Assembly: GCA_030037395.1 (NCBI GenBank)
Contig: JASHRJ010000110.1
Location: 1-48,848, forward strand
Source of the DNA: Thermoplasmata archaeon
GTDB lineage: Archaea; Thermoplasmatota; Thermoplasmata; Lutacidiplasmatales; UBA184
DNA length: 48,848 nucleotides
Direction of reading: 5' to 3'
The notes under the pieces are model-generated. The model worked only from the letters and a program-made list of their open reading frames with translations. It was not told the origin of the DNA and searched no databases. The position numbers were made by a program, and so were the translations under genes. Position 1 is the first letter of the stretch. Each line of letters begins with the position of its first letter. Shown here piece after piece: positions 1 through 48,848 of the stretch.

Positions 1-1771
1 CCGGGACCGCCTCCTCGACCGTCGCCACCAGGCCGACGTCGGCCGCCCGAAGGGCCGGGGCCGCGGGGTCGCGGTTCACCGCGAGGACCGCCCCGGCCCG
101 CTGCCAGCCGACCATGTGGTTCGCGGCGCCGCGCACGCCGAGCAGGACGGCAAGCCGCGGGGCCGCCGCGCGCCCCGTGAGCCCGATCTGGCGGGAGTAC
201 GGCAGCCACCCGGCGTCGACGACCTTGCGGGTCCCGACGACCGCGGCTCCCCAGCGAAGGAGCGTCGGCGCGAGCGCGGCGATCGCCTCGGGACCGCCGA
301 CCCCTAGGCCGACGGCGACCATGACGTCGGCGCGGTCCACCTCGCTCGGATCGGGGGCCTCGTGCGTCTCCCCGAGCGTCCGGACCGCCGCCGAGGGTCG
401 AGGGACCGACACGTCGGTCCACCCGATCTCCCCACGGGGCAGGGTGGCGGTCGGTTCTCGCGCCAGGCCGATCGGGACGGTGGCGATCGTCGGACGGGAG
501 CGCGAACGGATCGTGGCGTACGTGCCGCCGCCGAACGACGGTTTGTCCCACAGGAGCTCCTCGCCCGGGCCGGCGCGAACGCCGGTGGCGTCGCCGACCG
601 CTCCCAGGCTGCGCGCGGCCGCCAGGCGGCCGGCGACCTCCCGCCCGAACGGCGTCGCCGGCAAGACGACCGCCGCGGCCTTGGGGCGGGCCTCTACGAG
701 CGCGCCGAGCCCCTCGGCGGCATCGCGCGCGTCGAACGGCTCGCCGGGGTGACCGAGACGGTAGCCGGCAAGGGCTCCCGCGCTCTCGAGGAGGTCGGCG
801 GCGCTCCGATCGGGGGGCGACCCGTAGACCGCCGCGGTGACGAAGTGGGCCGGTACCTCGTGCCGGAGATGGGCGAGGAGCGAGCCCGCGCCGGGCTCGA
901 CGGTCCCGCCCGCCCCGGAGGCGAGCACCACGATCTCCCGGCGCGGGTCCGGCGCCGGCGGCCACGGCAGCGGGGGCGGCGGGCCCGGGGGGAAGCGCAG
1001 GCGTGGCGCCAGGAGCACCATCGCCTCGGCGACCCGCCGATCGACCGGACCGTCCGCGAGGACCCGCCCCGCGCGCGGGAACGCCGCGGGGCGGACCGCC
1101 TGAACGATCGTCGGCGAGCCGGCGCTCCCGACCTCGGCGACCGGAAGGCCGAGCGCCCGCGCGTCGACGGTCTCGAGAAGCCGCTCGTCGACCTGGGCGT
1201 ACTGCTCGGCGGTCGCGTGGAGCGGCTTGGCGATCTTCTCTCCTACCGAGACGAGCGCCGGGCGCCGGACGACCACCTCCGCCTTCCCTCGCCCGGCGTC
1301 GACGGTGACGGCGAGGCGGTCGGCCCCTTCCGGCACGATCGCGCGCGCCGAGGCGGCCAAGGGGAGGCCGAGCTGACCGGCGACCTCGGCCGGGAGAAGG
1401 CCGGTGTCGCTGTCCGTGCTCCGGGCGCCCGCGAGGAGGAGGCTCGGCCCGAGCGGGCGCACGGCCGCGGCGAGGATGCGCGACGTGGCGAGCAGGTCCG
1501 AGCCGGCGAAGGCGGGGTCGCAGAGGTGGAGGGCGCGGCGGGCGCCGAGCGCCAGCGCCTCGCGGAGCGGGCGCCGCGCCCCCGGCGGCCCGAGGGAGAC
1601 GACCACGACCTCCTCGGCGGGCCGCCGCAGCTCGAGCGCCACGCGAAGCGCCCGCTGGTCGAACGGGTTGAGGAGGAGCTCCGTCGGGTCGCGCAGGACG
1701 GTCCGGCGGTCCGGGTCGTACCGCAGCTCCTCGGAGGAGGGCACTGCCTTCGCAAGGACGACGACCGTCAC
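1..1771 (-). CDS. etfBA: Fused electron transfer flavoprotein beta+alpha subunit (3' end runs off the window)
   Basis: Not in the ORF track because it has no stop in the window. Manual minus-strand translation from GTG 1771 gives MTVVVLAKAVP...LNPFDQRALRVALEL...AFAGSDLLATSRILA...GARSTDSDTG (ETF beta). The same frame continues to GREVAGRLAA...KPSFGG...GTRKVVDAGWLPYSRQIGLTG...GVRGAANHMVG...AVNRDPAAP (ETF alpha FAD domain). Confidence 0.88.
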   Translation of the reverse strand, partial: MTVVVLAKAVPSSEELRYDPDRRTVLRDPTELLLNPFDQRALRVALELRRPAEEVVVVSLGPPGARRPLREALALGARRALHLCDPAFAGSDLLATSRILAAAVRPLGPSLLLAGARSTDSDTGLLPAEVAGQLGLPLAASARAIVPEGADRLAVTVDAGRGKAEVVVRRPALVSVGEKIAKPLHATAEQYAQVDERLLETVDARALGLPVAEVGSAGSPTIVQAVRPAAFPRAGRVLADGPVDRRVAEAMVLLAPRLRFPPGPPPPLPWPPAPDPRREIVVLASGAGGTVEPGAGSLLAHLRHEVPAHFVTAAVYGSPPDRSAADLLESAGALAGYRLGHPGEPFDARDAAEGLGALVEARPKAAAVVLPATPFGREVAGRLAAARSLGAVGDATGVRAGPGEELLWDKPSFGGGTYATIRSRSRPTIATVPIGLAREPTATLPRGEIGWTDVSVPRPSAAVRTLGETHEAPDPSEVDRADVMVAVGLGVGGPEAIAALAPTLLRWGAAVVGTRKVVDAGWLPYSRQIGLTGRAAAPRLAVLLGVRGAANHMVGWQRAGAVLAVNRDPAAPALRAADVGLVATVEEAVP

Positions 1772-1823
1772 GAACGCCCTCGCGGCGCCGTTCGATATGA
1801 GCCCACGCTCCCTGTCCGGCGCG

Positions 1824-2630
1824 GTGGCGGCACGGGGCGGGCCCGGGATCGGCGGGGTGGGACGAGAGGCGATCCTCCGGTACGGGATCGGGCTCGGGGT
1901 CCTGGTCCTCGCCATCGTCAGCCAGTACTTCGTGCCGGAGAGCTGGCCGGCGTCGCGGGGTGTCTACGGCTCCCTGGCCGGCGATCTCGCCATCGTCTAC
2001 GGGATCCCGATCGTCGCGCTGGCGTTCCTCGTCGGATCGGGGCCGCTGCGCCGGTGGGCGGCGAACCTCCGGCCCGCGACGGTGCTCGGGCTCAGCTGGT
2101 TCGGGGCGATGGCCTGGCTCGGGCTCGCGATCACGCTGGTCCTCGGGATCGTGTACGCGATCGTCGATCCGGCCGCCCTCAAGCTGCTCTCCCGCCCGAA
2201 CCCCGCTCTCGAGCAAGCGATCGGGGACCCCTGGCTCTACGTGGCGCTGTCGTTCGGCGTCGGGGCCTGCGAGGAGACGATCTTCCGGGGCTGGGTCTTC
2301 GGGTTCTGGGTCGGGCGGACCCGCTCGTGGGTGGTCCCGGCCGTCCTCTCGAGCGTCCTGTTCGCCGGCGTCCACCTCTACTACGGCACGACGTACGGCG
2401 CGGCGGCGCCGCTCATCTTCCCTACCCTGTTCCTGCTCGGCTTCGGCTTCGCCGCGACGTACCGCGCCTCGGGCGGCAACCTGGTCGTCGTCGCGCTGCT
2501 GCACGGCGCGTACGACGCCACCGCCTACCTGACCCTGGTCTCGCCCCTCGCGGGCAACGGCGCCCGCTACCTGCTCCTGGGGGTCGCCGGGATCGTGGGG
2601 CTGGTCTACTACGTCTGGGAGCCTTCCTGA
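1824..2630 (+). CDS. CPBP/CAAX family intramembrane glutamic endopeptidase (Abi-like)
   Basis: Multiple TM segments; motifs EETIFRG, FAGVH and HGAYD. Start is GTG 1824 or ATG 1797 (the latter overlaps the TATA-like GATATG). Confidence 0.88.
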   Translation: MAARGGPGIGGVGREAILRYGIGLGVLVLAIVSQYFVPESWPASRGVYGSLAGDLAIVYGIPIVALAFLVGSGPLRRWAANLRPATVLGLSWFGAMAWLGLAITLVLGIVYAIVDPAALKLLSRPNPALEQAIGDPWLYVALSFGVGACEETIFRGWVFGFWVGRTRSWVVPAVLSSVLFAGVHLYYGTTYGAAAPLIFPTLFLLGFGFAATYRASGGNLVVVALLHGAYDATAYLTLVSPLAGNGARYLLLGVAGIVGLVYYVWEPS

Positions 2631-2709
2631 CGGCCACGGCCGCCGCCCCGGGCCGGCGCGGCCGTGGCGGGGGCGTCAGGGTCATGAACGGGCGCCGTAC
2701 CCGCCGCCG

Positions 2710-3135
2710 ATGGCCTCGGGCGATGACGAGCTCCGTGCGATCCTGACCCGGGCGAGCACGATCGCCGTCGTCGGCCTCTCCGAGAAGCCGGAGCGGGACT
2801 CCCACGAGGTCGCCCGGTACCTCCGGGCCCAGGGATACCGGATCGTCCCGGTCAACCCGGCCGTCCCCGAGGTCCTCGGGGAGCGGGCGTACCCCTCGCT
2901 GTCGGCGATCCCCCCCGGGGTGCCGGTCGACCTCGCCGTCATCTTCCGCCGCGGCGACGCGGTCCCGGCCGTCGTCGACGAGGCGATCGCCCGGCGCATC
3001 CCGGCGATCTGGATGCAGCTCGGGGTCGCCCACGCGGAGGCGGCGGCGAAGGCGCGGGCCCACGGGATCGCGGTCGTCGAGGACACGTGCTCGATGGCGA
3101 CCCACCGGCGGCTCGGCCTCCCGGCCCGGAGCTAG
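2710..3135 (+). CDS. CoA-binding protein (YccU-like)
   Basis: TIAVVGLSEKPERDS..VARYL...GYRIVPVNP, AYPSL, VDLAVIFR, IWMQLGV, VVEDTC. Confidence 0.92.
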   Translation: MASGDDELRAILTRASTIAVVGLSEKPERDSHEVARYLRAQGYRIVPVNPAVPEVLGERAYPSLSAIPPGVPVDLAVIFRRGDAVPAVVDEAIARRIPAIWMQLGVAHAEAAAKARAHGIAVVEDTCSMATHRRLGLPARS

Positions 3136-3139
3136 TCCC

Positions 3140-3916
3140 GTGGCGGCGGCCGCGTCGGCTCCCTCGATCCCCACGCCGCCGGTACGCCGGGCCCCTCCGC
3201 TGCGGGAGCGAGGGACGGTCCGACACGGCGAGCTGCGCTGCGGCCGTTGGAGGCTCCACGGCATCGCGAAGGTCGTAGGGGACGTGGACGTGGCCGACGG
3301 CGGGTTCGACGGGACGCTGGTGGTCGGGGGCCAGCTGATCGCCGGCCGCCTCCGCGCCTTCGGCCGCCTGGACGTTCGCGGACCGATCGTCGTGCGGGGG
3401 AGCCTCCGCACCCGGGGGACGCTCCGGGCCGGCGCCGCGATCCGCGCCGGGACGGCGGACCTGGAAGGGAGCTGCGAGGCGGTCGGGCCGCTCGAGGTCG
3501 AAGGGGAGCTGCGGTCCCGGGGCTCCCTGCGCGGGCCGGAGGTGCGCGCCGGGGCGATCACGCTCGAGGGGACCGCGGCCGTCCGGCAGCTCACCGCGAC
3601 CGGCGCGCTGACGGCGACGTTCGGCGGCGACGCCCACCTCGGCCGGCTGGAGGCGCGGGACGTTCGGCTCCGGGGCCCGGCGCCGACCCTCGTCACGGAG
3701 GCGCTCGGTCGGCGCTCCACGGTCACCGTGGAGCGGATCGAGGCGGCGACCGTCTACGTTCGAGCGGCACGCGTCGGCTTCGTCCGGGCCCCGACGATCG
3801 TCCTCGGCCGGTACGCCCACGTCGTGGAGCACGAGGGCGCGATCGTGCGCGCGCACCCGAGCAGCCGCCTGGGGCCGGAGTCGTGGACCCCGCCGCCCCC
3901 CGGGCTCCGTCGCTAG
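3140..3916 (+). CDS. Bactofilin/polymer-forming cytoskeletal-like beta-helix protein (YhbE/F-like)
   Basis: Repeating G-x-(L/V)-x-(V/I)-x-G beta-solenoid pattern; C-terminal IEAATVYV...VRAPTIVLG segment. Confidence 0.55.
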   Translation: MAAAASAPSIPTPPVRRAPPLRERGTVRHGELRCGRWRLHGIAKVVGDVDVADGGFDGTLVVGGQLIAGRLRAFGRLDVRGPIVVRGSLRTRGTLRAGAAIRAGTADLEGSCEAVGPLEVEGELRSRGSLRGPEVRAGAITLEGTAAVRQLTATGALTATFGGDAHLGRLEARDVRLRGPAPTLVTEALGRRSTVTVERIEAATVYVRAARVGFVRAPTIVLGRYAHVVEHEGAIVRAHPSSRLGPESWTPPPPGLRR

Positions 3917-3960
3917 GCGGCCGTCGGGCCTTTATCCTCCCCGCCGCGTCGCCGCCGCCG

Positions 3961-6942
3961 ATGGTGGAGGAGGAGAGCGAGGCGGCCGCCTTCCGCCCGC
4001 TCGCGGTCGAGGCGACGGTCCTCGACTACTGGCAACGGACCGGCGTGCCGGCCCGCGCCCTGATCGCCCCCGCCGAGGGCCCTACGTTCCGCTTCACGGA
4101 GGGCCCCCCGACGGCGAACGGGCCGCCGCACCTCGGGCACGTCATCACCCGGATCCTCAAGGACGTCCAACTGCGCTACCGACGCCAGCGCGGCTACCGG
4201 GTGGTCAGCCTCCAGGCCGGCTGGGACTGCCACGGTCTGGGCGTCGAGATCGAGATCGAGAAGCGCCACGGCCTCCGATCCCGCCACGACATCGAGGGCT
4301 ACGGGGTCGAGCGGTTCTGCGCCGAGTGCCGATCGGATGCGCTCCGGGTCGCGGCGCTGTGGGAAGCGATGAGCCTGCGGCTCGGCTACTGGCTCGACTA
4401 CGGGCACCCGTACCGCACCATGGACGCCGCGTACGTCGAGAGCGTCTGGTGGTCGCTCCGCCAGCTGTTCGACCGGGGGCTGCTCGACAAGGGCCACTAC
4501 GTCCTGCCGTACTGTCCCCGGTGCGAGACGACGCTCAGCTCGCACGAGGTCGCCCAGGGCTACCGGGAGGCGACGGACCCGTCGGTCACGGTGGTCTTCC
4601 CGCTCGAGGAGGATCGCCGCCCGACGCGATCGCTCCTGGTGTGGACGACGACCCCGTGGACGCTGCCGGCGAACCTGCTCGTCGCGGTCCGGTCCGAGCT
4701 GCCGTACGTGACCGTCCGCCTTGCGGACGGGCGCGAGGTGGTGGTCGCCGAGGCGGCCCGCGCCCGGTTCGTCCCGGAGGACGCCCCGGTCGTGGCGCGG
4801 GAGCTCGGGCGGGAGCTCGTGGGCCGCGCCTACCTCCCGCCGTTCGATCTCCCCGGCCCGACCCCCGGCCGCCGTCGGGTCGTCGCCGACGACTTCGTGA
4901 CCGTCGACGAGGGGACCGGGATCGTCCACGTCGCGCCGAGCTTCGGCCCGGACGACTACCGCGTCGGCGCCCGGGAGGGGGTGGGCGTCTTCGATCCGCT
5001 CGACAGCCGCGGCCGCTTCACCGAGCAGGTACCCCTGGTCGCGGGTCGACCGTTCAAGGCGGCCGACCCGATCCTGGAGGAGGACCTCGCCCGGCGCGGG
5101 CGGCTCTACCGCTCGGGCACGGTCCGCCACACCTACCCGTTCTGCTGGAGGTGCGACTCGGCGCTGCTGTACCGCGCGATGGACTCCTGGTTCGTCCGGA
5201 CCTCGCGCGTCACCGACCGCCTCGTGCGGCACAACCGTTCGGTCACCTGGATCCCGGCCCACCTGCGCGACGGCCGGTTCGGCAACTTCCTCACCGAGGC
5301 GAAGGACTGGGCCCTCTCCCGGAGCCGCTACTGGGGCACGCCGCTGCCGATCTGGCTGTGCCCGGCGGGCCACGCGACGTGCGTCGGGAGCTTCGCCGAG
5401 CTCGCGGAGCTCACCGGCACGACCGTCGGGCCGGAGTTCGATCCCCACCGGGTCACAGTCGATCGCCTGCAGGTCCGCTGCCGTGTCTGCGGCGCGCCGG
5501 GCCGGCGCGAGCCGTACACTCTGGACGCGTGGTACGACAGCGGCGCGGCGCCGTTCGCCCAGTTCCACTATCCGTTCGAGCCCGGCCCGTTCGACCCGTC
5601 CGCGCCGCTCGACTACATTGCCGAGGGGATCGACCAGACCCGCGGATGGTACTACACCCTGCTCGTCCTCGCGGCGACGCTGTTCGACCGGCCGGCGTAC
5701 CGGACCTGCCTCACCAGCGGCCACGTCCTGGACGAGGGCGGGCGCAAGATGTCGAAGTCCCGCGGGGCGGCTCCGGACCCGTCCCGGTTCCTGGAGGAGG
5801 TCGGGGCGGATCCGGCCCGGTGGGCGTTCCTCTCCCTCGACTTCACCGAGGGGATGCGGATCACGCCGGGGGAGGCGGCGAAGGCCGCCCACCGGACCGT
5901 CGGCACCCTCGGGCACGTCGTCGCCTTCCACCTCGCGAACGCCCGGGAGGACCGGCTTCCGCCGGTCGCGGAGCGGCCGACCCCCTCGGGGGTCCTCGAC
6001 CGCTGGCTCCTCTCCCGGCTGGAAGGGACCCGAGCGGCGATCGAGCGGTCGCTCGAGGGGTTCGACCCGCGGGAGGCTGCGGCGGCGGTCCGGGGGTTCG
6101 TCGACGACCTGTCGACGTGGTACCTCCGTCGCTCGCGCCCGCGGTTCTGGGGCGAGTCCGGGCCCGAGGCCCGCGCGGAGGCCCACGCCAGCCTTTCCTA
6201 CACGTTGACGGGGTTCGCCCGCGCGATCGCGCCGCTGCTGCCGTTCGTCGCCGAGTGGACCTATCAGGAGGTCGGCGAGCGGCGGTTCCGCGACGCCGAC
6301 GCGTCGGTCCACCTCGCCGGGTGGCCGTCGGCCCTGGCCGACCGCGATCCCGAGCTGGAGCAGGCGATGGAGCGGCTCCGGGGCTGGGTCGAGCTCGGGC
6401 GAGCGCTCCGCCAGCGGGCCGGGGTGAAATCCCGCATCCCGCTCGCCGAGCTGCGCCTCTTCGGCGAGGCGGCGGCGCCGTCCGCGCTCGGCGCGGAGGC
6501 CGACCGCCTGCTCGCCGACGAGCTCAACGTGCGGGCGATCGTCCGCGCCGGGCCCGGCGCGGAGGCCCCCGACGACGCGGCGTGGGTCGTCGAGCGGCGC
6601 GACGGGAGGCCGGTCGCGGCGCTGCCGCGCACCCCGACCCCGGAGCTCCTCGAGGAGGGGTGGTCCCGGGAGCTCGGTCGTCGCCTGCAGCAGCGACGGA
6701 AGGAGCTCGGCCTGCGCTACAACGAGCCGGTGCGGGTCGTCGTCTCCGCGACCGGACCGCTCCTGAAGGCCCTTGGCGCCCGCCGGGAGGCGCTCGCCCG
6801 CCAGGTCGTCGCCGAGCCGCTGGAGCTCACCGAGGAGCCGCTCCCGGAGGGGCCGACGGTGCGGGCCTGGGAGTTCGAGGGGGTCCGGTGCGCCGCGCAG
6901 GTGATCCCCCGGGCCGCGGCGGCCGCTCCGGACCGGCCCTAA
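3961..6942 (+). CDS. ileS: Isoleucine--tRNA ligase (archaeal/eukaryote-like type)
   Basis: EGPPTANGPPHLGH (HIGH), GWDCHGL, WTTTPWTLPAN, DWALSRSRYWGTPLP, EGIDQTRGW, KMSKS. ATG 3961 lies 30 bp after TTTATC. Confidence 0.97.
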   Translation: MVEEESEAAAFRPLAVEATVLDYWQRTGVPARALIAPAEGPTFRFTEGPPTANGPPHLGHVITRILKDVQLRYRRQRGYRVVSLQAGWDCHGLGVEIEIEKRHGLRSRHDIEGYGVERFCAECRSDALRVAALWEAMSLRLGYWLDYGHPYRTMDAAYVESVWWSLRQLFDRGLLDKGHYVLPYCPRCETTLSSHEVAQGYREATDPSVTVVFPLEEDRRPTRSLLVWTTTPWTLPANLLVAVRSELPYVTVRLADGREVVVAEAARARFVPEDAPVVARELGRELVGRAYLPPFDLPGPTPGRRRVVADDFVTVDEGTGIVHVAPSFGPDDYRVGAREGVGVFDPLDSRGRFTEQVPLVAGRPFKAADPILEEDLARRGRLYRSGTVRHTYPFCWRCDSALLYRAMDSWFVRTSRVTDRLVRHNRSVTWIPAHLRDGRFGNFLTEAKDWALSRSRYWGTPLPIWLCPAGHATCVGSFAELAELTGTTVGPEFDPHRVTVDRLQVRCRVCGAPGRREPYTLDAWYDSGAAPFAQFHYPFEPGPFDPSAPLDYIAEGIDQTRGWYYTLLVLAATLFDRPAYRTCLTSGHVLDEGGRKMSKSRGAAPDPSRFLEEVGADPARWAFLSLDFTEGMRITPGEAAKAAHRTVGTLGHVVAFHLANAREDRLPPVAERPTPSGVLDRWLLSRLEGTRAAIERSLEGFDPREAAAAVRGFVDDLSTWYLRRSRPRFWGESGPEARAEAHASLSYTLTGFARAIAPLLPFVAEWTYQEVGERRFRDADASVHLAGWPSALADRDPELEQAMERLRGWVELGRALRQRAGVKSRIPLAELRLFGEAAAPSALGAEADRLLADELNVRAIVRAGPGAEAPDDAAWVVERRDGRPVAALPRTPTPELLEEGWSRELGRRLQQRRKELGLRYNEPVRVVVSATGPLLKALGARREALARQVVAEPLELTEEPLPEGPTVRAWEFEGVRCAAQVIPRAAAAAPDRP

Positions 6943-7535
6943 GCGGGGCCGAGGCTCCGCCGCACGACCGCCCCGCCGGGGGCCCGCTCCGCGAACACCT
7001 CGGCCTCGAAACGGGCGATCCGCACCGTCGGGTCCCGCCACGCCCCCCGGGCCGCCCCCGCCTTCTCGCACGTCCCGTCCAGGAACTGCTCCGCGGACCA
7101 GCGCTGCTCGACCGCGACCTGCGGCAGGAGGAGGCCGTGCGCCGCCGGGGCGTCCAAGAGGAGGCCGTCCCGCCCCACCACGACCGCCGACGGGAGCTGC
7201 TCCGGCCGGAGCGGGATGGGGTTCGTCAGGACCGACACCTCGGCGACGAGGGCCGCCAGGTCGGCGAGCTGGATCGGAGGGAACCTGGGGTCGTCCCGGC
7301 CGGCCGCCACCGCCGCACGGCGGATCGCCTCCGCCATCGGGAGGACCGGGAGCGGATACCCGACGCACCCCCGGAGGAGGTGGCCGGGTTCGCGGTACCA
7401 GCTGACGAACGCCCCGCGTCGCTCCGCGAACCGGGGCGGGAGGTCGCCCGCGGCCGGCGTCGGCCGGCCGAGCGCGGCCGCGAGAGCGTGCCGGGCGAGG
7501 CCGATCGCGAGCGCCCCGTCCTCGGGCCCGAGCAC
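6939..7535 (-). CDS. AMMECR1 domain protein
   Basis: GAFVS, LRGCVG, DDPRFPP, EVSVLT, GRDGL, GLLLPQV, CEKAG. Confidence 0.93.
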   Translation of the reverse strand: MLGPEDGALAIGLARHALAAALGRPTPAAGDLPPRFAERRGAFVSWYREPGHLLRGCVGYPLPVLPMAEAIRRAAVAAGRDDPRFPPIQLADLAALVAEVSVLTNPIPLRPEQLPSAVVVGRDGLLLDAPAAHGLLLPQVAVEQRWSAEQFLDGTCEKAGAARGAWRDPTVRIARFEAEVFAERAPGGAVVRRSLGPA

Positions 7536-7668
7536 AGCACGGGGAGCGGACCGGCGCGCAAAGGCTCTTCCGCCGCCCGGAGGCGTTGCCCGAGCCCCGG
7601 TTCCGGACTGAGGGTTCTCGTGTCGCGCGGGAACCGTCGCCCCGCGGCCGAGTCTTCGGCAACCCCGG

Positions 7669-8445
7669 TCACCCGACGACCCTCCTGAAGAGCCACAGCG
7701 TCGAGCTCCACGTGAGGGCGAGGATCATCCCGATGACCGCAAAGGCCTGGAGGAGGACCGCCCCGTCGAACCCGCTGACCATCAGGGTCCTCGCGGCGTC
7801 CGACATGTAGGAGATCGGGTTGTACCGGGTCACGGCCTGCATCCATGCCGGCAGGAAGGCCGCGGGCAGGAGCGCCGTGCTCGTGAACATGAGGGGAAAG
7901 GTGAGGAGCGTGCCCACGACCGACACGGTCTCGTTGCTCTTCGTCGCAAGCCCTACCGTCATGGTGAGCCCGGACCAGGCGACCCCGAAGCCGACCACGA
8001 TAAGGTAGATCAGCAGGACCCCCGGGACTCCCGTGGCGAAGGTCGCGCCCAGGAGCCAGGCGATCCCCAGCACGATGCTCGTTTGACAGGCGTATCGGAC
8101 CCCGTCGCTCAGGACCCGGCCCAGCAGGATCGCCCCCCTCTGGACCGGCGTGACGAGGAGGTTCGCGAGGTACCCGGTGTTCAGCTCGTCGACGATGGCG
8201 TTGGCGGACTGCATCGTGCTGTTGAGCGTGTTCAGGAACAGGATCCCCCCCACGGCGATCTCGAGGTAGCCTACGGTGGGGAACCCGGGAAGGTCCGCGA
8301 GCTTCGAGAACAGCTGCGTGAAGAGGACGAGGAACATCAGCGCACCGAAGAGCTGGAAGAAGATCCGTATCGGCGAGCCCCAGAACTTCGCCTGGGCCCT
8401 CCCGAAGACGTACCAGACGTCGCGCAGGCTCTGGACGGCGGACAT
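7669..8445 (-). CDS. ABC-2 type exporter permease (DrrB-like)
   Basis: Six TM helices; LVTPV, FPLMFTS...P...LPAWMQ..TRYNPISY; abuts the ATPase gene. Confidence 0.92.
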   Translation of the reverse strand: MSAVQSLRDVWYVFGRAQAKFWGSPIRIFFQLFGALMFLVLFTQLFSKLADLPGFPTVGYLEIAVGGILFLNTLNSTMQSANAIVDELNTGYLANLLVTPVQRGAILLGRVLSDGVRYACQTSIVLGIAWLLGATFATGVPGVLLIYLIVVGFGVAWSGLTMTVGLATKSNETVSVVGTLLTFPLMFTSTALLPAAFLPAWMQAVTRYNPISYMSDAARTLMVSGFDGAVLLQAFAVIGMILALTWSSTLWLFRRVVG

Positions 8446-9461
8446 CAGTACACCCCCCCACGGACCCCGCCGACCGGGGCGGGGGCCGCTCCGCGGGTAA
8501 GGTCGCCGCCTCGGATCCTCGAGCCGGTCTTCTGGAGGAACACATCGTCCAGGGTAGGGGCGGCAAGGTTGATCGACTCAAGGTGAACCCCCGCGCCGCG
8601 GACGAGCGTCACAATCTCGGGGACCAGCCGGCTCGCTTGCCGAGCGTAGACGACGAGCCCGCGGTCGACGTCGACGACCTTGTCGACCCCGGGAAGCGCC
8701 CGAAGGAGGCCCTCCAGAGGTTCCCACGGACCCGCCGCGGAGGTTGGGCCGAGGGTGAGAGCAAGGGTCTCCCCGCCGACCTGCTCCTTGAGGTCGGCGG
8801 GGGACCCGTTGGCCACGATCTTACCGCGGTCGATAATCGAGAGCTGACGGCACAGCTTGTCGGCCTCCTCCAGGTACTGGGTGGTTAGGAATACGGTCGT
8901 CCCGTCCTCCTTGTTCAGCCTCGACAGGTAACCCCACACCTTGGCCCGGGATTGAGGGTCCAGGCCGGTCGTGGGCTCATCGAGGAACACCAGTCTCGGC
9001 CGGTGGACGAGGGCAGCGGCCAGAGCCAGGCGCCGCTTCATGCCGCCGGAGTACTGCTTGGCCTTCCGGTCGGCGACCTCCTTGAGCTCCATCAGGTCGA
9101 GCAGCTCCTCGACCCGGCGCTGCAGCTCCGCGCCTTGCATCCGCTGAAGGTGACCCTGGAACAGGAGGTTCTTCCTACCCGAGAGGTCGCCGTCGACCAC
9201 CGTTTCCTGAGATTGAACTCCGATCGTCCTGCGGATCCCCTCCGGGTCGCGGTCCAGGTCGTGCCCGTCGATGGTGACCGAGCCGGAGGTCTTGCGGAGC
9301 AAGGTTGACAGGACCTTGATGGTCGTACTCTTCCCGGCTCCGTTGGGGCCCAGAAACCCGAAGAACTCGCCTTCCGGGACCTGCAAGGAGATCCCGTCAA
9401 CGGCCCGGGTCCCGCCGGCGTACACCTCGACAAGGTCCTCCACCACAACGATGTTCGACAT
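8445..9461 (-). CDS. ABC exporter ATP-binding protein (DrrA-like)
   Basis: GPNGAGKST, YSGGMKRR, VFLDEPTTGLDP, TTQYLEEAD; ATG 9461 preceded by GGAGG. Confidence 0.95.
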   Translation of the reverse strand: MSNIVVVEDLVEVYAGGTRAVDGISLQVPEGEFFGFLGPNGAGKSTTIKVLSTLLRKTSGSVTIDGHDLDRDPEGIRRTIGVQSQETVVDGDLSGRKNLLFQGHLQRMQGAELQRRVEELLDLMELKEVADRKAKQYSGGMKRRLALAAALVHRPRLVFLDEPTTGLDPQSRAKVWGYLSRLNKEDGTTVFLTTQYLEEADKLCRQLSIIDRGKIVANGSPADLKEQVGGETLALTLGPTSAAGPWEPLEGLLRALPGVDKVVDVDRGLVVYARQASRLVPEIVTLVRGAGVHLESINLAAPTLDDVFLQKTGSRIRGGDLTRGAAPAPVGGVRGGVY

Positions 9462-9488
9462 GGTCCGGCTCGGTCCTCCGAGGGTTGA

Positions 9489-9539
9489 GATACGGTCGTA
9501 TCCTGCATGGCCGAGAACCATATAAGATACCATGGTATC
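9489..9539. promoter_or_regulatory. Two palindromic operators GATAC-N4-GTATC (likely TetR sites) interleaved with TATA-like boxes
   Basis: GATACggtcGTATC at 9489-9502 and GATACcatgGTATC at 9526-9539, between the divergent ABC and TetR genes; TATAA at 9521 and 9541. Confidence 0.8.
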
Positions 9540-9565
9540 CTATAACCCACGGGAGGTGAGCCCTC

Positions 9566-10276
9566 GTGGCGCGCGCACCGACGACCCGGCCTCGAACGGC
9601 CCCCGGCACCGCCGCCCGGCGACGGGGGGCCACGCTCGAGGAGGCCCTGCTCGAGGCGGCTTGGGCGGAGCTCCTGGAGGTGGGTTACCGAGACCTCACC
9701 ATGGAAGGGATCGCACGCCGGGCCGGCACGAGCAAACCCGTGATCTACCGGAGGTGGTCGAGTCGCGTGGAGGTGGTGATCGCCGCCTTGCGGAGGCGGA
9801 GGGGTTCCCTCGTCGACCGCCTCCCCGACACCGGCTCGCTACGGGAGGACACCCTGGCGGTGCTGCGACACATGACGAAGAGATTCTCGGAGATTCCCCC
9901 CGCGGCTCGCCGCGGGTTGATCGCCGAGGCCTTCGCTGAGGCGAGGCTTTTGGAGAACGATCCTGCGGGTGACGTCATGCCCAGGATCATGCTCCCCATT
10001 CTCGCCCGGGCGGCGGAACGCGGAGAGATTCCCCGAGCGACGCTCTCCCCCCGGATCGTGAGACTTCCCGCGGACCTCGTGCGCCATGAGATGATGGTCG
10101 CCGATGCCCCGGTCCCGGAGAGGGCGCTTGGGGAGATCGTCGACGAGATATTCCTCCCCCTGGTCCGAGCGCGGCCGCATCTGCGGAGCCAGGAGGCCTT
10201 CCTCCGGCGTGGGAGGCTCGGCCACGGCCCTCGGCCAGCTCTCGCCTGGACGGAGCCCGCGACGCGGAAGGCTTGA
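9566..10276 (+). CDS. TetR/AcrR family transcriptional regulator
   Basis: ALLEAAWAELLEVGYRDLTMEGIARRAGTSKPVIYRRW HTH; PDTGSLREDT; GGAGGTG RBS upstream. Confidence 0.94.
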   Translation: MARAPTTRPRTAPGTAARRRGATLEEALLEAAWAELLEVGYRDLTMEGIARRAGTSKPVIYRRWSSRVEVVIAALRRRRGSLVDRLPDTGSLREDTLAVLRHMTKRFSEIPPAARRGLIAEAFAEARLLENDPAGDVMPRIMLPILARAAERGEIPRATLSPRIVRLPADLVRHEMMVADAPVPERALGEIVDEIFLPLVRARPHLRSQEAFLRRGRLGHGPRPALAWTEPATRKA

Positions 10277-10376
10277 GGCTCGGCGGCGGACGAACCGTTC
10301 CTGCGCGATCGCCAGGTCCCGGGCAAGGCCGCCCGGGGCGGACGTTTTATAGCGAACGGCCGTCGGCGCCGACCCG

Positions 10377-10529
10377 ATGCCGTTCCCCGAGGCCGTCGAG
10401 CGGCTGCTCAACAAGAAGATCTGCATGAACTGCTCGGCGCGCAACCCGCCGCGCGCGGTGCAGTGCCGGCGCTGCGGCTACCACGGCCTGCGCGTCAAGT
10501 CCCGCGAGCGGTCGGGCAAGACCCAGTAG
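10377..10529 (+). CDS. rpl40e: 50S ribosomal protein L40e
   Basis: Below the ORF-track cutoff: [57 protein letters not shown] at 10345-10351. Confidence 0.96.
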
Positions 10530-10539
10530 CGCCCCTCGC

Positions 10540-11331
10540 TCAGGGCGGGAGCGACGGCCCTTCGCCCTGCGCGAACGGGATCGGGCGTCCCCGATGGGCC
10601 TCGCGCGCGAGGGCGAGCCGCTTGGTGAGCAGGAACCATAGGTTGCGGATCCCGTCCCGGCCGCTCTGGAGCTTCGGCGGGGTCGCCCGCTCCCCGTAGG
10701 CGATCGGCGTCTCCACGAACCGCAGCCCGCGGACGACCGCCTCGAGCTTCAGCTCCTCGCTGAACGGCATCCCGTCGGAGGCGAGGTGTACCCGGTCGAG
10801 GACCTCGCGACGGAACACCCAGAGGCCGCTCTGGCTGTCGACCAGGGTCCGCCCGGGAAGGTCGGAGACGTAGCGGTGGTAGGCGATCCGCACGAACAGG
10901 TTGAGCAGCCCGTTGCCGAACCGGTGCTCGGTCGTCATCGACCGGCGGGTCACCCGGGAGATCCGATCGCCGCTCAGGAAGTCGATCCCCTCGTCCAGGA
11001 CCCGCCGCGCCAAGGCCGGGATCGTTTCCACCGGGTACGTCCCGTCGCCGTCGGAGGTGGCGAGCAGCTCCCCGCGCGCCTCCCGGAACCCGGTCTTGTA
11101 GGCCCTGCCGTACCCCCGGCGCCGCTCGACCACGACGCGGGCCCCCTCCGCCGCGGCGATCGCGGCGGTCCGGTCCGTGGACGCCCCGTCCACCACCACG
11201 ACCTCCCAGTCGATCGGGCGGCCGGCGAGGATCGTCCGGTTCGCCTCCAGGGCCGCCCCTCGGAACCGCCGGACGACCTCCCCGATCGTCGGCGCCTCGT
11301 TGAGGGTCGGGATCACCAGCGAGCCGCGCAT
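10540..11331 (-). CDS. Glycosyltransferase family 2 (dolichol-phosphate sugar synthase-like)
   Basis: VIPTLNEA, VVVDGASTD, RGYGRA, SDGDGTYP, DSQSG. Confidence 0.92.
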   Translation of the reverse strand: MRGSLVIPTLNEAPTIGEVVRRFRGAALEANRTILAGRPIDWEVVVVDGASTDRTAAIAAAEGARVVVERRRGYGRAYKTGFREARGELLATSDGDGTYPVETIPALARRVLDEGIDFLSGDRISRVTRRSMTTEHRFGNGLLNLFVRIAYHRYVSDLPGRTLVDSQSGLWVFRREVLDRVHLASDGMPFSEELKLEAVVRGLRFVETPIAYGERATPPKLQSGRDGIRNLWFLLTKRLALAREAHRGRPIPFAQGEGPSLPP

Positions 11332-11389
11332 CCTCCCCCTCCGGAGCGCGTGGGTCGCTTAAGGGCGCCCGAGTTCTGCCGCCGCCGCC

Positions 11390-11833
11390 TTGGGACCCGC
11401 GCGGCGCGACCGGCCGGCCCGGCGATGGGGGCGGTTCCCGACCACCGCCGACGTGGGGCTCTGGGCGACCGGCCCGACCGCGCCGGCGCTGCTGGAAGGG
11501 CTCGGGCTCGCGCTCTACGGACTGTTCGCCGCGCCGTCGGGGGTGCGGCCCCGGCAGGAGCGGACGGTGCGGGCATCCGGCCGGGACGCTCCCGAGCTCG
11601 TCGTCGCCTTCCTCGGGGAGCTCCTCGCGCTCGTCGAGACCGACGCCTTCCTCGGCCGGCGCATCGACGCCCGGACCTCGGGCCCGGGGCCCCGCTCGGT
11701 CGTCGCCCGAGTGCGCGGGGAGCCGTTCGATCCCGCGCGCCACGTCGCGCGGACCGAGGTCAAGGCGATCACCTACCACGACCTCGTCTTCGACCCGCGC
11801 CGCGGGCGGGCCCGCGTGATCGTCGACCTGTAG
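11390..11833 (+). CDS. Archease
   Basis: TTADVGL at the N-terminus, GEPFD, EVKAITYHDL, C-terminal VIVDL. Confidence 0.92.
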   Translation: MGPARRDRPARRWGRFPTTADVGLWATGPTAPALLEGLGLALYGLFAAPSGVRPRQERTVRASGRDAPELVVAFLGELLALVETDAFLGRRIDARTSGPGPRSVVARVRGEPFDPARHVARTEVKAITYHDLVFDPRRGRARVIVDL

Positions 11834-11841
11834 GCGGTCCG

Positions 11842-12978
11842 CTACGGCATCCGGGCGACGACCTCGGTCATCGCCGCCCCCGGCCGTGGGAGCCGGCCGT
11901 GCTTGCCGAGGATCCGCTCGAGCGCCGCGAACGTGACCAGGAGGTCCGGCCAATCGGCGATCCCCATGTGGCCGAGACGGAAGATCTGCCCCACCAGCGA
12001 TCCCTGGCCGCCCTGGACGAGCACGTTGTACTCCCGCTCGAGCGCCTTGCGGAGCTGCGGGTCGCCGAGCCCGCTCGGGTTGCGGACCGCGGTGACGGTG
12101 TCCGAGGCGAACCGCGGGTCGGGGAACAGCTCGAGCCCGAGGGCTGCGACCGCCGCGCGGGCCGCCTCGGCGAGACGTCGGGTCCGGGCGAGACGGCCCT
12201 CGAGCCCCTCCTCCCGCAGGAGGACGAGCGCCTCCCGCAGCGCGAGGAACAGCGGCACCGCCGGGGTCCAAGGGGTGTCGTTCTTCTCCAACGAGGCAAG
12301 GTGCGCCGCGAGGTCGAGGTAGTACGTCCCGGGATGGAGGGCCGCCGCGGCGCGCTCGGAGAGGTGGACGAGGGCGAGGCCGGCCGGGGCGGCGAGGCCC
12401 TTCTGGCTGCCCGCGACGACCGCGTCGACCCCCCACGCCTCGATCGGCAGCGGGATGCCGGCGACCGCGCTGATCCCGTCCACGAGGAACAGGGCACCGG
12501 CGTGGCGGACGTGCGGCGCGATCGCCGCGAGGTCGTTCGCGAGGCCCACGCTCGTCTCGTTGTGCACGACGCAGACCGCGCGGACGTCTCCCGCCTCGAG
12601 CGCCGCGCGGACCTCCTCGACCGGGAGCCCCTTCCCCCACGGCGCGCGCACCGTGACGACGTGGCTCGCGTAGCGGCGGACGATCGCGTCGGTCCGGTCC
12701 CCGAAGTTTCCGTTGGCGACGACGACGGTCGTGCCGTCCTTGGGGACGAGCCCTGCGTACACCGCCTCGAGGCCGGCGGTGCCGCTCCCCGAGAGGACGG
12801 CCTGCCGCCCCTTCGCGCCGAAGGCGACCGGCAGGAGCTCCCGGATCTCCTGGACCACCCCGTGGAAGAACTCCCCGCGGTGGTTGAGCGACGGGGTCGC
12901 CATCGCGCGCAGGACCCGCGGGTGGATCCGGACCGGGCCGGCGATGAGGAACGTGGCCGTTTCGGGGTCGAACGTCAT
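11842..12978 (-). CDS. Class V PLP aminotransferase (serine-pyruvate/alanine-glyoxylate family; possible archaeal SerC)
   Basis: FLIAGPV, GSGTAGLEA, HNETSVG, VDGIS, GSQKGL (PLP Lys), TPWTP, FRLGHMG; 4-bp overlap with serA. Confidence 0.92.
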   Translation of the reverse strand: MTFDPETATFLIAGPVRIHPRVLRAMATPSLNHRGEFFHGVVQEIRELLPVAFGAKGRQAVLSGSGTAGLEAVYAGLVPKDGTTVVVANGNFGDRTDAIVRRYASHVVTVRAPWGKGLPVEEVRAALEAGDVRAVCVVHNETSVGLANDLAAIAPHVRHAGALFLVDGISAVAGIPLPIEAWGVDAVVAGSQKGLAAPAGLALVHLSERAAAALHPGTYYLDLAAHLASLEKNDTPWTPAVPLFLALREALVLLREEGLEGRLARTRRLAEAARAAVAALGLELFPDPRFASDTVTAVRNPSGLGDPQLRKALEREYNVLVQGGQGSLVGQIFRLGHMGIADWPDLLVTFAALERILGKHGRLPRPGAAMTEVVARMP

Positions 12979-13922
12979 CGGCCGTCTCCGGCCGGGGCGG
13001 GGACGGCCCCGCGCCGCTCGGCGAGCACTTTCAGCACTTCGGCGACGACCTCGGTGCCCGCGCGCCGCTGCGCCTCCTCGGTCGAGGCGCCGAGGTGCGG
13101 CGTCGCGATCACGCGCGGGTCGTCCAGCAGCTCGCGGCGCGTCGGCGGCTCGACCTCGAAGACGTCCAACGCGGCGCCGGCGAGGCGGCCTCCCCGCAGC
13201 GCCTCCAGCAGCGCCCGCTCGTCGACCAGGGCGCCCCGGGCGACATTGACGAGGTAGGAGCCCGGCCGCATCCGGGCGAACGCGGCCGCATCCAGGAGGT
13301 GCCGGTTCTCCGGCGTGAGGGCGGCGTGAACGCTGACGAGGTCCGCCTCGGCGAGGAGCCGGTCGAGCGGGAGCAGGGCCGTGCCGTCGTCCGTCGACCG
13401 GACGTACGGGTCGTAGGCGATCGCGCGCGCGCCGAACGGCCGGAGCCGGCGGGCGACTTCGCGGGCGATCCGGCCGTAGCCGACGAAGCCGACGGTCCGG
13501 CCCGCGAGCTCGTGGCCCCGGGTCGACCGGTCCCACCGGCCGGCCCGCACGCTCCCGATCGACGGGAGCAGCTGGCGGACCAGCAGGAGGTACAACGCGA
13601 CCGACAGCTCGGCGACGCTCGTCGTCGCGGCCTGCGGCACGTTGAGGACCCGGATCCCGCGGGCCCGGGCCGCCTCGAGGTCCACGTTGTCGAGCCCGAC
13701 CCCGGCGCGGGCGACCAAGCCGAGCCGCGGCGCCTTCGCGATCAGCTCCGCGGTGACCTTCGTCCGGCTCCGGACGATCAGGCCCCAGGCGGCCGCGAGG
13801 TGGCCGTCGAGCTCCGAGGGTACGCCGCTCGCATCGACCAGGCGGCACGGCCCCGCCGCCAGCGCCTCGAGCGCGGCCGGATCGATCGGGTCCGCGACGA
13901 CCACGACCGGCGGCTCCGGCAT
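12975..13922 (-). CDS. serA: D-3-phosphoglycerate dehydrogenase / D-2-hydroxyacid dehydrogenase
   Basis: VRSRTKVT, RAGVGLDNVD, GYGRIA, NVARGALVDE, LDVFEVEP, TPHLGASTEEAQ. Confidence 0.88.
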   Translation of the reverse strand: MPEPPVVVVADPIDPAALEALAAGPCRLVDASGVPSELDGHLAAAWGLIVRSRTKVTAELIAKAPRLGLVARAGVGLDNVDLEAARARGIRVLNVPQAATTSVAELSVALYLLLVRQLLPSIGSVRAGRWDRSTRGHELAGRTVGFVGYGRIAREVARRLRPFGARAIAYDPYVRSTDDGTALLPLDRLLAEADLVSVHAALTPENRHLLDAAAFARMRPGSYLVNVARGALVDERALLEALRGGRLAGAALDVFEVEPPTRRELLDDPRVIATPHLGASTEEAQRRAGTEVVAEVLKVLAERRGAVPAPAGDGR

Positions 13923-13945
13923 CGGCCGGCCGAGCGGGGCGGCGG

Positions 13946-14923
13946 TCAAAAGGGCTTTGCGCCGGCGGGCCCGCTGGGCGCCTTCGGCACCGCCGTCCGC
14001 TCGAGCGCGGTCCGCACGATCGCCTCCCCCCGGACCCCGCGGATCCACGGCTCCGGCTTCACGACGATGCGGTGCGCGAGCGCGGGCTCGGCGAACGCCT
14101 TCACGTCGTCCGGCACGACGAAGTCCCTCCCGCCGAGGAGGGCCCGGGCGCGCGCGAGCTTCTGGAGGGCGAGCGAGCCCCGCGGCGAGGCCCCGACCTC
14201 GGCTCGGGCGTCGTCCCGCGTGGCCCGAACGAGGTCGACGATGTAGCCGGCGACCGACGGATCGAGCTCCACGCGCTCCACCGCCAGCTGGAGCCCTCGG
14301 AACGTCGCGAGGTCGGTGACCGCCGGGGCGTCGACCCGGTCGTCAGTCCGCGCGCGGCGCCGGGCCAGGATCGTCCGCTCCTCGCCCGGGTCCGGGTAGC
14401 CGACCTTCAGCCGGAGCAGGAACCGGTCGACCTGGGCCTCGGGGAGCGGGTACGTCCCCTCCAGCTCGAGCGGGTTCTCGGTCGCCAGGACCAGGAACGG
14501 CCGAGGCAGCGCGTAGGTCGTCCGCTCGCTCGTCACCTGGTACTCCTGCATCGCCTCGAGCAGCGCCGACTGGACCTTCGGCGGCGCGCGGTTGATCTCG
14601 TCCGCGAGCAGGACGTTCGTGAACAGCGGCCCCGGGCGGAAGGTGAACCCGCCCTTGCTCCCGTCGAGGACCTCCCCGCCGGTGATGTCGTGCGGCAGGA
14701 GATCGGCCGTGAACTGGATGCGCTGGAACGCGAGACCGAGGGCGAGGGCGAACGAGCGCGCCATCAAGGTCTTGCCGAGCCCGGGGAGGTCCTCGATCAG
14801 GAGGTGGCCGTCGGCGACGAGCCCCGTCAGGATCATGTCGACCGGCCCGCCCCGGCCGACGACCGCCGTCCGCACCGACTGCCGGATCTTCTCGGCGAGC
14901 GCGGAGGCGTCCGTCGGGCTCAT
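13946..14923 (-). CDS. moxR: MoxR family AAA+ ATPase
   Basis: GHLLIEDLPGLGKT, RIQFTADLLP, LADEINRAPPKVQSALLEAMQE, EGTYPLPEAQVDRF. Confidence 0.96.
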   Translation of the reverse strand: MSPTDASALAEKIRQSVRTAVVGRGGPVDMILTGLVADGHLLIEDLPGLGKTLMARSFALALGLAFQRIQFTADLLPHDITGGEVLDGSKGGFTFRPGPLFTNVLLADEINRAPPKVQSALLEAMQEYQVTSERTTYALPRPFLVLATENPLELEGTYPLPEAQVDRFLLRLKVGYPDPGEERTILARRRARTDDRVDAPAVTDLATFRGLQLAVERVELDPSVAGYIVDLVRATRDDARAEVGASPRGSLALQKLARARALLGGRDFVVPDDVKAFAEPALAHRIVVKPEPWIRGVRGEAIVRTALERTAVPKAPSGPAGAKPF

Positions 14924-14980
14924 GCGGCTCCCCTCGCGGGCCCCGGACGCCGGCGGCTCATAAGGCGGCCGGCCCCCGGG

Positions 14981-15140
14981 GGGTATGCCCCGGCCGTAAC
15001 GAGCCGCGTCACCGTAGGCCGCTGCCCTCTCGGCGGTCTGACCCCGGCCGGGGTATCGGACGCCGGGGTTGTCCTCGCGTCAGTCTCGGCGGACGACCCG
15101 TCCGCATGGAGTCGGGAGGGACCCTTCGACGGCATCCGGG
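14981..15140 (-). ncRNA. Two-hairpin box H/ACA-like pseudouridylation guide RNA
   Basis: Two hairpins, each with a 9-bp basal stem, an internal pocket, a K-turn (CCGA ... NNUGACGC) and a 3' AUA box (15056-15054 and 14986-14984). Pockets are complementary to conserved 23S rRNA H92 and H69 sequences. Confidence 0.75.
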
Positions 15141-15182
15141 CCGCGGCCGCAGCCGCGCCGACCCGGCTAGGCGCCGGCGGAC

Positions 15183-15704
15183 CTAAGCGCTTCGGGGGGC
15201 GGCGACTCCCCCCTCCTCGTGGGCAAGTCGGACCGCGACCAGGAGCAGCGCGACCGCCACGAGACCGCCGGCGACCCCGACCCCGAGGTTCTGGGTCGGT
15301 ACCGCGAGCGCGATCGTCCCGGCGAGCGCGACCCCGACCCCGGCGGAGGCGACCGTCGGCAGGGCCCTCCGTCCTCCCCCCCGGGGCCGGGCCGGATCGT
15401 CGGCGAGCCACACCAGGAAGACGAGCCCGGCAAGACCGGCGAGCAGCTCGGAGGAAGGTGCCGGAGGGGCTGCCGCCGTGAGCGCCGCGAGCGCGACCAG
15501 CGCCGGGAGGGCGGTAACGGCGCCCGGCCTCCCGCCGCTCGCGCCCCGCCAAACGGAGGCGACGAGCACGCCGGCGACCCCCAGCGCCGGTCCTACGAGC
15601 ACGGGCAGCCCGCTGAGGAGGCCGAGGACCGCGGCCACGGCGGCGAACAGCCCGACGGTCGCCGCGCCGCCCCCCTTCGGTTCGTCCGCGGTCGGCTCGC
15701 TCAC
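15183..15704 (-). CDS. Hypothetical membrane protein of the MoxR/DUF58 cluster
   Basis: Hydrophobic multi-TM ORF; GTGA overlap with the DUF58 gene. Confidence 0.75.
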   Translation of the reverse strand: MSEPTADEPKGGGAATVGLFAAVAAVLGLLSGLPVLVGPALGVAGVLVASVWRGASGGRPGAVTALPALVALAALTAAAPPAPSSELLAGLAGLVFLVWLADDPARPRGGGRRALPTVASAGVGVALAGTIALAVPTQNLGVGVAGGLVAVALLLVAVRLAHEEGGVAAPRSA

Positions 15705-16993
15705 GCGGTCCTCCGACGTGCCGGCTGGCGCAGGAACCGGACGAGCCCGTCAAGCGACCAGTAGTCGTCCCAGTCGATCACCGGGCCGTACCTCCATAGC
15801 TCGGCGAGGCGCACCTGGCGCTCTAGGAGCAGCAGGCGACGCTCTAGGGCTAGGTCCGGATTCGCGGGACCGCGAGCCGGTACCCTCAGGGGGAGGTCCG
15901 ATGGACTGAGGAGGATCACCGGGAAGCCGCGCCGCCGGACGTACGGGACGAGGTCCGAGGCCGGGTCGCCGGTCCAGGAGGAGACCACGAGCGCCGTCAC
16001 CCCGGGCCGGTAGTACCGGCCGAGGCCGTTGGCGCACCGGGCCGCCGGGCCGGCGACCTCGGCCCGGCGGCTCGCGAGCACCGCCCGGAGGAGGCGGAGG
16101 CGGTGGGCACGGCCCGAGGCGATCGGGACCGGCTCGACGAACTCGCCGAACGACGCGAAGCCGATCCGCACCTTGCCGCGCAGGAACGACTCCGCGATGC
16201 CGTAGATCGCCGCCCGCGCGACCTCGAGGAGCTGCTCGTCCAGCTCCGGGCCCGCCGAGGTCGGACGGACGTCCAGGACGATGAGCAGATCCCCGGTCCG
16301 GTCCAGCAGGAAGTCGTTCGCCAGCAGGCGTCCGACCCGGGCGCTCGCCCTCCAGTTGATCCGGCGCGGCGGCTCGTCCGGGGCCGCCTCCCGGATCCCG
16401 AAGAACTCCCCGCTCGGCCCGAGCCGCCGGGAGCGCGTCTCCCCCGGCAGGAGGATCGTCTGGTCGAGGCGCACCGCCCCGACCCGGCGGAGCTCGGCAG
16501 GGTACCGCTCGATCACGAGCTCCGGGCGATCGCCGTCGAGCTCCCGCTCGCAGACGCCGATCGGATCCCTCCACACCACCGGCGGGGCGGCGATCGTGGT
16601 CACCGACGGCCGGGGAACGGTCCACGCCGCGGAGAACCTCAGCCCGCCGGCGTCACGGAGACAGCGGACCGGACGGCGCTCCCCGGCGCCGAACGGAGGG
16701 GCGAGCGGAACCACGAGGTCGGCGACCGCCTCCCCGAGCTCCCCCCGCACCTCGCCGGCGACCTCCAGCTCCGGGCCGAGCCCTCCGGCGTGCCAGGTGA
16801 GGTCGGCCCGAGCCCCGGTCCCCGGGCCGGTCGCGGCCGCGGCGAACGGGGCGATCAACAGCGGCAGCGCCAGGAACAGCGGTGCCGGGGATCGCAGGGC
16901 GACCGCCAGCGCGGCGAGGACCGCGCCTCCCCCGAGCAGGAGGAGCGCCCGCGACGTCCATCGCGAGGGCGACGGCGGAGCCGCGCCGCTCAT
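15701..16993 (-). CDS. DUF58 domain protein (VWA-like MoxR partner)
   Basis: GEFFGIREAAPDEPPRRINWRASAR, LLIVLDVRPT; N-terminal TM pair. Confidence 0.9.
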   Translation of the reverse strand: MSGAAPPSPSRWTSRALLLLGGGAVLAALAVALRSPAPLFLALPLLIAPFAAAATGPGTGARADLTWHAGGLGPELEVAGEVRGELGEAVADLVVPLAPPFGAGERRPVRCLRDAGGLRFSAAWTVPRPSVTTIAAPPVVWRDPIGVCERELDGDRPELVIERYPAELRRVGAVRLDQTILLPGETRSRRLGPSGEFFGIREAAPDEPPRRINWRASARVGRLLANDFLLDRTGDLLIVLDVRPTSAGPELDEQLLEVARAAIYGIAESFLRGKVRIGFASFGEFVEPVPIASGRAHRLRLLRAVLASRRAEVAGPAARCANGLGRYYRPGVTALVVSSWTGDPASDLVPYVRRRGFPVILLSPSDLPLRVPARGPANPDLALERRLLLLERQVRLAELWRYGPVIDWDDYWSLDGLVRFLRQPARRRTA

Positions 16994-17388
16994 CGGGACC
17001 GTTCGATGGCGTCGAGCCGGCGGCCGACGTACTGGCGGAACTCCTCGGTCGGCAGCCCGACCAGCTCTCCGATATCCTCGCCCGGCCGGGCCGGCAGATC
17101 CGGTCGAAGGGTGTACCGCTCGAGTCGGTCGAGCCGGAGGACGAGGTCCTCGCGGTACAGCTCCCCGGCGGAGCGGCGAGCGGCGGAGGGCGGGAGGTCA
17201 CCGGCCAGGGCGACCGGGTGGGCGGGAGCCCGGCGCGCGGTCCGCAGCGCGTCGACGACCGCGACCAGCGCCGCCCCGCAGCCCGCCGTGGTGATCGGCA
17301 GCGCGATCGCCTCCTGGCCGCGATAGAACACCGCGACCCCGACGGCAACGGCCGCCACGATCCCCCAGCCGACGACCGCCGCCCTCAT
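16990..17388 (-). CDS. Hypothetical membrane protein
   Basis: MRAAVVGWGIVAAV...; ATGA overlaps with both neighbours. Confidence 0.72.
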   Translation of the reverse strand: MRAAVVGWGIVAAVAVGVAVFYRGQEAIALPITTAGCGAALVAVVDALRTARRAPAHPVALAGDLPPSAARRSAGELYREDLVLRLDRLERYTLRPDLPARPGEDIGELVGLPTEEFRQYVGRRLDAIERSR

Positions 17389-18287
17389 GCCGCACGCCCC
17401 GCCAGGTCCCGTTCGAGGGCGCGGATCGCCTCCCGGCAGCGCGCCGCCGCCTCCGGGCCGAGGGGGTGCGACGAGTACCGGGCCTCCTCGAAGAGGCGGG
17501 CGATCGCCTCCGACGCCGCGGGGGTCACGCCGAAGCGGGAGAGCGACGCGAGATGGATCTCCTGGGCGGTCATCGGCCCGAGGTCCCCGACGCGCGGGCC
17601 GAGGGCCCCGAGCAAGCGCAGGTAGAGGGCGACGATCGTCGCCCGGGGATCCTCGCCGCGATCGATCGCGCGTTCGGCGTCCGCCAGGGCCGCGCCGATC
17701 GCCGCCGGCGCCGGGGGCGCGGCGCCGGTCGCGGGGGGCCGCGCGCGGCGGTCGACCATCCACGAGAGGACCCCGGGCATCGCCAGCACGGCCACGGCCC
17801 CAACGGTGACGGCGACGATCGCTTCGAGCGTCCAGGACGGAAGCCGGAGGGTGGGGCTTCCGCCCGGCGACGTGCCGTTGCCGGGGTGGGAGGAGTTGTT
17901 GGCCGGCGTCGTGTTGTTCGCCGGGGTGGTCGAGTTCGTGGGACCCCCGGGGGTGGTGTAGGTGACGGTGCCGGAGCCGCCGACGCCGTGCACGAGCAGG
18001 TACGCGAACAGGATCCCGACGACGAGCAGGAGGACCAGCGGGAGCACCCCGATCCCCAGCGAGGGACCGGTCGCCCGGCGGAAGAGGAGGGACGCGAGGC
18101 CGACGAAGAGGGGGCTCAGCAGGAGCAGGCCCCACACCTCCGCCGGGAGGCTGATCACCAGCGAGCCGTCCCGGGCCGGCGGGGCGGCGGGGGCGCTCCC
18201 GAGGAGCAGCACCGTGGCGAAGCCGACGAGGAGCGCGAGCCCGAGCGCCATCGCCAAGGCCGGGAGGCGGACTGAGGAGAGGGCCAT
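17385..18287 (-). CDS. DUF4129 domain membrane protein
   Basis: TM helices, Thr/Asn-rich linker, C-terminal DPRATIVALY...MTAQE...LFEEARYSSH. Confidence 0.85.
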   Translation of the reverse strand: MALSSVRLPALAMALGLALLVGFATVLLLGSAPAAPPARDGSLVISLPAEVWGLLLLSPLFVGLASLLFRRATGPSLGIGVLPLVLLLVVGILFAYLLVHGVGGSGTVTYTTPGGPTNSTTPANNTTPANNSSHPGNGTSPGGSPTLRLPSWTLEAIVAVTVGAVAVLAMPGVLSWMVDRRARPPATGAAPPAPAAIGAALADAERAIDRGEDPRATIVALYLRLLGALGPRVGDLGPMTAQEIHLASLSRFGVTPAASEAIARLFEEARYSSHPLGPEAAARCREAIRALERDLAGRAA

Positions 18288-18358
18288 CGGAACCCCCGTG
18301 CCGGGTACCGTCGAGGCGAGGGATAACCCCTTGCGGCGGGGGGCGCCGGCCGGGCCCG

Positions 18359-19258
18359 CTAGCGGCCGGCGGGCGAGGGCGCCGTGCCCGGAACCGCAGG
18401 GGCGCGGAGGAGGTAGAAGCTCCGGCGCTCGTGCGCGAGCGGCACGACCGCGAAGTCGTCGACCACGTACCCTAGATCGAACGCCGCGCGGAATCCGTCC
18501 CGCACCGCGTGCCGCCAGCGCCGGACCGCCCCCGGCTCGTGGCTCTGCAGCGAGGCAAGGTCGAACGGGACCTCCAGCTGGGCGCTCGGGCCGCTCGGCT
18601 CGCCGACGGCGGTCGGGACCCGAAGGCCGCTGTCGCCGGTCTCGGTCTCCACGATCGCCGAGGAGGCGGCGTGGCGCCGAGCGACCGTCGCCGGGTCCGG
18701 CGCTTCCCCGGTGAGCCGCCGCTCGACGTCCGGGCTTGCGAGCGGCCAGCGCACGTGCAGGCGATCGGTCTCCCGGCCCGCGCCGGCCGCGCCGGCAAGT
18801 TGCCCAAAATACCCTGCGAGGAACCCGTCGGGAACGGCGCCCAGCCGGCGGACCGCGAGGGAGGCGCTGGGGCGATACACCGGGTCGAACCCCCACCGGA
18901 CCTCCGAGAGGCCGAGGCGCAGCACCTCGTCGCGCTGGTAGGCCTTCAGCCGCAGGCCGACCCGGTGGTTGCGGTACTCGGGCCGGACCGCCGTGACGTG
19001 AGAGAGATGGTAGAGCGTGCTGCCGTCCCAGCCGATCGACGAGACCGTCACTCCGGCGAGGTAGATGTCGGCGAACGCCCCGAGCACTAGGCCGCCGTTG
19101 TCCTGGAGGAGCCGCAGGAGCGGCGCGGGCACGGCGAGCGGCGCGTCGTCCCCGAGGGCCTCCCGTTGGAGCTCCTCGGCGTTCCGGAGCTCCTCGGGCT
19201 TGGCGAGCCGCCGGAACGCGAAGTCCGAAGGCCGGCCGGCCGCCGACAGACCCGCCAC
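18359..19258 (-). CDS. GNAT family N-acyltransferase (COG3375-like)
   Basis: GGLVLGAF, SHVTAVRPEYRNHRVGLRLKAYQR, WGFDP, YFG, TDRL..RW. Confidence 0.85.
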   Translation of the reverse strand: MAGLSAAGRPSDFAFRRLAKPEELRNAEELQREALGDDAPLAVPAPLLRLLQDNGGLVLGAFADIYLAGVTVSSIGWDGSTLYHLSHVTAVRPEYRNHRVGLRLKAYQRDEVLRLGLSEVRWGFDPVYRPSASLAVRRLGAVPDGFLAGYFGQLAGAAGAGRETDRLHVRWPLASPDVERRLTGEAPDPATVARRHAASSAIVETETGDSGLRVPTAVGEPSGPSAQLEVPFDLASLQSHEPGAVRRWRHAVRDGFRAAFDLGYVVDDFAVVPLAHERRSFYLLRAPAVPGTAPSPAGR

Positions 19259-19310
19259 GACGGGGCGACCGACGGACGCTACTTAACCGCGCGGCCGGCG
19301 CCGGCCCCGC

Positions 19311-19736
19311 TCACCGCCGGAGGCGGAGCTGGGCGAGCTTGTCGTCGTACCGGATCTGGTCCTCCGGCGTCAGGTCCCAGAGCAGGTCCTCCAGCTCGGG
19401 AATGTTGCGCAGGAACTCCGCCTTGCTCTTGGTCACCATGAGATGATCGAACCGACGCCGCGCCGCAAAGTACGAGCCCGAGAGGTATCCGCCGAGGATG
19501 ATCAGGATCGGGCCGACGATCACGAAGACGAGGTTGTAGTTCGCCTGCGCCGTATCGGTCGACCGGTTGATCGTATTGAACGGCGCCGAGTTCGCCAGCG
19601 GGGAGAACGCTCCGAGCGCGAGGATCGTCAGCAGGAAGCCTACGGCCAGCACCGTGACCGAGATCGGGGCCCGATGGCGTCGCAGCGCGAGCCGGAACCG
19701 GCGGTCGAACGGGAGCTCGGCCTCCTCGCGGTCCAT
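19311..19736 (-). CDS. Membrane protein, DUF3198-like
   Basis: Two TMs, then FDHLMVTKSKAEFLRNIPELEDL..LT. Confidence 0.6.
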   Translation of the reverse strand: MDREEAELPFDRRFRLALRRHRAPISVTVLAVGFLLTILALGAFSPLANSAPFNTINRSTDTAQANYNLVFVIVGPILIILGGYLSGSYFAARRRFDHLMVTKSKAEFLRNIPELEDLLWDLTPEDQIRYDDKLAQLRLRR

Positions 19737-19805
19737 GGCCCCCGCCGGAAACGCTCCCCCTTATGATGGTATCTTCGGCCCGTCGCGGGACCGACGCGCC
19801 TCCTC

Positions 19806-20594
19806 CTACGGCGGGCGCTCCGACTCCAACGGTCCCTCGGTCCCCGCAGGGGCCGTCCGGCCGTAGGCGGTCGGCGTCTCGTGGGCCGGCAGAGGGGCCG
19901 CGGTCGGGGGCGGTACCTCGGCGAGGACGACCCGGCGCCCGCGGTAGGCCAGCGTGGCGCCGGCGACGACTACGAGGGGAGCGCCGATCTCCCCGACCGG
20001 ACCGGCGATCGGTCCGAGGCCGAGGAGGAAGAACGCGACCGCGCCGAAGAGGGCCCCCGCCACCGGCCCGCCGCCGCGCGGGATCGTCGGCCCCCTCCCG
20101 CCGTACGACAGCAGCGCCCCGGCGACCGACAGGGCGGTGACGGCGACGGCGGTGAGCGCCGCGCCGGCAATCCCCAGCCCGTCGATCGTCGGCCCGGAAA
20201 GGTAGGCGGTGACGACCGCCAGCGCGAGGATCCCCCCGACCCCCGCGCGGAGCGCCAGGAGGTAGAACGGCACCGCCGCCTCCGCCCCCCAGTACCGGGA
20301 ACGGCGCGCGACCCGTTGCGCGACCTCGGTGCCGACGACCAGCCCCCCGAGGAACAGCACCGTCCCGGGGAGCGCCCCGTTCCCGAGGGAGACGCCGAAC
20401 AGCAGGTACGACCCGGCGAGCGGCACGCCGACGAAAAGGCCCACGGTGTAGGCCGCCAGGAGCTTCCGCTCGTCGAAGACGGTCACCGGGACCTGCGGGG
20501 TGGCGAACCGCCCGATCTCCAGCCAGACGAAGCCGGCGGACAGCAGGACGCCGACGACTCCGCCGATCGCGAGCGACGCTACGACCAAGGTCAG
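19806..20594 (-). CDS. Hypothetical multi-pass membrane protein
   Basis: Hydrophobic ORF directly after trmI. Start is CTG 20594 (CTGA overlap) or TTG 20588. Confidence 0.72.
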   Translation of the reverse strand: MTLVVASLAIGGVVGVLLSAGFVWLEIGRFATPQVPVTVFDERKLLAAYTVGLFVGVPLAGSYLLFGVSLGNGALPGTVLFLGGLVVGTEVAQRVARRSRYWGAEAAVPFYLLALRAGVGGILALAVVTAYLSGPTIDGLGIAGAALTAVAVTALSVAGALLSYGGRGPTIPRGGGPVAGALFGAVAFFLLGLGPIAGPVGEIGAPLVVVAGATLAYRGRRVVLAEVPPPTAAPLPAHETPTAYGRTAPAGTEGPLESERPP

Positions 20595-21376
20595 TCGACC
20601 TTCCGGCCCACGGCAAGGAACGCCGTGTGCCCGAGCATCTCGAACGCCGGCCGCGTGCCGCCTTCCCCGACCTGGATCGGCCGCTCGAGCAGTTCCAGGG
20701 CCCGTACGTCGTCGAACCGCTCCGCCCGCAGTTCGCGGACGGTCCGTTCGAGCTGGTTGTAGGTCGGGGTGTACGTCGCCAAGAACCCACCGGCCCGCAA
20801 GGCGGCGCGCGCGGAGGCGCAGACCGCCCACGGCTCGGGAAGGTCCAGGATCACGCTGTCGAGCGGCTCGGCGCCCAGCCCGTCGCGTGCCACGTCGCGC
20901 TCGCGGAACGTCACCCGGGGCCCCAGCCCGGCCCGCTCGACGTTGCGGCGGGCGGCCTCGAGATGCTCGGGGCGGCGATCGTAGCTGTAGACGCGGCCCT
21001 GGGCCCCGACCGCCGAAGCAAGGACGATCGTGAGCGCCCCGGAGCCGGCCCCCGCCTCGGCGACGGTGGCCCCGGGGACGACCCCGGCGAGGAAGACGAG
21101 GTACGCCGCGTCCTTAGCCGTCACGATCTGCGCCCCGCGCTCAAGACCGGCAAGCAGATCGCCGGGCGCCGGGCGCACCAGCCGGTAGCGCGCGCCGAGC
21201 CACTCGATCGACTCGCCCGGCGGGCGACCGATCTGGCCGGAGAGGTCCAGCACGCCGCGCTCGCCGATCGCCTGCGGGCCGCGGTCCAGCCGGAGGAGGA
21301 GCCCGGCCGCGGCGGCCCGCTTGAGGACCGCGGTGTCCCCTTCGCGCCAGACGTCGGCGGGCCGCTCCTCAGGCAT
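20591..21376 (-). CDS. trmI: tRNA (adenine-57/58-N1)-methyltransferase
   Basis: RGAQIVTAKD, EAGAGSGALT, LDLPEPW, RPAFEMLGHTAFL. Confidence 0.93.
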   Translation of the reverse strand: MPEERPADVWREGDTAVLKRAAAAGLLLRLDRGPQAIGERGVLDLSGQIGRPPGESIEWLGARYRLVRPAPGDLLAGLERGAQIVTAKDAAYLVFLAGVVPGATVAEAGAGSGALTIVLASAVGAQGRVYSYDRRPEHLEAARRNVERAGLGPRVTFRERDVARDGLGAEPLDSVILDLPEPWAVCASARAALRAGGFLATYTPTYNQLERTVRELRAERFDDVRALELLERPIQVGEGGTRPAFEMLGHTAFLAVGRKVD

Positions 21377-21600
21377 CGCCGCCGACAGCGGCCGCCGCGG
21401 CTAATACCTCGCCCTGTCGCCGGCCCACCCGTGCGGGCCGCCGCGCCCGCACGCGCAGGAGGGACCGCACGACCGCGGTCGGTCGGCCTTATACCACCGG
21501 GCCCTGTGCGGGCCGCCCGGAGGGGAGGACGACGACGCGGGCAACCGGCGGCGCGCGCGCGGCCGTTCCCGTCCGCCGACCGAGCGGCGACGCGTTCCGC

Positions 21601-21674
21601 GCGGGCATAGTGTAGTCTGGTTATCACATAGGCTTGCCAAGCCTATAACCCGGGTTCAAATCCCGGTGCCCGCA
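21601..21674 (+). tRNA. tRNA-Gly(GCC)
   Basis: GCGGGCA/TGCCCGC acceptor stem, TAGGC-TTGCCAA-GCCTA anticodon arm, GTTCAAATC T loop; CCA not encoded. Confidence 0.97.
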
Positions 21675-21792
21675 TCCGGCGTTCGGTCGGTCCCCGCAGG
21701 TCCCGTCGCGACTCCGTACCGGACGACCCCCCGGGGAGCTCCTTCGTCCAAAGCGCCAAGAGGAGGCCTTCGCTCGGCCGTTCCTCGCTGCC

Positions 21793-22833
21793 ATGGACCG
21801 AGGAGGGCTGGTTCTCGAGACGTCCGACCTCGGCTACTCCTATGCCCCCGGAAGGTTCGCCATACGGCATCTGTCGATCGGTCTTCGCCGCGGCGAGATC
21901 CTCGGCCTGCTGGGGCGCAACGGCGCGGGGAAGACCACCACCGTTCGGCTCCTCACGACCTTGCTCCCTCCGACCGAGGGGACGGCGGTGGTCCTCGGGC
22001 AGGACCTCCGGACCGGAGGGCGGGCCCTGCGCGCGCACCTCGGGGTCGTCCTGCAATCCGAGTCGCTCGACTTCGTGACGGTCGAGCGGAACCTCACGCT
22101 GTATGCGTTCCTCTGGGGCGTGCCCCGCGAGAAGGCGAAGGCCCGCGCGGAGGAGATGATCGAGCTGTTCGAGCTGGGAGAGGCGCGACGGCGCAAGCCG
22201 TGGGCGCTCTCGGGGGGGGAACGGCGACGGTTCCAGGTCGCCCGGGAGCTCATGCACGACATGGAGATCCTCTTTCTCGACGAGCCGACCGTCGGTCTGG
22301 ACGCGCTCGCCCGCCGGCGGATCCTGAGGTACCTTCGGGACCGGGCCCGCGGGGGTCTTTCCATCGTTTTCACGACCCACATCCTCCACGAGGCAGACAC
22401 GCTCTGCGACCGGATCGCCGTCCTCCACCTGGGCCGGCTGATCGCGCTCGACTCCGCCGAGGAGCTGAAACGCCAGCACGGCGGCGCGCGGGAGGTCTCG
22501 TTGACGTTCGCCGTCCCGCTCTCGACGGAGCTCCGGACCGAGCTCACCCGGGAACTCGCCGCCCGGGGCGCGACCGCCGTGCCGCAGGAGCCGAACGCGG
22601 ACGCCTCGGGCCGGCTGGTCTTCCAGGCGCGAGGCGCCGAGGAGCTCCTGCCGTGGATCAGCGGGTGGTCGCACACGAGGGGTCTGGCGGTCGACCGGAT
22701 GTCCGTTGAGGCGGCGACGCTCGAGGGCGCCTTTCTCGGGATGATCGAGGAGACCGACGAGGAGGCTCGGGACGGCGAGGCGGGCCGGTCCTCGCCCGAG
22801 AGGCTGCGCGGCACCGCGGGAGGAGTCCCGTGA
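21793..22833 (+). CDS. ABC transporter ATP-binding protein
   Basis: GRNGAGKTT, LSGGERRR, ILFLDEPTVGLD, TTH. Confidence 0.94.
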   Translation: MDRGGLVLETSDLGYSYAPGRFAIRHLSIGLRRGEILGLLGRNGAGKTTTVRLLTTLLPPTEGTAVVLGQDLRTGGRALRAHLGVVLQSESLDFVTVERNLTLYAFLWGVPREKAKARAEEMIELFELGEARRRKPWALSGGERRRFQVARELMHDMEILFLDEPTVGLDALARRRILRYLRDRARGGLSIVFTTHILHEADTLCDRIAVLHLGRLIALDSAEELKRQHGGAREVSLTFAVPLSTELRTELTRELAARGATAVPQEPNADASGRLVFQARGAEELLPWISGWSHTRGLAVDRMSVEAATLEGAFLGMIEETDEEARDGEAGRSSPERLRGTAGGVP

Positions 22834-23603
22834 GACTGCCGCCGGTCCTGAGGCTCGTCGCGCGGAACTTTGCCTCGAATCTCGACCCGCTGACAATCAT
22901 CATCCGGTTCGGTCAGCCGGCCGTCACGATCGTCGTGCTCGGTACGATGTTCAGCTCGATCGTCTCCTCGAGCGTCACGGGCGGAACGTCGTACACCGCG
23001 TTCCTCGTGCCGGGGATGGTCGCCTTTCAGATGATCACCGGCGGCGTGGTGTCGGGCAACCTCTTCTGGCTCGACCGGCGATGGTCGATGGTCGAGCAGA
23101 TCTTCAGCGGGCCGTTCCTCCGCTCGGAGTACCTTGGCGGCCTCGTGCTCACGACCCTCCTGTTCTCGCTCGTCGGCGTCGGGGTGATGATGCTGGTCGG
23201 ACTGCCGTTCATCGGGGTGCCGGCCCTTTCCGCGGTCGGCGTCGGCGGGGTGCTGCTCACCGTCGGACTCGGCAGCATCTTCTTCGCCGGCTTGCTGATC
23301 GCCCTGGGCACCCGGCTGCGGTCCGCGAACGCCTACTTCACGATCCAATCCTTCCTCCAGCTGTTCGTCATCTTCCTCTCGACGGTCTACTACCCGGTGA
23401 CCTCGGCGACGCCGAGGGTCCTCGGCGTGATCTTCTACGGCAACCCCCTCACCTACGCGGCGAACACTATCCGCGACGCGTTCGCCGGCCGGCTGGGCTC
23501 GGGCGACCTGGTCTCCTTCGGGGTCCTCGGAGGGCTCGCCGCCGCGGCGTTCGGGGCGGCGATCTGGGGGTTCCGAACGATGGACCTCGGCCCGATCCAG
23601 TGA
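22830..23603 (+). CDS. ABC-2 type permease
   Basis: Six TMs; YTAFLVPG, FLSTVYYP, NPLTYA; GTGA overlap. Confidence 0.92.
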   Translation: MRLPPVLRLVARNFASNLDPLTIIIRFGQPAVTIVVLGTMFSSIVSSSVTGGTSYTAFLVPGMVAFQMITGGVVSGNLFWLDRRWSMVEQIFSGPFLRSEYLGGLVLTTLLFSLVGVGVMMLVGLPFIGVPALSAVGVGGVLLTVGLGSIFFAGLLIALGTRLRSANAYFTIQSFLQLFVIFLSTVYYPVTSATPRVLGVIFYGNPLTYAANTIRDAFAGRLGSGDLVSFGVLGGLAAAAFGAAIWGFRTMDLGPIQ

Positions 23604-23930
23604 ACCCCCGCGCGGTCGGCGCCCGCCCCGCGATCGCTTCCGGCGGGCGGGCCTCCGTGACGAGGCGACGACCGCTGGTCGGCCGGCGGTGGTCCGCTCC
23701 AGCGCGCACGCCTGCGCCCCGGTCGCGGGACGCGACACCCACCGCGGTCCGTGCGGGCCCGGCGCCCGGACGGCCGGCACCGACCTCGCGATCGCCGCGC
23801 CGGCGACGTGCTTCGCGGCCACCCTCTCCTCCCGGTGGCTCGCGTTCGGCCCGAGGCCGTAGGCGCGCGGGGTGTCCGACCCCCCCGCAGAGGTATAGAC
23901 GGCGGCGCGGCATCCTCCCCGCGGGCCGGC

Positions 23931-24644
23931 ATGACGGGTGGGGACGAGGGACCGCGGGCGGGCGGGAAGGAGGGGCCGGCGGCCGCGGTCCGGCTGCGCC
24001 TGAGCCCGCCCGCGCGTGATGCGCTGGTCCACGCGCTCGCCGGGCGCCCCGCCGGTTCCGGGGTCCGGGTCTGGGTCGAGCGGGGTCTCCACCCGCACGC
24101 CCAGATGATGATCGATCGGCCGAGCGTCCGGGACCACCCGGTGACGGTCGACGGCGTGCCGCTCCTGATCGACGAGGCGAGCGTCCACTTCCTGCGCGAC
24201 GCCTCGGTCGACTATCGGACCGATGCCGACCCCCCGGGGTTCGAGGTCGTCGGACCGTTCCTTCCTTCCCGGGCCGCGCCCGGAGAGGCTGCCCCGCTCC
24301 CGGCGCCCCCCGAGGGGGAAGCCGCCCCCCCGGGCCCGCACGCGGACGCGGAGGGCCGTGTCCGCGAGGCGCTCCGGTCGATCTACGACCCGGAGATCCC
24401 GATGAACATCGTCGATCTCGGCCTCATCTACGGCCTCGAGTGGTCCGCCGCCGGCGAGCTCGCCGTCCGGATGACGATGACCAGCCCGGGCTGCCCGGCG
24501 GTCGAGGAGCTGGTCCGGGAGGTCGAGTCGGCGGCCCGCTCCGCGAGCGGCGCGCCGTCGGTGCGGGTCGAGATCGTCTGGGAGCCGCCGTGGGGGCCGG
24601 AGCGGATGACCGCCTTCGCCCGGCGCCAGTTCGGCTACGCTTAG
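23931..24644 (+). CDS. Degenerate A-type carrier (HesB-like) domain fused to a SufT/PaaD (DUF59/MIP18) domain
   Basis: N-domain LSPPARDAL...GVRVWV...DGVPLLIDEASVHFLRDASVDY...GF with no Cys. C-domain IYDPEIPMNIVDLGLIY, MTMTSPGCP, VWEPPWGPERMT. Confidence 0.85.
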   Translation: MTGGDEGPRAGGKEGPAAAVRLRLSPPARDALVHALAGRPAGSGVRVWVERGLHPHAQMMIDRPSVRDHPVTVDGVPLLIDEASVHFLRDASVDYRTDADPPGFEVVGPFLPSRAAPGEAAPLPAPPEGEAAPPGPHADAEGRVREALRSIYDPEIPMNIVDLGLIYGLEWSAAGELAVRMTMTSPGCPAVEELVREVESAARSASGAPSVRVEIVWEPPWGPERMTAFARRQFGYA

Positions 24645-24655
24645 CGGGGCATCCC

Positions 24656-26203
24656 TCAGCTCCCCGGGTTCCGGGGGAGCGGGGAACCGCAGGCCTGGCA
24701 GCTGCGTCGGATCGGAACGTTGGAGGCGCCGCACCTCGGGCAGGTCTTGGCGCCGTGCACCGTCGCGCTGGGACCGGTGGGTGGCAGCCAGCGGGAGAGG
24801 ACCGACGTGCGGTCGGCGGAAGCGTCGCGGCGTCGGACGACCCCGGAGACCCCGGCGAGGGCCGCGCCCACGCCGGCGGCGGCGAACAGCACCACGGCGG
24901 GGGGGATCCAGGTGAACACGGGCCGCGGCTGGACGTGGACCACCGCGGACGCCGCGGTGCGGACGCCGAGGGCATCCGTGACCACGCACTGCGCGACATA
25001 GGTCCCGGCCGCGGCGTAGCTCGTCGACCCGTTCGCGGCGTCGCTGCCGGCGGCGTTCGCGAGGGTCCGCCCGTTGCCGAGCGTCCACACGACGGCGAGG
25101 GGAGAGGTCCCCGGCGTCCCGACGCAGGCGAACGCCACGGGGTCGCCGACGGTCGCGTTGAGCGGCGACGCGCTCGCCGCGATCCCCGGCGCCGCGTCGA
25201 CGAAGATGGTCGCCGGGGCCGCGAGGTAGCGGTTCGAGGCGTGGTCCGTCACCTGGCAGGAGACCACGTACGTACCGGCCGCCGCGTAGGCGCGGCTCGT
25301 CGTGCCGGGCCCGGCGACGAGCGTCGTCCCGTTGGTGAAGTTCCAGGCGAACGTGTACGGTGGGGTCCCGCCGTCCGGCGTGCACGTGATCTGGTCGGGC
25401 AGGCCGGCGTCGACCCTCGGGAGGGCGACCGCGAGCGAGGCCACGAGGGAGGTGGCGGTCCCGGCGGTGAGGACGTTCGACTCGGTGGCGGAGGTGCCGT
25501 TCGCCGGGCATCCGGCGCAGCTGTCGACCGTCCGCACGTAGAACGAGTAGCTCGACCCCGCCGAGAGACCGGTGACGTTCGTCGCGGCGGAGGCGACGGA
25601 GTCGATCGTGGCATACGTGTCGGTGACGTTGTCGACGACCTCCTCGAGGTCGTACTCGCCGAACCCGATCCCCCCTCCGTAGCGGGCGGAGTTCGTCCAG
25701 GCGAGCGCGACGGAGGTCGAGGTGTTCGACGGCGAGCTCAGGACCGCGACGGCCGGCTGGGTTGCGTTGAGGACCGTGCTCGAGTCGGCCGCCGTACCGC
25801 CCAGCCCGAGCAGGCCGGTCTGGTAGTAGGCCGTAACGTTCCACCAGTAGGTGGCCCCGGGGGCGAGGTCGGGGACGACCGCGGTCGTCGTACCCTCGTT
25901 CGGTTCCTCCACCGCAAACGACCACGGACCTGACGGACCCGCCGTCGAGTAGGTGACGGAGTAGTTGTCGAAGTACGCCTCGGTGGAGGCATTCCACACG
26001 AGCGAGATCGCGGCCGGAGCGATCCCGTTGCTCGACAGGGCGAACGCGGCGGGCGGCGGCGCGGGGCCCGGAGCGGAGGGGCTGGCGCCGGAGCCCCGGG
26101 CCGGCGACGCGAACCCGATCGCGAGGCCTCCTACGACGAGCAGGACGGCCAGCAGGGCCGGGGGCGCACGCGCGCGCAGCGCGCCCCGCGGTCGGCGTCC
26201 CAT
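24656..26203 (-). CDS. Cell-surface protein: signal peptide, FN3-like and PKD-like domains, TM anchor, cytoplasmic zinc ribbon
   Basis: SLVW...[12 protein letters not shown] and [12 protein letters not shown] (FN3); [13 protein letters not shown] and YAAAGTY twice (PKD); CPRC..CQAC. Confidence 0.85.
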
Positions 26204-26562
26204 GGCGAACGGTCACGACGCCGGCTCATGAGAGATATACCTTGCGCCAATCGTCGTGCGTTCCCGCGGACCGGCGAGCGGCTGCTTCGCACGGGGCCCC
26301 GTCGGCTCCCGAGGGCCGCCGCCCGCAGCCGCCGGTCGACCGAAGCGCAGAGCCCCGCCGAAGCGAGGAAGCGCACCGCGTCCAAGCGGTCCGTCGTGCG
26401 GGACCGTTCGTCCCCCGGAAGTCGGAGGCTCGAGCGGAAGGCCGCGAGGCAGGCCGACGCGCGCCCCGCCCGGTTCGCGTTCCCCAAAGGTCAAATAGCG
26501 GACCCCGGCTGGCGGGGCCCTTGACGGCCGCTGCGAGCCTCGCGGCGTCCGGGAAGAGCGTT

Positions 26563-26781
26563 GTGAGCGATCGCCCGTCCCGATCCCCCCGGTCCCCGGA
26601 AGAGTATACGCGGTTCGAGCGCGCGCGCATCCTCGGGGCGCGGGCGCTCCAGGTGTCGCTCGGCGCCCCGATCCTGATCGAGATTCCGCCGTCGCTGGTC
26701 GACCCGGTGGAGATCGCGGAGCGGGAGTTCGCCGCCGGGCGGATTCCGATCACCGTCCGGCGCACCCGGGGCCTCGCCTAG
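26563..26781 (+). CDS. rpoK: DNA-directed RNA polymerase subunit Rpo6 (K)
   Basis: [22 protein letters not shown]...IAEREF...IPITVRR. Alternative start TTG 26521. Confidence 0.96.
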
Positions 26782-27566
26782 ACGCCGGCCTGGTCGAGCG
26801 CGCGCGCGCAGTCGCACGTCGGCTCCGACGCGAGCCGCGGAAGGAGCCGGGCCAGCACCTCGGCCATCCGGGCGGAGTTGCGGGTCATCGTCTCCACGAT
26901 CTCCCGCGCGTCGACCGGTCGGTCGGCCCAGACGTCGAAGTCGGTGACCATCGCGAGGCAGGCGTAGCAGACGGCCCGCTCGCGGGCGAGCGTCACCTCG
27001 GGCACGAGGGTCATTCCGATGACGTCCGCGAAGCCGCGGAAGAACGCCGACTCGGCCCGGGTGCTGAACCGGGGACCCTCGACGCAGACGTACGTCTTCC
27101 CGTCGGCGCACGGCCACCCCAGCGCGGCGCCGGTCTCGGCGGCGGCGCGCAGGAGGTCCGGGCAGAACGGGTCGGCGAGCGACACGTGGTAGACCTTGCC
27201 CCCGTCGAAGAACGTCGTGGGACGCTGCTTGGTGAGGTCGACGAACTGGCGCGGGAGCACGAACGTCCCGGGCGGGAGCTCCTCGCGCAGCGAGCCGACC
27301 GAGCTCACCGTCACGATCGCCTCCGCGCCCAGGCCGACCAACGCGTCGACGTTGGCCCGGTAGTTGATGCGGTGCGGGGGGATCGTGTGGCCCGCGCCGT
27401 GCCGAGGAAGGAACAGGACGCGGACGCCGCCGACGCGTCCCTCCTCGATCGGGGCGGACGGCGCGCCCCACGGAGTCGACCTCCGGTGCACCTCGCGCGG
27501 GCCGTCGCCGAGCACGCCGGCGACGCCGGAACCTCCGATCACCCCGATCGTTCGGCGCGCGGCCAT
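26778..27566 (-). CDS. mtnP: S-methyl-5'-thioadenosine phosphorylase
   Basis: [46 protein letters not shown]. Confidence 0.94.
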
Positions 27567-27572
27567 CGTCCG

Positions 27573-28220
27573 TCACCCTTCCTTGGGCGCGGGGGGCCGT
27601 GCGCGAGCCAGGAACCGAGCCATGACGACGTCCCCGCGGGTCCGCTCGACCAGGCTCCGGGCCGCGTCCTGCTTCGGTTTCAGCTGGACGATCGCCCGGG
27701 TCGTGTCGAACCGGAGGAGCGCCTGCGTGAGCTCCTCCATCAGCCGCAGGTACCGCTCGGCGCCGTCGAGGTCGTCCGCGCCGAGGCGCTCCAGCGAGAG
27801 CCGGCGGATCTCGCCCACGACATCCCCGAGGCCGAGCAGGTACGGCTCCGGCTCCACCTCGAGGTCCGAGGGCCCCGGCAGCGGCTGACGCTCGACGATC
27901 GCGCCGAGGAGCGAGGCCTCGACCGCCTCCTGCAGCGCGTCGTGCACGATCGGCTCGTCGGCCCGGCCCTCCCGGCGAAGACGCTCCGACAGCTCGGCGA
28001 GCGACCCGCGGATCGAGGCGAGGTCCCCGCTCGACGGGATGCCCGCGTGCAGCCGGGTCATGGTCCCCTGCGCGAGGCGCCGCAGCCGTCGTGCCTGCTG
28101 GTACAGTTCCTCGCGCCGCAGCTCGCGCTGGCGGAGGTGCGTCTCGATCGCCGCCAGGACCCCGTCCGACACCGCCGGGGGATCGGGGGGGCTATCGGAA
28201 AAGGGTGAACCGTGCCCCAT
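27573..28220 (-). CDS. Translin/TRAX family protein
   Basis: RREELY..AR, ALQEAVEA, YLLGLGDVVGEIRR, LKPKQD.AR. Confidence 0.88.
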   Translation of the reverse strand: MGHGSPFSDSPPDPPAVSDGVLAAIETHLRQRELRREELYQQARRLRRLAQGTMTRLHAGIPSSGDLASIRGSLAELSERLRREGRADEPIVHDALQEAVEASLLGAIVERQPLPGPSDLEVEPEPYLLGLGDVVGEIRRLSLERLGADDLDGAERYLRLMEELTQALLRFDTTRAIVQLKPKQDAARSLVERTRGDVVMARFLARARPPAPKEG

Positions 28221-28500
28221 CGCCCTTCCCGTCCAGGAGGCCCAGCCGGACCCCCGCGTCGATCCAGCCGTGGGCGTAGCTGACGGCCGCAAGCGCCCGG
28301 TCCCGGTCCCCGATCGCGGCAAAGTGCTCGGCGTCCGCGAGGTACGCCCGCGCCATCGCCAAGAGGTCGTCCGACCCGCCCCTCAGGAACGAGCGCTCGG
28401 GGGTCCCCGGGCCGACGGCGTCGAGCGCCTCGCGGGTGAGGCGGAGGTACCGGTCCAGCAAACCGGGCGCGCTCGGGCCGGCGCTCGTCGCCCCGCTCAT
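28192..28500 (-). CDS. DUF357 domain protein
   Basis: [12 protein letters not shown]...GD...[20 protein letters not shown]. Confidence 0.9.
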
Positions 28501-29144
28501 CCCTTCGGGACCTTCTCCCAGTCCTTGAGGAACCGGGCGAGGCCGAGGTCGGTGAGCGGATGCTGGGCCAGCTTCTCCATGACCGCGAACGGCATCGTCG
28601 CGATGTCGGCGCCGATCTTGGCGGCCTCGAGCACGTGGATCGGGTGCCGGACGCTCGCCACCAGCACCTTGGTCGGAACGTGGTAGTTGCGATAGATCGT
28701 CACGATGTCCCGGACCAGCTCGATGCCGTCCTGACCCTGGTCGTCCAGCCGGCCGATGAACGGACTGACGTACGTCGCGCCGACCTTGGCGGCGAGCAGT
28801 GCTTGGTTGGCGCTGAACACGAGCGTCATGTTGACGCGGGTCCCCTCTCCCGACAGGAGCCGGGTCGCCCGAAGGCCGGCCGGCGTCATCGGGATCTTGA
28901 CATAGATCGACGGGTGCAGCCCGCGCAGGTGGCGTCCCTCCCGGACCATGCCGTCGACGTCGACGGCGACGACCTCCGCGGAGACCGACGGCACGCCGAG
29001 GGCGCAGACGTCGCGGAGGACCGACTCGAACGTCCGTCCCTCCTTCGCGACGAGCGTGGGGTTCGTGGTGACCCCGTCGAGGATCCCGGTCTCCCACATG
29101 GTACGGATCTCCGTCACGCTCGCGGTGTCCAGGAACAGCTGCAT
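28497..29144 (-). CDS. tal: Transaldolase (short FSA/TalC type)
   Basis: [46 protein letters not shown]. Confidence 0.95.
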
Positions 29145-29177
29145 CCGCTCGGTCCTCGGCCCGGGTAGCTCGCGCCC

Positions 29178-30125
29178 TTACTGAACCTTGCCCCGCAGCC
29201 GGAGCAGCTCCCAGGCCTCGTCCAGCGCCCGCTCGGCCCCCAGTCCGGCCCGGTCCAGCTCCGCGGCACCGGAGCCGACAAAGACGTCCGGCACGCCGAC
29301 GCGTCGCACCGGGACCGGCGCGTTCTCCGCCACCGCCGCCGCGACCGTCTCCCCGATGCCTCCGAGGAGCGCGTGCTCTTCCATCGTCAGCACCGCGCCC
29401 GTGTCCCGGGCCGCGCGCAGGACCGCCGCTTCGTCCAACGGCTTGAGCGACGCGACGTCGAGCACGCGCGCGGACACCCCGCCCCGGGCCAGCGCCCCGG
29501 CGACGTCGAGCGCTCGGGCGACCGCGCCGCCGTACGCGACGATCGCGAGGTCGGACCCCGACCGCAGCTCCTCCGCTCGCCCGAGGGCAAACCGGCCCTC
29601 GGTCACCGTCCGAGCGGCCGCCGACGGCAACCGCACGTACGCGGGGCCGTCGCGGGCCGCGACCGCGAGCAGGGCGGCGGAGGCCGACGGCCCGTCGGCG
29701 GGCGCGGCGACGGTCATCCCCGGGACCGCGCGCATGACGTCGAGGTCCTCCCCGAGGAGCGGGGGCTCTTCCCCGGACAGCCCGGTCGCCCCGCGGGGGC
29801 CGCCCACGATCTTGACGGCGGCGCGCGAACGGGCGATCCGTTGGCGCGCCGGCACGAGTCCCCCGGCGGCCAAGAGATCGGCAGAGAGCGCCACGAACAC
29901 GGTCCGGCCGCCGGAGGCCCGGGAGGCGGCCTGACCCAGGACCGCGGCGGCGTCCCCCTCGGCGCGCTCGAGCCGGCCCCCGAGGCGCGCGACGGCGCTC
30001 GGGGCGGGCGTGAGAAACGGAAGGTCCGCCTCAAGGAGCACGAGCCCAGGGTCCCCGCGCACGAGGCCGACCAACGCCTCCCGGCACGGCTCCCACGCCG
30101 GCGCGACCGGCCCACTTCCGCTCAC
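29178..30125 (-). CDS. Transketolase C-terminal subunit homolog, active-site motifs degenerate
   Basis: LEADL, EDL..MRAVPGMTV.APAD, GPAYVRL, F.LGRA..LR.GSD, SLKPLD, TMEEH..GG.G. The GIAEQ and GEDGxTH motifs are absent. Confidence 0.82.
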   Translation of the reverse strand: MSGSGPVAPAWEPCREALVGLVRGDPGLVLLEADLPFLTPAPSAVARLGGRLERAEGDAAAVLGQAASRASGGRTVFVALSADLLAAGGLVPARQRIARSRAAVKIVGGPRGATGLSGEEPPLLGEDLDVMRAVPGMTVAAPADGPSASAALLAVAARDGPAYVRLPSAAARTVTEGRFALGRAEELRSGSDLAIVAYGGAVARALDVAGALARGGVSARVLDVASLKPLDEAAVLRAARDTGAVLTMEEHALLGGIGETVAAAVAENAPVPVRRVGVPDVFVGSGAAELDRAGLGAERALDEAWELLRLRGKVQ

Positions 30126-30237
30126 CGGGGCGCCTCGGCTCGCGGCGCCCCGGGGGTCTGCCGCCGCATCGCGGCCCCGCGAGGCGGCCGCACGTAATAG
30201 CGTAGGAGCCGCGGTCCGTCGCGGCGGAGCCGCTCGC

Positions 30238-31143
30238 CTACCGTCGCACCGCCTTGCGCGCGCCGGCAACGGCGGCCCGGGCGCCGCGCGCCGGGCGCTT
30301 CCGCTCGCCGCGCAGCGTGGCCAGGTCCTCGGCGTACCGGGCGTACCCGCGGTCGTCGAGCGGCGTCTCGAGGTACCCCGGGACCGCGGCCCATCGCGGG
30401 TCTCCGGCGAGGCGCCGCAGTCCCTCGGCGCCGATCTCCCCCTTGCCGATGTTCTCGTGCCGGTCGAGGTGCGAGCCGAGAGGCGCCTTCGCGTCGTTGA
30501 GGTGGAACGCCCGGACGCCCTCGACCCCGATCGTCGCGGCGATCCGGTCGACGAGCGCGCCGTACCCCTCCGCGGTGCGAAGGTCGAACCCCGAGGCGAA
30601 GAGATGGCACGTGTCGAGCGTGACCCCGAGCCGCCGCGCCTCGGGCACGCGGCCGAGGACCTCCGCCAGCTCCTCCAGGGTGCCGCAGAGCGTCGTCCCC
30701 TGTCCGGCCGAGTTCTCGAGGAGGAGCCGGGTCGGAGAGCCGGCCGTCTCGGCGAGCGCGGCGTCGAGGCTCGCGCACAGGCTCGTCAGGCCGGCGGAGG
30801 TCCCCGCCCCGAGGTGGGCGCCCGGGTGGAAGATCAGCGCGTCGACACCGAGCAGGTCCGCGCGGGCGATCTCGTCGCGGAACGCCTCCCGGGAGCGCCG
30901 GAGCATCTCGGGCTTCGGGCTCGCCAGGTTCAGCAGGTAGCCGTGATGGACCGCCGTCGCGTGGAGGTGGTGATCCCGGACCCCGTCGCGGAAGCTGCGG
31001 GCGGCACCGGCCGAGATCGGCGGTCCGGCCCACGTCTGAGGGCTCTTCGAGAAGATCTGCAGGGACTCGGCGCCGATCCGTTCGGCCTCGGCCGCCGCCT
31101 CCGCCAGGCCGTCGGCGATCCCGAGGTGCGCACCGAGGTACAT
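30238..31143 (-). CDS. nfo: Endonuclease IV (AP endonuclease)
   Basis: LGAH, QIF.K.PQ.W, H.GYLLNLAS, FHPG, LENSAG, DTCH.FASG, HLND, DRHENIG.G, ETP. Confidence 0.95.
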   Translation of the reverse strand: MYLGAHLGIADGLAEAAAEAERIGAESLQIFSKSPQTWAGPPISAGAARSFRDGVRDHHLHATAVHHGYLLNLASPKPEMLRRSREAFRDEIARADLLGVDALIFHPGAHLGAGTSAGLTSLCASLDAALAETAGSPTRLLLENSAGQGTTLCGTLEELAEVLGRVPEARRLGVTLDTCHLFASGFDLRTAEGYGALVDRIAATIGVEGVRAFHLNDAKAPLGSHLDRHENIGKGEIGAEGLRRLAGDPRWAAVPGYLETPLDDRGYARYAEDLATLRGERKRPARGARAAVAGARKAVRR

Positions 31144-31199
31144 CGGACGAGGGAACCTGGCCCCCGAATCAGCCTAGCGACCCCGCGGCGGTCCCGGGA

Positions 31200-31322
31200 G
31201 GCTGACAGCTTTCCGCGGTTCCCGTAGGCTCGCGCACTTCAGTACCGCGCGGAACGCCAGTGGGCTTAACTGCCGGGTTCGGAATGGGACCGGGTGTTTC
31301 CCCACCGCTTTGGCCGTCAGCC
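31200..31322 (-). rRNA. rrf: 5S rRNA (unlinked from 16S/23S)
   Basis: Reverse complement GGCTGACGGCCAAAGC...ACACCCGGTCCCATTCCGAACCCGGCAGTTAAGCC...GTACTG...GCTGTCAGCC; terminal helix closes; own TATA (TTAAATA) about 25 bp upstream. Confidence 0.97.
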
Positions 31323-31472
31323 GAGCGGGCGGACCCCGGCGACCTATTTAATCCTGCGGCCCCCGCTCGAGGCCCGGGCCGCGCCGGCACCCGCCGCCGG
31401 AAACCTTCATCTCGCGCGAGCCGTCGGTCGGCGCGCCGTGCGCGCGGTCCTTCGCCGGGCGGGACCGGTCGG

Positions 31473-33890
31473 GTGAGCGACGCGTCCGCGCCCTCCATAC
31501 CGGAGTACCGCCTCCTGCTGGACGTCGACCCCGCGGCGCTCCGCTGGTCCGGCACGGTCGACTTCGACGCCCCGCCCGGTCCGATCCCGCTGGACTGCGA
31601 GGGGCTGGCGGTGGCGCGGGTCCGGGTCGGGGACCGCCCGGTGCCGTTCCACCTCGACCCCGGGTCCGCCCGGCTGCTGTTCGACGTCCCAGGGCCCGGC
31701 TCGACCCCGGTGTCGATCGACTTCTCCGGGCAGGTCGAGACGAAGAACCTCTTCGGGTTCTATCGGTCGCGGCAGGGCGCAGCGTACCTGCTGACCACGC
31801 ACTGCGAGCCGACCGGGGCCCGGCGCATCTTCCCGTGCGTCGATCGTCCGGACCGGAAGGCCCGGATCGTTCTTCGGGTCCGGGCCCCGCGCGACCTCGA
31901 GGTGATCGCCAACGCCCCGCTCGACCGCTCCGAGGAGCGCGGCGGACGCCGGGAGTGGAGGTTCCAGCCCACCCCCGAGATGTCGACGTACCTGTTCTAC
32001 CTGGGGATCGGGCGGTTCGACCTGCGCGAGGACCGCGCCACCCGCGTGGTCGTTCGGGTGGCGACCCCGCCCGGCCGCGGGGGGTCCGCCGACTGGGCCC
32101 TTGCCTCGGCCGGTCGGATCCTCGCGGCCTACGAGACGTACTACGGGCTCGCCTACCCCTTACCGAAGCTCGACCTCATCGCGGTCGAGGAGCACGCCTT
32201 CGGCGCGATGGAGAACTGGGGAGCGATCAGCTTCCAGGAGACCCGGCTCCTGATCGACGAAGCGAGCGGCTCGTTCGCCCGGCGCGACGTCTTCGAGACG
32301 ATCTCGCACGAGGTCGCCCACCAGTGGTTCGGCAACCTGGTCACGATGAGCTGGTGGGAGGACATCTGGCTCAACGAGAGCTTCGCGTCGCTCATGGAGA
32401 CGAAGATCACCGACCGGCTCGAGCCGGGGCTGGAGCCGTGGTCCGACTTCTTCCTGCGGGTCGCCGGCAAGGCGGCGGCCGTCGACGGCGACTCCCTGCG
32501 CGTGACCCACCCGGTCCGCGCGCACGTCGAGCGACCGGACGAGATGAGCCAGATCTTCGACGAGATCAGCTACGGCAAGGGCTCGAGCATCCTCGCGATG
32601 CTCGACCGGTACCTGGGAGAGGAGCGGTTCCGGGCCGGCGTCACCGACTACCTGCAGCGATTCCGCTACCGCAACGCGCGGACCGACGACCTGCTCGAAG
32701 CGCTGGGCCGAGCGAGCGGAACGCGGGTGGCCGCGCTCGCGCGCCCCTGGATCGACCGACCCGGGCTCCCGCTGCTCACCGCCGACTCCGACCGCCGTGC
32801 CGTGCGGCTGCGCCAGCGGCGGTTCTCCTACCTCGGCGTGCTCGACGAGCCGCCGTGGCCCATCCCGCTCGTCGTCGAGCGGCCCAACGGCACCGAGGCC
32901 ATCCTGTTCGACCGACCCGAGCTCGAGCTCCCGGACCCGGACGGCTCGTTCGTGCTCCTCAACCCGGGGTCGATCGGCTTCTACCGCGTCCGGTACGACG
33001 CGGCCCTGCTCGACCGCCTGCTGACGGCGCTGCCGTCCCGCCCCGCCCGCGACGCCTGGGCGGTCGTGGACGACCTCGCGGCGTTCGTTCGGTCCGGCGA
33101 CGCCGACTGGCCGACGTACGCCCGCGCGATCCAGGCGCTGGGGTCGATCGGCGACCGGCTCGTCGTCGAGGCGATCACCACGACGCTCGTCGGGTTCGCG
33201 CTGGGGCACCCCACGGTCGACGCCGTCCGGCGGACGGCCCGCGACTATCTCGCGCTCCAGACCGAGCGGATCGGCCTCGACCGCGGCGCGGGCGAGCCGC
33301 CGGCGACCGGCGTCGCGCGGGACCGGCTCGCGTCGGGCCGGGTCCGCGTCGACCTCGACTTCGCCGCCGAGCTCGGGGCGCGGTTCTCCCGCTGGGCGTC
33401 GGTCGATCCGGATCTCCGGGCCGCGGTGGCGGTCGCCCGCGCGCGCACCGGGGGCGCCGAAGGCTTCGCCGAGCTGCAGCACGCGCTCGCGTCGGCGCCC
33501 ACGGATGCCGAGGCGCTGCGGTTCGTCCGAGCGCTCCCATGGAGTCCGGAGCCCGAGAGGGTCCGCGAGGTCCTCGAGCTCGGCTCCGCCGGCAAGCTCA
33601 ACCGCAGCCACGTGCGCACCGTCGCCTTCCAGGCGGCCGCGAACCCGCACGCCCGCGACGTCACCTGGGCCTGGCTCCGGGACAACGTCGACGCCCTCGC
33701 CGCCCTCTTCCGCGGCTCGGGGTACCTGCCGCTGGTGCTGGAGGAGACGCTGCCGCTCGTCGGCCGGGGCCGGGCCTCGGAGGTCCGCCGGTTCTTCGAC
33801 GGCCACCCGGTGCCGGACGGCACCCGGGGCCTCGCGAAAGGGCTCGAGCGGCTGGAGATCGGCGAGCGGCTCGCCCGACGGCTCGGGTAG
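31473..33890 (+). CDS. M1 family aminopeptidase (tricorn-interacting factor F2/F3-like)
   Basis: ARRIFPCVD.PD.KA, TPEMSTYL, GAMENWG, HEVAHQWFGNLVT...WLNESFA, ISYGKG. Confidence 0.95.
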   Translation: MSDASAPSIPEYRLLLDVDPAALRWSGTVDFDAPPGPIPLDCEGLAVARVRVGDRPVPFHLDPGSARLLFDVPGPGSTPVSIDFSGQVETKNLFGFYRSRQGAAYLLTTHCEPTGARRIFPCVDRPDRKARIVLRVRAPRDLEVIANAPLDRSEERGGRREWRFQPTPEMSTYLFYLGIGRFDLREDRATRVVVRVATPPGRGGSADWALASAGRILAAYETYYGLAYPLPKLDLIAVEEHAFGAMENWGAISFQETRLLIDEASGSFARRDVFETISHEVAHQWFGNLVTMSWWEDIWLNESFASLMETKITDRLEPGLEPWSDFFLRVAGKAAAVDGDSLRVTHPVRAHVERPDEMSQIFDEISYGKGSSILAMLDRYLGEERFRAGVTDYLQRFRYRNARTDDLLEALGRASGTRVAALARPWIDRPGLPLLTADSDRRAVRLRQRRFSYLGVLDEPPWPIPLVVERPNGTEAILFDRPELELPDPDGSFVLLNPGSIGFYRVRYDAALLDRLLTALPSRPARDAWAVVDDLAAFVRSGDADWPTYARAIQALGSIGDRLVVEAITTTLVGFALGHPTVDAVRRTARDYLALQTERIGLDRGAGEPPATGVARDRLASGRVRVDLDFAAELGARFSRWASVDPDLRAAVAVARARTGGAEGFAELQHALASAPTDAEALRFVRALPWSPEPERVREVLELGSAGKLNRSHVRTVAFQAAANPHARDVTWAWLRDNVDALAALFRGSGYLPLVLEETLPLVGRGRASEVRRFFDGHPVPDGTRGLAKGLERLEIGERLARRLG

Positions 33891-33897
33891 CGGCGGC

Positions 33898-34401
33898 CTA
33901 CCGTGCCCGGCCGCGTCCGCGGGCCGGAGGCGCTCGCTCCGAGGAGGCCCAGATGTACCATGTCCCCCGCGCCTGGCTCAGCTGCTGGCCGTCGGCCCCG
34001 ATCAGGTCCCCCTCGGCGAAGGCGACGTGCCGGCCGCGCCGGAGCACTCGGCCGCGCGCGCTCAGCGTGTCCCCCTCCCGGGCGGCCCGGAGGAACTCGA
34101 CGTACAGGCTCGTCGTCGCCGTCGTCTCGTCCTCCGTCAGCAGGGAGACCACCGACGCCCCCATCGCCGTGTCGAGGATCGTCGCATAGACGCCGCCGTG
34201 GACGACCCCGTTGATGTTCAGGTGCCGATGCTCGACGCGCCCGGAGACGGTGCAGAACCCCCGGCCGCTCTTCTCGGCGACGACCCGGAATCCGACCTCC
34301 TGGTGGAAGCCGCCGCGTCGGGCCGCCCGGTACAGGTCGGGCAGCGGTCGGACGGGGCGGGGCTCGGGAAGGGCACGGCGGCGTGGCACAGCCACGGGCA
34401 T
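33898..34401 (-). CDS. PaaI family hot-dog thioesterase
   Basis: HLNINGVVHGGVYATILDTAMG, TTSLYVEFLRAA; start approximate. Confidence 0.9.
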   Translation of the reverse strand: MPVAVPRRRALPEPRPVRPLPDLYRAARRGGFHQEVGFRVVAEKSGRGFCTVSGRVEHRHLNINGVVHGGVYATILDTAMGASVVSLLTEDETTATTSLYVEFLRAAREGDTLSARGRVLRRGRHVAFAEGDLIGADGQQLSQARGTWYIWASSERAPPARGRGRAR

Positions 34402-34442
34402 CGGCCGCGGCGGATAAGTACTGGGGAGCGACGTCCGCGCGC

Positions 34443-35558
34443 GTGCCGCGGCCGCACCGTCCCGGCGGCTCGGCGACGTTCGAGGCACCGCCGAACATCG
34501 CCCTGGTGAAGTACTGGGGGGTCCGCGACGCCGAACGGGTCCTCCCCTACAACTCGTCGCTCTCGGTGACCCTGGGCCGGTTCCGCTCGCGGACCCGGGT
34601 ACGGTTCGATCCGACGCTCGACGAGGACCGCGTCGTGCTGAACGGTGCCCCGGCGACCGGGGGCCCGAGGGCGGCGGTCGTCCGCATGCTCGACCGGGTC
34701 CGGGCGGCCGCGGGTTATGCGCTGCGCGCCGAGGTGACCTCGGAGAACAACTTCCCCACCGCGAGCGGCCTCGCCTCCAGCGCGAGCGGGTTCGCGGCGC
34801 TGGCCGGGGCCGCGAGCGCCGCGGCCGGCCTGCGCCTCTCGCCGCGGGAGCTCTCCCGGCTCGCCCGGCACGGCTCGGGGAGCGCCGCGCGGTCGATCTA
34901 CGGCGGGTTCGTGCTCTGGCGGGCGGGCCGACGCCCGGACGGCCGCGACTCGTACGCCCGCCCCCTGTTCGGTGAGGACCACTGGCCGGCGCTGGCCGAC
35001 CTCGTGGTCCTGGTCGCGAACGCCCCGGTCAAGACGGTCCGCTCGGCGGAGGCGATGCAGGCTACGGTCCGCACGAGCCCCGAGTACCCGCAGCGGCTCG
35101 CCCGCCTTCCGGAGCGGATCCGTCGCATCGTCCGCGCGCTCGCCGACCGCGACGCGGCCCGACTGTTCCCCCTGATCATGGAGGAGTGCGACGACTTCCG
35201 GCGGGTCTGCGAGACCACCCGCCCGCCCCTCGACTATCTCACGGCGACGTCGCGCGCTGTCCTCGCGGAGGTCCGATCGCTCAACCGGGCGGCGGGCCGG
35301 CCGGTGGCCGCGTACACCCACGACGCCGGCGCCCACGTGCACGTCTTCGTCCTCGCCCGCGACCTCCCCGCTGTCCGGCGACGCCTCCGCGCGCTGCCCG
35401 GGGTCACGGCCCTGCGGGTCGTGCGACCGGGACCGGGGGCCCGGCGGCTCGACGCGGGCGCGCCGACGGGGCGCCGCCGGCGGCCGGAGCGCCCGCGGGC
35501 TACAGGACGTGCCGGTCGAAGTCGTCCGGCGGCAGCTCGAGGCCGACCGCCGAGGTGA
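34443..35558 (+). CDS. mvaD: (Di)phosphomevalonate decarboxylase
   Basis: PNIALVKYWG, P.NSSLSVTL, SENNFPTASGLASSASG, ARHGSGSAARS..GGF, AYTHDAG. Confidence 0.9.
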   Translation: MPRPHRPGGSATFEAPPNIALVKYWGVRDAERVLPYNSSLSVTLGRFRSRTRVRFDPTLDEDRVVLNGAPATGGPRAAVVRMLDRVRAAAGYALRAEVTSENNFPTASGLASSASGFAALAGAASAAAGLRLSPRELSRLARHGSGSAARSIYGGFVLWRAGRRPDGRDSYARPLFGEDHWPALADLVVLVANAPVKTVRSAEAMQATVRTSPEYPQRLARLPERIRRIVRALADRDAARLFPLIMEECDDFRRVCETTRPPLDYLTATSRAVLAEVRSLNRAAGRPVAAYTHDAGAHVHVFVLARDLPAVRRRLRALPGVTALRVVRPGPGARRLDAGAPTGRRRRPERPRATGRAGRSRPAAARGRPPR

Positions 35559-36324
35559 GCGCGCGGACCTCGTCCTTGAACTTCCCCCGCGCCTCGTCGT
35601 TCGTCCAACGCTTCAGACCGAACTCGATCGCCCGCCGGCTCGTCTCCGAGTTCGAGTGGCCGAACATGTCCAGGGCGCGCGGGTACCACTTGCGCACCGA
35701 GGCTTGGGCCTCCTCCGCCGAGCCGTAGTACGACGCGCCGTCCTGCACCATCCGCCGGAGGACGCTCGCCCCGAAGTTGAGGTGCAGCTGCTCCTCGCTG
35801 AGCATCAGCGGCATCGCCCGGGCCAGCGGCCCGTACGAGCACTCCTGGAACGCCCGCAGCTGGTAGACCCCCACGCGGTCGACCAGGCAGGTGAACGCGC
35901 CGACGTCCGACCATCGGTCGAACTTCATGTTGAACGCGTCGAGCTTGTGCTCGCCCTCGCGCTTGGCCAGGAGGTCGTCGATCATGCGCTGACCCTCCTC
36001 CCCGAAGTCGCGCAGGATCCGGCACGCCTGGAGCCCGTGGCGCGCCTCGTCGGCGACGATCCGTGCCTCGATCCAGCGGTCCTCCAGCGTCGGGGCTCGG
36101 TCCAGCCAAGGTCGGTGCTGCTGGATGGAGGCGAACTCCGTGTCCGCCTGCACGACCATGAGCTTGACCAGGAGCTTGCGCATCTCGGCGGGCACCTCGT
36201 CCGGTGTCTCGTACTTGCGCACGCCGGCCGAGGTCCCCCACAGGATCTCGCGGACCGGTTCGATCGTCTTGCCGTCCTTGAGCGTCGGAGCGACCGGGGC
36301 GCCGGACGGCGGTGAGGAGCTCAC
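35500..36324 (-). CDS. Ferritin-like di-iron aryl-CoA epoxidase catalytic subunit (PaaA/BoxB family)
   Basis: QADTE, APTLED, DEARHG, LDAFN, VDR, SYGPLAR, EEQLH..FG, KWYPRALDMFG. Confidence 0.85.
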   Translation of the reverse strand: MSSSPPSGAPVAPTLKDGKTIEPVREILWGTSAGVRKYETPDEVPAEMRKLLVKLMVVQADTEFASIQQHRPWLDRAPTLEDRWIEARIVADEARHGLQACRILRDFGEEGQRMIDDLLAKREGEHKLDAFNMKFDRWSDVGAFTCLVDRVGVYQLRAFQECSYGPLARAMPLMLSEEQLHLNFGASVLRRMVQDGASYYGSAEEAQASVRKWYPRALDMFGHSNSETSRRAIEFGLKRWTNDEARGKFKDEVRALTSAVGLELPPDDFDRHVL

Positions 36325-36349
36325 GGGGCCTCCCGGGGAACGAAAGGCC

Positions 36350-37132
36350 TCACCGGCCCTTAAAGACGGGCTTCCGCTTCTCGGCGAACGCGGCCAGCCC
36401 CTCCTTCGCGTCCTCCGTGACGAACAGCCGGTTCTGCAGTTCGCGCTCGAGCGCGAGCCCGGCCGGCAGCGGCATCTCGATCCCTTCGACGACCGACCGC
36501 TTGATGAGGCTGATCGCGCGCGCCGGTCCGTGCGCGAGCGCGCTGGCGTACGCCTGGACGTCCCGGGCGAACGACTCCTTCGGGTAGACGTGGTTGACGA
36601 GGCCGATCGCGAGCGCCTCGTCCGGGGTCAGGAGCTTGCCGGTGATCATCATGTCCAGCGCGCGGGCGGCGCCGACGAGGCGGGGCAGGCGCTGCGTACC
36701 CCCGGTCCCCGGCAGCACGCCGAGCGTCACCTCGGGGAGGCCGATCTTCCCCGAGTCCTTTGCCATCGCCCGCAGGTCGCAGGCGAGCGCGATCTCGAGC
36801 CCGCCGCCGACGCAGTGGCCGTTGATCGCGGCGAGGATCACCTTCGGCGTGGTCGCGAAGCGGTTGAGCGTCTCCTGGCAGTGCAGGCAGAACATCGCCT
36901 TGAAATCCGGCGCGCTCTGGCGGAGCATGTCGATGTCCGCCCCCGCGCTGAAGAACCCGGGGAGCGTGCTCGTCAGCACGACGACGCGCGCGGCGTCGTC
37001 GAAGCGGAACTCCTCCACCGCCTCGTCCAGCTCGCGCATCATCTCGAGATCGTAGGTGTTCGCCTTCGGCTTCCCGATCTCGATGTAGCCGACGTGATCG
37101 TCCGTCCGCGTCCGAATGACCTTGCCGTTCAT
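36350..37132 (-). CDS. Enoyl-CoA hydratase/isomerase (crotonase family)
   Basis: [55 protein letters not shown]. Confidence 0.95.
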
Positions 37133-37213
37133 CGCCGAACTCCCCGGGCTCACGCCACGGTGGGCGGAGCGGACCGGCGCGGGCGGATAACGCCGACGCT
37201 TGCGCGCCGCCGG

Positions 37214-37942
37214 TCAGCCCGGGTCCGCTCGTCCGGACCGGGGGGAGCCCCCGGCCCCGAGCTCCCGCACCGCCCCGTCCGGCGCGCCGACCACGACCCG
37301 GTCGGCGAGGCCGACGAACACCCCGGTTTCGACGACGCCGACGTGGTCCCGGAGCGCCCGGTCGAGCTCCGCCGGGCGGGCTACGGGTGCCGACGGTCGC
37401 AGGTCGAGGATCTCGTTGCCGTTCTCCGTCCGGTACGCGGCGCCGGCCACTCCCGTCCGGAGCGCGGGGCGGAGGCCGGCCTCGCCGAGCTCCCGCTCCA
37501 GGACCGGGCGGGCGAACGGCACGACCTCGACCGGGATCGGGGCCCGCGTCCCGAGCCGCGGCACGAGCTTAGAGCCGTCCACGACGATGACCCGCCGCGC
37601 CGAGAGGCGGGCGAGCAACTTCTCCCTCAGCAGAGCCCCTCCGCCGCCCTTCGTCAGGTCCAGGTTCGGCGCGACCTCGTCGGCCCCATCCAACAGGAGG
37701 TCGAACCGGTCCTCGCCCCGCAGGGGCCGGACGCCGAGGCCGAGCTCCCGAGCGAGGCGCTCGGTCGCCCCCGAGCTTGCCACGCAGTCGAACGCCGCGT
37801 CCGGGTACCGTTCGCGGATCGCGCGGACGGCGAGCTCGGCGGTCGAGCCGGTCCCGAGGGCGAGCCGCAGGCCCGGCGTGACGTAGGTGCGGACCGCCTG
37901 ACGGGCGGCGGCCGCCTTGGCGGCCCCGGTGGCGTCGGTCAC
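37214..37942 (-). CDS. rpiA: Ribose-5-phosphate isomerase A
   Basis: LGTGSTA, DGADEV, KGGGGALLREK, PVEV.PF, TENGN, GVVETG.F. Confidence 0.96.
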   Translation of the reverse strand: MTDATGAAKAAAARQAVRTYVTPGLRLALGTGSTAELAVRAIRERYPDAAFDCVASSGATERLARELGLGVRPLRGEDRFDLLLDGADEVAPNLDLTKGGGGALLREKLLARLSARRVIVVDGSKLVPRLGTRAPIPVEVVPFARPVLERELGEAGLRPALRTGVAGAAYRTENGNEILDLRPSAPVARPAELDRALRDHVGVVETGVFVGLADRVVVGAPDGAVRELGAGGSPRSGRADPG

Positions 37943-38025
37943 GACGGGCCGAGCGCCCGCCCCTAAAGAAGCGCACGGCCGGGACGGCGACACGGCTATC
38001 TCGCCCTCCCGCTCCCCGCGGTCCG

Positions 38026-38754
38026 ATGCCGCCCCGGGGTCGGGGGAGCTCGCCCCCGGTCGTGGTCTCGGTCGGCGGCTCCGTGTTTCTCAGCGGGGAG
38101 GACGACGCGAAGTACCTCCAGGAGCTCTCCGACCTGCTCGTGCGGGTCGGCCGGAGCACGCCGCTGGTCGTGACCGTGGGGGGAGGCCGGACGGCCCGCG
38201 CCTACATCCGTCTCGGCCGCGCGCTCGGACTCACGGACGTGGAGCTCGACGAGCTCGGGATCGACGTGACCCGGATCCACGCGCGCCTCCTCGCGGGTCG
38301 GATCGGCCTGCCGACCCCGTCGCACCCTCCGGCGTCGGTCCGGGAGGCGGTAGAGGCGGTCCGGCACGCGTCCCCGGTGGTGCTGGGAGGCACCGAGCCC
38401 GGTCACACGACGGACGCGGTCGCCGCGCTGATCGCCGTGCGCCTGCGGGCGGCACGGGTGGTCAACGCCACCGACGTCGACGGGGTCTACGACGCAGACC
38501 CCCGGACCACCCCCGGTGCCCGGCGCTGGGAGCGGAGCTCGTGGCCCGCGTTCCTGCGGATCGTCGGAGCGACCACGTCCGACGCGCCGGGGCAGCGGTT
38601 CCCTTTCGATCGGTTGGGAGCGGAGGCGCTCGCCCGCGCAGGGATCCCCTTGGCGGTCGTCGCGGGCCGTGACCTCGGGAACCTCGAGGCGGCGATCGGC
38701 GGCCGCCCGTTCGTCGGGACCCTGGTGAGCGGCCAGGACGGTGGTCCGACCTGA
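38026..38754 (+). CDS. pyrH: UMP kinase (archaeal type)
   Basis: SVGGSV, VGGGRTARAYI, DELGI..TR..A, GGTEPGHTTDAVAA, TDVDGVY..DP. Confidence 0.95.
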   Translation: MPPRGRGSSPPVVVSVGGSVFLSGEDDAKYLQELSDLLVRVGRSTPLVVTVGGGRTARAYIRLGRALGLTDVELDELGIDVTRIHARLLAGRIGLPTPSHPPASVREAVEAVRHASPVVLGGTEPGHTTDAVAALIAVRLRAARVVNATDVDGVYDADPRTTPGARRWERSSWPAFLRIVGATTSDAPGQRFPFDRLGAEALARAGIPLAVVAGRDLGNLEAAIGGRPFVGTLVSGQDGGPT

Positions 38755-39410
38755 TCGGCCCGACGGGCCGCCCCCCGCGCCGCCTCGTGTTCTTGGGGCC
38801 GCCGGGAGCCGGCAAGGGGACGCAGGCGGTCCGGCTGGCCCGGGCCCGGCACCTCGCGCACCTGTCGACCGGCGACCTCCTCCGTGCGGCGGTCGCCGAG
38901 GGGACACCGCTCGGGCGCGCGGCCGACGCCCACATCCGGGCTGGCCGCCTCGTGCCAGACGACCTGGTCTTGGGGGCCTTGCGGGAGCGGATCGGGCGGT
39001 CGGACGCCCGGGCCGGGTTCGTCCTGGACGGGTTCCCGCGTACGCTTGCGCAGGCCCGGGCGCTCGACGCGATGGCGGAGCTCGACGCCGTCGTCTCGTT
39101 CGAGCTGCCGGAGCCGGTGCTGCTCGAGCGGCTGGCCGGCCGTCGGATCTGCCCGAAGTGCGGCGCGGTCTACCATGTGTCGGCGAGCCCCCCGCGGGAG
39201 CCGGGACGATGCGACCGGGACGGCGTCGAGCTTCGGCAACGACCGGACGACCGGCCGGAGGCGGTGTCCGTCCGGCTGCGGGTGTACGCCGAGCAGACCG
39301 AGCCGGTCCTCGCCTACTACCGGGAGCGCGGGCTGCTCCGCCCGCTGGACGCCTCGGGCTCGACCGACGAGGTCGCTCGGCGCTTGACCGCCCTGCTGGA
39401 GGGGGAGTAG
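38751..39410 (+). CDS. adk: Adenylate kinase (bacterial-type, zinc lid)
   Basis: RLVFLGPPGAGKGTQA, HLSTGDLLR, LDGFPRT, CPKC...CDRD, QRPDD. Start is either CTG 38751 or GTG 38787. Confidence 0.95.
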   Translation: MIGPTGRPPRRLVFLGPPGAGKGTQAVRLARARHLAHLSTGDLLRAAVAEGTPLGRAADAHIRAGRLVPDDLVLGALRERIGRSDARAGFVLDGFPRTLAQARALDAMAELDAVVSFELPEPVLLERLAGRRICPKCGAVYHVSASPPREPGRCDRDGVELRQRPDDRPEAVSVRLRVYAEQTEPVLAYYRERGLLRPLDASGSTDEVARRLTALLEGE

Positions 39411-39523
39411 CCCGCGGCGGGTCGGCCCGCCCCCGCCGTCCCCCGCTGGGGGCCGCTCACCCCGGGGGGTGGCGTAGACCCACAACGGCAAGTTTATAGG
39501 CCGACCCCGGGTGGGAAGGCCAT

Positions 39524-39631
39524 CCCGGCTTAGCTCAGTGGTAGAGCGGGGGACTGTAGGCGAGTCTGCCGGAACCTCCGGCGGCCCCCGTGGAGATCCT
39601 CAGGTCGCCTGTTCGAGTCAGGCAGCCGGGA
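39524..39631 (+). tRNA. tRNA-Tyr(GTA) with a 36-nt intron at 37/38 (39560-39595)
   Basis: CCCGGCT/AGCCGGG acceptor with C1-G72 and A73; GGGGA-CTGTAG[intron]A-TCCTC; GTTCGAGTC; TTTATA at 39493. Confidence 0.94.
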
Positions 39632-39709
39632 CCTGACGGCCTTGGCCGGAGCGCCCCGGAGCCTGATATGCCGGCCGCGCGTGCTCCGGCCGGTCGCGTG
39701 GCGGTCCCC

Positions 39710-40576
39710 GTGGCAGGCACGTTCTCCGATTCCTGGAAGCTCACCAAGACGTCGTTCCGGCTGATCTTCGAGGACCGGGCCCTCCTGGTCTTCCCGCTCG
39801 TGGCCGGGCTTGCCATCCTCGGTGTGCTCGCGCTCCTGCTCGTCGGGGAGTACGCTCTGTTCCGGCCCGGCAGCGGGATCGCCAGCGGAAGCGGTCCGGT
39901 CGAGGCGGCCGGGGTGGTCGTCTTCCTCCTTGCCTACTTCGCGATGACGTTCCTCTCCGTCTACGGCACGGCGGCGTTGATCGGCGCGGCGACCCTGAAG
40001 CTCGGCGGCCAGCAGCCGACCGCGTCCGACGGGTGGAAGATCGCCCGGGCGCGGATCGGCCGCCTCCTCCTCTGGGCGCTCCTCACGGCGACCGTCGGCC
40101 TCCTGATCCAGGCGATCGCGAGCCGGGTGCGCGGGATCGGCGGGCTCCTGATCGGCGCCGTCGGCGGGGTCACCTGGGCGATCGCGACGTACTTCATGAT
40201 CCCGATCCTGATCTACGAGGACCAGCGGCCGTGGCCGGCGCTGAAGAGGTCGGCCCACCTGTTCACCTCCAGCTTCGGCCGCACGCTCGTGACGAACCTC
40301 GTCCTGGCCCTGCTCCTCGGGGTGGGGATCGTCGCCGCGGTGATTGTCGCCGTGGTAGGGCTCGTCTTCCTGTTCGGCGGCACCCTCGCCCTCGGCCTTG
40401 CGTTCCTGGGGGTCGGCATCGCCGTGGCGGTCGTGGTCGCGCTGATCGGGGCCGCCGCGGAGGGGATCCTGCGCGCGGCCTTGTACCGGTACGCGACGAC
40501 CGGCAAGATCGACCCGGATCTTCTGCCGTCGGCCTACCGCGCGTCGGCGACCGGCCCGGCGCCCCCGCTCCCGTAA
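39710..40576 (+). CDS. Membrane protein (DUF6159-like)
   Basis: FSDSWKLTKTSF.LI.EDR.LLVFP, W...TYF..P....E, ALKRS..LF, ALYRYA. Alternative ATG 39668. Confidence 0.75.
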   Translation: MAGTFSDSWKLTKTSFRLIFEDRALLVFPLVAGLAILGVLALLLVGEYALFRPGSGIASGSGPVEAAGVVVFLLAYFAMTFLSVYGTAALIGAATLKLGGQQPTASDGWKIARARIGRLLLWALLTATVGLLIQAIASRVRGIGGLLIGAVGGVTWAIATYFMIPILIYEDQRPWPALKRSAHLFTSSFGRTLVTNLVLALLLGVGIVAAVIVAVVGLVFLFGGTLALGLAFLGVGIAVAVVVALIGAAAEGILRAALYRYATTGKIDPDLLPSAYRASATGPAPPLP

Positions 40577-40609
40577 CGGGGGCGGCTACGCGGCCCTCGC
40601 GGCTCCCGA

Positions 40610-40681
40610 TGCGGTTGTCGGGATTCGAACCCGAGTAGGTAGCTTGGGAAGCTACCGTCCTAACCACTAGACCACAACCGC
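40610..40681 (-). tRNA. tRNA-Gly(CCC)
   Basis: Reverse complement GCGGTTGTGGTCTAGTGGTTAGGACGGTAGCTTCCCAAGCTACCTACTCGGGTTCGAATCCCGACAACCGCA. Confidence 0.96.
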
Positions 40682-40730
40682 GCGCGGTCCGGGCAGTCGG
40701 CCCGGCAGATACCGTTTTGCGCCGTGACCG

Positions 40731-41219
40731 TCAGAGAAGCAGCCCGACCGACTCGCCCGGGATCGACGGGGCGCTCGCGAGAAGGTCCCCGTTGGACACG
40801 AGCCCCTCCGCAGCGCGGCTCACGAACCCGGCCCGCTGCAAGAGCCGGCGGGTGCGCGCAAGGTCGGTGGACGAGAGCGCGACCAGCGGCTGGTTGCCGT
40901 CTCGGGCGACAAGGATGGCGACGCTCTGGATGTTGACCTTCTCCCGGGCGAGGACCTCCAGGACCCGCAGGAAGCTGCCGGCGCGGTCCTCGAGGCGAAC
41001 GGCGAGCATCTCCCGGACCTCAGGGGCATAGCCGGCCTGCGCGAGGAGCGCCATCGCCCGGTCCGGGTCGCTGACGATGAGCCGGAGGCTCCCGCGACCG
41101 GCGGCAGCGTCGGCGCTGATCGCCGCGAGGTTGATCCTCTCGCGCGCCAACGCCCGGGCGACGCCCGCCAGCGCGCCCGGCCGGTTCGGCAACGACAGCA
41201 GGATCTCCCGCAGGACCAT
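40731..41219 (-). CDS. Tandem ACT domain protein
   Basis: LPNRPGALA.V...LA...INL and LEDRAGSF..VL..LA...VNI repeats. Confidence 0.9.
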   Translation of the reverse strand: MVLREILLSLPNRPGALAGVARALARERINLAAISADAAAGRGSLRLIVSDPDRAMALLAQAGYAPEVREMLAVRLEDRAGSFLRVLEVLAREKVNIQSVAILVARDGNQPLVALSSTDLARTRRLLQRAGFVSRAAEGLVSNGDLLASAPSIPGESVGLLL

Positions 41220-41351
41220 CCGGGGCGCTCGAACGGACCGTCGGACTATACGTTCTCCGCCGGAGCGGCGTCTCGGTCGGGCACCTATTTATACCTCAAC
41301 CGAACCTAAGAACCGCTGCCGCGAGGGGCGAGAGCTCTCGGACGGCAGCGG

Positions 41352-42398
41352 ATGGGGGAGAGCAGGCTCGCGCGGTCGCGGTCCGGCCTTCGCCGCCCCC
41401 GTCGGCTGCGCCGGGGGCGGCGCGGGGTCGTCGCGGTCGTCGGGACGCTGCTGGCGCTGCTCGTGTTCTTCGCGCTGTTCGGGGTGTTCCTCACGCAGTA
41501 CCTTCCGCTCTGGATGACCGACAACGAGAGCCAGCTCTCCAACGAAGCGCAGGGGTCCCTCGCCGCTCTCAAGAACGGGATCGACCTGCAGTACGCGCTC
41601 GGGACGATCCCGATCCTCTCCGTCCCGTTCACGATCAGCTCGGCGAGCGTCCCGCTGCTCGCCCAGCCGACCGAAGGGACCCTCTCCTACCTTACCGGCT
41701 GTCCTTCCGGCTTCTATCCCGGCAACGGTACGCCGGTCGTGCCCGGCTCGTGCTCGTACGCGCGGATCACCTACACGGTCGGTGGTGGTGCCGTCCGGAA
41801 CAACCCGTACGTCGGCTCGGCGCCGTCGAACATCCTGACGTTCTCCCTTCCCAACCGCTACTACACGCCGATCACGTACTACCTCGAGGAGGACGCCGTG
41901 GAGGCGTCGCAGGGCGGGGGCCACCAGCTGATGGTGCTGCCTCCGCCGATCAACGTCAGCAAGACCGACGGCAACGTCACGGTGACCTCGAGCCTGGTGG
42001 ACCTGCTCGGCAACGCATCGACCTACACCGGCCTTGGCTCTAAGGACGTGACGAGCCACCTGGTGTCGAGCTCCCGCATCACGTCGACCGACCGGTTCCT
42101 GAACGGTCCGACCTGCGCTACGAACCTCTCGAGCTGCGTCGCCATGTCGTTCAACGTGACGATCACCCTCGGGGTCCACAGCGTCTGCGCCTGGTACAAC
42201 TATCTCGCGAACGTCACCGTGGGCTCGGGCGCCTCGTCGACCGTCTCCGGCTCGTGGGGCTCCGGTGCGCCGTCGTCGACGGTGTGCACCGCGTCGACCA
42301 CCCAGACCTACGACCTCACCCTCACGCTCCTGAACGTGGACTACGCCACGACGTTCGTCGCGCAGGACCAGCTCGGGTTCAACGCCGGAGGTCTGTAG
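41352..42398 (+). CDS. Large archaeal type IV pilin-like protein (class III signal peptide)
   Basis: Basic leader ...RRGRRG|VVAVVGTLLALLVFFALF, then a Ser/Thr/Asn-rich beta domain with Cys pairs; first gene of the T4P operon; TATTTATA at about 41286. Confidence 0.78.
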   Translation: MGESRLARSRSGLRRPRRLRRGRRGVVAVVGTLLALLVFFALFGVFLTQYLPLWMTDNESQLSNEAQGSLAALKNGIDLQYALGTIPILSVPFTISSASVPLLAQPTEGTLSYLTGCPSGFYPGNGTPVVPGSCSYARITYTVGGGAVRNNPYVGSAPSNILTFSLPNRYYTPITYYLEEDAVEASQGGGHQLMVLPPPINVSKTDGNVTVTSSLVDLLGNASTYTGLGSKDVTSHLVSSSRITSTDRFLNGPTCATNLSSCVAMSFNVTITLGVHSVCAWYNYLANVTVGSGASSTVSGSWGSGAPSSTVCTASTTQTYDLTLTLLNVDYATTFVAQDQLGFNAGGL

Positions 42399-42404
42399 GC
42401 TGCC

Positions 42405-44072
42405 GTGTCGAGCTCGTCGTTCCGGGTGAAGATCCCTCGCTCCGCGGGCGGCGAGGGGGCCTCGCCGGGGCCCCCGGCGCCGACGGACGGTGGGTCCCCG
42501 ACGGACCTCCCGGGCACGTTCATCACCGCGATCCCGGCGCTGGCCGGGCCCGAGGTCCGCGAGCTGCAGGTCCGTCCGGTGAGCCCGCCGTACTCGTACG
42601 CGCGGGTCACCTACAACGAGAAGACGAAGGAGTTCGTCTACGAGGTGATCGAGCCGCAACTGTCGGCGCACGAGCGGCAGCTCGTCGCCCACCTCAAGGA
42701 GACCCTGACCAAGATCATCGGCGCCGACATCACGACGCTCTCCGGCACGGACAAGCGAGCGTACCTCCGCGGAGAGGCGGAGGGGTACTTCCGGTCCCGC
42801 GGGGTGCCGCTCAGTCCGCTGTCGCTCGAGCGGATCGTCTACTACGTCCTCCGGGACTTCGTCGGGTACGGCCCGGCCGACGCCCTGATCCTGGATCCGG
42901 AGGTGGAGGACATCTCCTGCGACGGGGTCGGCGTTCCGCTGTTCGTCTTCCACTCGAAGTTCGAGTCGGTGAAGTCGAACGTCGTCTTCGAGGACGAGGA
43001 CTCGTTGAACTCGTTCATCGTGATGCTCGGCCAGCGGTGTCTGAAGTCGGTCAGCGTCTCCGCACCGATCCTCGACGGGACCACGCCCGAGGGCCACCGG
43101 GTCCAGGCGACGTACGCGCGCGAGGTGACGACCCGCGGGGCGTCGTTCACGATCCGGCGGTTCAAGGAGCGACCGTTCACGCCGGTCGATCTCATCGCGA
43201 TGGGCAGCGCGAGCGACGAGATGGTCGCCTACTTCTGGCTGGCGGCCGAGCAGGGGGAGTCCCTGATCATCTGCGGCGGCCCGGCCTCGGGCAAGACGAG
43301 CACGCTCAACGCGATCGCGCTGTTCATTCCCCCGACCTCGAAGATCGTCTCGATCGAGGACACCCGCGAGGTGAACCTGCCGCACGAGAACTGGATCCCC
43401 GGCGCGACGCGGAGCGGCACCGGCGACCGCGGACCCGACGGGAAGGCGGCCGGCGAGGTGGACATGTTCGACCTGGTCCGGGCCGCGCTGCGGCAGCGGC
43501 CGAACTACATCATCGTGGGGGAGGTCCGCGGCAAGGAGACCTACACGATGTTCCAGGCGATGGCGACCGGTCACACGACCTACTCGACGATGCACGCCGA
43601 CAGCGTGAAGTCGATGGTCAACCGCCTGGAGAACCCGCCGATCAACACGCCGCGGATCCTGCTCAGCGCGCTCAACAACGTCGTGATCCAGCTGCAGACC
43701 CGGACCGACAAGGGGGTCGTCCGGCGCCTCAAGCAGGTCCTCGAGATTGTCGGCTTCGAGCCCGAGACGAACGAGCTGATCACGAACACCGTCTACGAGT
43801 GGGACCCGGCGACCGACGGCTTCGTGTTCAAGGGCCACTCGTTCCTGTTCGACAAGATCATGGAGCTCCGCAACTACACCGCCGACGAGATGGACGCGGA
43901 GTTCCGCCGGCGGACCGAGGTGATCCGCTACCTCGTCGACCACAAGATCAACGACTATCGGCAGCTCTGGCAGACGATCGCGCAGTACTACAAGGACCCG
44001 GCGGAAGTCATGGCGCGCGTCCACCCGGCGGGCGCGGCCGGGGCCGCGCCCCCGGCGGCTAAGGGAGGGTAG
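42405..44072 (+). CDS. Type II/IV secretion (PilB/FlaI-like) ATPase 1
   Basis: Y.VIEP, VEDISCDG, FTIRRF, GGPASGKTS, SIEDTRE, LRQRPNYIIVGEVRG, QAMATGH..STMHA. Confidence 0.96.
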   Translation: MSSSSFRVKIPRSAGGEGASPGPPAPTDGGSPTDLPGTFITAIPALAGPEVRELQVRPVSPPYSYARVTYNEKTKEFVYEVIEPQLSAHERQLVAHLKETLTKIIGADITTLSGTDKRAYLRGEAEGYFRSRGVPLSPLSLERIVYYVLRDFVGYGPADALILDPEVEDISCDGVGVPLFVFHSKFESVKSNVVFEDEDSLNSFIVMLGQRCLKSVSVSAPILDGTTPEGHRVQATYAREVTTRGASFTIRRFKERPFTPVDLIAMGSASDEMVAYFWLAAEQGESLIICGGPASGKTSTLNAIALFIPPTSKIVSIEDTREVNLPHENWIPGATRSGTGDRGPDGKAAGEVDMFDLVRAALRQRPNYIIVGEVRGKETYTMFQAMATGHTTYSTMHADSVKSMVNRLENPPINTPRILLSALNNVVIQLQTRTDKGVVRRLKQVLEIVGFEPETNELITNTVYEWDPATDGFVFKGHSFLFDKIMELRNYTADEMDAEFRRRTEVIRYLVDHKINDYRQLWQTIAQYYKDPAEVMARVHPAGAAGAAPPAAKGG

Positions 44073-44074
44073 CG

Positions 44075-45034
44075 GTGGCGACCACGCACGTCCGCATCGC
44101 CCGCGCCGAACCGGCGGGCCGCCCGATCCGGGTGAAGCGCGGCGAGCAGCCGATCCCCTCCAGCCTCACGGCGTTCGAGCGGTGGGCCTGGAGGACGTTC
44201 GGCGCCCGCGTCCGGGCGAAGGAGCCCAACCTCGTCCTCGAGGACAACCTGGTCAAGGCCCACATGCGCGTGCGCGCCGACGAGTACTTGGCGGGCGTCT
44301 ACGCCACGACCGTCCTGGTCGCGATCGGGACGGCGGTCGTCGGCGTCGCCGGCGGGCTCTACTTCCTCCTCGCCCACGTCCTGCTCTTCGGCGCGCTCCT
44401 CTTCCTCCTGCCGGTGATCGCGACCCCGGCGGCGTTCTTCCTGCTCCAGTCGACCCCCGGCTCCCGGGCCACCGACCGGGGCCGCAAGATCGACCGTAAG
44501 ATCGGACCGGCGATGAGCTTCGTCTCGGCGATGAGCTCGGCCGACGTGAACGTCGACCAGATCTTCAAGGAGCTCGGCCGCCAGAAGATCTACGGCGAGG
44601 TCGCGGAGGAGGCGGCCTGGATCACCCGCGACACGGAGCTGCTGGGCGTCGACATCCTGACCGCGATCCGCCGCGGAGCGCAGCGCACCCCGTCCAAGAA
44701 GTTCCAGGACTTCCTGCAGGGGGTCGTCACCACCGCGACCAGCGGGGGCCAGCTGAAGCCGTACTTCCTGCTGAAGGCCGAGCAGTTCGAGCGCGAGCAC
44801 AAGCTCGAGATCCAGCAGCGCGTTGAGACGATGGGGCTTCTCGCGGAGACGTTCGTCACGGTGGTCGTCGCCTTCCCGCTGTTCCTCGTGATCATCATCG
44901 CGATCTTCGCGATCATCGGCGGGGGTGGGTCGTTCATGCTCGACATCCTCTGGGCGATCGTCGGCGCGATGATCCCGCTCTCGCAGCTCGGGTTCATTTT
45001 CTTCATGTACTCGCTCTCCCAGGAGATGATGTAG
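44075..45034 (+). CDS. Type II secretion F / TadC-like membrane platform protein 1
   Basis: YGEVAEE, LLGVDI..A, TPS..F..FL.G......SGG.L..Y; TM segments. Confidence 0.92.
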   Translation: MATTHVRIARAEPAGRPIRVKRGEQPIPSSLTAFERWAWRTFGARVRAKEPNLVLEDNLVKAHMRVRADEYLAGVYATTVLVAIGTAVVGVAGGLYFLLAHVLLFGALLFLLPVIATPAAFFLLQSTPGSRATDRGRKIDRKIGPAMSFVSAMSSADVNVDQIFKELGRQKIYGEVAEEAAWITRDTELLGVDILTAIRRGAQRTPSKKFQDFLQGVVTTATSGGQLKPYFLLKAEQFEREHKLEIQQRVETMGLLAETFVTVVVAFPLFLVIIIAIFAIIGGGGSFMLDILWAIVGAMIPLSQLGFIFFMYSLSQEMM

Positions 45035-45036
45035 CC

Positions 45037-46005
45037 ATGGCGACGGCCACCGCCCCGGCCTCGGTCCGGCGCGTGCGGGAGCTCGCCGCCGGCCCGACGG
45101 CCGAGTCCCGCGGGCTCAGCCGGGAGATCGTCTGCCTGATCGGCGGGGCGGTCGCCGCCGTCGCGCTGTGGGTCGTCGCCGCCCTGAACTACACGGGGAC
45201 GCTCTCGATCCAGCTGCGCCCCGGCGAGGGGGCGGGCACGAACCCGATGCTCGACTTCCTCGTGCTCGGGCTCCTCTGCCTCATCGCGCCGTACGGGTTC
45301 GCGATGAGCGAGAAGCAGCGGCGGATCGGGAAGATCGAGGACCGCCTCCCGGACTTCCTGCGGGACGTCGCGGAGGCCGGCCGCTTCGGGATGACCCTCT
45401 CGGACGCGATCGTCGTCGCGAGCACCGGCCGCTACGGGCTCCTGACGGACGAGATCAAGAAGATGGCCAGCCAGCTCGAGTGGGGCGTCCCCGTCGCGAC
45501 CGCGCTCCGGCTGTTCGAGGAGCGCGTCCCGACGCCGCTCGTGCAGCGGGTCGTCTCCATCGTCACCCGGGCGAACGAGGCGGGCGGGAGCGTCGCGGAC
45601 GTGCTCTCGATGGTCGCCCACGACACCCGGGAGGCGCAGCTCTCCGAGCAGTCCCGCCGGATCTCGATGCTGACGTACGTGACGGTGATCTACATCGCGT
45701 TCTTCGTGTTCATCGTCACCGTCTACATCATGGCGGCGATTTTCCTGCCGCAGATGATCGTCGCAGGCGAGGGGGTCAGCTCGTCGAACCTCGGCTCCGT
45801 GGGCGGCGTCTCGATCCAGTTCGCCTACGTGCCGATCCTGTTCCTCGCGTTCTTGGTCGCCGTCATCGTGCACGCGGTCGGCGACGGCATCATGGCCGGC
45901 GTCCTCTACAACGGGCGGCTGGCGGAGGGGCTGCAGCACGCGACGATCATGCTGTCGGTCGGCTGGCTGATGATGCGCTTCTTCGTGCCGATCCTGCACA
46001 CCTAG
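45037..46005 (+). CDS. Type II secretion F / TadC-like membrane platform protein 2
   Basis: IEDRLPDFLRDVAE..R.GMTL..A, YG.LT.EI, WG...AL..F, GG....L. Confidence 0.92.
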   Translation: MATATAPASVRRVRELAAGPTAESRGLSREIVCLIGGAVAAVALWVVAALNYTGTLSIQLRPGEGAGTNPMLDFLVLGLLCLIAPYGFAMSEKQRRIGKIEDRLPDFLRDVAEAGRFGMTLSDAIVVASTGRYGLLTDEIKKMASQLEWGVPVATALRLFEERVPTPLVQRVVSIVTRANEAGGSVADVLSMVAHDTREAQLSEQSRRISMLTYVTVIYIAFFVFIVTVYIMAAIFLPQMIVAGEGVSSSNLGSVGGVSIQFAYVPILFLAFLVAVIVHAVGDGIMAGVLYNGRLAEGLQHATIMLSVGWLMMRFFVPILHT

Positions 46006-46012
46006 AGGGACG

Positions 46013-47758
46013 ATGGCCGGCGGAACCGATACCGAAAGCCCGTCCGCGGACGACCCCACGGGCGCACCGGCGACGAAGGCCGGGCGGCCGTTCTTCAACC
46101 CGTGGCTCCGGCTCGGCGCGGCGCTCCGGCACGGCTCGGCGGGCCCGCGACCCGTCAAGCTCGCGCGCCTCGGCGTCTCCGGCCAGGGCTCCGGCGAGGT
46201 GACGCCGATCCCGCCGCTCGACGACCCGGCGGTCCAGCAGCTCGAGCTCGTCCCGATCCTGCCGGGGTTCTCGTTCGTCCGCATCTCCTACCACACGCAT
46301 CGCAACGAGCACCTGTACGAGGTGATCGAGCCGCCGCTCTCGCCGCTCGAGCGGGACCTCACGACGCGGCTGCGCGCGGCCCTGATCTCGGAGTTCGAGC
46401 CGCTCCCCGAGCACGACGCCGAGACGAAGGCGAACGAGCTCCGCAAGATGGTCGATCGGATGCTGGCGGCCTGGCAGCTCTCGCCGGGGCCGACGACGAA
46501 GGGACGGATCCTCTACCACCTCGACCGGGACTTCATCGGCTACGGACGGGTCGAGGTGCCGATGGTCGACAGCGAGGTCGAGGACATCTCGTGCGACGGG
46601 GTCGGGATCCCGCTGTACATCTACCATCGGAAGTACGGCTCGATCCGCTCGAACCTCAAGTTCACGAGCGCCGAGGAACTCGACGACTACGTCATCTGGC
46701 TGGCCCAGCGCTCGGGCAAGCACATCTCCGTCGCCAATCCGATCCTGGACGCCACGGTGCCGGACGGCTCGCGGCTGCAGGCGACGCTCGGCAAGCACGT
46801 CACCAAGCGCGGCAGCTCGTTCACGATCCGGCGGTTCCGGGACAACCCGTTCACTCCGGTCGACCTGCTGAAGTTCCGCACGATGAGCCCCGAGATGATG
46901 GCGTACCTGTGGATCGCCATCGAGACCGGGCAGTCGATGATGGTGTGCGGCGGCACCGCGAGCGGCAAGACGACCACCCTCAACGCGACCCTGCTGTTCA
47001 TCCCGCCGCAGATGAAGATCGTCTCGATCGAGGACACGCGCGAGCTGAACCTGCCGCACGAGAACTGGGTCCCGTCGCTCACGCGGGGCGGCTACGGCAC
47101 GAAGAACGCCGTGAGCGGCAAGGCCCCGGGCGAGATCGACATGTTCGACCTCCTCGCGGCCGCGCTCCGCCAGCGGCCGCAGTACCTGATGGTCGGGGAG
47201 GTCCGGGGCGCGGAGGCGTTCATCGTGTTCCAGGCGATGGCGACCGGCAAGACCTGCTACACGACGTTCCACGCGGAGAGCGTGAGCGCGATGGTCCACC
47301 GCATGGAGAACCCGCCGATCTCGCTCCCCCGCTCGCTGGTCTCCGCCCTCAACCTCGTGCTGCTCCAGCGGCAGGTGAAGGTCGGGCAGAAGATGACCCG
47401 CCGGGTCCAATCGCTCACGGAGATCGTGGGCCTCGACCCCGAGACCAACGAGCTGATCACGAACTCCGTCTACTCGTGGAACCCGGCCGACGACACGTTC
47501 CTGTTCTCGGGCCACTCGTACATCTACGAGCGGGTCGCGCTGATGCGGAACTGGACGATGAAGGAGATGGAGCGCGAGGTTCGCAACCGCGTCGAGATGC
47601 TGGACGCGATGATGTCCCGCGACGCTCGGGCGACCCGCCAGCACCCCTACACGCACCGCGACGTCGGCCAGATGGTCTCCTTCTACTACAAGGAACCCGA
47701 GAAGGCGCTCGCCGAGGCGCAGGCGGAGCTCGCGCGGAACCCGCGGCCCCCGCGGTAG
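46013..47758 (+). CDS. Type II/IV secretion (PilB/FlaI-like) ATPase 2
   Basis: GGTASGKTT, SIEDTRE, LRQRPQYLMVGEVRG, QAMATGK..TTFHA; paralog of 42405..44072. Confidence 0.96.
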   Translation: MAGGTDTESPSADDPTGAPATKAGRPFFNPWLRLGAALRHGSAGPRPVKLARLGVSGQGSGEVTPIPPLDDPAVQQLELVPILPGFSFVRISYHTHRNEHLYEVIEPPLSPLERDLTTRLRAALISEFEPLPEHDAETKANELRKMVDRMLAAWQLSPGPTTKGRILYHLDRDFIGYGRVEVPMVDSEVEDISCDGVGIPLYIYHRKYGSIRSNLKFTSAEELDDYVIWLAQRSGKHISVANPILDATVPDGSRLQATLGKHVTKRGSSFTIRRFRDNPFTPVDLLKFRTMSPEMMAYLWIAIETGQSMMVCGGTASGKTTTLNATLLFIPPQMKIVSIEDTRELNLPHENWVPSLTRGGYGTKNAVSGKAPGEIDMFDLLAAALRQRPQYLMVGEVRGAEAFIVFQAMATGKTCYTTFHAESVSAMVHRMENPPISLPRSLVSALNLVLLQRQVKVGQKMTRRVQSLTEIVGLDPETNELITNSVYSWNPADDTFLFSGHSYIYERVALMRNWTMKEMEREVRNRVEMLDAMMSRDARATRQHPYTHRDVGQMVSFYYKEPEKALAEAQAELARNPRPPR

Positions 47759-47759
47759 C

Positions 47760-48665
47760 GTGGCGGCGCGGCGGCCGCCGGGCGGGCCGCGGGCCCGACC
47801 GGACCGTCCGTTCGCCGAGATCCCGGTCGGACCCGAACGCGCGGTCCGTCTCTGGAACGAGGACGCGCTCGCGGCCCTGCGCCGCCGCGCCCCCCGACCT
47901 ACGGTCGTCGTCACGAGCCCGCCCTACAACCTCCGGGTGCCGTACCGCAGCTACCGGGACGCCCGACCTCGGGCGGAGTACCTGGCCTGGATCCGGCGCC
48001 TCGGGGCGACGGTCGCGGACGTCCTGGACGGGCCCGGCTCCTTCTTCCTCAACGTCGCCGGCTCGCCGAAGGATCCGTGGCTCCCGTGGGACGCCGCCCG
48101 CGAGGTGGGCCGCTCCCTCGTCCTGCAGAACGTCCTGCACTGGATCAAGTCGATCGCCATCGACCGGCGGGCGCTCGGCGTCCGGGGGGCCGGCCCGCGG
48201 GAGGTCGCGGTGGGCCACTACAAGCCGCTCTCCAGCGCCCGGTACGTCCACGGCGCGCACGAGTACGTCTTCCAGTTCACCCACGCGGGCGACGTTCCGA
48301 TCGACCGGCTCGCGATCGGCGTGCCGTACCGCGACCGCTCGAACGTGCGCCGCTGGCGGCGACCCGCCTCGGAGCTGCGGTGCCGGGGGAACACGTGGTT
48401 CCTGCCGTACCCCACGATCCGCTCGCGCGCGCGGGACCGCCCGCACCCGGCGACGTTCCCGGTCGAGCTGCCGGAGTGGTGCTTCCGGCTCCACGGGGTC
48501 GGCCGGATCCGCCAGGCGGCGGACCCGTTCGTGGGGATCGGCGCGAGCGCCGTGGCGGCCGCCCGCCTCGGCCTGGACTTCGTCGGGTTCGATCTGGACC
48601 CAGGGTACCTCGCGGTCGCCGCCGAGCGCGTCCGGGCCGTACGGGGCTTGGCCCCTCCGGCCTAG
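47760..48665 (+). CDS. Site-specific DNA methyltransferase (N4mC/N6mA, beta-class motif order)
   Basis: TSPPYN precedes HPATFPVELP and DPFVGIG. Confidence 0.92.
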   Translation: MAARRPPGGPRARPDRPFAEIPVGPERAVRLWNEDALAALRRRAPRPTVVVTSPPYNLRVPYRSYRDARPRAEYLAWIRRLGATVADVLDGPGSFFLNVAGSPKDPWLPWDAAREVGRSLVLQNVLHWIKSIAIDRRALGVRGAGPREVAVGHYKPLSSARYVHGAHEYVFQFTHAGDVPIDRLAIGVPYRDRSNVRRWRRPASELRCRGNTWFLPYPTIRSRARDRPHPATFPVELPEWCFRLHGVGRIRQAADPFVGIGASAVAAARLGLDFVGFDLDPGYLAVAAERVRAVRGLAPPA

Positions 48666-48848
48666 CGTCCCGATCCGGTCTCGTCCGCGCCGCCGGACCC
48701 GTCGCCCGCCCCCGGCGGGCTCCACGTCTTCATCGGGGTGCGGCGCACCCCGGCCGCGGCGGCAAAGGCGTTCTTCGTACCTTCCTTCGCGCGGTGACCG
48801 GCGCTCACCACGGCGTCGCGCGCGGCGCCGCCGGCCCGGGCGGCCCCC

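What the first reader, a model, noticed from the sequence alone, without database searches (positions are those of the whole stretch)
14981..15140. Hidden two-hairpin box H/ACA guide RNA inside the MoxR cluster, with predicted 23S rRNA targets
Seen in sequence: the 259-bp gap between otherwise overlapping MoxR-cluster genes folds on the minus strand into two hairpins of the same design. HP1 has stem CGGAUGCCG/CGGCGUCCG (15138-15130/15065-15057), a K-turn CCGA...GAG-ACU-GA-CG, then AUA. HP2 has stem CCCCGGCCG/CGGCCGGGG (15053-15045/14996-14988), a K-turn CCGC-C-GA...GGU-GA-C-GCGG, then C-AUA. Established: archaeal H/ACA units are basal stem + pocket + L7Ae K-turn + ANA box, with the target U about 14-16 nt from the box. 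Inference: HP2 guides GGGUCA (15044-15039) and GUUA (15000-14997) read UAAC-UN-UGACCC, the archaeal 23S helix 69 loop. That places U1915 (E. coli numbering) 14 nt from AUA. HP1 guides AAGGGU (15126-15121) and ACAACCC (15072-15066) read GGGUUGU-UC-RCCC, the helix 92 A-loop, targeting U2554 or U2555 at 15-16 nt. The rRNA sequences are recalled consensus, not this genome's. Both boxes being AUA, both K-turns carrying a C-C pair, and the lack of a clear own TATA (possible processing from an mRNA) are unusual.
Basis: partly seen in the sequence, partly recalled or inferred. Interest (0 to 1): 0.88.

Follow-up and report, generated by a model that had tools for sequence, protein, structure and literature searches.

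The report
Two-hairpin archaeal H/ACA pseudouridine guide RNA
The gap before the MoxR gene encodes a real small guide RNA that most likely directs pseudouridine formation at two functional sites of the large ribosomal RNA; it is a shortened, unannotated relative of a guide RNA family already known from other archaea.

Summary
On the minus strand, 15138-14984 folds into two hairpins, each with a 9-bp basal stem, pocket, GA/GA K-turn and AUA box. Folding energy is not special (z 0.23). The evidence is conservation. A covariance model finds one full-length copy in 145 of 151 genomes of the order, 118 of 151 of the class and 84 of 151 of the phylum. 30 of 40 pairs show compensatory changes, while the pocket strands stay constant. 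Cbf5, Nop10 and L7Ae are encoded; Gar1 was not found.

It is not a new kind. Homologues in other Thermoplasmata orders carry a third 5' motif and match Rfam HgcG/Pab40 (RF00064) end to end, one above its cut-off. The window RNA is a two-motif derivative (motifs 2 and 3).

HP2 matches helix 69 exactly (UAAC-UA-UGACCC, E. coli U1915) in 12 of 12 relatives' 23S. HP1 fits the A-loop best (U2554/U2555). Its orthologue in Haloferax guides U2586, so this target is less certain.

A TATA-like box suggests an own promoter. The own 23S is unassembled and no RNA data exist. Verdict: new member of a known kind.

The parts
15181..15190 (-). TATA/BRE-like element (GCGCTTAGGT) overlapping the TAG stop of the upstream ORF. 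It is the putative promoter of the sRNA.
   Evidence: A motif of the type AAC..TTTAGG / ..CATAG is conserved at the same distance in same-genus loci, and family f2 has TATATAA / CTAAATA there. It resembles the boxes about 25 nt upstream of the window's 5S rRNA and one tRNA gene. Its function is inferred, not shown.
15142..15157 (-). Short G+C-rich 5' hairpin (6 bp plus tetraloop) just upstream of HP1. It is the likely 5' end of the transcript.
   Evidence: It folds at -15.5 kcal/mol. A hairpin of different sequence lies at the same place in 17 of the 18 other-genus family f1 loci shown and in the same-genus loci. It is absent in family f2. Other orders have a full H/ACA motif there.
15054..15138 (-). 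HP1 = H/ACA motif homologous to Pab40/Pf7 motif 2. Basal stem 15138-15130 / 15065-15057. 5' pocket 15129-15120 (UCGAAGGGUC). Upper stem 15119-15116 / 15076-15073. K-turn GA 15113-15112 and GA 15081-15080 with bulge ACU 15084-15082. 3' pocket 15072-15066 (ACAACCC). AUA box 15056-15054.
   Evidence: CAACC(C/A) is present in 61 of 61 homologues and GGGUC in 52 or more of 61. It aligns to motif 2 of RF00064 in homologues.
14984..15053 (-). HP2 = H/ACA motif homologous to Pab40/Pf7 motif 3 and Haloferax sR-h45 SL2. Basal stem 15053-15045 / 14996-14988. 5' pocket 15044-15037 (GGGUCAGA). Upper stem 15036-15033 / 15007-15004. K-turn GA 15031-15030 and GA 15010-15009 with bulge GGU 15013-15011. 3' pocket 15003-14997 (CUCGUUA). 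C, then AUA box 14986-14984.
   Evidence: Rfam HgcG positions 201-267 match at 25.1 bits, E 6.5e-5. The pocket is exactly complementary to helix 69 of relatives' 23S.
14959..14964 (-). TATA-like CTTATG about 26 nt upstream of a plausible MoxR transcription start. It is not part of the sRNA and marks its downstream limit.
   Evidence: Read. CTTATA-like motifs lie at the same place in relatives. Inferred.
13946..14923 (-). Downstream neighbour: MoxR-type AAA+ ATPase gene (context only).
   Evidence: Pfam AAA_3 1.6e-59 and AAA_lid_2 4.1e-23.
15183..15704 (-). Upstream neighbour: 173-aa hydrophobic ORF with no Pfam family, preceded by a DUF58 gene at 15701-16993 (context only).

Best explanation
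Window 15159-14984 (minus strand, about 176 nt) is the gene of a box H/ACA guide sRNA with two guide hairpins.

Inferred: it is transcribed from its own weak TATA-like promoter.

Inferred from architecture, and well established for the family: each hairpin binds L7Ae at its K-turn and Cbf5-Nop10 (with or without Gar1) at the basal stem and ANA box. Its pocket pairs with 23S rRNA on both sides of a uridine, which Cbf5 converts to pseudouridine.

HP2 pairs GUUA and GGGUCA with UAAC-UA-UGACCC of helix 69. This puts E. coli U1915 14 nt from the AUA box, as do its homologues Pab40 motif 3 and Haloferax sR-h45 SL2.

HP1 pairs (A)CAACCC and GGGU with GGGUUG(U)-U(U)C-GCCC of the helix 92 A-loop. This puts U2554 or U2555 15-16 nt from its AUA box.

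Evolutionarily, the RNA is the Thermoplasmata version of the three-motif Pf7/Pab40/Afu-4 (Rfam HgcG) RNA. In this order it has lost motif 1 and keeps a short 5' hairpin instead. Its place inside the MoxR cluster is incidental.

My odds: genuine H/ACA guide RNA 0.93; HP2 guides U1915 0.8; HP1 guides the A-loop rather than, or besides, U2586 0.6.
For: Structure and covariation:
- Both hairpins have a 9-bp stem, pocket, GA/GA K-turn and ANA box.
- 30 of 40 pairs show two-sided changes and 94.2% of cells pair, against 35-46% for slid partners. On plain MAFFT, 13 pairs change on both sides and 95.4% pair.

Constant pockets, varying stems:
- 3' strand CAACC(C/A) in 61 of 61.
- Box 1 is ANA in 60 of 61.
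- HP2 5' strand GGGUCA(G/A) in 45 of 61.

Distribution: one full-length model hit per genome in 145 of 151 (order), 118 of 151 (class) and 84 of 151 (phylum) genomes.

Protein partners in the own genome: Cbf5 at 265.7 bits, over its cut-off; Nop10 at 67.2 bits; L7Ae at 100 bits.

Homology to a known guide RNA:
- HP2 hits RF00064 motif 3.
- 13 of 15 homologous loci from other families hit RF00064 over positions 1-276 at E 2.9e-9 or better. One scores 92.7 bits, above the cut-off of 77.

Targets:
- UAAC-UA-UGACCC is exact in 12 of 12 relatives' 23S (6 of the same genus).
- GGGUUGU-UC-GCCC is present in 12 of 12.
- E. coli numbering was fixed against a real rrl gene.
- These are the top-ranked sites among all U of a same-genus 23S, 16S and the window's 5S. 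They also outrank every U of the 28 tRNAs of the own genome.

A-loop against U2586, in 9 genomes with both sRNA and 23S:
- The A-loop is invariant in 9 of 9.
- The U2586 site varies in its 3' flank (GACC, CACC, CAAC) without any change in the guide.
- E. coli position 2586 is C in 2 of 9.
- Duplex energies are -15.5 kcal/mol for the A-loop and -9.9 for U2586.

Literature:
- Pab40 motif 3 forms the pseudouridine equivalent to E. coli 1915 in vitro (PMC2377435 Table 1 and section 26; PMC2584109 passages).
- sR-h45 SL2 guides the 1915 and 1917 equivalents in vivo (PMC7075261 abstract and passages).
Against: - No expression data exist: no RNA run holds the stretch. The transcript, its ends and the promoter are inferred.
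- The window's own 23S is not assembled, so target matches rest on relatives.
- Complementarity alone is weak. Shuffled pocket strands reach the observed score somewhere in the rRNAs in 45 of 500 trials (HP1) and 94 of 500 (HP2).
- The rRNA targets are invariant, so guide-target covariation cannot be tested.
- The fold energy is not better than shuffles.
- Gar1 was not found in the own genome, which is 84% complete. It is only weakly detectable, below the cut-off, in 9 of 25 same-genus genomes.
- The window copy itself scores far below Rfam's cut-off (25.1 against 77 bits).
- HP1's orthologue in Haloferax guides the U2586 equivalent. Muller et al. rejected an A-loop-equivalent proposal for Afu-4 motif 2 (PMC2377435 section 27).
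- With U2555 as target, the spacing to the box is 16 nt, outside the 14-15 nt found in Pyrococcus (PMC2377435 abstract).
- In one genus (g21) both HP1 and HP2 pockets carry changes that weaken the pairing although the 23S targets are unchanged.
Confidence: 0.8

Rival explanations
1. The RNA is a genuine H/ACA guide, but HP1 guides the E. coli U2586 equivalent (GGGUU-U-A, peptidyl transferase centre), like its orthologues, and not the A-loop. The A-loop match would be a by-product of the shared GGGUU.
For: HP1 aligns to motif 2 of RF00064. The haloarchaeal homologue of that motif (sR-h45 SL1) makes the U2586-equivalent pseudouridine in vivo (PMC7075261; PMC2584109 passages). Muller et al. argue for the same site for Afu-4 and Pf7 motif 2 (PMC2377435 section 27). 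AACCC pairs with GGGUU (5 bp), giving the ideal 14-nt spacing to the box. In a lineage whose 23S reads GGGUUUAGACC (G030), GGUC would add 4 canonical pairs.
Against: In the window's genus the site reads GGGUUUACACC. That gives only 5 + 3 pairs with three unpaired target bases, and -9.9 against -15.5 kcal/mol for the A-loop. The 3' flank of the site varies among 9 genomes with no matching change in the guide, and 2 of 9 have C at position 2586 yet keep HP1. C at guide position 70 is invariant in 61 of 61 homologues; it pairs only in the A-loop duplex.
Confidence: 0.2
2. The hairpins are a cis-acting structure of the MoxR operon (leader, attenuator, terminator of the upstream gene or processing signal), not a trans-acting guide RNA.
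For: The element lies between co-oriented genes of one cluster. No transcript data exist. The DUF58-element-MoxR order is kept in several genera of the family.
Against: The same RNA occurs once per genome across the class and phylum, in loci without MoxR or DUF58 neighbours. It has pocket, K-turn and ANA architecture, matches a known H/ACA family, and is flanked by promoter-like boxes on both sides.
Confidence: 0.03
3. It is a decaying or inactive relic of the three-motif RNA in this order. It would be transcribed or not, but no longer guiding modification (motif 1 lost, Gar1 not detected, non-canonical AUA boxes).
For: Motif 1 is missing. Gar1 was not found in the own genome and is weak in the genus. 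The score against RF00064 is low.
Against: Pocket strands, K-turn GAs and boxes are kept while stems change by compensatory substitutions across 145 of 151 genomes of the order. That is the signature of purifying selection on a working guide. AUA is a functional box in Haloferax sR-h45, and Gar1 is reported to reinforce rather than enable activity (PMC7075261, PMC2377435 passages).
Confidence: 0.04

Closest known systems
Pf7 / Pab40 / Afu-4 H/ACA sRNA of Thermococcales and Archaeoglobus (Rfam RF00064, HgcG)
   Same: The motifs are adjacent, each with basal stem, pocket, K-turn or K-loop and ANA. The last motif has the pocket GGGU.A / GUUA(C) for helix 69 (E. coli U1915). The middle motif has GGUCCC and AACCC. 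Homologues of the window RNA align to the model end to end, and HP2 aligns to model positions 201-267.
   Different: The window RNA has two motifs, not three; motif 1 is replaced by a 16-nt hairpin. It scores 25.1 bits against a cut-off of 77. Its middle-motif 3' strand is extended to CAACCC, which fits the A-loop rather than U2586. Its G+C content is 73%.
[quoted passage not shown]
   Same: It has two stem-loops. The 3' one guides helix 69. The 5' one is the homologue of Pf7 motif 2 (PMC2584109) and also ends in AUA. L7Ae K-turns are present. The RNA is about 200 nt.
   Different: sR-h45 has a 56-nt linker between the stem-loops, while here the spacer is 0-4 nt. Its SL2 holds UNUN unpaired and makes two pseudouridines at 17 and 19 nt from the box, while here U1917 can pair with the guide and U1915 lies at 14 nt. 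Its SL1 guides the U2586 equivalent.
Eukaryotic A-loop pseudouridylation guide (yeast snR10 for 25S psi2923, recalled and not checked in any call)
   Same: If HP1 acts on U2554, it would make the same A-loop pseudouridine with the same type of RNP.
   Different: No sequence relationship was tested. The eukaryotic guide has H and ACA boxes and no K-turn.

Membership tests
Archaeal box H/ACA guide sRNA | Basal stem of about 9 bp followed directly, or after 1-2 nt, by an ANA trinucleotide | tested here: met
   Both hairpins have 9 bp and then AUA. The stems covary: 7 of 9 pairs in each show two-sided changes. Box 1 is ANA in 60 of 61 homologues.
Archaeal box H/ACA guide sRNA | Internal pocket whose two strands pair with rRNA on either side of an unpaired U-N | tested here: met
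   HP2 gives 4 + 6 bp around U1915-A1916. HP1 gives 7 + 4 bp around U2555-C2556, or 6 + 4 around U2554. These were tested on relatives' 23S. Caveats: the own 23S is not assembled, and shuffled guides reach these scores in 45 and 94 of 500 trials.
Archaeal box H/ACA guide sRNA | K-turn or K-loop (tandem sheared G.A) in the upper stem, 5-6 bp above the pocket, bound by L7Ae | tested here: met
   The sequence pattern GA ... 3-nt bulge-GA is present in both hairpins, after 5 (HP2) and 6 (HP1) stacked positions. The 3' UGA is near-invariant, and the 5' GA is kept in 42 of 61 (HP1) and 57 of 61 (HP2) homologues. L7Ae is encoded. Binding is not testable here.
Archaeal box H/ACA guide sRNA | Target U 14-15 nt from the ANA box (PMC2377435 abstract; up to 17 tolerated in PMC7075261) | tested here: met
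   HP2: 14 nt for U1915. HP1: 15 nt for U2554, 16 nt for U2555, 14 nt for the rival U2586. Counted.
Archaeal box H/ACA guide sRNA | Genome encodes Cbf5, Nop10, L7Ae and Gar1 | tested here: inconclusive
   Cbf5, Nop10 and L7Ae are over their cut-offs. Gar1 was not found in the 84%-complete genome. Weak sub-cut-off matches occur in 9 of 25 same-genus genomes.
Archaeal box H/ACA guide sRNA | Expressed as a stable small RNA; pseudouridine present at the guided sites | not testable with these tools
   No RNA run holds the stretch. No modification data exist.
Rfam RF00064 HgcG (Pab40/Pf7) | Score at or above the curated gathering cut-off (77 bits) | tested here: not met
   Nothing in the window reached the gathering cut-off. 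Only a local 25.1-bit match of HP2 was found. Of 15 homologous loci from other families, 1 scores 92.7 bits, 12 score 45-68 bits full length, 1 scores 23.7 bits and 1 (L086) gives no match. I therefore call it a homologue of this lineage, not a member by Rfam's own rule.
Rfam RF00064 HgcG (Pab40/Pf7) | Three consecutive H/ACA motifs | tested here: not met
   The window has two motifs plus a 16-nt hairpin. Homologues in other orders have the third, 5' motif.
Haloferax sR-h45 type | Two stem-loops separated by a long (56-nt) linker; SL2 holds UNUN unpaired | tested here: not met
   HP2 starts directly after the AUA of HP1, and the spacer is 0-4 nt in homologues. The guide's A can pair with U1917.

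The most novel reading that the evidence does not exclude
In Thermoplasmatota the middle motif of the ancient Pf7/Afu-4/sR-h45 guide RNA has been re-aimed. A one- to two-base extension of its 3' pocket strand (AACCC to CAACCC) would move it from the peptidyl-transferase U2586 to the A-loop U2554/U2555; both sites begin with GGGUU. That would give archaea an RNA-guided A-loop pseudouridine like the one eukaryotes make. Lineages whose 23S has C at position 2586 would keep the hairpin for that reason.
Probability: 0.45. Interest if true: 0.55.

Novelty: new member of a known kind. Interest (0 to 1): 0.4.

Why it matters
- It adds an H/ACA guide RNA to a large, mostly uncultured archaeal phylum. 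My paper searches found none described for Thermoplasma in the library. Rfam's curated cut-off found nothing at this stretch of the window.
- It shows that the Pf7/Pab40/Afu-4/sR-h45 RNA is an old, widely inherited gene whose number of motifs changes between orders.
- It predicts two concrete modifications that can be tested in any cultured Thermoplasmata carrying the RNA: pseudouridine at E. coli U1915, and at U2554/U2555.
- The A-loop prediction bears on an old disagreement about the target of motif 2 (PMC2377435 section 27).
- The covariance model built here could extend RF00064.
- It has no bearing on MoxR function.

Tried and rejected
- **Folding energy as evidence:** rejected. The z-score is 0.23.
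- **Rfam at gathering cut-offs:** found only 5S and tRNAs in the window.
- **Own 23S rRNA:** not in the assembly, so targets were tested on relatives.
- **Sequencing runs:** no RNA holder is listed. All 19 runs are DNA from peat, soil or wetland metagenomes. Read laying was not used, because DNA contigs cannot show a transcript.
- **Guide-target covariation:**
  - Helix 69 and the A-loop are identical in all 23S examined, so the test is impossible for them.
  - Genus g21 has changed pocket bases with unchanged targets.
- **tRNA targets:** the best scores, 8.0 and 8.5, lie below the rRNA sites.
- **Protein-coding reading of the 277-aa ORF 14920-15753:** rejected. Relatives differ by 1- and 2-nt indels inside the element.
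- **Functional link to MoxR:** rejected, because synteny holds only within family f1.
- **Gar1:** a candidate ORF from a same-genus genome finds nothing in the own genome.
- **Paper searches:**
  - Afu-4 gave 0 papers.
  - Thermoplasma with box H ACA terms gave 0 papers.
  - A second Thermoplasma search gave 7 papers, none on such an RNA as far as listings and one set of passages show.
- **Not seen:** Tang 2002 and Rozhdestvensky 2003 were not read; I know them only through Muller's text. Supplements are closed, so Figure S1 of PMC2377435 and Additional file 8 of PMC2584109 could not be seen. These draw the motif 2 pairings and may bear on the HP1 target.
- **Unpublished genomes:**
  - G031, G070 and G080 are counted in the tallies.
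  - G031's locus L037 was displayed.

Full report
**The observation**

It holds two hairpins, each with a 9-bp basal stem. Each has an internal loop, an upper stem interrupted by GA ... NNN-GA, and an AUA directly (HP1) or one base (HP2) after the stem.

The gap lies between a 173-aa hydrophobic ORF (stop at 15183) and a MoxR AAA+ gene (ATG at 14923). A DUF58 gene lies further upstream.

RNAfold finds both hairpins, but the energy equals that of shuffled sequence (z 0.23). In DNA of 73% G+C such hairpins come cheaply, so the fold alone proves nothing.

**Conservation and covariation**

- blastn of the 171-nt stretch finds one strong match (80-93% identity) in 33 of 36 same-genus genomes. The match ends at the borders of the two hairpins. 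Split matches to the pocket regions occur in a second family.
- On a plain MAFFT alignment of 36 sequences (one unpublished genome left out), the structure I wrote from the window sequence is 95.4% paired. With partners slid by 1-3 columns it is 35-47% paired. 13 pairs change on both sides.
- A covariance model from this alignment finds exactly one full-length hit in 145 of 151 genomes of the order (10 of 10 genera). It finds the same in 118 of 151 of the class and 84 of 151 of the phylum. Two families are poor in hits: f20 with 0 of 12 and f8 with 6 of 16.
- On the model-fitted alignment of 61 sequences, 30 of 40 pairs change on both sides (269 cells), and 0 of 500 shuffles reach this. This alignment leans to the structure, so the MAFFT result is the cleaner control.
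- The pocket strands, the K-turn GAs and the boxes stay while stems are rewritten.
- Columns dominated by G.U show that the RNA is on the minus strand.
- Indels of 1-2 nt exclude a coding reading.
- Record titles from a pattern scan name the carriers Thermoplasmata MAGs. One is titled Candidatus Lutacidiplasmatales and one UBA184.

**What it is**

The own genome is a MAG of 1.58 Mb, 84% complete. It encodes Cbf5, Nop10 and L7Ae above their curated cut-offs. Gar1 was not found and is only weakly detectable in the genus.

A permissive Rfam scan of the gap matches HP2 to positions 201-267 of RF00064 (HgcG = Pab40), the third motif of that RNA (25.1 bits, E 6.5e-5).

The decisive result came from homologues in other orders. 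Upstream of their HP1 lies a further H/ACA motif with a K-loop. 13 of the 15 loci scanned (14 of 15 at E 0.01) match RF00064 from position 1 to 276. One scores 92.7 bits, above the cut-off of 77, and twelve score 45-68 bits. In these alignments HP1 falls on motif 2 (shared GGUCCC and AACCC) and HP2 on motif 3.

The window RNA is therefore the local form of the Pf7/Pab40/Afu-4 RNA with motif 1 lost. Across family f1 a short G+C hairpin of variable sequence stands in its place.

The haloarchaeal sR-h45, whose two stem-loops were called homologues of Pf7 stems II and III (PMC2584109, passages), is a parallel two-motif form. It has a long linker (PMC7075261, passages).

**Promoter**

About 25 nt upstream of the 5' hairpin lies CTTAGG (15187-15182), overlapping the upstream stop codon.

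- Same-genus loci have TTTAGG or CATAG preceded by AAC at the same place, and family f2 has TATATAA or CTAAATA.
- The window's 5S rRNA gene and one tRNA gene carry TAAATAGG and TTTATAGG at similar distances.
- A CTTATG box follows the RNA, ahead of MoxR.

An own promoter is thus plausible, but it is inferred. The conservation could owe something to the stop codon.

**Targets**

The own 23S is missing. In 12 of 12 23S genes of relatives (6 of the same genus), helix 69 reads UAAC-UA-UGACCC. That is exactly complementary to GUUA and GGGUCA of HP2. Helix 92 reads GGGUUGU-UC-GCCC, which pairs with ACAACCC (7 bp) and GGGU (4 bp, one G.U) of HP1.

Alignment to a real E. coli rrl gene fixes the unpaired uridines as U1915 and U2555.

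In a scan of every U of a same-genus 23S and 16S and the window's 5S, these sites rank first for their hairpins (10.5 and 10.0; runners-up 9.0 and 8.5). No tRNA of the own genome does better.

The caveat is that shuffled pocket strands find an equally good site somewhere in 45 of 500 (HP1) and 94 of 500 (HP2) trials. Complementarity is only supporting evidence.

For HP2 the assignment rests mainly on homology. Pab40 motif 3 forms the U1915-equivalent pseudouridine in vitro, and sR-h45 SL2 forms the 1915 and 1917 equivalents in vivo (PMC2377435 Table 1 and section 26; PMC2584109; PMC7075261). The spacing is 14 nt, within the 14-15 nt rule (PMC2377435 abstract).

**HP1: A-loop or U2586?**

The orthologous motif guides the U2586 equivalent in Haloferax. 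Muller et al. prefer that site for Afu-4 and Pf7 as well. They reject an earlier proposal at A. fulgidus 2601 = P. abyssi 2647 (PMC2377435 section 27).

P. abyssi 2678 equals H. marismortui 2621, which equals E. coli 2586 (same section; PMC2584109). This offset is my inference.

Both sites start with GGGUU. Several results here favour the A-loop.

- Guide position 70 is C in 61 of 61 homologues. It pairs only with G2553 of the A-loop.
- In the window's genus the U2586 site offers 5 + 3 pairs with three unpaired bases. The duplex energies are -9.9 kcal/mol for U2586 and -15.5 for the A-loop.
- Among 9 genomes with both genes, the A-loop is invariant. The U2586 flank reads GACC, CACC or CAAC with no change in the guide, and two genomes have C at position 2586 yet keep HP1.
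- Position 69 varies (A, U, C). This suggests that U2554 is the unpaired target (15 nt, a U-N-N arrangement that Muller et al. found active), rather than U2555 (16 nt).

I put the A-loop at about 0.6, U2586 at about 0.2, and the rest on both or neither.

**Verdict**

The element is a real, strongly conserved H/ACA guide RNA gene. It is not a new kind of system. It is an unannotated, two-motif member of an old archaeal guide RNA lineage that falls below Rfam's cut-off.

Its position in the MoxR cluster is incidental, since that synteny holds only in family f1.

The points of interest are its phylum-wide distribution, the loss of a motif, and a testable, possibly re-aimed A-loop guide. Expression and modification remain unshown.

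Noticed in passing
window 15142-15157 (-); same place in L011-L043 and L081-L100: A short G+C-rich tetraloop hairpin sits directly 5' of HP1. Its sequence differs between genera of family f1 but the pairing is kept. It stands where other orders have H/ACA motif 1. Its role is unknown (5' end protection, or a remnant of motif 1).
   Followed up: partly
L113 1387-1500, L116 1655-1767 (-), L127 1650-1756 (-) and similar: In other Thermoplasmata orders and classes the same sRNA has a third, 5' H/ACA motif with a K-loop and its own ACA box, giving a full-length match to Rfam HgcG. Its rRNA target was not examined.
   Followed up: partly
L257 (G062) and L279 (G022), 23S rRNA, E. coli position 2586: Two of nine Thermoplasmata 23S genes read GGGUUC instead of GGGUUU. 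They therefore lack the uridine that is pseudouridylated in haloarchaea at this peptidyl-transferase-centre position.
   Followed up: partly
L008 (G021:C8:28069-31091), 23S rRNA just 3' of helix 69: This 23S gene is about 115 nt longer than its relatives. It diverges right after UGACCCUCUUAA (CCCUUUUUC instead of GGUAGCG), which looks like an insertion or intron next to helix 69.
   Followed up: no
window 39524-39631 (+): A tRNA match spans 108 nt against a 71-position model, which suggests an intron-containing tRNA gene.
   Followed up: no
own genome G000 and 25 same-genus genomes: Gar1 is not detectable in the own genome. In 9 of 25 same-genus genomes it appears only as weak matches below the cut-off (20-27 bits), although Cbf5, Nop10 and L7Ae are clear in the own genome. 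Either Gar1 is very diverged or it is dispensable in this lineage.
   Followed up: partly
L081, L084, L085 (genus g21): In this genus both pockets carry changes (UGGU for GGGU in HP1; AGGUCA and GUUUA in HP2) although the 23S targets of G062 are unchanged. The guides may work with weaker pairing, or they may be drifting.
   Followed up: partly
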